IMG/VR virus record: IMGVR_UViG_3300046725_000025 | Span: 1 to 26,849 of that record | Length of the DNA: 26,849 bases | Direction: 5' to 3' (one strand) | Source of the DNA: a virus | Lineage: Duplodnaviria > Caudoviricetes | Shown: piece after piece, positions 1 through 26,849 of the stretch | Layout: the number at the start of each line of letters is the position of its first letter | Numbering within the stretch: the first letter of the stretch is position 1 | Program-made: the position numbers and the translations under genes | The notes under the pieces: model-generated | Databases searched by the model: none | Told to the model about the DNA's origin: nothing | The model's input: the letters and a program-made list of their open reading frames with translations, nothing else

Positions 1-1
1 A

Positions 2-2695
2 GCCGGAACTGTTAGCATGCCCCCATTCAAACGCATTGCCGGTACTTGATCCGGCGGCGCAGACTAGCGAAGCGGTGACGCCACCTGTCGGGCCGCAACG
101 AAGCGCAACCGGATTGACCAACCCGCCAAACGTTGCTGTGCCCGACCCTAAAAATTGATACGTCGGATTATCCGTGATGCTGCCGAATTTGATCGTGCTG
201 ACGGCAGCGCCCACGCGCGTGATTTCAAAAATATTCGCGCCGACGCTCGCAGCATCATTGAGCACCCGTAAACTTAAAATGCCGCCCAAGTCGATCCATT
301 CCCAGCGTTTTTCATCGGCTGCGCCTGCGGCGTTCAGTATTTCAATCGCTGGTAAAGAAGCGCGCGTTCCGATTGAAATGCCGGTAGTGGTGGTGGCAGT
401 GATCGCTTGTCCGGCGAATAAATGCTGCCCAGTCCAAGTTACATTCGACGCAGCCGTAATTTGTCCATTGAACGAAACCGTGCCGTCAGCCGCAATTTGA
501 AAGTGCGGCATGGTTGATCCGCCTGCCGCCATTTGAATTGCACGCCCCGCCCGCGCGACGAACGCCAGCGCATCAAGCGTAAACCCGCCGCCCATCTGGC
601 CGCCGTTGCCAAAATCCCCGAATGCTGTGCCGCTACGCTGAAAAGTCGCGTACGGCCCTAACGCCGTTGTCGAGTTGACGACCCACGTCGAACCTCCCGC
701 CGTCCCGGAATTACAAATCGTCACGCCGCTTAAAGCAATTTGCGTCGCGGTGAGTGCAATCAAAGACCCATCGGCGCTAATTGTTACGCGATCTCCGCCG
801 CCAGTCGAAAGGTGCATCCCTAATGGCGCATTGATACATAGTTGGTTAGTTGCAGCGCCAAGAATCGCCACTGCATCGCCAATCTGCCCGATAGTGACCC
901 CGGCAGACTGAAAAGTAGTGTAGGAACTTGCTGCATTTACGCCGTTCAGAAGCAATACAGGACCGGGAGCTATCCCGTTAATTGTGACTGCGATCCCCGA
1001 TCCGACGGGGGAAAAAACATGCCGCCCGGTCCACGTCACATTGGTCGCTGCCGTGGGGATCGTGCTGCCGTTGTGTGTCAGCGCGGTTGACGTAAGCGCG
1101 ATGGAATCGACCGCCGTGCCGGTGCGATTCGCACGCAGCCATGTCACGCCCACGCCGTCTAAATCGGTGCGCGTGCGAAAATGTAGATCGCCGCCCGATC
1201 CAACGGAGTCCCAAAATTTTTCGTCTGCGCTTGCGCTACCTTCAATCCAACGCAGCGTTGGCGCGATGCTCGCGTTGACATTGATACCCGGCGCGATGAT
1301 GGTCGTTGAGGCGGTTATCGCATTTTGGATGGTGAGCGAGGCGGCGGTTGATTTGAGTATGACGACATCAATCACGTTGGCCGTGCGATCGACCGATAGC
1401 CAATGCACCCCGGCACTCAGCGCATCATTCAATAATCCCATGCGGAATTGATCGCCCGCCGCGAGCGCATACCACACACGATTGTCCGCCGTGCCGGATA
1501 AATCATTCCATGACATCGCCGCGAAGGAAGTCGCCGCTATTTGTAATGCGCCTGCATTGCTACCGCTGTTCGCAAACGTATGCCGCCCGGTCCACGTCGG
1601 AATGATGGCTTGCGATAACGCGGGCGCACCATCGGAACGAATCAATGTGAGCGCGACACCATTGACGGCGGTGAGGCCAATCGTTGCTGTGGGATTACCG
1701 CCCGCGCCTGATCCGCCCGATCCGGTCGCGCCTTGCGGAATACCGAGTGATAAGGTTTGTGCCGGTGGCGTGCCGGTGATCGTCGCCGTTGCCGGTGAAC
1801 CGGGCGGCAATGTCGTCACGGTGCCAATCGCGAGCGAGTTCGCAGGGCCGGTCGCGCCGGTCGCGCCCGTGTCGCCGGTCAATTTCACCCAGCTTGCGGG
1901 ATCACTCGGATTGTTGCGATCCACCAGCCAATATTCATCGCCATTCCAACTCGCGATGATGTTGCCGGGCGGGAGTGTGCCGCCCCAATCGTCGTACGCT
2001 TCGCCGATGTCACCGGCTCCTGACGTACCAAAATCGACTTGCGTTAACTGCGAGTAGTCGCGCGCTTGCAGCGCCCACCACTTCGCGCTCCACATGCCAT
2101 CATCGACGGCTTCAGGATAGCCGGGCGGCGCGGTGCCCACCGGCCCCGCTAAATACTCGGCCCACTTAAACGCTAAATCGACTGCGGCTTGCGTCTCCGC
2201 CACACTGCCAGCCGTTTCATTCGCGGCGAGTTCCGCATCGGTCGCGGAGGTGTCGGCTTGTGCCGCACTTAACGCAGCCTCATTCGCCGCGTCTTGTGCA
2301 ATGGTTTGTGATGCGCCTGCCAGGGCGGCGGAACCAGCGGCTTCGCCCGCACTGGTAGATGCAAGATCGGACGACGCGTCGCTTGCGAGGGCGGAATCGG
2401 CGGCGAGGGCTGCACTTGCTGCGGCGGCGGCGGCAGCGGCTTCGGCGTCGGCGGTAACGCCATCGACGATCCCGTCGAACACATCGTCTTGGAGTTGGTC
2501 TGCTCCGACTGAATCATTGGCGAGCGCACCATCGTCACGTTGAATGAGGGCGAGCGCGTCTTGTGTCGCGGTCAGGGCAACGCTAACGTCGTCAAACTCG
2601 GCATCGAGTTGCGCGCCCGGCTTTGGCTGGCCTGGGTTCAGCGTCTCAAATTCCGTAAACGAGAAGTCGCGTTCGTAGCTCGGCGGGTACGCCAT
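2..2695 (-). CDS. Tail fibre / tailspike protein (3' truncated by window edge, >=898 aa)
   Basis: Not in ORF track (no stop in window). Hand translation from ATG 2695 (GGAGG upstream): MAYPPSYERDFSFTEFE...LALIQRDDGALAND, Ala-rich coil, collagen-like GDTGATGATGP, Gly/Thr/Ala-rich repeats with three TWTG(R/Q)HxF motifs; open to base 2. Confidence 0.85.
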   Translation of the reverse strand, partial: MAYPPSYERDFSFTEFETLNPGQPKPGAQLDAEFDDVSVALTATQDALALIQRDDGALANDSVGADQLQDDVFDGIVDGVTADAEAAAAAAAASAALAADSALASDASSDLASTSAGEAAGSAALAGASQTIAQDAANEAALSAAQADTSATDAELAANETAGSVAETQAAVDLAFKWAEYLAGPVGTAPPGYPEAVDDGMWSAKWWALQARDYSQLTQVDFGTSGAGDIGEAYDDWGGTLPPGNIIASWNGDEYWLVDRNNPSDPASWVKLTGDTGATGATGPANSLAIGTVTTLPPGSPATATITGTPPAQTLSLGIPQGATGSGGSGAGGNPTATIGLTAVNGVALTLIRSDGAPALSQAIIPTWTGRHTFANSGSNAGALQIAATSFAAMSWNDLSGTADNRVWYALAAGDQFRMGLLNDALSAGVHWLSVDRTANVIDVVILKSTAASLTIQNAITASTTIIAPGINVNASIAPTLRWIEGSASADEKFWDSVGSGGDLHFRTRTDLDGVGVTWLRANRTGTAVDSIALTSTALTHNGSTIPTAATNVTWTGRHVFSPVGSGIAVTINGIAPGPVLLLNGVNAASSYTTFQSAGVTIGQIGDAVAILGAATNQLCINAPLGMHLSTGGGDRVTISADGSLIALTATQIALSGVTICNSGTAGGSTWVVNSTTALGPYATFQRSGTAFGDFGNGGQMGGGFTLDALAFVARAGRAIQMAAGGSTMPHFQIAADGTVSFNGQITAASNVTWTGQHLFAGQAITATTTTGISIGTRASLPAIEILNAAGAADEKRWEWIDLGGILSLRVLNDAASVGANIFEITRVGAAVSTIKFGSITDNPTYQFLGSGTATFGGLVNPVALRCGPTGGVTASLVCAAGSSTGNAFEWGHANSSG

Positions 2696-2734
2696 GACGC
2701 CTCCACCCACCATCGACACCTTCGCCCCGCGCGG

Positions 2735-2763
2735 ACAGTACGCCTATGGCGGTGCGGTGTCTA
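2735..2763 (-). promoter_or_regulatory. Candidate sigma70-like promoter for the tail fibre gene
   Basis: Minus strand TAGACA-17 nt-TACTGT, about 40 nt upstream of ATG 2695. Confidence 0.3.
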
Positions 2764-2941
2764 CTGACGGAGGCTTGTCTTTCAGTACCCGAACGGTCCA
2801 GCCTTTCTTTTGGCAATACCAACGAACGTAATCACGATTCCATCCCCACATGTAGCCAACGATTGGCGCGGCTCGCACCACGCGCTCGTTTTCCAGCTCA
2901 ATGCCCGCCGTGAAGTGGGGCGCTGTGATCTGCGCTAACAT
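2744..2941 (-). CDS. Hypothetical phage protein
   Basis: 65 aa, APHFTAG...AAPIVGYM.GW...YC..KGW pattern recalled from small phage proteins; packed in a minus-strand run. Confidence 0.7.
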   Translation of the reverse strand: MLAQITAPHFTAGIELENERVVRAAPIVGYMWGWNRDYVRWYCQKKGWTVRVLKDKPPSVDTAPP

Positions 2942-3083
2942 TTTTGCTCGTCAAATGCCAAAAGGAACAACGCGGACATTGATAGACGCGCAAGTTACGC
3001 CGCTCGCCTGCGCGGCACGCGAACACGAAACTCACGTAGGCGCGTTTGTTGGTACACATTTTCGCGGCGGGGGAGACGAACAT
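2898..3083 (-). CDS. Small Cys/His protein
   Basis: CTNKRAY...RVYQCPRCSFWHLTS motif typical of a small phage Zn-binding family; start uncertain. Confidence 0.65.
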   Translation of the reverse strand: MFVSPAAKMCTNKRAYVSFVFACRAGERRNLRVYQCPRCSFWHLTSKNVSADHSAPLHGGH

Positions 3084-3090
3084 AGCAGCG

Positions 3091-3333
3091 TCATGTTTGT
3101 TCCAACAGGAGTAGTAGTTCGTCTGCTGCCGCGACCGCTTGTTTCGCCGCGCCTCGCGGTGTGTAGCCGCCTTCGGCTGAGTTGGCGCACAACCCCGTCA
3201 ATGCCGCCGCCGCAAAAAACTCGCGCTTGTTGCAGGCCAGGAAAGTCTGTGACCCATTTTCGTAGGCCGCATCCACCTGACGGCTTTTTAGTTCGGCATC
3301 GGTTAGGAGTGATGGCAGTGGGGTGTCGGTCAT
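3091..3333 (-). CDS. Hypothetical phage protein
   Basis: KREFFAAAALTGL...AVAAADELL resembles the common phage RDYFAAKAMQG...ADAML family. Confidence 0.7.
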   Translation of the reverse strand: MTDTPLPSLLTDAELKSRQVDAAYENGSQTFLACNKREFFAAAALTGLCANSAEGGYTPRGAAKQAVAAADELLLLLEQT

Positions 3334-3340
3334 GTTGCAC

Positions 3341-3646
3341 CTAATTCATTATCGACTGCTTGAACGCTTCCAATTCCGCGAGAATGAGCGACATACGCAT
3401 CAAATCCTTCTCGGTCGGCTCGCTGCCCGCCTCCAAAAACACCATGATGCTGGCGAACAAGTGTTGCGCACCCAAGTAGTACGCTTTGCGCATTTCCTTT
3501 TTCTGCACGTCACTCGCTTCCTGCAAGCCAAGCGCGAGATAGGCTTGCCAGCCGCCTTCAATCACCTTGCCTTTATCGGCCCATTCGCGCGTGATTTTCT
3601 CGCCAATCGTTTTGATTTCATCGAGCGTCAGTACCCTGTTCGTCAT
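3341..3646 (-). CDS. Hypothetical phage protein
   Basis: 101 aa, IEGGW...QKKEMRKAYYLGAQHLF; ATGA overlap with upstream gene. Confidence 0.75.
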   Translation of the reverse strand: MTNRVLTLDEIKTIGEKITREWADKGKVIEGGWQAYLALGLQEASDVQKKEMRKAYYLGAQHLFASIMVFLEAGSEPTEKDLMRMSLILAELEAFKQSIMN

Positions 3647-3972
3647 TTTGTACCTACCATTGCTTTTTCGAGTTGTGAAACAAGCGATTCACTGTGATCG
3701 CACAAAATCAATTCGTTCGGCGTGCGATGCGCTAAATACGGCTGCGGTGTGAACCACCACTTTGCGGCCTCCACCGGATCGTACACACACTTGAGTAACA
3801 CACGGATGCGTTCCACGTCCTTATTGAGCCAGCGGCGCAGGCAATCGTGACAAATCCATTGCCCGGCTTCTTCCGGTTCTAGTTCCTCAAAATGGCGGGC
3901 TTTCTGGCAATAATCGCAGGCGGTGGGCGTCTCGCCGCGCAAGTCCGCGATGTCATCTTTGGTGATTCTCAT
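3643..3972 (-). CDS. Zn-finger protein fused to an Xre/MbcA/ParS C-terminal-like (DUF2384-like) domain
   Basis: CDYC...CHDC then EAAKWWFTPQPYLAHRTPNELI, matching the recalled A..W...P...L...TP..L pattern. Confidence 0.5.
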   Translation of the reverse strand: MRITKDDIADLRGETPTACDYCQKARHFEELEPEEAGQWICHDCLRRWLNKDVERIRVLLKCVYDPVEAAKWWFTPQPYLAHRTPNELILCDHSESLVSQLEKAMVGTK

Positions 3973-4163
3973 TGCGGCTCCGACCGGCGCTGCATTTCAC
4001 TGCTGGAAAATCCCAGCATCGGAAAGTGGTGCATCTCGTACTCAATCACTTGATCGACGAGCGCGGTTAATTCGGTGCCTTCCGGCGTGCCGACTTCCGG
4101 GTCATTCGCCATCAATTCGTCGATGCGCGCGAGCGCCACATCGTATTCGTCACGGTTTAGCAT
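3969..4163 (-). CDS. Solo HigA-like antitoxin N-terminal domain (no HTH)
   Basis: DEYDVALARIDELM...GTPEGTELTALVDQVIEYEMHHFPM matches the recalled HigA consensus Y..ALARIEELM...GTPEGDEL..L...VE.YE..H.PI; ends before the HTH. Confidence 0.7.
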   Translation of the reverse strand: MLNRDEYDVALARIDELMANDPEVGTPEGTELTALVDQVIEYEMHHFPMLGFSSSEMQRRSEPQ

Positions 4164-4317
4164 CGTGCCATTCCCATTGCAAAAGAAAGCGGACCATCAC
4201 GCGCGTGAGCCAACGCGGGCGCACGAATACATGCACCTGCAATGCGCCCGGCCCGCCGATTTGATACCAGCCCACATACAGCGGCAGCGGTCGAAACGCA
4301 TAGCCAGGCTCATTCAC
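4150..4317 (-). CDS. Small hypothetical protein (55 aa)
   Basis: Hand translation MNEPGYAFRPLPLYVGWYQIGG...LLQWEWHDAKP; GTGA overlap with upstream stop; fills the gap. Confidence 0.55.
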   Translation of the reverse strand: MNEPGYAFRPLPLYVGWYQIGGPGALQVHVFVRPRWLTRVMVRFLLQWEWHDAKP

Positions 4318-4493
4318 AGCGGCGGATCGGACACATCGGTGTAGCGATCATCGCGCGTCTTGCGTTGGCGCTCGGCCGCACGATACGCCAGCAATTCCGC
4401 CGCAATGGCGGGCACTTCATACGCAAACGCAGTGACATCGCCATCGACGATTTGTGCCAGCCGGTCATCACTCACTGTGTGCGGCGTGTTCAT
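4314..4493 (-). CDS. Hypothetical protein
   Basis: MNTPHTVSDDRLAQI...AAELLAYR; GGAGGT upstream of ATG 4493. Confidence 0.6.
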   Translation of the reverse strand: MNTPHTVSDDRLAQIVDGDVTAFAYEVPAIAAELLAYRAAERQRKTRDDRYTDVSDPPL

Positions 4494-4725
4494 TGGCCAC
4501 CTCCTGTTCAACTTTCAAACTATAGCGATACAACTGGCCGGGGAAAAACCGCGCCAGGCAGCGGCCGGTCTTCGGATCGTACTTCCGGCCGCGTGAATCG
4601 AACAGGAATTTGCGCGTCATGTGGACCGGGACGCGCACCTCATTGAACGGCTGATAGGTGAGCGTGTCCTTGTTCCACTTCTCCACCTTCAGTGTCAGGC
4701 TTTTGAAATTGGGTTTGGTTGTCAT
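4468..4725 (-). CDS. Hypothetical protein
   Basis: 85 aa, ATGA overlap with upstream gene. Confidence 0.6.
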   Translation of the reverse strand: MTTKPNFKSLTLKVEKWNKDTLTYQPFNEVRVPVHMTRKFLFDSRGRKYDPKTGRCLARFFPGQLYRYSLKVEQEVANEHAAHSE

Positions 4726-5351
4726 TGGTGACCCCCGCGATACTTATCCGTCACCCTGGTGTCGGCCTCCGCCATCTTGTGCATGAGTTCAAGCTGGCGC
4801 AAGCGTTCGTCCTTCAACAGTTGCGGCACCGTGACCAGCGTATGTTTCATGCCGTTTTGGGTCTCGCCATCGGGCACATACACCGCACCTTCACACGCCT
4901 GCTCGAACATCATCCCCAAGCGAATATAGTAATCGTGCCGGTGTTCGTGGATGGGCGCTTTGGCGGTCTGCGCCTCATTCATCGACGGCGCATAAAAAAT
5001 CATCTGGTAGTCGGTGCCCGATTCATCAAACTCAAACACCGCACAACCATACTTCCCGCCGCGATCCTGCGCCTCATTTTCCGCCATCGTCACCGCTTTG
5101 ACTTGATCGACTCCCGCATACACAAAATACCAATGCTCATTGGTGCAGCCCCAGCGATACGCGACCACAAAATAAAAATGGCCGGACGCGGGATTGAGCG
5201 CGGGCGGCGCTTCCGTCAAGCCCACGATCGCGCGGGCATGGTGATGCACCGCATGGAAAATTTCCTGGTGCGATAAGGGCGACGGGTTGGAGTCGTCCAT
5301 CACCGGGAACTTCACGGGACCGGCAGGCCATTCGGGTTTAGGTTCGCTCAT
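4722..5351 (-). CDS. Hypothetical protein
   Basis: About 209 aa from ATG 5351 with GAGGA upstream. Confidence 0.7.
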   Translation of the reverse strand: MSEPKPEWPAGPVKFPVMDDSNPSPLSHQEIFHAVHHHARAIVGLTEAPPALNPASGHFYFVVAYRWGCTNEHWYFVYAGVDQVKAVTMAENEAQDRGGKYGCAVFEFDESGTDYQMIFYAPSMNEAQTAKAPIHEHRHDYYIRLGMMFEQACEGAVYVPDGETQNGMKHTLVTVPQLLKDERLRQLELMHKMAEADTRVTDKYRGGHQ

Positions 5352-5589
5352 TGGCTTTCCTCGCTTGATCGCGAAACTCACGGAGCGTCGCTCGCAACAA
5401 ATTCAGATCGGCGGATACCAGTAGCCCGTCATCAAATGCAGCGACATTGCGCGCCAGATCGTCAAGCGCCGCACACCGCGCCTTGAGCGTGTTAATGCAG
5501 TCTACCCAATCCGAATGCAATCCTTCCTTCATCAGCGGATTGCCTTTCTTCCCTGGCTTGCCGCAGTCTTTACACAGACGGACGCTCAC
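5338..5589 (-). CDS. Hypothetical protein with CxxC
   Basis: GTG 5589 overlaps upstream TGA; LCKDCGK...HSDWVDC. Confidence 0.55.
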   Translation of the reverse strand: MSVRLCKDCGKPGKKGNPLMKEGLHSDWVDCINTLKARCAALDDLARNVAAFDDGLLVSADLNLLRATLREFRDQARKANERT

Positions 5590-5711
5590 CGCCATTCCCC
5601 TTGGGCGCGCAACCACGCCACACATGCCTCCCACGTCCCCGTGAACACCTGACGAAACAAGCGCACCGTCCACGTACAATCATCGTTCTGCCAAAGGTCA
5701 ATTGCTTTCAT
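5586..5711 (-). CDS. Small hypothetical protein (41 aa)
   Basis: Hand translation MKAIDLWQNDDCTWTVRLFRQVFTGTWEACVAWLRAQGEWR; GGAGG upstream; tiles the gap. Confidence 0.5.
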   Translation of the reverse strand: MKAIDLWQNDDCTWTVRLFRQVFTGTWEACVAWLRAQGEWR

Positions 5712-5712
5712 G

Positions 5713-5991
5713 TCAATGCCTCCGACTACTGGCGTTCAAATGGGTATGCACACAAGGCCCCTTGCGATACCGATCCATCACACCTTGCGCCGCTTCCAAA
5801 AACAATCCGCATAATCGCCTATCAAACTGTTCGTCAGTCAACTCCGACTGATTCAAGTCAGTCAGGATCGACAACGTGGACAAGGCACCGGCAAAGAATA
5901 TTTCACGCAGGTGCAGCAACGCCTTGTCGTTCAATCCATCCGCAGCCAACAACTCACGCAAGACTAACCAGTGACTTTCAAGTGGGGGCAT
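5713..5991 (-). CDS. Hypothetical protein, probable distant paralogue of 3341..3646
   Basis: LESHW...HLREIFFAGA vs IEGGW...EMRKAYYLGA; AAGGA upstream. Confidence 0.65.
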   Translation of the reverse strand: MPPLESHWLVLRELLAADGLNDKALLHLREIFFAGALSTLSILTDLNQSELTDEQFDRRLCGLFLEAAQGVMDRYRKGPCVHTHLNASSRRH

Positions 5992-6205
5992 GACGGTCCT
6001 TGATGCGGAGCGATCGGAGTTTGGGGTTTACAAGTTTGGGAAGTTTTCGGAGGGGGTCGAAAATAAGATTTAAGCGCGTCGCCGTGGGGGCGGCCGGGGG
6101 TCGGCCGGGCGGGAGGCGGGCGGCCGGGCAGGGTGCGCGCTGACTGGCTGACTTGTTGTCAGTCGTCCCACGCACGCAAGCCCTTGATAAGATAGGCCAC
6201 CCCTG

Positions 6206-6703
6206 CTATCTCGCTGCCTCGTCCGCCCGGTATTCGCCCAAACGTTCCGATAGTTCGCGCTTGGTCGATGCTATCAACTCATTTAGTTCGCTAACAGATA
6301 GGTCTGCAACGTTCTTGATAGGAACGCGCGCGGCATCGTGCTTGCCGTACAACTCGCCGGAACACTCAAGCGCAGTACGGATTGCAAGGACTTGGGCGCG
6401 TAGGTCAGTGTGCTCGCGCGCGAGTAGGGTCTCTAGGCTCACCATGGCCTTATCACCAATGCGTTGCACCCTTTGCGCTCTCTGGTCTTTGACTGCCGCG
6501 CGCACATCATCATCTTTGGCAAACGCTTGCACTTCCCGGAGTGTTTCAAACCCGCACTGTTGCCGTACAAAGGCCAAAGGCTGCCCGGACGCAAGCAGGA
6601 CGATGGCCAGCGCTCGGTTCGGCTCGTTGTCGTGCGCCGGTAGCAAGTCGGACAAAAGACTGTCCGGCTCTGGTTCAGTTTGTACAGAGACAAGCTTGCG
6701 CAT
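6206..6703 (-). CDS. Probable terminase small subunit
   Basis: N-terminal HTH-like segment, helical middle, C-terminal DLSVSELNELIA; first gene of the leftward unit; start uncertain (6703 or 6766). Confidence 0.5.
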   Translation of the reverse strand: MRKLVSVQTEPEPDSLLSDLLPAHDNEPNRALAIVLLASGQPLAFVRQQCGFETLREVQAFAKDDDVRAAVKDQRAQRVQRIGDKAMVSLETLLAREHTDLRAQVLAIRTALECSGELYGKHDAARVPIKNVADLSVSELNELIASTKRELSERLGEYRADEAAR

Positions 6704-6848
6704 AGTTAGTGACAGTCCAAACTGTACAGAACAAGAAGGTCCAACCTGGAACGTCCACCTTGTCATATAGGTCCAGGTGGCACAGTCCGGTCCCGACTCC
6801 CGCCCTCCGCCCCTGCGAGCTTGCGCCTTGCGTCACAGTCTTTGCAAG

Positions 6849-6863
6849 TCTCTACTGTAGAGA
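6849..6863. promoter_or_regulatory. Palindromic operator candidate
   Basis: TCTCTAC-T-GTAGAGA nested in the inverted repeat ACAGTCT (6835)/AGACTGT (6870), just upstream of the early -35. Confidence 0.4.
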
Positions 6864-6875
6864 GTCGACAGACTG

Positions 6876-6905
6876 TTGACTGACGCCCCCGTACTCGTGT
6901 AAGTT
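6876..6905 (+). promoter_or_regulatory. Candidate early sigma70 promoter
   Basis: TTGACT-18 nt-TAAGTT; 10-bp hairpin GTCCTACTCA/TGAGTAGGAC (6912-6937) begins near the expected +1. Confidence 0.45.
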
Positions 6906-6975
6906 CGCGTCGTCCTACTCATTGACGTGAGTAGGACACAAGTCGAAGCGTTTACAACTTACGAGGGCTGAACCC

Positions 6976-7053
6976 ATGACACTAGTACTTCTTGCTTGCG
7001 CGATCTCAGGCTGGGCGCTTTCGCGTCCCGTTGTTGCCGTCCTAGGCGTTTAA
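6976..7053 (+). CDS. 25-aa hydrophobic peptide
   Basis: MTLVLLACAISGWALSRPVVAVLGV; preceded by GAGGGCTGAACCC; stop abuts hairpin A. Confidence 0.55.
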   Translation: MTLVLLACAISGWALSRPVVAVLGV

Positions 7054-7100
7054 CGATTGAACCTTGCGCGGTCGAGGACTGCGCAAGCTTGAGTTGTTAA
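7050..7100 (+). repeat. Intergenic mismatch-hairpin element, copy A
   Basis: TTAAC GA TT G AA C CTTGCGCGGTC gag GACTGCGCAAG C TT G AG TT GTTAA. Confidence 0.85.
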
Positions 7101-7120
7101 CCCACCGAGGAGCTGAACCG

Positions 7121-7342
7121 ATGAGCACAAACCAACTAACAGAGGGCGACGCGCTAGCGTTGGAACAAATGGTCGATATGTACGGCCTGCCAACTGTCAC
7201 CGCAGCGCTTGCCGTGATCTGTGAAATGAAAGCAGAGCACATGCGCGTTAACTGGCAAGAGCCGACGCGCGGCCGGTACTGGACGCGCGCAAGCATCGCA
7301 TTGACCAAAGCAGAGCACGCGGTCACGCGCATTTTGGAATAA
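7121..7342 (+). CDS. Early hypothetical protein (73 aa)
   Basis: ATG 7121 after GGAGCTGAACC; MSTNQLTEGD...KAEHMRVNWQE. Confidence 0.8.
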   Translation: MSTNQLTEGDALALEQMVDMYGLPTVTAALAVICEMKAEHMRVNWQEPTRGRYWTRASIALTKAEHAVTRILE

Positions 7343-7389
7343 CCGTTGCACCTTGTCCCTTATCACTAGGGGACAAGCTGGAATCGTTG
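7340..7389 (+). repeat. Intergenic mismatch-hairpin element, copy B
   Basis: TAAC CG TT G CA C CTTGTCCCTTA tcac TAGGGGACAAG C TG G AA TC GTTG. Confidence 0.85.
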
Positions 7390-7416
7390 AACCATCAAAC
7401 CCATCGGAGCTGAATC

Positions 7417-7599
7417 ATGCAAAACGTCACCTATACCGTCGAAGGCCAGAAGCTTGTCATTACCGTAGACCTATCCCAAAGGCTCGGCCCTAGCGCATCG
7501 GGCAAAACGACACTAGTCGCGAGCACGTCAGGCAATGCAACGCTGCCCGGCGCGAGCGGGATCAAGTTCGGCCTGAATGTCTTTACGCCTAACCGCTAA
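7417..7599 (+). CDS. Small conserved hypothetical protein (SxSGKT...AST family)
   Basis: KLVITVDLS...GPSASGKTTLVASTSGN...GLNVF; GGAGCTGAA start motif. Confidence 0.8.
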   Translation: MQNVTYTVEGQKLVITVDLSQRLGPSASGKTTLVASTSGNATLPGASGIKFGLNVFTPNR

Positions 7600-7651
7600 C
7601 ACTCTGACGAGGCCGGAAGGCCGAAACGCGCACCCCTTGCGCGTCAGTGTT
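7598..7651 (+). ncRNA. Hammerhead ribozyme, type I (HHR1)
   Basis: Stem I AACACT/AGTGTT, core CTGACGA, stem II GGCC-GGAA-GGCC, GAAA, stem III CGCGCA-CCCCT-TGCGCG, GTC triplet with predicted cleavage after C7645. Confidence 0.93.
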
Positions 7652-7686
7652 TCGAGCTGAACCCTTTACCCTTTGGAGCTAATCAA

Positions 7687-8298
7687 ATGTCTACCCGTGC
7701 AACTTATCGCTTTGAAAAGCGATTGCGCGCGCATGGCCCAAGCCATCCGGCGCTAACTCTCTACATCCACCATGACGGCTACCCGTCCGGCGCTGCCGCG
7801 TATTTTTGGGCGGCGCATCACTTTGAAACGCGCGGCTGCTTTGCGGAGGCATTCATTCGCGCCAATGATCGCGCGGAGCTAACCGACTCGCACCAAGTGC
7901 ATGGCGATACGGAATATCGCTACAGCCTCACCGATGGCGTACTAAAAGCCGAAAAGGGTTTTTATGATTCCACCGACACAAAGCAATGGCGCACGATCTT
8001 TGAGGGGCCTTATTGGCAATTTATAAACGCCAATCCCGAAAGCATCGAAGGGTTTACGCCGATTCGCGAAATCCCTAGCACATGGGGACCGCCCTCGTTG
8101 CTATCGCGTCAGCAAGTCGAGGCAAACGTCACACGCGCGCGCAATGAACTGGACAGTTACCGCGCGCGATTCCCGGAGCCATCGGGCAACTTGAACGGCT
8201 GCGAACGTCAAGTCGAACGCGCGCAACAAATCCGCGCGGAGTATGACGCGGCGCAAGCGTTTGAAGGCCACGCGGTAGCGTCTGAGGTGCAGCAATGA
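7687..8298 (+). CDS. Conserved phage early protein (MSTR...YxHxDGYP family)
   Basis: MSTRATY...LYIHHDGYPSG...HGDTEYRY; function unknown. Confidence 0.8.
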   Translation: MSTRATYRFEKRLRAHGPSHPALTLYIHHDGYPSGAAAYFWAAHHFETRGCFAEAFIRANDRAELTDSHQVHGDTEYRYSLTDGVLKAEKGFYDSTDTKQWRTIFEGPYWQFINANPESIEGFTPIREIPSTWGPPSLLSRQQVEANVTRARNELDSYRARFPEPSGNLNGCERQVERAQQIRAEYDAAQAFEGHAVASEVQQ

Positions 8299-8723
8299 GC
8301 GCCTTTGTTGTCGATCAAGCCCACATTAACGCCATTGTGACGTGGGCGAATCACTACCGCCGTCAATTGTCATCCGACACGATGGCTGATGACCCGGAGC
8401 GCTTAGGCCAGCTATTGCTGGATGCGAACATAGCGAGCGTTAACTATCGCTATGCACACAAGCCAGAGGCGCAAAGCGAGCCGGAAAAGTTCGTGTGGCG
8501 TCCATCGCGCGCGCGTGAACTGACGGCCGTCGAAGCCATCAAAGCGTTGCAATGCTTGGACTATCAATCGTGCGAAGTGCAGGACTGGCGCGCCTCACGC
8601 GAAGCGAAAATCATTAGCGCGCTGAAATCCGTGGCCATTAGTGAATTGCCCGGTTACGACGCGGCACCGTGGGCGATAGACGAGGACAAGCCACTACCGC
8701 GCACGAATCACGCAACGCACTGA
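8295..8723 (+). CDS. Conserved hypothetical protein (MSAF...SVNxRY...YQSCE family)
   Basis: ATGA overlap, GAGGT upstream; its TGA stop lies in the HHR2 core. Confidence 0.8.
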   Translation: MSAFVVDQAHINAIVTWANHYRRQLSSDTMADDPERLGQLLLDANIASVNYRYAHKPEAQSEPEKFVWRPSRARELTAVEAIKALQCLDYQSCEVQDWRASREAKIISALKSVAISELPGYDAAPWAIDEDKPLPRTNHATH

Positions 8724-8766
8724 CGAGCCGGGAACGGCGAAACGCGCACGGATGCGCGTCTGCGTT
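8714..8766 (+). ncRNA. Hammerhead ribozyme, type I (HHR2)
   Basis: Stem I AACGCA/TGCGTT, core CTGACGA, stem II GCCG-GGAA-CGGC, GAAA, stem III CGCGCA-CGGA-TGCGCG, GTC with predicted cleavage after C8760. Confidence 0.93.
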
Positions 8767-8787
8767 TTAACTTGAGGAGCTGAAGCC

Positions 8788-9075
8788 ATGCCCAAAATTC
8801 GTTTCATTGTAGAGACTGTCACCAGTGCGCCCGACGCGAGCGGGAATAGTTACCACTTCGCGCGCATCACATCGACCGCGACCGGCAAATATTTGCGCCT
8901 TGAAACGGGGGGCGTCAATAACGCGCTTTCCTTCGTCAATGGCATTTGTGACGGCGAGCAAATTTATTGCGCGAACCTGACGCTGCCGAAAAAACAATGG
9001 AGCGCACAAGCGCGCCGCGTTGACCGCTACGAGCACACGACAACAGAGGCCGACGTATTGGCGCTAGAACACTAA
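8788..9075 (+). CDS. Early hypothetical protein
   Basis: 95 aa after GGAGCTGAA; D.SGNSYHF motif. Confidence 0.8.
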   Translation: MPKIRFIVETVTSAPDASGNSYHFARITSTATGKYLRLETGGVNNALSFVNGICDGEQIYCANLTLPKKQWSAQARRVDRYEHTTTEADVLALEH

Positions 9076-9121
9076 CGCTTGAACCTTGCGCACGCGTGAC
9101 GTGCGCAAGCTTGAATCGTTA
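9073..9121 (+). repeat. Intergenic mismatch-hairpin element, copy C
   Basis: TAAC GC TT G AA C CTTGCGCACG cgtga CGTGCGCAAG C TT G AA TC GTTA. Confidence 0.85.
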
Positions 9122-9141
9122 ACCACTGAGGAGCTGAACAC

Positions 9142-9564
9142 ATGAGTACACAAAAGACATTTGCGCGCACTGCGCGCCCAACGCGCTGCCCGTGGCATCG
9201 CATCAATAGCACGCACGAAATCGCGCCCGGTATTTGGAGCGTTAGCACGGAATCGCACGGCGGGATTTTAATCAGCGCCGAACGTCGCGCCGCGATGCCC
9301 GCACACTTGCGCGATATTCCGACGTTTGCAGGCGGCAATGCGTATGAGGAGGACTGTGACGCGGGAATTATTCTGGTCGCGTTTCCTGAGTATTTTCCTG
9401 CCGACTATGTAGAGAATGCGCGCCTTTCGCTGATGCGCTATGACCGCGAGCCGCGCGAGTGGGAAACCGGCCAAGCCTATTACGTGGCACTACGCGCCGC
9501 CGCGCAATTCATCAAGCAGCACGGCATACCGCAAGCCATGCAACAAACGGAGCTATCACTGTGA
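9142..9564 (+). CDS. DUF7007-like protein
   Basis: PW...APGIWSVSTESHGG...S.ER...MP..LR...YEEDC. Confidence 0.65.
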   Translation: MSTQKTFARTARPTRCPWHRINSTHEIAPGIWSVSTESHGGILISAERRAAMPAHLRDIPTFAGGNAYEEDCDAGIILVAFPEYFPADYVENARLSLMRYDREPREWETGQAYYVALRAAAQFIKQHGIPQAMQQTELSL

Positions 9565-9737
9565 GCGCGGCGCAACTGCGGCAACTATTGGCGCACTGCG
9601 AAAAGACACTCGCGTTTTTTGAGGATAATGACTATTTCCCGCACGAGCATGGCAATCGGGAAGTAGGCGAAGCATGGGGGGCCATTGCCGACGCGGTGGA
9701 CATCGCGCGCGAATTAGTGAACAAGGCGAAAGCCTGA
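9561..9737 (+). CDS. Small hypothetical protein (58 aa)
   Basis: GTGA overlap, GGAGCT at 9549; stop abuts hairpin D. Confidence 0.65.
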   Translation: MSAAQLRQLLAHCEKTLAFFEDNDYFPHEHGNREVGEAWGAIADAVDIARELVNKAKA

Positions 9738-9784
9738 CACTTGCACTCTGTGCCCGCTATGCGGGCGCAGACTGGAATTGTTAG
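9734..9784 (+). repeat. Intergenic mismatch-hairpin element, copy D
   Basis: CTGAC AC TT G CA C TCTGTGCCCGC tat GCGGGCGCAGA C TG G AA TT GTTAG. Confidence 0.85.
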
Positions 9785-9818
9785 AATCGACAAACCGTAG
9801 ACAGGAGCTGAACCCAAT

Positions 9819-10034
9819 ATGACACCACAGAAATTTACCAAACTCGTCAGCCAGCTTGCGAAGGCTGAGACTGAGCTAACCCGTGCCATGAACAAGTGGC
9901 ACAAAATTCGTGGCCAGATCAAGCGCGCGGAAAAAACGCTTGATAAGCAATTCAACAACCGCGCGAGTGAAATCGGCGGCAAGTATGACGTGCGCGACTT
10001 GGCCGAACAAACCAACATCACTAAGAGGAGCTAA
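9819..10034 (+). CDS. Small basic coiled-coil protein
   Basis: 71 aa after GGAGCTGAACCC. Confidence 0.75.
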   Translation: MTPQKFTKLVSQLAKAETELTRAMNKWHKIRGQIKRAEKTLDKQFNNRASEIGGKYDVRDLAEQTNITKRS

Positions 10035-10038
10035 CACG

Positions 10039-10380
10039 ATGACGACACAAACCAAACCACGCCACGCCGACGATGCCGTCGATGTGGCGGATATTCTGGC
10101 CAAGCTGCCGCCCGTATGCGCGCACGTACTAGAGCCGCAACACGAGCCGATATTCATCAAGCGCGGCGAGCGTGGCTACTACCCCGCGCACGTTCTCACC
10201 ACTGCCATGCACCGGCACGCGATGACCGTCGAACAAGTTGTAAGCGCGTGGAACGCGCGGCACAACGTCAGCGCGCAGCAAGAGTTGTGCATGTTAATCG
10301 GCTCAATGCGTGGCTGGGAAGTGCCCGGCGCGGACGTTGACTATATGGACGCGATGGACCAGGAGCGCGCCCGTGCGTAA
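10039..10380 (+). CDS. Conserved hypothetical protein (IKRGExGY...GSMxGWxVPGA family)
   Basis: ATG 10039 after GGAGCTAAC; motif recalled from mobile-element proteins. Confidence 0.75.
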   Translation: MTTQTKPRHADDAVDVADILAKLPPVCAHVLEPQHEPIFIKRGERGYYPAHVLTTAMHRHAMTVEQVVSAWNARHNVSAQQELCMLIGSMRGWEVPGADVDYMDAMDQERARA

Positions 10381-10561
10381 CGATAAAAATTCCGCGCCAC
10401 CGGCCAACGAGGGCAGACCGTGGGACGCGGCCGATGACGTGGAGCTAATCGCGCTACTGCGTCAGCGCAAGTCGCTCAAGCAAATCGCCAACAAGCTACA
10501 GCGCACCGAGGAGGGCATATTTGCGCGCATGAGCTACTTCGTCACGCGCATACCGGCGTAG
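10373..10561 (+). CDS. Small Myb/SANT-like HTH protein
   Basis: NEGRPWDAADD..L.......SLKQIANKLQRTEEGIFAR; AGGAG upstream of GTG 10373. Confidence 0.65.
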   Translation: MRNDKNSAPPANEGRPWDAADDVELIALLRQRKSLKQIANKLQRTEEGIFARMSYFVTRIPA

Positions 10562-10592
10562 ATGGAAGTCTTCTCAATTCGCGAATCGAGAA

Positions 10593-10644
10593 TGACGCTT
10601 GCACTCTGCGCCGGTATATATACCGGCGCAGACTGGAATCGTTA
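10593..10644 (+). repeat. Intergenic mismatch-hairpin element, copy E
   Basis: TGAC GC TT G CA C TCTGCGCCGGTA tata TACCGGCGCAGA C TG G AA TC GTTA. Confidence 0.85.
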
Positions 10645-10663
10645 ACCCTGTAGGAGCTGAACC

Positions 10664-11047
10664 ATGAACCGACCCCAACCGAATACCACTGAGGACGAAT
10701 TGTACGAGTGCCAAAATTGCAGCGAGCAATGGACTGAAAGCGAATTGCTGGATATCAAAGACTTCGATCAGCGCGTCGCGCCGGGCGAGCCAACGCCAGC
10801 AGGCGAGTGCCCGGACTGCGGCTGCTTGTGCCAACCTGTTGGCGATGACGATGAAATCGAAATCACCGTCACTGCACAACAACGCGCGACGCTGGTCGCT
10901 GCGCTGCGTTTTTATCAAATGAACGGGCAGGGCGATCCCGATCACCGCAGGGACGAAATTCACGAGCTGGCCACGGCCGACGACGCTGTGATTAGTTTGG
11001 ACGCGGCGGGCATTGGCAAGTTGTTCAATTTGATTCGCGCGAGCTGA
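10664..11047 (+). CDS. Zn-ribbon hypothetical protein
   Basis: CQNC...RVAPGEPTPAGECPDCG; acidic; GGAGCTGAACC start motif. Confidence 0.75.
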   Translation: MNRPQPNTTEDELYECQNCSEQWTESELLDIKDFDQRVAPGEPTPAGECPDCGCLCQPVGDDDEIEITVTAQQRATLVAALRFYQMNGQGDPDHRRDEIHELATADDAVISLDAAGIGKLFNLIRAS

Positions 11048-11095
11048 GAGGCTTGCCGTGCTGCGCCTTCACTGAGGGCGCAGTCGGGAACCCTT
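11048..11095 (+). repeat. Intergenic mismatch-hairpin element, divergent copy G
   Basis: GAG GC TT G CCG tg CTGCGCCTTC act GAGGGCGCAG t CGG G AA CC CTT; keeps TT-G/G-AA with compensatory changes. Confidence 0.7.
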
Positions 11096-11128
11096 CCGGG
11101 AACCATAACCACACGAGGAGCTGAATGA

Positions 11129-11452
11129 ATGAAGACTGTTATTCTCGCAAGCGCACTGCTTGCAATGGCAACGACGGGATGCGTGGTCAACAAAGTATTG
11201 GAGCCAACGGGCGGCAGTAAGGCCGACGGCACGGTGCGAATGTCCTACACGGTGGGCGCATTCGAGCAAGCCAAAGTCGATTTTGGTATGGCGCAATCGA
11301 AGGCCGTGTCTCGCTGCCAAGCATGGGGCTACGAGGGCGCGGAACGGTTCGGCGGTAGCACCAGCGTGTGCAATATGTTCGACGGCTATGGTGGCTGCAA
11401 TCAGTCCACCATCACCATCGAGTATCAGTGCATCGGCAAAATTAAGGAGTGA
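11129..11452 (+). CDS. YecR-family lipoprotein
   Basis: Signal peptide with lipobox-like TTGC; GGSKADGTV.MSY...RCQAWGY..AE.FGG....C...C...EYQC. Confidence 0.8.
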   Translation: MKTVILASALLAMATTGCVVNKVLEPTGGSKADGTVRMSYTVGAFEQAKVDFGMAQSKAVSRCQAWGYEGAERFGGSTSVCNMFDGYGGCNQSTITIEYQCIGKIKE

Positions 11453-11496
11453 CACTTGCACCCTGCATCGGTTCGCCGGTGCAGGCTGGAATTGTT
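11451..11496 (+). repeat. Intergenic mismatch-hairpin element, copy F
   Basis: GAC AC TT G CA C CCTGCATCGG ttcg CCGGTGCAGG C TG G AA TT GTT; UUCG loop. Confidence 0.85.
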
Positions 11497-11518
11497 TCCA
11501 AGATAGGAGCTGAACCGT

Positions 11519-11683
11519 ATGCACTGGCTAATGATCGTAAGCGTTGCCCTGTTTGTCGTCTCGTACCGGGCGCAGCATGACCCCAATCCGTTACTTTGCA
11601 TTGTGACGTTCGTGCTTGGCGCTATTTGCTACATGGCGGGCGTCGAATTAGGCGCACGTCGAAAAGACCGCAAGCGCAAATAA
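11519..11683 (+). CDS. Small membrane protein (54 aa)
   Basis: Hand translation MHWLMIVSVALFVVSY...LLCIVTFVLGAICYMAGV...RRKDRKRK; GGAGCTGAACC start motif. Confidence 0.7.
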   Translation: MHWLMIVSVALFVVSYRAQHDPNPLLCIVTFVLGAICYMAGVELGARRKDRKRK

Positions 11684-11684
11684 C

Positions 11685-11903
11685 ATGGCCTTCACCCTAG
11701 GCAAACTCCGCTACGTGCAGGCGGTCAACGCGTACAAGTACCATGCTCGCGTGCATGGCCTACCCGTGCAACGCATCCGCGAGTCACTATGCCGTCGCGA
11801 GCAGTCCGGCAATTGGGTGCTGGCCAATGAGCACGGCACCGTCGCGACTGTCACGCTGCGATTGCGGGTGACTGTCGCCTCACAATCAAGCGACGAGCCT
11901 TAA
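11685..11903 (+). CDS. Hypothetical protein
   Basis: 72 aa, last ORF before the terminator. Confidence 0.55.
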   Translation: MAFTLGKLRYVQAVNAYKYHARVHGLPVQRIRESLCRREQSGNWVLANEHGTVATVTLRLRVTVASQSSDEP

Positions 11904-11927
11904 GCGCAAAATTTTGGTGAGCCTCTT

Positions 11928-11953
11928 GCCGCCTTCGGGCGGCTTTGTTTTTT
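11928..11953 (+). terminator. Rho-independent terminator of the early operon
   Basis: GCCGCC-TTCG-GGCGGC followed by TTTGTTTTTT. Confidence 0.85.
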
Positions 11954-12110
11954 GTGTCGATCGACAACGGATAGTTGTAAGGTATGAGTCAGTAAGCCGT
12001 GGACTGACGAAAGCCGAGAAACACAAATTTCGCGGGGGAAATGGTGGGGGACGGTATCAACAGATCGTAGAATAGCCTATAAAAATAGGTCTGTTGTGCG
12101 CAAGCGACTC

Positions 12111-12157
12111 GACTCTTAATCAATTGGTCGCAGGTTCGACCCCTGCACGGCCCACCA
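12111..12157 (+). other. attP: attP core: 3' half of tRNA-Lys(CTT)
   Basis: GACTCTTAATCAATTGGTCGCAGGTTCGACCCCTGCACGGCCCACCA = anticodon loop through CCA; no matching 5' half; about 170 nt upstream of the integrase. Confidence 0.85.
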
Positions 12158-12191
12158 ATTTTTCGATCTTAGGGTAGTGTAAGTAGCTGAT

Positions 12192-12204
12192 AATCAACAG
12201 ATTG
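12192..12204 (+). promoter_or_regulatory. IHF-binding site in attP arm
   Basis: AATCAACAGATTG matches WATCAANNNNTTR; near-match TATCAACAGATCG at 12055-12067 on the other side of the core. Confidence 0.6.
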
Positions 12205-12325
12205 ATGACTGGCACCTGGTTCCTGACGTTTCCTGACGTTTCCCCGAAAACCCCTAAAACTTGACTTGGCTGGGGGAAATGTGGGGAAAATCGGTTTCAC
12301 CTACCTGCCTATTGGAGCTGAAATC

Positions 12326-14011
12326 ATGCCTACCGAACCCCTTACCCCGGCCTTCCTCAAGAAGCTGGGCACCAAACCAGAGCATATTGGCGAGACCTAC
12401 CGAGACACAAAAGAGGAGGGGCTATCCGTCCGCACCGGCAAGAACGGAAAACTATCCTTCTATATTCGTATGTCGCTGGACAACGGCGACCGCCCGGAGA
12501 CGAGCTTCTATAAGTGCCGCCCGGCAGAAGTTGACCAGGAGAGGCTAGACAAAATCATCGAGCTAGCTCAGGACCAAAAACGCGAATGGAGGAAACGCGG
12601 GGTGGTGGCTGAAAAGACAGGGCACCCCCTGCGGGAAGTCCTCGATCTAGCCACGGCATTGAAGCGCAAAGGCGATAGGGATATTGGTCGCAGGCGGGGC
12701 GTCAGCAAGACGGGAGGCTTACCGAAAGAATGGCTAAAAACCTACGATAAATTCAGGGCCATGTGCCCAGAACTATTGGACCGTCCCGTTGAGACCATTA
12801 CCAGGGCCGAATACAAGGCGTGTCAGGAACGTGAGGCGCTAAAGCAGGACCACGCACGGGGCGGCTCGCTCACCAAAGACGATTACCTTATGGACAAAAT
12901 CAAGTCGCAGCGACCCATGTGGGCCAATGTTATTCAAGCGCTGGACTACGCGTCTGACGAGGGCTGGATTACGCCGAAGGAAATAAAAAACCTTGTGCCG
13001 CTGCCTTACGATCCCCGCACTCGTTTCCTCTTGCCAGGCGAGTGGCAGATCGTTGCGCCGCTCATTGATAAGTTGCCTAGGGATGGCGGCATGATGCTGC
13101 GATTCTTACTCGCGACCGGCGCGCGCTTGGGTCAAGCGCTAGCGATGAAGTGGGCCGACATCGACGCTATCGAAAAGATCAAAACACCAGACGGCCAAGA
13201 ACACGACACTCGCCTATGGCGTATCCCGCTTCAAAAGCACAACGTGGGGTTAACGATGCTAATAGGTGACTCGCTGGCCATCGTGAATCACTTCAAGCTG
13301 CATCGCGACATCGAGCAGAAAGCCGAACAAGAAGCCGAAAACGAAAGGGCGCGGAATGTGAAGCGCGAAAGCAAAAAAATACCTAAGCGCGACACCGTTT
13401 TCCCCGCAGAGGTCATCTCGATGTGGCGAAGAAACGCATCACGCCACCAACGCAAACTAGATGAAAAGGTGGACGTGGAGACGGACGACGACGACATCGA
13501 AAGCGAACTGGGCATTAGCCGCTGGACTCGCCACGATTTGCGCCGCACCAAGGCGACGTATTCTAAGTACGTGCGAACAAGCCAATACCATGTATCGAAA
13601 ATGCTCTCGCACGAAACCAAGGCCAGCACAGCAACCGGGCAGGATGCCGCGCTCGTTACTGATCGGTACACAATGGACGACGCCTACACTGAACAGATCG
13701 GGACCGATGACGATATTGACACCGATGACGATTACAGCGCTGACATTGCGCTGGCTCACTTACGGGTGCAGGCGCTATTCAGGCAAATGGAACGGGGCGA
13801 GCTATCGCCGGTATTGGCTCGCATTCAGAAAGTGCTTGGCGGGGTAGGCGGTGTCAACACCAACAAAATGCGGGTGCGCTATGGCATTCACGCTTCGTTA
13901 ATCAAGATCAAGGAGGTCACGCCAAAAGCCGCCGCCGCACAAGCCACCCAAAAATCAGGCAATGTCGTAATGGCCACCATGCAACACGAAGCGACACGTA
14001 GCGCCACGTAG
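12326..14011 (+). CDS. int: Tyrosine recombinase / phage integrase (561 aa)
   Basis: Arm-binding-like N-terminus (YRDTKEEGLSVR...SFYIR), LLATGAR, HDLRRT, MLSH, TDRY; ATG 12326 after GGAGCTGAA. Confidence 0.88.
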   Translation: MPTEPLTPAFLKKLGTKPEHIGETYRDTKEEGLSVRTGKNGKLSFYIRMSLDNGDRPETSFYKCRPAEVDQERLDKIIELAQDQKREWRKRGVVAEKTGHPLREVLDLATALKRKGDRDIGRRRGVSKTGGLPKEWLKTYDKFRAMCPELLDRPVETITRAEYKACQEREALKQDHARGGSLTKDDYLMDKIKSQRPMWANVIQALDYASDEGWITPKEIKNLVPLPYDPRTRFLLPGEWQIVAPLIDKLPRDGGMMLRFLLATGARLGQALAMKWADIDAIEKIKTPDGQEHDTRLWRIPLQKHNVGLTMLIGDSLAIVNHFKLHRDIEQKAEQEAENERARNVKRESKKIPKRDTVFPAEVISMWRRNASRHQRKLDEKVDVETDDDDIESELGISRWTRHDLRRTKATYSKYVRTSQYHVSKMLSHETKASTATGQDAALVTDRYTMDDAYTEQIGTDDDIDTDDDYSADIALAHLRVQALFRQMERGELSPVLARIQKVLGGVGGVNTNKMRVRYGIHASLIKIKEVTPKAAAAQATQKSGNVVMATMQHEATRSAT

Positions 14012-14113
14012 ACACAGTTAGCAACCTGTGAATAACAACAAGCTGCCAACCTTAAATCCATCACGCGCAAGGAATTTTTTCGTCTACTGACGCAATACGT
14101 GCATCCCACAGCC

Positions 14114-14140
14114 AGCGCCCTTAATCGGGCGCTTTTTTTT
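14114..14140 (+). terminator. Rho-independent terminator after the integrase
   Basis: AGCGCCC-TTAATC-GGGCGCT plus T-run. Confidence 0.75.
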
Positions 14141-14206
14141 GGGTAAGTTTTTGCCTACACTTCGTCGATAACGCAGCGTCAACGTAGTGACAACAGGGGA
14201 ACCGAC

Positions 14207-14719
14207 ATGAAGCCAGCCACATCGACCATGCTAGAAGTCTGCGAGCAATTGAAGTGTGGCAAAAAGAAGCTGTATGCCTTGATCCGCGAGGAGGGGTTTC
14301 CGAAATTTGGCCGCGTGGGTCGGCGTAATTTTTTCTACGATGACGCGGTGGAGGCGTGGCGGCGCACGCGCCCGGACTATTTTCCGCCTGGCTGCTTTGC
14401 CGATCCCGACGCGCAGGACTTAGACGAGCTGCACCCTTCCATGAAAGACATGCTGCGCAAGGTGCGCGCTGAGAAGGCGGCGCAGGCAAACGCGGATCGT
14501 GAACGGGAGGAGAAAGAGAAGGCGCGGGCTGCTATGACCGCGCGCCAAGAGGCCGACGAGAAGGAGCGCGAACAGGCGGAGCTATGGGAACAACTGAAAC
14601 CCAAAGAGCCGGAGCCGCCCGCCCGGACTAAAGCGCCGCACCGTCCAAGCCTCCTCAATCAGCGGAAGGTGCGCGCCACCCTCAAATGGAACAAGGCCAA
14701 GCTTCGCAAGGGAAAGTAA
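14207..14719 (+). CDS. AlpA/excisionase-like HTH protein with charged C-terminal extension
   Basis: EVCEQLKCGKKKLYALIREEGFPK..RVGRRNFF....VEAW. Confidence 0.7.
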   Translation: MKPATSTMLEVCEQLKCGKKKLYALIREEGFPKFGRVGRRNFFYDDAVEAWRRTRPDYFPPGCFADPDAQDLDELHPSMKDMLRKVRAEKAAQANADREREEKEKARAAMTARQEADEKEREQAELWEQLKPKEPEPPARTKAPHRPSLLNQRKVRATLKWNKAKLRKGK

Positions 14720-15127
14720 TTACTTTCGTTTCCTGTTGCTGTTCTCGGCGTACGCCAGCAGTTTGCTAAAGAGTGCGGTCACTTCGTCGATCGGCACCGG
14801 CACGCGCGCGACGATCAACTTGAACCCCGGCTTGCTGTATTCGCGAATCTCAACCAGCGAGGCGATATCGGCGTCCGCCTCCGTGATCTGAAGTAGCGCC
14901 TCTGGTTTGCAGGCCAGTACTTTGGCGATCTTAGCCAGCGTCGCCTCAGTGGGTAGGCTGCGCATCGTCGTGTACGAGCTAACAGCGTCCTTCGATATCT
15001 TGGCGCGACGTGACAGTTCAGCGGCACTAATTTTCTTGTCGGCCATCCGTTGCACAAGCTGTTGCTTGAATGCCCGGCGCTGCACGCTGGGACCCAAGTC
15101 ATCGTTATCCAATCGGTTCGTCATCAT
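14720..15127 (-). CDS. XRE-family (CI-like) repressor, no evident S24 peptidase domain
   Basis: FKQQLVQRMADKKISAAELSRRAKISKDAVSSY....SLP....LAKIAKVL; divergent from a Cro-like gene; GGAGCTGAA start motif. Confidence 0.8.
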   Translation of the reverse strand: MMTNRLDNDDLGPSVQRRAFKQQLVQRMADKKISAAELSRRAKISKDAVSSYTTMRSLPTEATLAKIAKVLACKPEALLQITEADADIASLVEIREYSKPGFKLIVARVPVPIDEVTALFSKLLAYAENSNRKRK

Positions 15128-15397
15128 CGTTCAGCTCCCATGTAGTTGGCGCAACTTTGCGCAACTCGTTTTTAGTTTAGGAAACACGTACACACAACCA
15201 GAAACACACGCACACAGCTTACTCCACAATCCGTGGATTTTTCCCCGAAAACTACAAAATCAGCCAGAAAAAATATAATTAAAGAGCGTCATCAAAGTCT
15301 TATGTAGTGGTCACGGCTCCGTCACGTTGACCGGCCTTTTGCTCGCGAGCAGTTTCGCCCACCGAAGTGACCGACAACACCGGCGAGGCGTAAGACG

Positions 15398-15658
15398 ATG
15401 ACTACCTACGATGTTCGCTTTAATTACCGTCGCCTAAAGGCCGACATCAAGCTCGAAATCCCCGAACTGCCGAAGCTGTTTCGCAAACACTTTGGCGTCA
15501 AGCTCACCCGCTCCGGCATGTATGCCTGGTTTGAACGCGGCTCAATGCCGCTTGAGCGCCTGGTGCAATTGCTCACCATCGTGATGATGGAGAGCGACAA
15601 GAAAGTCAGGCTCAATATTTGGGATTACATCGAAGCCACCGCCAAGAAGGCGGCGTGA
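15398..15658 (+). CDS. Cro-like regulator
   Basis: LTRSGMYAWFERGSMP HTH-like motif; first gene divergent from the repressor. Confidence 0.6.
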   Translation: MTTYDVRFNYRRLKADIKLEIPELPKLFRKHFGVKLTRSGMYAWFERGSMPLERLVQLLTIVMMESDKKVRLNIWDYIEATAKKAA

Positions 15659-16578
15659 TGGCGCGCCAAACCATCCACAGCGAATCGCAATGGCACGAGC
15701 TGCGCGCCAAGAATGTCGGCGCGTCCGACGTGGCGGCGCTCTTTGACTGCGGCTTTCAAAGTAAGTTCCAACTCTGGCACGAGAAGCGCGGCACGTTGCA
15801 ACGCGAAGACTTGAGCGACAACGAGCGCGTGGTGCTGGGTCGATGCCTTGAGGGTGGCATCGCGACGGCGGCGAGCGAATTGTATGGACTCAATCTATAC
15901 AAGGCCGACTGCTACGTGACCGACGACGTGACGCCGGGCTTGGCATCGACCCCCGATTTTTTTCTGAATGACAACGGCGTTGAAATCCCCGTCGAAGTTA
16001 AAAACGCATCGTGGGGTGCATGGCGCGATAACTGGATCATTCACGAGGATGGCGCAGTCGAGCCACCGCTGCGTTACTTGCTGCAAGTGCAGACGCAACT
16101 CGCCTGCCTCAATGCGCCGCGCGGCATCTTGATCGCGCTGATTAGCGGCGACCGCATCGTGCGCTGCGATATTCCACGCCACCAAGAAAGCATCGGCGAG
16201 ATACGCCGACGTGTCGCGGCGTTTTGGGACTCTGTTGCCGAAGGCGAGGAGCCGGAGGCGCAGCTCCCTCGTGACCTTGATGCGATGAAGCGCGTATGGG
16301 GTGCAGGCGAGGGGTCGGTCGATTTGTCGGGCGATCCCGATGTGGAAGGCTGGCTCAATCTGATTGCGGACTTGCGCGCCACCAAAAAACGTTTCGAGAC
16401 CGACATCGACATCACCGAAGGCCACGTACTTAAGTATTGCGTGGACGCAGGCTATGCCGCCGTGAAGTGCAACGCTGGACGTATCAGCGTGAAGACGCGA
16501 CCGGCGAAAGACGCGCGCATGGTGGAGTACAAGGCGCAGCCAGCCAAAATCGAAATGCGGATTACGGCGGCGAAGTGA
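15658..16578 (+). CDS. YqaJ / lambda-exonuclease family protein
   Basis: WHELR...VGASDVAALF...G..LE...ASTPD...EVKN...Y.LQVQ.QL. Confidence 0.9.
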   Translation: MARQTIHSESQWHELRAKNVGASDVAALFDCGFQSKFQLWHEKRGTLQREDLSDNERVVLGRCLEGGIATAASELYGLNLYKADCYVTDDVTPGLASTPDFFLNDNGVEIPVEVKNASWGAWRDNWIIHEDGAVEPPLRYLLQVQTQLACLNAPRGILIALISGDRIVRCDIPRHQESIGEIRRRVAAFWDSVAEGEEPEAQLPRDLDAMKRVWGAGEGSVDLSGDPDVEGWLNLIADLRATKKRFETDIDITEGHVLKYCVDAGYAAVKCNAGRISVKTRPAKDARMVEYKAQPAKIEMRITAAK

Positions 16579-17309
16579 TCGACCAAACCGCCCACGAGTT
16601 TGCGCTGGCGCTAGCGATGTCGCGCTACAAGGTGCGGGGCTCTACGGAAACGTTTGGCCGCGACGACCCTCTGGTAACGGACTACATGGGCAATCGTGGC
16701 GAGTATGAGCTGAAACGGCGTTACGGATTGAAAATGAATACCGACAACCAGCCGCAAGGTGACGGCGGTATAGATTTTAGATTTTTCCTAAAAGGCAAGC
16801 CGCGCACCATTGATGTCAAGACCAGCCCAACGCCATTTAACTTGCTGGTGAAAGAGGCTGACATTCGTCGCTGCGCAGAATTTCTGGTGCTTGCGTATCT
16901 AGATAAAGACCCGAACAACTTACTTGTGCCGGACCAAGAAGGCGACCGCGTTGTCCTTCTTGGATGGGAAAACCCTTGCATCCTGCAAACCAGTGTCCCG
17001 AAGGTATTTCATCCAGGGAGCAACTTAGAAAAACCCATTAAGAGTTATCACCGACCGTGGCATCAGCTTCGCGCAATGTGGCAATTCACTTTTCTAATGG
17101 AGGAAAGAACCGATGAGCAAGGCAATTTCCTTAGACAAATTACGACACCTCGCGAATCGCTGCGAGAACGCGACGCACAAACGATGCAAGTGCCGCTGTG
17201 GGGGGGAGTTCCACGGAATTTTTCATCCGCAAGCGTGGGTGGAGGAAGAAGTGGAACGGGATCGGCAGGGCCTACCGAGAGGCAGGCAACTGGATTGGGT
17301 TGGCCATGA
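16575..17309 (+). CDS. PD-(D/E)xK nuclease-like protein
   Basis: G..GE...GDGGIDF.......IDVKT; GTGA overlap start. Confidence 0.55.
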   Translation: MIDQTAHEFALALAMSRYKVRGSTETFGRDDPLVTDYMGNRGEYELKRRYGLKMNTDNQPQGDGGIDFRFFLKGKPRTIDVKTSPTPFNLLVKEADIRRCAEFLVLAYLDKDPNNLLVPDQEGDRVVLLGWENPCILQTSVPKVFHPGSNLEKPIKSYHRPWHQLRAMWQFTFLMEERTDEQGNFLRQITTPRESLRERDAQTMQVPLWGGVPRNFSSASVGGGRSGTGSAGPTERQATGLGWP

Positions 17310-17331
17310 ACAAGTTGAGCAACACGCATGA
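17113..17331 (+). CDS. Small Cys-rich protein
   Basis: CENA...CKCRCGGEFHG; GGAGG upstream; ATGA overlap with next gene. Confidence 0.65.
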   Translation: MSKAISLDKLRHLANRCENATHKRCKCRCGGEFHGIFHPQAWVEEEVERDRQGLPRGRQLDWVGHEQVEQHA

Positions 17332-17570
17332 CTGAAGAACTAACCGACGACGAGAAGCGCGTTCGCTTGCTGCGCGCCTGCGTGCATGTGTGCGGCGCGA
17401 TGTTGTACGAGGCTTACGACAAACCCTACAACGTGATCTTGCTGGTGTGCCCAAAAGACGAAGCCGCCGTGTCGCTGTGCAGTCGCGTGGAATCAGATGA
17501 AGCGCTTAACGGCATGGCCACCGTGTTTATGAACACGATCAAAGAAAAGGGCCGCGAGGTATTGCAGTAG
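17328..17570 (+). CDS. Hypothetical protein
   Basis: 80 aa, tiles between neighbours. Confidence 0.65.
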   Translation: MTEELTDDEKRVRLLRACVHVCGAMLYEAYDKPYNVILLVCPKDEAAVSLCSRVESDEALNGMATVFMNTIKEKGREVLQ

Positions 17571-18211
17571 TGCGCGCCCGCCACCTGCCCAAACGTGCCC
17601 GCAAGTTTGTCCGCGACGATGGCGCGCTTGACATGATCGCGATGCACCGCGCGCTGTACGTGAATTTGAATTTAGGCGCGGAGCCGCTGGTGTGGCGCGA
17701 GCGTCAGTTCCAAGCGTCCGTGATCGAGTACATCGACAAGCGCTATCCGGCGATCGGCGCGCTGTGCTTTCACGTCCCGCTTGAGCTACTGCGCCGGGAC
17801 ACACACTCGGCCGGAATGTTTCACGCGCTCGGCGCGCGCGCGGGTGTAGCCGACATCGTGATGCTGAAACCGGCAGGCGGATATCACGGCCTAGTGCTTG
17901 AGCTGAAAGTGAAACCGAATCGGCCAACGATATCGCAATGCGAATTTTTGAAGGCGGCGCGCGAGCAAGGCTACGCGGCGTGCTGGTCTGACTCCTACAA
18001 CACCATCTTGAAATTGATCGACGTTTATTTGTCGTTGCCACCCCGCGCGCTGATGCGCGAACTCACCCCATCGCCGGAGGAAGCTATCCATGCAATCCAC
18101 AGCAGTCACCAAAGCGCCGATGAAACCCATCGACGTAGTGCGCGCGCAACTCACGTTGCCGTCAATGAAGGAACAACTCGCGATGGCGCTACCGCAGCAC
18201 GTCACCGTTGA
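17570..18211 (+). CDS. VRR-NUC domain nuclease
   Basis: FHVP...GARAGVADI...GYHGLVLELK......SQ.EFL......GY. Confidence 0.82.
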   Translation: MRARHLPKRARKFVRDDGALDMIAMHRALYVNLNLGAEPLVWRERQFQASVIEYIDKRYPAIGALCFHVPLELLRRDTHSAGMFHALGARAGVADIVMLKPAGGYHGLVLELKVKPNRPTISQCEFLKAAREQGYAACWSDSYNTILKLIDVYLSLPPRALMRELTPSPEEAIHAIHSSHQSADETHRRSARATHVAVNEGTTRDGATAARHR

Positions 18212-19031
18212 TAAGTTTCTCCGTGTTGCAGTCACCGCCCTACAACAAAATCCTGCGCTCTTATCTGCGGATCGCAATTCACTGTTTGCGGCAGTGGTTA
18301 CGTCCGCACAACTCGGATTGCTACCGGACTCGCAACTGGGTGAGGCGTACTTCGTTCCGTTCAAAGGCAAGGTCCAACTAATCCCCGGCTATCGAGGGCT
18401 TCTCAAGCTCGCCCGCCAGGGCGACATCGGCTACGTGGAAGTCGAGACCATCCACCAGAACGATGACGTGCTCTGGATCAACGGCGACGAGTCGCGCTTT
18501 GAATCGCGGGTGAACTGGAAGGATCGCGGCCCGCTGGAAGGCTTCTATGCGCTGGCCAAGTTCCGCGACGGCGGCATTGCGGCGCGCGTCGTGATGACCA
18601 AAGAACAAGTCGATGCCATCCGTGGCCGATCGCAGGCGGCGAACGGCCCGGCCTGGTCCGACAACTACGAGGAGATGGGCAAGAAAACCGCCTTGCGCCG
18701 CCTGTCCAAAATCCTACCGCTGTCCACCGTGGCGGCGAACGCTTTCCGGGTGAGCGAGCTGCACGAGGAGCTGCACCGGCCTAGCCAAGTCATCAACGGC
18801 GAGGTGGTGAGCGACGAGCCGGAGGCCGCTAACGATGAAATCGTGCTTGAGACGAAACCTAAGCGCCGCAGGAGCGCGCTCGATGACTTGCCACAAGACA
18901 CCGGACAAGCGTCAACGCGTCGTCCGGTGGCGTCAGGCGGCGGCGACAGACCCGATTTGAGGGTCGATCCTGAGACCGGCCGCATTCTTGACGATGGGGA
19001 AGGCGATGAGGAAACGCAAGGCGCTGCATGA
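18090..19031 (+). CDS. recT: RecT-family ssDNA annealing protein
   Basis: ALPQHVTVDKFLRVAVT...AQLGL.PD..LGEAYFVPF...QLIPGYRGL..LAR...W..NYEEMGKKTALRRL.K.LPLS. Confidence 0.93.
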   Translation: MQSTAVTKAPMKPIDVVRAQLTLPSMKEQLAMALPQHVTVDKFLRVAVTALQQNPALLSADRNSLFAAVVTSAQLGLLPDSQLGEAYFVPFKGKVQLIPGYRGLLKLARQGDIGYVEVETIHQNDDVLWINGDESRFESRVNWKDRGPLEGFYALAKFRDGGIAARVVMTKEQVDAIRGRSQAANGPAWSDNYEEMGKKTALRRLSKILPLSTVAANAFRVSELHEELHRPSQVINGEVVSDEPEAANDEIVLETKPKRRRSALDDLPQDTGQASTRRPVASGGGDRPDLRVDPETGRILDDGEGDEETQGAA

Positions 19032-19263
19032 CGCCCTGCCGTTCACTTACGAGCCGTGCGCCGTATGTCAACGCGAGGGGATTGTCGGCCAGGAGATAGC
19101 GCCGTACTGGTGGGGGAAGCTGATAGGGCACACATGGTGTCATTCAGCCTGTGCAGAGAAATACCGACGAGCGCTAGTTGCCGCTCAACGTGCGAGAGAA
19201 GTTGAGGGTTACAGACGAGCGGAGCCGGTAAGGCGAAAAGTGGCACGGGATAGGTCGGTGTAG
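19006..19263 (+). CDS. Hypothetical Zn-binding protein
   Basis: CAVC...WCHSAC. Confidence 0.5.
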   Translation: MRKRKALHDALPFTYEPCAVCQREGIVGQEIAPYWWGKLIGHTWCHSACAEKYRRALVAAQRAREVEGYRRAEPVRRKVARDRSV

Positions 19264-19629
19264 CTGCACATAGCGCCGGAGGGTATTCGCAAGTAGTCGA
19301 TTTTGCAATGCAACGAACGGTGGAGACGCATGAACATGCACCGCGCCCGTTCGAGATTCGTGTAGCGGGGGAACCGGGAAAACACGACGCGCCGCAGGGT
19401 TAAGACCGCAGGGCGCGACAACCGGCAGACATGGGAATAAGTGTCTGTGAGCTGCGATCACGGGTTTCACCGCCATACGGGCCTTGAACCTAAGACCCGG
19501 ATAACTCGCTTCACGCGGGAAGTCCGGGTTTTGTTCAGATTTTGCAGGGACCAAATTTTCCGCCTCCGTTCCTTAGTCTTTCTGAACCAGTCTGGACAAT
19601 CTGAATACTTGAACCAATAGAGGCTTTGT

Positions 19630-19845
19630 ATGTTCACGATTACCGACGAATGGCTTGTCACGCATGCAACAACTGAAATGGGTTGGACCAAAGCGCAGCT
19701 CGCCGTCATGGGCATCGCATGGCCACCGGTGAAAGGCTGGAAACGATCCTTGATCGGCAAACAAATTACCGACGATGAAAAGCGTCGGTTTGAATCAGCG
19801 AAAAAGAAGCCGTTTGGACATCAAATTCAAAATCAATTGTTGTGA
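19630..19845 (+). CDS. Conserved hypothetical protein
   Basis: GWTKAQLAVMGIAWPPVKGWK motif. Confidence 0.75.
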   Translation: MFTITDEWLVTHATTEMGWTKAQLAVMGIAWPPVKGWKRSLIGKQITDDEKRRFESAKKKPFGHQIQNQLL

Positions 19846-19873
19846 AAGTAAGTAACGAACCGGGGACTACATC

Positions 19874-20743
19874 ATGGCCAACATCATTGAGCTGAAGCAT
19901 GCACAAAAACTGCATGGGGGTGATGGGACGATTGTTTCTGAAGTCGTGAAGATCACGCCCGCGATGGCGACCGCGTGGCTACGAGCGAATCGAAAGAATC
20001 GGCCAGTGCGCAAGCGACACATCATGTTTCTCGCAAGCGAACTGCTTTCCGGCAATTGGAAAGTGAACGGCCAGGCGATCATCATCGCAGAGAATGAAAA
20101 CGTCCTGGATGGCCAGCACCGTCTCATGGCCTGCATCGAGGCGGGCATCCCGTTTGAAACGCTGGTGGTGTATGGCGTCAAGGAGGAGGCATTCGCAACG
20201 ATCGACACCGGCGCGGTGCGCTCTGGCGCTGACGCACTCTGTCTGCATTTTTCTGAATATCCGATCAACACCGTCAAAGCCGTGGCCACCGCCGTGACAT
20301 GGGTGCGTCCGCTTGAGAAAGGGAACATTCACCACTGCAACGCGAAAATGTCCAACACCGACATTATCGAGTACGCAAAGGAACACCTCACGCTATTCCA
20401 TCGAGCCGAAACCTTGCAGGGATATCCGAAAGACAATCGACCTATCTCCGTTGGCGTCGGCACCGCGCTGTATGAAGTGTTCGCCCGCAAGAACGAGGAG
20501 CTGGCCGACTGCTTTATGAACGACTTGTACACCGGCGAAAAGTTGGAGCGTAACGATGTCGCGTTTGTGCTTCGCAACGCCTTCCAGAAAGACGCACAGC
20601 GCACTACGTCGAAGCTGCCGACTTCGATCAAGGCCCGGATGATTATCAAAGGATGGAACTGGCGGCGGCGCGGCATGCCGATGGCCACCTATCAAACCGT
20701 CACCGTATCGGCCAACGATGAACAACGGATCAGCATCCTATGA
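19874..20743 (+). CDS. ParB-like N-terminal domain protein (DGQHRL)
   Basis: ITPAMATAWL..N.KNRPV...G.W..NG..I.......LDGQHRL.A...IDTGAVRS. Confidence 0.75.
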   Translation: MANIIELKHAQKLHGGDGTIVSEVVKITPAMATAWLRANRKNRPVRKRHIMFLASELLSGNWKVNGQAIIIAENENVLDGQHRLMACIEAGIPFETLVVYGVKEEAFATIDTGAVRSGADALCLHFSEYPINTVKAVATAVTWVRPLEKGNIHHCNAKMSNTDIIEYAKEHLTLFHRAETLQGYPKDNRPISVGVGTALYEVFARKNEELADCFMNDLYTGEKLERNDVAFVLRNAFQKDAQRTTSKLPTSIKARMIIKGWNWRRRGMPMATYQTVTVSANDEQRISIL

Positions 20744-20955
20744 GTAAACACGTCACGACTCACTTTGCCCAAGCCCACGTCGGCGCGATCAGACGCAAGA
20801 TCACGCGCGCGCCAACGTGGGACGATGTAGCCGATGCTTACGATGCGGGCCTGAATCATGCGCTGCATTCCGACTCACGCAACCGCACGCGGCTAATGAG
20901 CTACGTGAACGCGATGCGCGTGGTCAATGCCGAACACAAGGAGAGCGCCCCATGA
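20740..20955 (+). CDS. Hypothetical protein
   Basis: ATGA overlaps at both ends. Confidence 0.6.
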   Translation: MSKHVTTHFAQAHVGAIRRKITRAPTWDDVADAYDAGLNHALHSDSRNRTRLMSYVNAMRVVNAEHKESAP

Positions 20956-21290
20956 GCGCATCGAAGCTATACCCCAAAACCTACAAAGGACGCGAGGAGT
21001 CGGGCGGCTACATCGCCTTGAACGAAAGCCGTAAATCAGAGGACTCACCACACTACCGAGGGCGCGTCTTTCTGTCCGGCATCGGCTGGTATTGGGTATC
21101 CGGTTGGCTACGCGAGTCCGCTAAAGGCGAGATGATTTCAATCAGCCTCAAGGAAATCAGCGATAAAGAAGCTGAACAGTACTGCGCACCGAAACAACCC
21201 AAAAAACGCAGTCACAAACGTGAGCCGGGCGACGATGACGATACTGACACGTCAGTCGATAGCGGCCGGACAAGCGATATCCCGTTCTAA
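20952..21290 (+). CDS. Putative phage ssDNA-binding protein (DUF736-like)
   Basis: N..K.....PHYRG......YWVSGW......ISISL with acidic tail ending DIPF. Confidence 0.6.
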   Translation: MSASKLYPKTYKGREESGGYIALNESRKSEDSPHYRGRVFLSGIGWYWVSGWLRESAKGEMISISLKEISDKEAEQYCAPKQPKKRSHKREPGDDDDTDTSVDSGRTSDIPF

Positions 21291-21420
21291 TCACCCTCAC
21301 CCCCCCGGTTGCTTGTAGGACACGCCGGAGGGGAATAAAGCGTTCTACTTATTGTTGATTCTTATTATATGTGGGCGTATCGTTTTACCCCGTCAACCAC
21401 ATGACGCCAGGAGACGCAAC

Positions 21421-21693
21421 ATGAAGATGGTCTGCGAGATAGAAGGGTGTGGCGAGGAGTTAAGCGAGGGGTGTGGCTCAAAGGGCGGGCTAATGATTTG
21501 CCACAATTGTCGGGGTAGTTCGTACTACTGGAAAAAGCAGGGAGTCGGCGCAGCACGCGAACGACGCGAAAGACTACAGCTATACACGCATCGCATCGAA
21601 TACTACGAGCCGCGCGTACTCAAAATGATAAATGACGCCAAACGCAGCGTGAAAGCCGATCGCGCCCGCGCGAACGCAGCAATGCACCACTAA
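21421..21693 (+). CDS. Hypothetical Zn-binding protein
   Basis: CEIEGC...CHNC; AGGAG upstream. Confidence 0.65.
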   Translation: MKMVCEIEGCGEELSEGCGSKGGLMICHNCRGSSYYWKKQGVGAARERRERLQLYTHRIEYYEPRVLKMINDAKRSVKADRARANAAMHH

Positions 21694-21712
21694 TAAAACG
21701 AGGGACTAACCA

Positions 21713-22348
21713 GTGGCGAAAGTAACTAACACGACCGGCCTTATCAATGCGCCGAAACCTAAACCACCGAAACCGAAACCGTCACCGAAAAATTTTGTGT
21801 GGCCACTAAAGGCCACCGACGAGGACAAGCAAAAGTTTGCAGCGTCCCTACAGGAGCTACTGCCGCCGGTTAAATGGACGCACAGCGACTTGGCGGAGGC
21901 GCTGTGGGGACGCGACAACTTTACCGCGCGGAACATCGGCAAGACGCGCGAATGGATACGCGCCCAGGGCCGCTTTCCCAATGATGTAGAAGCGGCGTAC
22001 GTCGCGCAGCTATTAGAAGTGCCGATGCAGCAGCTCATGCAGCCCACCGCGCCATTCGATCCGACTGGCGGCGGCATGGTGCGTCCAATGAGAGTGCCGA
22101 AAACGAAAGCGGCCCAAGCTGATTCAGAAGGATCAAAGCCAGGCCCGAAAGCCAAGCCGCTCGCCAACGGTCACGACCCCCATGACCGGCGCTGGATACT
22201 GCCTGAAGGGATGGAAGTACCCAACGTGAAGCTCGAAACCTACAAAGAGCGCGCTGGCTTTTTGATGGTGACGATCAGCGGCGTGATGCCCGCTCAAGTC
22301 GGGCGAGCCATCATGCAGTTGGCCGATTGTAAGCCAGCGAATGAGTAA
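21713..22348 (+). CDS. XRE-like HTH protein
   Basis: FAASLQELL....WTHSDLAEAL...W.....FP....AAYVAQLLEV....L. Confidence 0.55.
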   Translation: MAKVTNTTGLINAPKPKPPKPKPSPKNFVWPLKATDEDKQKFAASLQELLPPVKWTHSDLAEALWGRDNFTARNIGKTREWIRAQGRFPNDVEAAYVAQLLEVPMQQLMQPTAPFDPTGGGMVRPMRVPKTKAAQADSEGSKPGPKAKPLANGHDPHDRRWILPEGMEVPNVKLETYKERAGFLMVTISGVMPAQVGRAIMQLADCKPANE

Positions 22349-22350
22349 CC

Positions 22351-22617
22351 ATGCGCGGCGTCCGTTGCAATCTTTTAGGCGAGCGATTCGGCTATCTCAC
22401 GGTAGCCGCCTTCCATCCTAATGATTTGCCGGGAACGTGGTGGCTGTGCCGCTGTGATTGCGGCCAGCCCTGCGTCAAGTCGGCGAGCGATCTGCGCCGC
22501 AAGCGGTGGGTTCATTCTTGCGGTTGTCGCGCGCAACTGGTGAAGTCGATACAGCGCCACACCCGCGCCGGGATCGACCGACGACTCGATCACTTACATT
22601 CACTGCACCGGCAATAG
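22351..22617 (+). CDS. Solo Cys-rich domain of the G.RFG.LTV...CxCDCG...SCGC type
   Basis: NLLGERFGYLTV...WLCRCDCG...SCGC; usually fused to HNH/AP2 domains, none here. Confidence 0.65.
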   Translation: MRGVRCNLLGERFGYLTVAAFHPNDLPGTWWLCRCDCGQPCVKSASDLRRKRWVHSCGCRAQLVKSIQRHTRAGIDRRLDHLHSLHRQ

Positions 22618-22626
22618 GGGGCTGTC

Positions 22627-23028
22627 ATGTCACTACGCATCAAATGGGAGTTTGAATACACCGCCAAGGTGCTCGCCGCAGCGGCCATCGAGCAACGCGA
22701 GTTTCGCGACAATCGCATCAACTTTTGGGAAGGCAAAAAGGAATCGGTAATGGAGCGCATTAAATCGGAAGGACTCACCATTGACGAATCACTGGCCGAT
22801 CAATTCGCGGCGTCCAACACTAAGTACGGTTCAAGTGGCGGGCGTGGCGCAACGGTGATGATCGACCCCACCATGCAAGCGGACTTGGACGAATGCGTGC
22901 AAAAGATTCGCGTGCATACCGAGTTTCGCAAGCAGTACGACGCGTGGGCGCAGCTACTGAGCGCGAACCCGGAAACGCGCATCAAACTCGATCACGATGA
23001 TTGGATGTTTTACTTCGGCAAAGGGTAA
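22627..23028 (+). CDS. Conserved hypothetical phage protein
   Basis: R.KWEFEYTA..LA.AA...LDHDDWMFYFG. Confidence 0.75.
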   Translation: MSLRIKWEFEYTAKVLAAAAIEQREFRDNRINFWEGKKESVMERIKSEGLTIDESLADQFAASNTKYGSSGGRGATVMIDPTMQADLDECVQKIRVHTEFRKQYDAWAQLLSANPETRIKLDHDDWMFYFGKG

Positions 23029-23077
23029 TCGACTGACGCCGACGGACGTTCCACATGAAACAATTAGAGATTTTGCT

Positions 23078-23290
23078 ATGCGGAAAAAGATTAGTCTGAT
23101 CCCAGTCAAGCCGATGGGTAACGAGCGCTTCGTGATTTTCCAGTACCGGACTGATCGAATTGACCACTGTCATCTAGTGACTAGTTGCACTAACAGCGAA
23201 TTAGATGACGCGCTGGACCGAATTAAGGACGCGAGAAGAAACGGCGTGATGACAAAAAAGGCCGCGCCCTCGGAAGGAAGCGCGGCCTGA
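23078..23290 (+). CDS. Hypothetical protein
   Basis: About 70 aa; start uncertain. Confidence 0.4.
   Translation: MRKKISLIPVKPMGNERFVIFQYRTDRIDHCHLVTSCTNSELDDALDRIKDARRNGVMTKKAAPSEGSAA
23254..23288 (-). terminator. Possible minus-strand intrinsic terminator
   Basis: AGGCCGCGC/GCGCGGCCT stem preceded by an A6 run on +. Confidence 0.4.
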
Positions 23291-23374
23291 ACAGGGACTA
23301 ACTAAGTCAGGCAACCATGACGCAGGAGGGGTCGCCGACTGACAGTATACACCCGTCAGTCGGCGCTGTAGACC

Positions 23375-23611
23375 ATGACGCTGCCAGAGGCTAGAGTCCG
23401 TTTCCCGCCGATCTGGGTCATTTATGACCGGCCTGCCGACTACCCGGATCACTACGTGGTCCGCGTCTGGTACGGCCTGCACCCGGAGCCGCGTTGCTGG
23501 CTGTTTGAGTCCCTGCAACAGGCGCGCGATCATATTGAACGGGAAGGCGGGAGCGTCCGCATGGATCGGGCCAACACTGACGAAATTATTATTGTGGAAA
23601 CGTGGTTGTGA
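23375..23611 (+). CDS. Conserved hypothetical protein
   Basis: WVIYDRPADYPDHYVVR...IVETWL. Confidence 0.75.
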   Translation: MTLPEARVRFPPIWVIYDRPADYPDHYVVRVWYGLHPEPRCWLFESLQQARDHIEREGGSVRMDRANTDEIIIVETWL

Positions 23612-23991
23612 TTACCGACGAAGCACGTCAGCAATACGAATCGCTTTGCGAAAACTTCATGCGCCGGTTTGAGCGGTTTACGCCGCGCATGAGTCGCTTT
23701 CGTTTCATCGCCTGGCTACAAGAATCGCTGGCGTGGTTCAATATTCCGGTGTGCATCGCTAACACCCTATTGTTTTTCAACACCGGGCGCGGCTCGGATT
23801 TGCTGTTTTACGTCATGCTGGGGGACGCCCTCATTATCACGCTGGCGGCGATCTATCGCGCCATCGTCCACAAACGCTTGTGTCAGGAATGCGAGGAACT
23901 AGACTGCGCCGCGTCGATGTTGACTGACTTCCTTCGCCACAATCCTGAGTTAGCTAAGACCGGCCACTTGGTACGCCTCGCCCGTGACTGA
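23608..23991 (+). CDS. Hypothetical membrane protein
   Basis: Two hydrophobic segments; GTGA overlap. Confidence 0.6.
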   Translation: MITDEARQQYESLCENFMRRFERFTPRMSRFRFIAWLQESLAWFNIPVCIANTLLFFNTGRGSDLLFYVMLGDALIITLAAIYRAIVHKRLCQECEELDCAASMLTDFLRHNPELAKTGHLVRLARD

Positions 23992-24379
23992 CGAATACAA
24001 CATCAACACTTGGCCCAAGTATGGGCGGCTACTCAATGGCGTAGTCGTGCCCTGCACGATGTATGAGTGGGCAATGATGTTTGAGGATATAGCGAATCGC
24101 CGCATCGGCAATGACATCATCGAGGGCGCGCACGTTTCCACGATTTTTCTCGGACTCAATCACGGGTTCAGCAATCGCCCGCTGTGGTTTGAGACGATGA
24201 TCTTTGACTTGGAAATGCACGAGAAAGGCAGTCAACCGCAATGGCGCTACGAAACGCTGGCGGAAGCGCAGGAAGGCCACGCGCGTGCCTGCGCGTGGGT
24301 TCGTGAACATATCGAAGTGATGCGCGCCGAACGACGCGAATCACTACTCGCCGATGTTCCTACGCCAAAGTCACCGTGA
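23984..24379 (+). CDS. Conserved hypothetical phage protein
   Basis: VSTIFLGLNH....PLWFETMIF...RY.T..EA..GH. Confidence 0.75.
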   Translation: MTDEYNINTWPKYGRLLNGVVVPCTMYEWAMMFEDIANRRIGNDIIEGAHVSTIFLGLNHGFSNRPLWFETMIFDLEMHEKGSQPQWRYETLAEAQEGHARACAWVREHIEVMRAERRESLLADVPTPKSP

Positions 24380-24920
24380 CCGTCAGCGGCGTCACCGGCT
24401 CGCCAGCGGCGCTCAACACTTCCACGCCATTACTGGTTTGCACGGCTTCGACATTACCGTTCTCATTCAAGCGACGCGCCACATTCGCCGCCACCACGCC
24501 AGCGGTATCGCCAATCGCGACGTTGGTGATGATGTTGGTCGGAACCGCAGCAACCACAATGCCGACTGTGACTGTGCCCGCAAGCGAGGCTTTCCCGACG
24601 AAAACAATAAAGTTGCCGGTGACTGCGCCGCTTAGTTGTACTGGCGTAGGCGGGGCCGGTGGTGTTGGCGCACCGACGCGCGGCGCACCGGCAATGTCGG
24701 CTGCGCCACCGTCCGCGTCCGCGCCTTTGGTGATGGGATTACCGGTCGGCGCAGGTGCGCCCGATCCTGGCTGAAACTCGCCGCCCAAAGACGGCACGGT
24801 ATACGCGACATCGCCAACCGGATCGCTAGGCGTTGCCGCCGTCGATGCAAAGCCACCCGGTGCGGGTCGCGTGTAGGCGACATCGCCTGTTTTGAATGGA
24901 GGTGCTGGTAAGTCACGCAT
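24360..24920 (-). CDS. Putative virion structural/decoration protein
   Basis: Pro/Gly/Ala-rich N-terminus with two GDVAYT repeats; beta-rich C-domain (GDTAGVVAANVA); GGAG upstream. Confidence 0.6.
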   Translation of the reverse strand: MRDLPAPPFKTGDVAYTRPAPGGFASTAATPSDPVGDVAYTVPSLGGEFQPGSGAPAPTGNPITKGADADGGAADIAGAPRVGAPTPPAPPTPVQLSGAVTGNFIVFVGKASLAGTVTVGIVVAAVPTNIITNVAIGDTAGVVAANVARRLNENGNVEAVQTSNGVEVLSAAGEPVTPLTVTVTLA

Positions 24921-24939
24921 GGGGAATTACTCCTAATCA

Positions 24940-25431
24940 TTACTTGGGTAAACGGCGTTTCGGTTTCTTCACGCGAGCCTTGCTCGGTTCGCTTTCCGCT
25001 TCTGGCTCATCGTCCGCCTCGTCTTCGTCTTCATCGTCTGCGTCAGCCATCGCCGCCGCCAACACCACGGGCGGCGTCGAACTGCGATTCGATGACAGTC
25101 CCGCTTTCGGTGTTGCAAACCACGGAAACAAGTTGGTACGAATGCTCGCGTTCATCGCCCGGCCCACGAGCGTCGATGCCGGTTGCGGCTTTACGAGTGC
25201 AGGCGGCGCAATGTAAGTGGCTCCGGCTGCGAACAACGCCTCGCCGCCATCGACGGGACCGGATAGCACCGGCACCATGCCGGGGCCGAACTCGCCGCCC
25301 AAGCTTGGCATCTTGTACGCTTTCACGTCGGCGAATGACGGGTCAACAAGTAATGTGTCCGCAGGCGGGCCAGCGGGCGATGGTTCTGCATACGCGTCAT
25401 CGCTGACGGGTAGGGTGTCGATGTCACGCAT
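24940..25431 (-). CDS. Putative virion protein sharing N-terminal motif with downstream gene
   Basis: MRD...AYKMPSLGGEFGPG; acidic then basic tail; GAGGAG upstream. Confidence 0.6.
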   Translation of the reverse strand: MRDIDTLPVSDDAYAEPSPAGPPADTLLVDPSFADVKAYKMPSLGGEFGPGMVPVLSGPVDGGEALFAAGATYIAPPALVKPQPASTLVGRAMNASIRTNLFPWFATPKAGLSSNRSSTPPVVLAAAMADADDEDEDEADDEPEAESEPSKARVKKPKRRLPK

Positions 25432-25433
25432 GG

Positions 25434-26849
25434 TCAATTCTCCTCAAAAGTTCGATCTAGTTTCTTGTCTGCGCTGCTTTCCGTTTTCTTTTCTGCGGCC
25501 GCCGCTTCGTCTTCTTTCTTTTCCCGCAACTGTTCGCGGCCTGCCGCTGTTGACGTATCAATCTCACCTTTTTTAGGCCCGGCAACTAACGTCGCCACTT
25601 CCTTCGACATTTGCGGACTGGTTCCAAAGAAGGACCACAAGAACCCGATTATCTGTCCGTATGCCTTGCTTTGCGGCAGAACGGCTCCCAAGCCGAAGGT
25701 AATCATCATCGACAACAAATGATAGGACGCCTCCACGGCATTGCGTTCGCCTTGGTTGGTGTCTTCACTGTTGCGCCTAAAGTAAGCAATCCACCTTTCT
25801 ACGTCTTGCACAATGGGGCCGTAGACAGGACCGGCGAGAGTGGCGAAAAGTCCACGATTGCTGCGCGCGCCGACAGTGGTGTCGATAACGACGTTGGATA
25901 GCCACCCCAACAAACCCCAATACTGCAAGATTTGCATTTGTGTTTCCTTGCTCGTGAAGCGATCCCAAAAATCCTCACCGCGATCGTCCCAATCGTCCGC
26001 GCGCGTGAGCAACATGCGCGCCACGACAAAGAACGCTTGCGCAACATACATAGTCCCCATCGTTGACAAGACGGGCAATGCCATCGCATTCAAGCGTTGT
26101 TTTGCCGTGAGCTGCACATCGCCATACTTGCCCGTACGCGCGGACTCCAACTTTTTCGCGTTCTGTTTAGCCCAGTTAACGAAGTTGGTACTCATCCAAC
26201 TCGTGAGCCGATAGATCAAGCCAAAGTTGCCACGATTCGCCATCAGCATTTTGGTGGAGGGGGTGGGGTTTTGAATCGTCGTGGTGACGTAGTGGTGCAG
26301 CGCGTTTGCGAGCGCCAGCCCGTCACCACTTAACGTATCGACTACCGTTAAATTCTCGATGGACTCCGGCCCTTTCAGAAACTCAGCGAACGAAGCGGTG
26401 TTCTTAATACCGTGTTCGCGTAGCCACTGCCCATACATCGCGGCATTATTGTCGTTCGCGCGAATGCTTTCGGCCGCGTCATAGAATGCTTCCAGCCCCA
26501 TGCGGTTAATAATTTTTTCATGCGCGGCCGTGATCGGTGTCAACAAATTGAACCGATACGTTTTTTGCGAAACGCGCGAGACCAGTCCTTTGCCTTGTGT
26601 GTCATCGCCCGTTGTTTGCGCCTGCGCGGTCATCGAGTGGGCGGAGTCAACCAAGATACCGGACAGTCGCCCAAGTCGATCCGCTGCCGCGTAGCGCGCC
26701 TTCTTCGATTGACTACGCATCAAAGGAACGGATGCCTTCATTAAGTCGCCCAAGGTCTTTAGCGGGGTTAGCGATTTGGATAGCACGCCAAACGGTTCGG
26801 ACAAATTTGGAATCGACGCGCGCCCCAACATTTGCGCGTTGCTGATCGT
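25434..26849 (-). CDS. C-terminal part of a large internal virion (ejection) protein-like ORF
   Basis: >=465 aa, appears open to window edge; helical with hydrophobic C-terminal segments; at the end of the late unit. Confidence 0.55.
   Translation of the reverse strand, partial: TISNAQMLGRASIPNLSEPFGVLSKSLTPLKTLGDLMKASVPLMRSQSKKARYAAADRLGRLSGILVDSAHSMTAQAQTTGDDTQGKGLVSRVSQKTYRFNLLTPITAAHEKIINRMGLEAFYDAAESIRANDNNAAMYGQWLREHGIKNTASFAEFLKGPESIENLTVVDTLSGDGLALANALHHYVTTTIQNPTPSTKMLMANRGNFGLIYRLTSWMSTNFVNWAKQNAKKLESARTGKYGDVQLTAKQRLNAMALPVLSTMGTMYVAQAFFVVARMLLTRADDWDDRGEDFWDRFTSKETQMQILQYWGLLGWLSNVVIDTTVGARSNRGLFATLAGPVYGPIVQDVERWIAYFRRNSEDTNQGERNAVEASYHLLSMMITFGLGAVLPQSKAYGQIIGFLWSFFGTSPQMSKEVATLVAGPKKGEIDTSTAAGREQLREKKEDEAAAAEKKTESSADKKLDRTFEEN

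Follow-up and report, generated by a model that had tools for sequence, protein, structure and literature searches.

Hammerhead ribozymes and putative RNase III hairpins share the gene boundaries of an early operon in a temperate phage

Layout of the operon and its boundary elements

The window, a 26,849-nt stretch of Caudoviricetes DNA, contains a plus-strand operon in which nine gene boundaries between 6976 and 11903 carry a structured element, either a type I hammerhead ribozyme (two instances) or a mismatched hairpin (seven instances). All nine were found at the boundaries listed in the first-pass annotation, and no further copies of either element were detected elsewhere in the window. 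The features of the locus are the following:

6876 to 6905, plus strand: candidate sigma-70 promoter, from sequence (TTGACT, 18 nt, TAAGTT)
6912 to 6937, plus strand: 11-bp leader hairpin, from folding, outside the repeated family
6976 to 7053, plus strand: first gene, 25-aa hydrophobic peptide; start conserved in four relatives
7050 to 7100, plus strand: hairpin 1; predicted 3'-arm nick before 7090
7121 to 7342, plus strand: gene A, 73 aa, no family; preceded by a hammerhead in relative L121
7340 to 7389, plus strand: hairpin 2; predicted nick before 7380
7417 to 7599, plus strand: gene B, 60 aa, no family
7598 to 7651, plus strand: type I hammerhead 1; predicted cut after 7645
7687 to 8723, plus strand: two genes without a family, C (203 aa) and D (142 aa), that overlap at ATGA
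8714 to 8766, plus strand: type I hammerhead 2, holding the stop codon of gene D in its CUGA core; predicted cut after 8760
8788 to 9075, plus strand: gene E, 95 aa, no family
9073 to 9121, plus strand: hairpin 3; predicted nick before 9112
9142 to 9737, plus strand: overlapping genes F (DUF7007, PF22653, E 1e-22) and G (58 aa)
9734 to 9783, plus strand: hairpin 4; predicted nick before 9774
9819 to 10561, plus strand: genes I (71 aa), J (113 aa, phrog_10280) and K (62 aa, weak HTH match), element-free between them
10571 to 10592, no strand assigned: near-perfect 22-bp palindrome, present in L123 and L124 too
10593 to 10644, plus strand: hairpin 5; predicted nick before 10635
10664 to 11047, plus strand: gene L, 127 aa, Cys-pair protein, no confident family
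11046 to 11097, plus strand: hairpin 6, divergent, with a bulged U; departs from the strict box rule
11129 to 11452, plus strand: gene M, YecR-like lipoprotein (PF13992, E 8e-20)
11450 to 11497, plus strand: hairpin 7; predicted nick before 11488
11519 to 11903, plus strand: genes N (54 aa, hydrophobic) and O (72 aa)
11928 to 11953, plus strand: intrinsic terminator, listed by scan; 92% match in L121
12088 to 12154, plus strand: tRNA-Lys fragment, probable attP, upstream of a tyrosine integrase gene (12326 to 14011)

The boundary grammar outlined in the first-pass annotation stood in most respects. The order of stop codon followed by element is exact at seven of the nine boundaries, but at 8714 the TGA stop (8721-8723) sits within the hammerhead CUGA core, and at 10593 the hairpin begins 31 nt past the upstream stop (10561), after the 22-bp palindrome. 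An (A/G)AC..GTT helix does close eight of the nine elements, the exception at 11048 being GAG/CTT, and the ribosome-binding site GGAGCT(G)AA is present, but it is not specific to these cassettes, standing also before the integrase gene (12314) and a minus-strand ATG (15130). Regarding the ends of the unit, the proposed terminator at 11928 was recovered by the scan, and the proposed promoter at 6876 was not listed by a consensus scan but has a TTG..TGcTAnnnT counterpart at the equivalent place in all four aligned relatives. Searches of the operon proteins against NCBIfam returned no confident family. A RecT-like gene is present in the window, and a gene for RNase III is absent from all five phage records.

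Structure and distribution of the two elements

Both hammerheads present the CUGANGA, GAAA and NUH core with three stems. Their cores are complete (CTGACGA at 7604 and 8720), with stems I, II and III of 6, 4 and 7 bp, a GUC cut triplet and a GGAA loop closing stem II. A hammerhead descriptor matched the window twice on the plus strand and never on the minus strand, with no matches in 200 shuffles, while Rfam hammerhead models gave no match at gathering score and just partial, sub-threshold type II/III matches (17-19 bits). A U at 1.7 and a terminal loop A were observed in all eight hammerheads having a 6-bp stem I and a tetraloop stem II; a stem I-loop II tertiary contact is described for hammerheads in the available text of PMC9217987.

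The hairpins are unbranched, 21-23 rungs long, with three 1x1 mismatches and G-U pairs, and fold on the plus strand with z-scores of -4.0 to -7.6. Copies are about 60-85% alike. In their alignment, 95.5% of cells are paired and 12 of 19 pairs are compensatory, a level reached in none of 500 shuffles, the copies being non-independent. Just three pairs are invariant: a U-A, a second U-A seven rungs on, and then a G-C. The sequence GGAGCTGAA occurs 10 times, against 0.22 expected. A covariance model (R1) built from six window hairpins and six from relatives recovered all seven window copies on the plus strand, including the unmodelled one at 11046 (E 3e-5), with a best match of E 0.075 in the rest of the window and far higher scores for all seven copies on the sense strand. 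R1 missed the hairpins of relatives L122, L123 and L124 among the 95 of about 319 loci listed. Rfam models, those for RAGATH included, gave the hairpin no match, with E cut-offs of 10 for 6850-9200 and 1 for the whole window.

The UUG..GAA motif of the hairpin also appears in L214 and L199, contigs without protein match to the operon, and in L202 and L215, these copies coming from a pattern that requires the motif. A loose pattern gave 120 matches, none of them hairpin-forming. With a second loose pattern, applied to 9 of 64 collection parts, 15 of 121 matches had at least four inner pairs and just two L199 copies look real by eye; a stricter pattern, run on 401 genomes from the class to which the attP-matching genome belongs, matched in one of them.

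Exchange of elements in related contigs

The hammerhead-to-hairpin swaps that the first-pass annotation had envisaged were found in related contigs, where the grammar is kept and five relatives show swaps at four orthologous boundaries. L122 occupies the same slots with hairpins unrelated in sequence. Leaders are also of similar extent, measuring 21-41 nt downstream of hammerheads and 29-45 nt downstream of predicted nicks. The integrase search yielded one relative, annotated phages showed no similarity beyond the tRNA fragment, and elements are mostly absent next to distant homologues of genes B and C.

Homology borders also fall at the elements: the block shared by the close relatives L123 and L124 opens within a hairpin and ends at a stop codon that precedes a hammerhead cassette. 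The first-pass reading is borne out in part, for the swaps and the homology borders, but not for RecT-driven cassette swapping. Such swapping is unproven, since any mosaic phage would be expected to show breakpoints at gene boundaries and the similarity between hairpin copies is only about 60-85%.

RNase III as the likely second cutter, and other readings

RNase III substrates of about 22 bp have been described (PMC6212723). The hairpin length fits this figure, with 10-12 rungs on the loop side of the predicted axis in the six matching copies, close to the roughly 11 bp from cut to loop of a T7-type site, and the three invariant pairs coincide with the pb2', pb2 and pb1 proximal-box positions of PMC1540722. 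A box rule (A-U or U-A at pb2 on both sides and G-C at pb1), framed post hoc with the alignment already seen, is obeyed by six of the seven window copies against 1.9 expected, counting non-independent copies within one phage; hairpin 6 fails. In relatives it holds for 4/4 hairpins of L121, 1/1 of L243 and 3/5 of the sequence-unrelated hairpins of L122 (not significant alone, P 0.11), but for 0/4 of L123 and 0/2 of L124, whose variants break pb2. The rule also passes mostly on the reverse strand, and a tightened form is obeyed by 6 of 150 other plus-strand folds. As a control, it matched four of seven T7 hairpins and put the R1.1 product start at 5888, the available text of PMC8708148 giving the cut as 5887; of the ten T7 regions, three were set aside because their folds were short, and in one the fold was a promoter hairpin.

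Other measures, based on E. coli rules that may differ from those of the enzyme of this uncertain host, were less favourable. Instead of A-U at pb3 and A-U or U-A at pb4, pb3 is U-A or C-G and pb4 is C-G in four of the six matching window copies. On the E. coli double-cut matrix, the hairpins score -22 to -28, not above permuted stems (P 0.16-1.0), and the 11-bp leader hairpin lies far lower (-36.7). Central mismatches reduce this score. The core log-odds score of the hairpins is worse than that of permuted stems (window P 0.99), but this test does not discriminate, because real T7 hairpins also fail it (P 0.975). In favour of the RNase III reading, G.G is the commonest mismatch at the equivalent position of E. 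coli RNase III sites (6/85).

The hairpins resemble the T7 early mRNA sites (R1.1 and others) in being intergenic imperfect hairpins of about 22 bp that precede the ribosome-binding sites of an early operon, with the same pb2'/pb2/pb1 spacing and a purine-purine mismatch followed by C-G beside the predicted cut, A.A in R0.3 and R1.1 and mostly G.G here. In contrast to the asymmetric 4/5 loop of T7, mismatches here are symmetric and 1x1; pb2 is U-A rather than A-U, and C-G is common at pb3 and pb4. Also unlike T7, the phage is temperate, its hairpins are mixed with hammerheads, and their cutting is predicted from sequence. The first-pass annotation had called the hairpin unrecognised; no Rfam family matches it, but the best reading is a host RNase III site of the T7 type rather than a new class.

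Since relatives carry one element in place of the other, the hairpins are likely cutters too. The reading we favour, with a probability of about 0.68, is that two hammerheads, predicted to self-cut, and seven hairpins, likely nicked by host RNase III, split the 5-kb transcript into about ten mRNAs. A single transcript would run from 6876 to 11953; the hammerheads would cut themselves after 7645 and 8760, and RNase III would nick the 3' arm of the hairpins between GACU and GGAAU, in a register like that of T7 R1.1. Whichever the cutter, the upstream mRNA would end in a folded 3' structure and the downstream one would receive a leader of about 21-45 nt with the same ribosome-binding site. Each cargo gene could thus be expressed independently of its neighbours, and cassettes could therefore be gained, lost and moved. 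Hammerheads leave a 5'-OH and RNase III a 5'-phosphate, so the choice of cutter may tune stability.

It is possible, but rather unlikely, that cutting is by hammerheads alone and that uncut hairpins act as 3'-to-5' exonuclease barriers, binding sites for RNase III or another protein, or insulators keeping the ribosome-binding site open. The pb4 composition is consistent with this, since C-G there lowers E. coli RNase III reactivity 7-fold with binding kept (PMC1540722), as are the lowered double-cut score and the broken pb2 of the L123 and L124 variants. A plain barrier, however, needs neither conserved mismatches nor fixed spacing of invariant pairs, T7 nick sites are similarly mismatched at their centre, and the hairpins stand in for cutters at orthologous boundaries, with leaders that match in length. 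Recognition of UUG..GAA by a phage-encoded or other host endonuclease would agree with the motif in L214, L199, L202 and L215, copies retrieved by requiring it, but appears very improbable: the L122 slots hold sequence-unrelated hairpins, the 15 operon proteins include no nuclease family, and RNase III boxes already account for the conserved positions.

We regard as equally improbable a new class of self-cleaving RNA, a G.G/C.C hairpin of about 50 nt, smaller and simpler than known ones, that several phages interchange with hammerheads. Occupied ribozyme slots, the conserved G.G and C.C mismatches and the lack of an Rfam match would suit such a class, but the unbranched fold with its three 1x1 mismatches shows no obvious catalytic core, L243 has C-G in place of G.G, and C.C is missing in L123 and L124. 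Slightly less probable still is that the repeats matter chiefly as DNA, as RecT recombination targets or single-strand DNA signals. The PeSL cassettes of T4-type phages are a precedent for recombination cassettes, the window has its RecT-like gene, and the L123/L124 homology is bounded by a hairpin and a hammerhead-cassette stop codon. PeSL cassettes, however, reportedly each have their own promoter in the repeat, whereas the consensus scan detected no promoter-like site inside 6960-11953; the sense-strand preference and the use of G-U pairs point to RNA, hammerheads work only as RNA, gene-border breakpoints are to be expected even without RecT, and any recombination may be a side effect rather than the selected role.

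Both components of the favoured RNase III and hammerhead arrangement are already known. Single-strand cuts at T7 RNase III sites mature and protect mRNAs, according to the available text of PMC8708148. The accessible part of Perreault et al. 2011 (PMC3088659) describes tandem prophage hammerheads, several flanking single genes or short blocks of varying identity, reports in vitro cleavage for three arrays, and proposes that hammerheads process long phage transcripts into gene-length mRNAs. Like those arrays, the operon has hammerheads between its genes; unlike them, as far as that text goes, it uses minimal type I hammerheads and a non-ribozyme hairpin in alternation for the same boundaries. 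The literature searched, with subscription journals largely outside it, held no published interchange of hammerheads and RNase III sites.

What self-cleaving ribozymes do in phage and bacterial genomes is an open question according to the available text of PMC6765202. If a hammerhead is exchangeable for an RNase III site at one boundary, its job there would most simply be T7-style mRNA processing, and the natural swaps provide a ready-made test of ribozyme role. They also carry a warning: among unknown motifs found near ribozyme genes, some may turn out to be RNase III sites rather than new ribozymes. RAGATH motifs (Weinberg, 2015 and 2017) are reportedly other structured RNAs near ribozyme-associated genes; the hairpin resembles them in its gene context but matches no RAGATH model. 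If the favoured reading is true, the operon would represent a natural insulator design, in which small accessory genes are shuffled without retuning translation. RiboJ-type synthetic insulators cut just upstream of the ribosome-binding site, yielding a standard 5' leader; unlike them, the arrangement described here is natural, has nine repeats and would use two interchangeable cutters.

Structured elements in the small-gene operon

The window is an entire virus record encoding RecE-like and RecT-like genes and a tyrosine integrase preceded by a tRNA-Lys fragment, features that identify it as a temperate phage. A 47-nt stretch of the tRNA returned one exact match in the genome collection searched, in a Coxiellaceae MAG, which weakly suggests a gammaproteobacterial host. 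The operon (6976-11903) comprises 15 small genes, all in one direction, with confident matches only to DUF7007, a YecR-like lipoprotein and phrog_10280. Its candidate promoter is conserved in all four relatives compared, and all five aligned phages share a conserved C-rich motif about 60 nt 5' of it (window 6797-6829; L122 4561-4593). The promoter-proximal gene (6976-7053 in the window) varies from 25 to 60 aa among the window and the related contigs L121-L124, with a hydrophobic N-terminus conserved in all five. Outside the operon, a sub-threshold Rfam match to the SorX sRNA (23254-23332, minus strand; 33 bits vs 46.6; E 1.6e-4) comprises a CCCUCC hairpin and a terminator, possibly constituting an antisense RNA.

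Features of the operon (plus strand)
6876..6905, candidate promoter
7050, hairpin 1
7340, hairpin 2
7598, hammerhead 1
8714, hammerhead 2
9073, hairpin 3
9734, hairpin 4
10593, hairpin 5
11046, hairpin 6
11450, hairpin 7
11928..11953, terminator

All nine intergenic elements claimed by the first-pass annotation were found. Both hammerheads present complete type I cores; the descriptor matches the window twice, and 200 shuffles gave no match. The seven hairpins show fold z-scores of -4.0 to -7.6 and are all detected by model R1, built from six window copies and six copies of relatives; beyond these seven, searching the window with R1 returned no other convincing match, and in the nearest relative (47 kb) it gave only four copies, all within the matching operon. 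The proposed order of stop codon then element holds at most boundaries, but hammerhead 2 contains the gene D stop within its core, and 31 nt separate hairpin 5 from the stop of the gene before it; in eight of nine cases the element and the stop codon of the preceding gene overlap. A core common to the hairpins reads 5'-YUUG MA C Y / R CU KG AAU and has a G.G mismatch and usually a C.C mismatch two pairs apart. The GGAGCTGAA motif occurs in 10 copies (0.22 expected) and is also used by two genes outside the unit. The architecture is real and well built.

Exchange of elements among related phages

Searches via gene C homologues uncovered this grammar in five other phage contigs (L121, L122, L123, L124 and L243), including a close pair, L123 and L124 (80% over 2.3 kb). 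The predicted exchange between hammerheads and hairpins was observed at four orthologous boundaries, providing comparative evidence that the two elements may be equivalent at these positions.

Elements at orthologous boundaries
Before gene C: hammerhead in window, L243; hairpin in L122, L123, L124; direct overlap in L121
After gene C: overlap in window, L121; hammerhead in L123, L124, L243; hairpin in L122
Before gene A: hairpin in window; hammerhead in L121
Before the MGTY-starting gene (absent from the window): hammerhead in L123/L124; hairpin in L122

Gene gain and loss at the elements, also anticipated, was evident between L123 and L124. Their homology begins within a hairpin and breaks off at a stop codon, the point at which L124 has gained two genes and a hammerhead; another shared block reaches as far as the 3' edge of a hammerhead. 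Near-identical hairpins were located in further viral contigs chosen by the motif pattern itself (L199 4290-4342 and 4992-5045; L202 73-117, minus strand; L214 2330-2377; L215 1477-1519); in L215 the nearest gene 5' of the hairpin appears on the opposite strand.

Several other features were noted in these contigs. The corresponding operon slot of L122 (5453-5929) encodes a RadC-family protein (TIGR00608 above cut-off), and in L243 a small extra hairpin (580-620) separates the hammerhead from the ribosome-binding site of its gene C homologue. Contigs with distant gene C homologues contain type I hammerheads whose loop II differs (UGGUUA; L295 949 and L310 238). A 22-bp near-perfect palindrome, possibly an operator or recombination scar, is found once in the window (10571-10592) and directly beyond the operon terminator in L123 (8816-8837) and L124 (8878-8899).

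The hairpin as a candidate RNase III site

The hairpin had no match in Rfam. Across 12 copies, 95.5% of cells are paired, with compensatory changes at 12 of 19 pairs; since the copies are related, this covariation shows the fold, not independent selection. Hairpins in the same slots of L122 have similar length and unrelated sequence, pointing to a protein that reads structure, and the length of 21-23 rungs (stem positions) fits RNase III. Judging from sequence, the hairpin is a candidate RNase III processing site, a specific and testable proposal. A search of five phage records for an RNase III gene gave no hit in any of them.

Stems were scored with the E. coli double-cut matrix of PMC6212723. 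The scores (-22 to -28) lie within the range of real sites, as do those of permuted stems. On the core version of the score the hairpins fared worse than permuted stems, but T7 intergenic hairpins also fail it, and it is thus unfit to judge single-nick sites.

The proximal box of RNase III is described as having G-C at position pb1 and A-U or U-A at pb2 (PMC1540722). Three hairpin pairs never vary in the alignment: a U-A, a second U-A seven rungs on and an adjoining G-C, which for a symmetric dimer are the positions pb2', pb2 and pb1. Under this rule, framed after the alignment was inspected, agreement was seen for 6/7 hairpins in the window (1.9 expected), 4/4 in L121, 1/1 in L243, 3/5 in L122 (P 0.11), 0/4 in L123 and 0/2 in L124. 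By eye, hairpin 6 would pass were its bulged U left out. With a loop-distance condition added, 6 of 150 other, looser plus-strand folds pass. Four of the seven T7 hairpins also matched, and the three resulting positions other than R1.1 agree with known sites. At R1.1 the predicted product start is 5888, the published cut being reported at 5887 (PMC8708148). T7 R0.3 and R1.1 present A.A then C-G where window-type hairpins mostly present G.G then C-G. The RNase III reading is weakened by C-G at pb4 in most copies, reported to make E. coli RNase III 7-fold slower (PMC1540722). It is further weakened by four copies, three of them in L123 and one in L124, whose loop-side box has pyrimidine mismatches; these would fit a one-sided cut but break the rule.

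Proposed processing of the operon transcript

Dicing of T7 mRNA by RNase III is textbook knowledge. Tandem prophage hammerheads were reported in 2011 with transcript dicing proposed and cleavage of three arrays demonstrated (Perreault 2011, PMC3088659), and a 2019 review described the purpose of self-cleaving ribozymes in phage and bacterial genomes as still undefined (PMC6765202). Our literature search, at the level of listings, returned no report of interchange between hammerheads and RNase III sites; the Weinberg supplements may contain related motifs. What is new is the combination of two known processing devices, their equivalence backed by comparative evidence.

We propose that a single transcript, running from the candidate promoter to the terminator, would be cut nine times, yielding ten mRNAs that each carry between one and three genes. 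With either cutter, the upstream piece would retain a folded 3' end, and the 5' chemistry of the products would differ between the two. Because the stop codon overlaps most elements, a terminating ribosome could delay their folding. RecT-driven swapping of these cassettes is also possible. Leaders left by predicted 3'-arm nicks measure 29-45 nt, and those left by predicted hammerhead cuts 41 and 27 nt in the window and 21-41 nt across the relatives parsed. The longest hammerhead leader (41 nt) follows hammerhead 1 and contains two tandem motifs resembling ribosome-binding sites (7654-7684).
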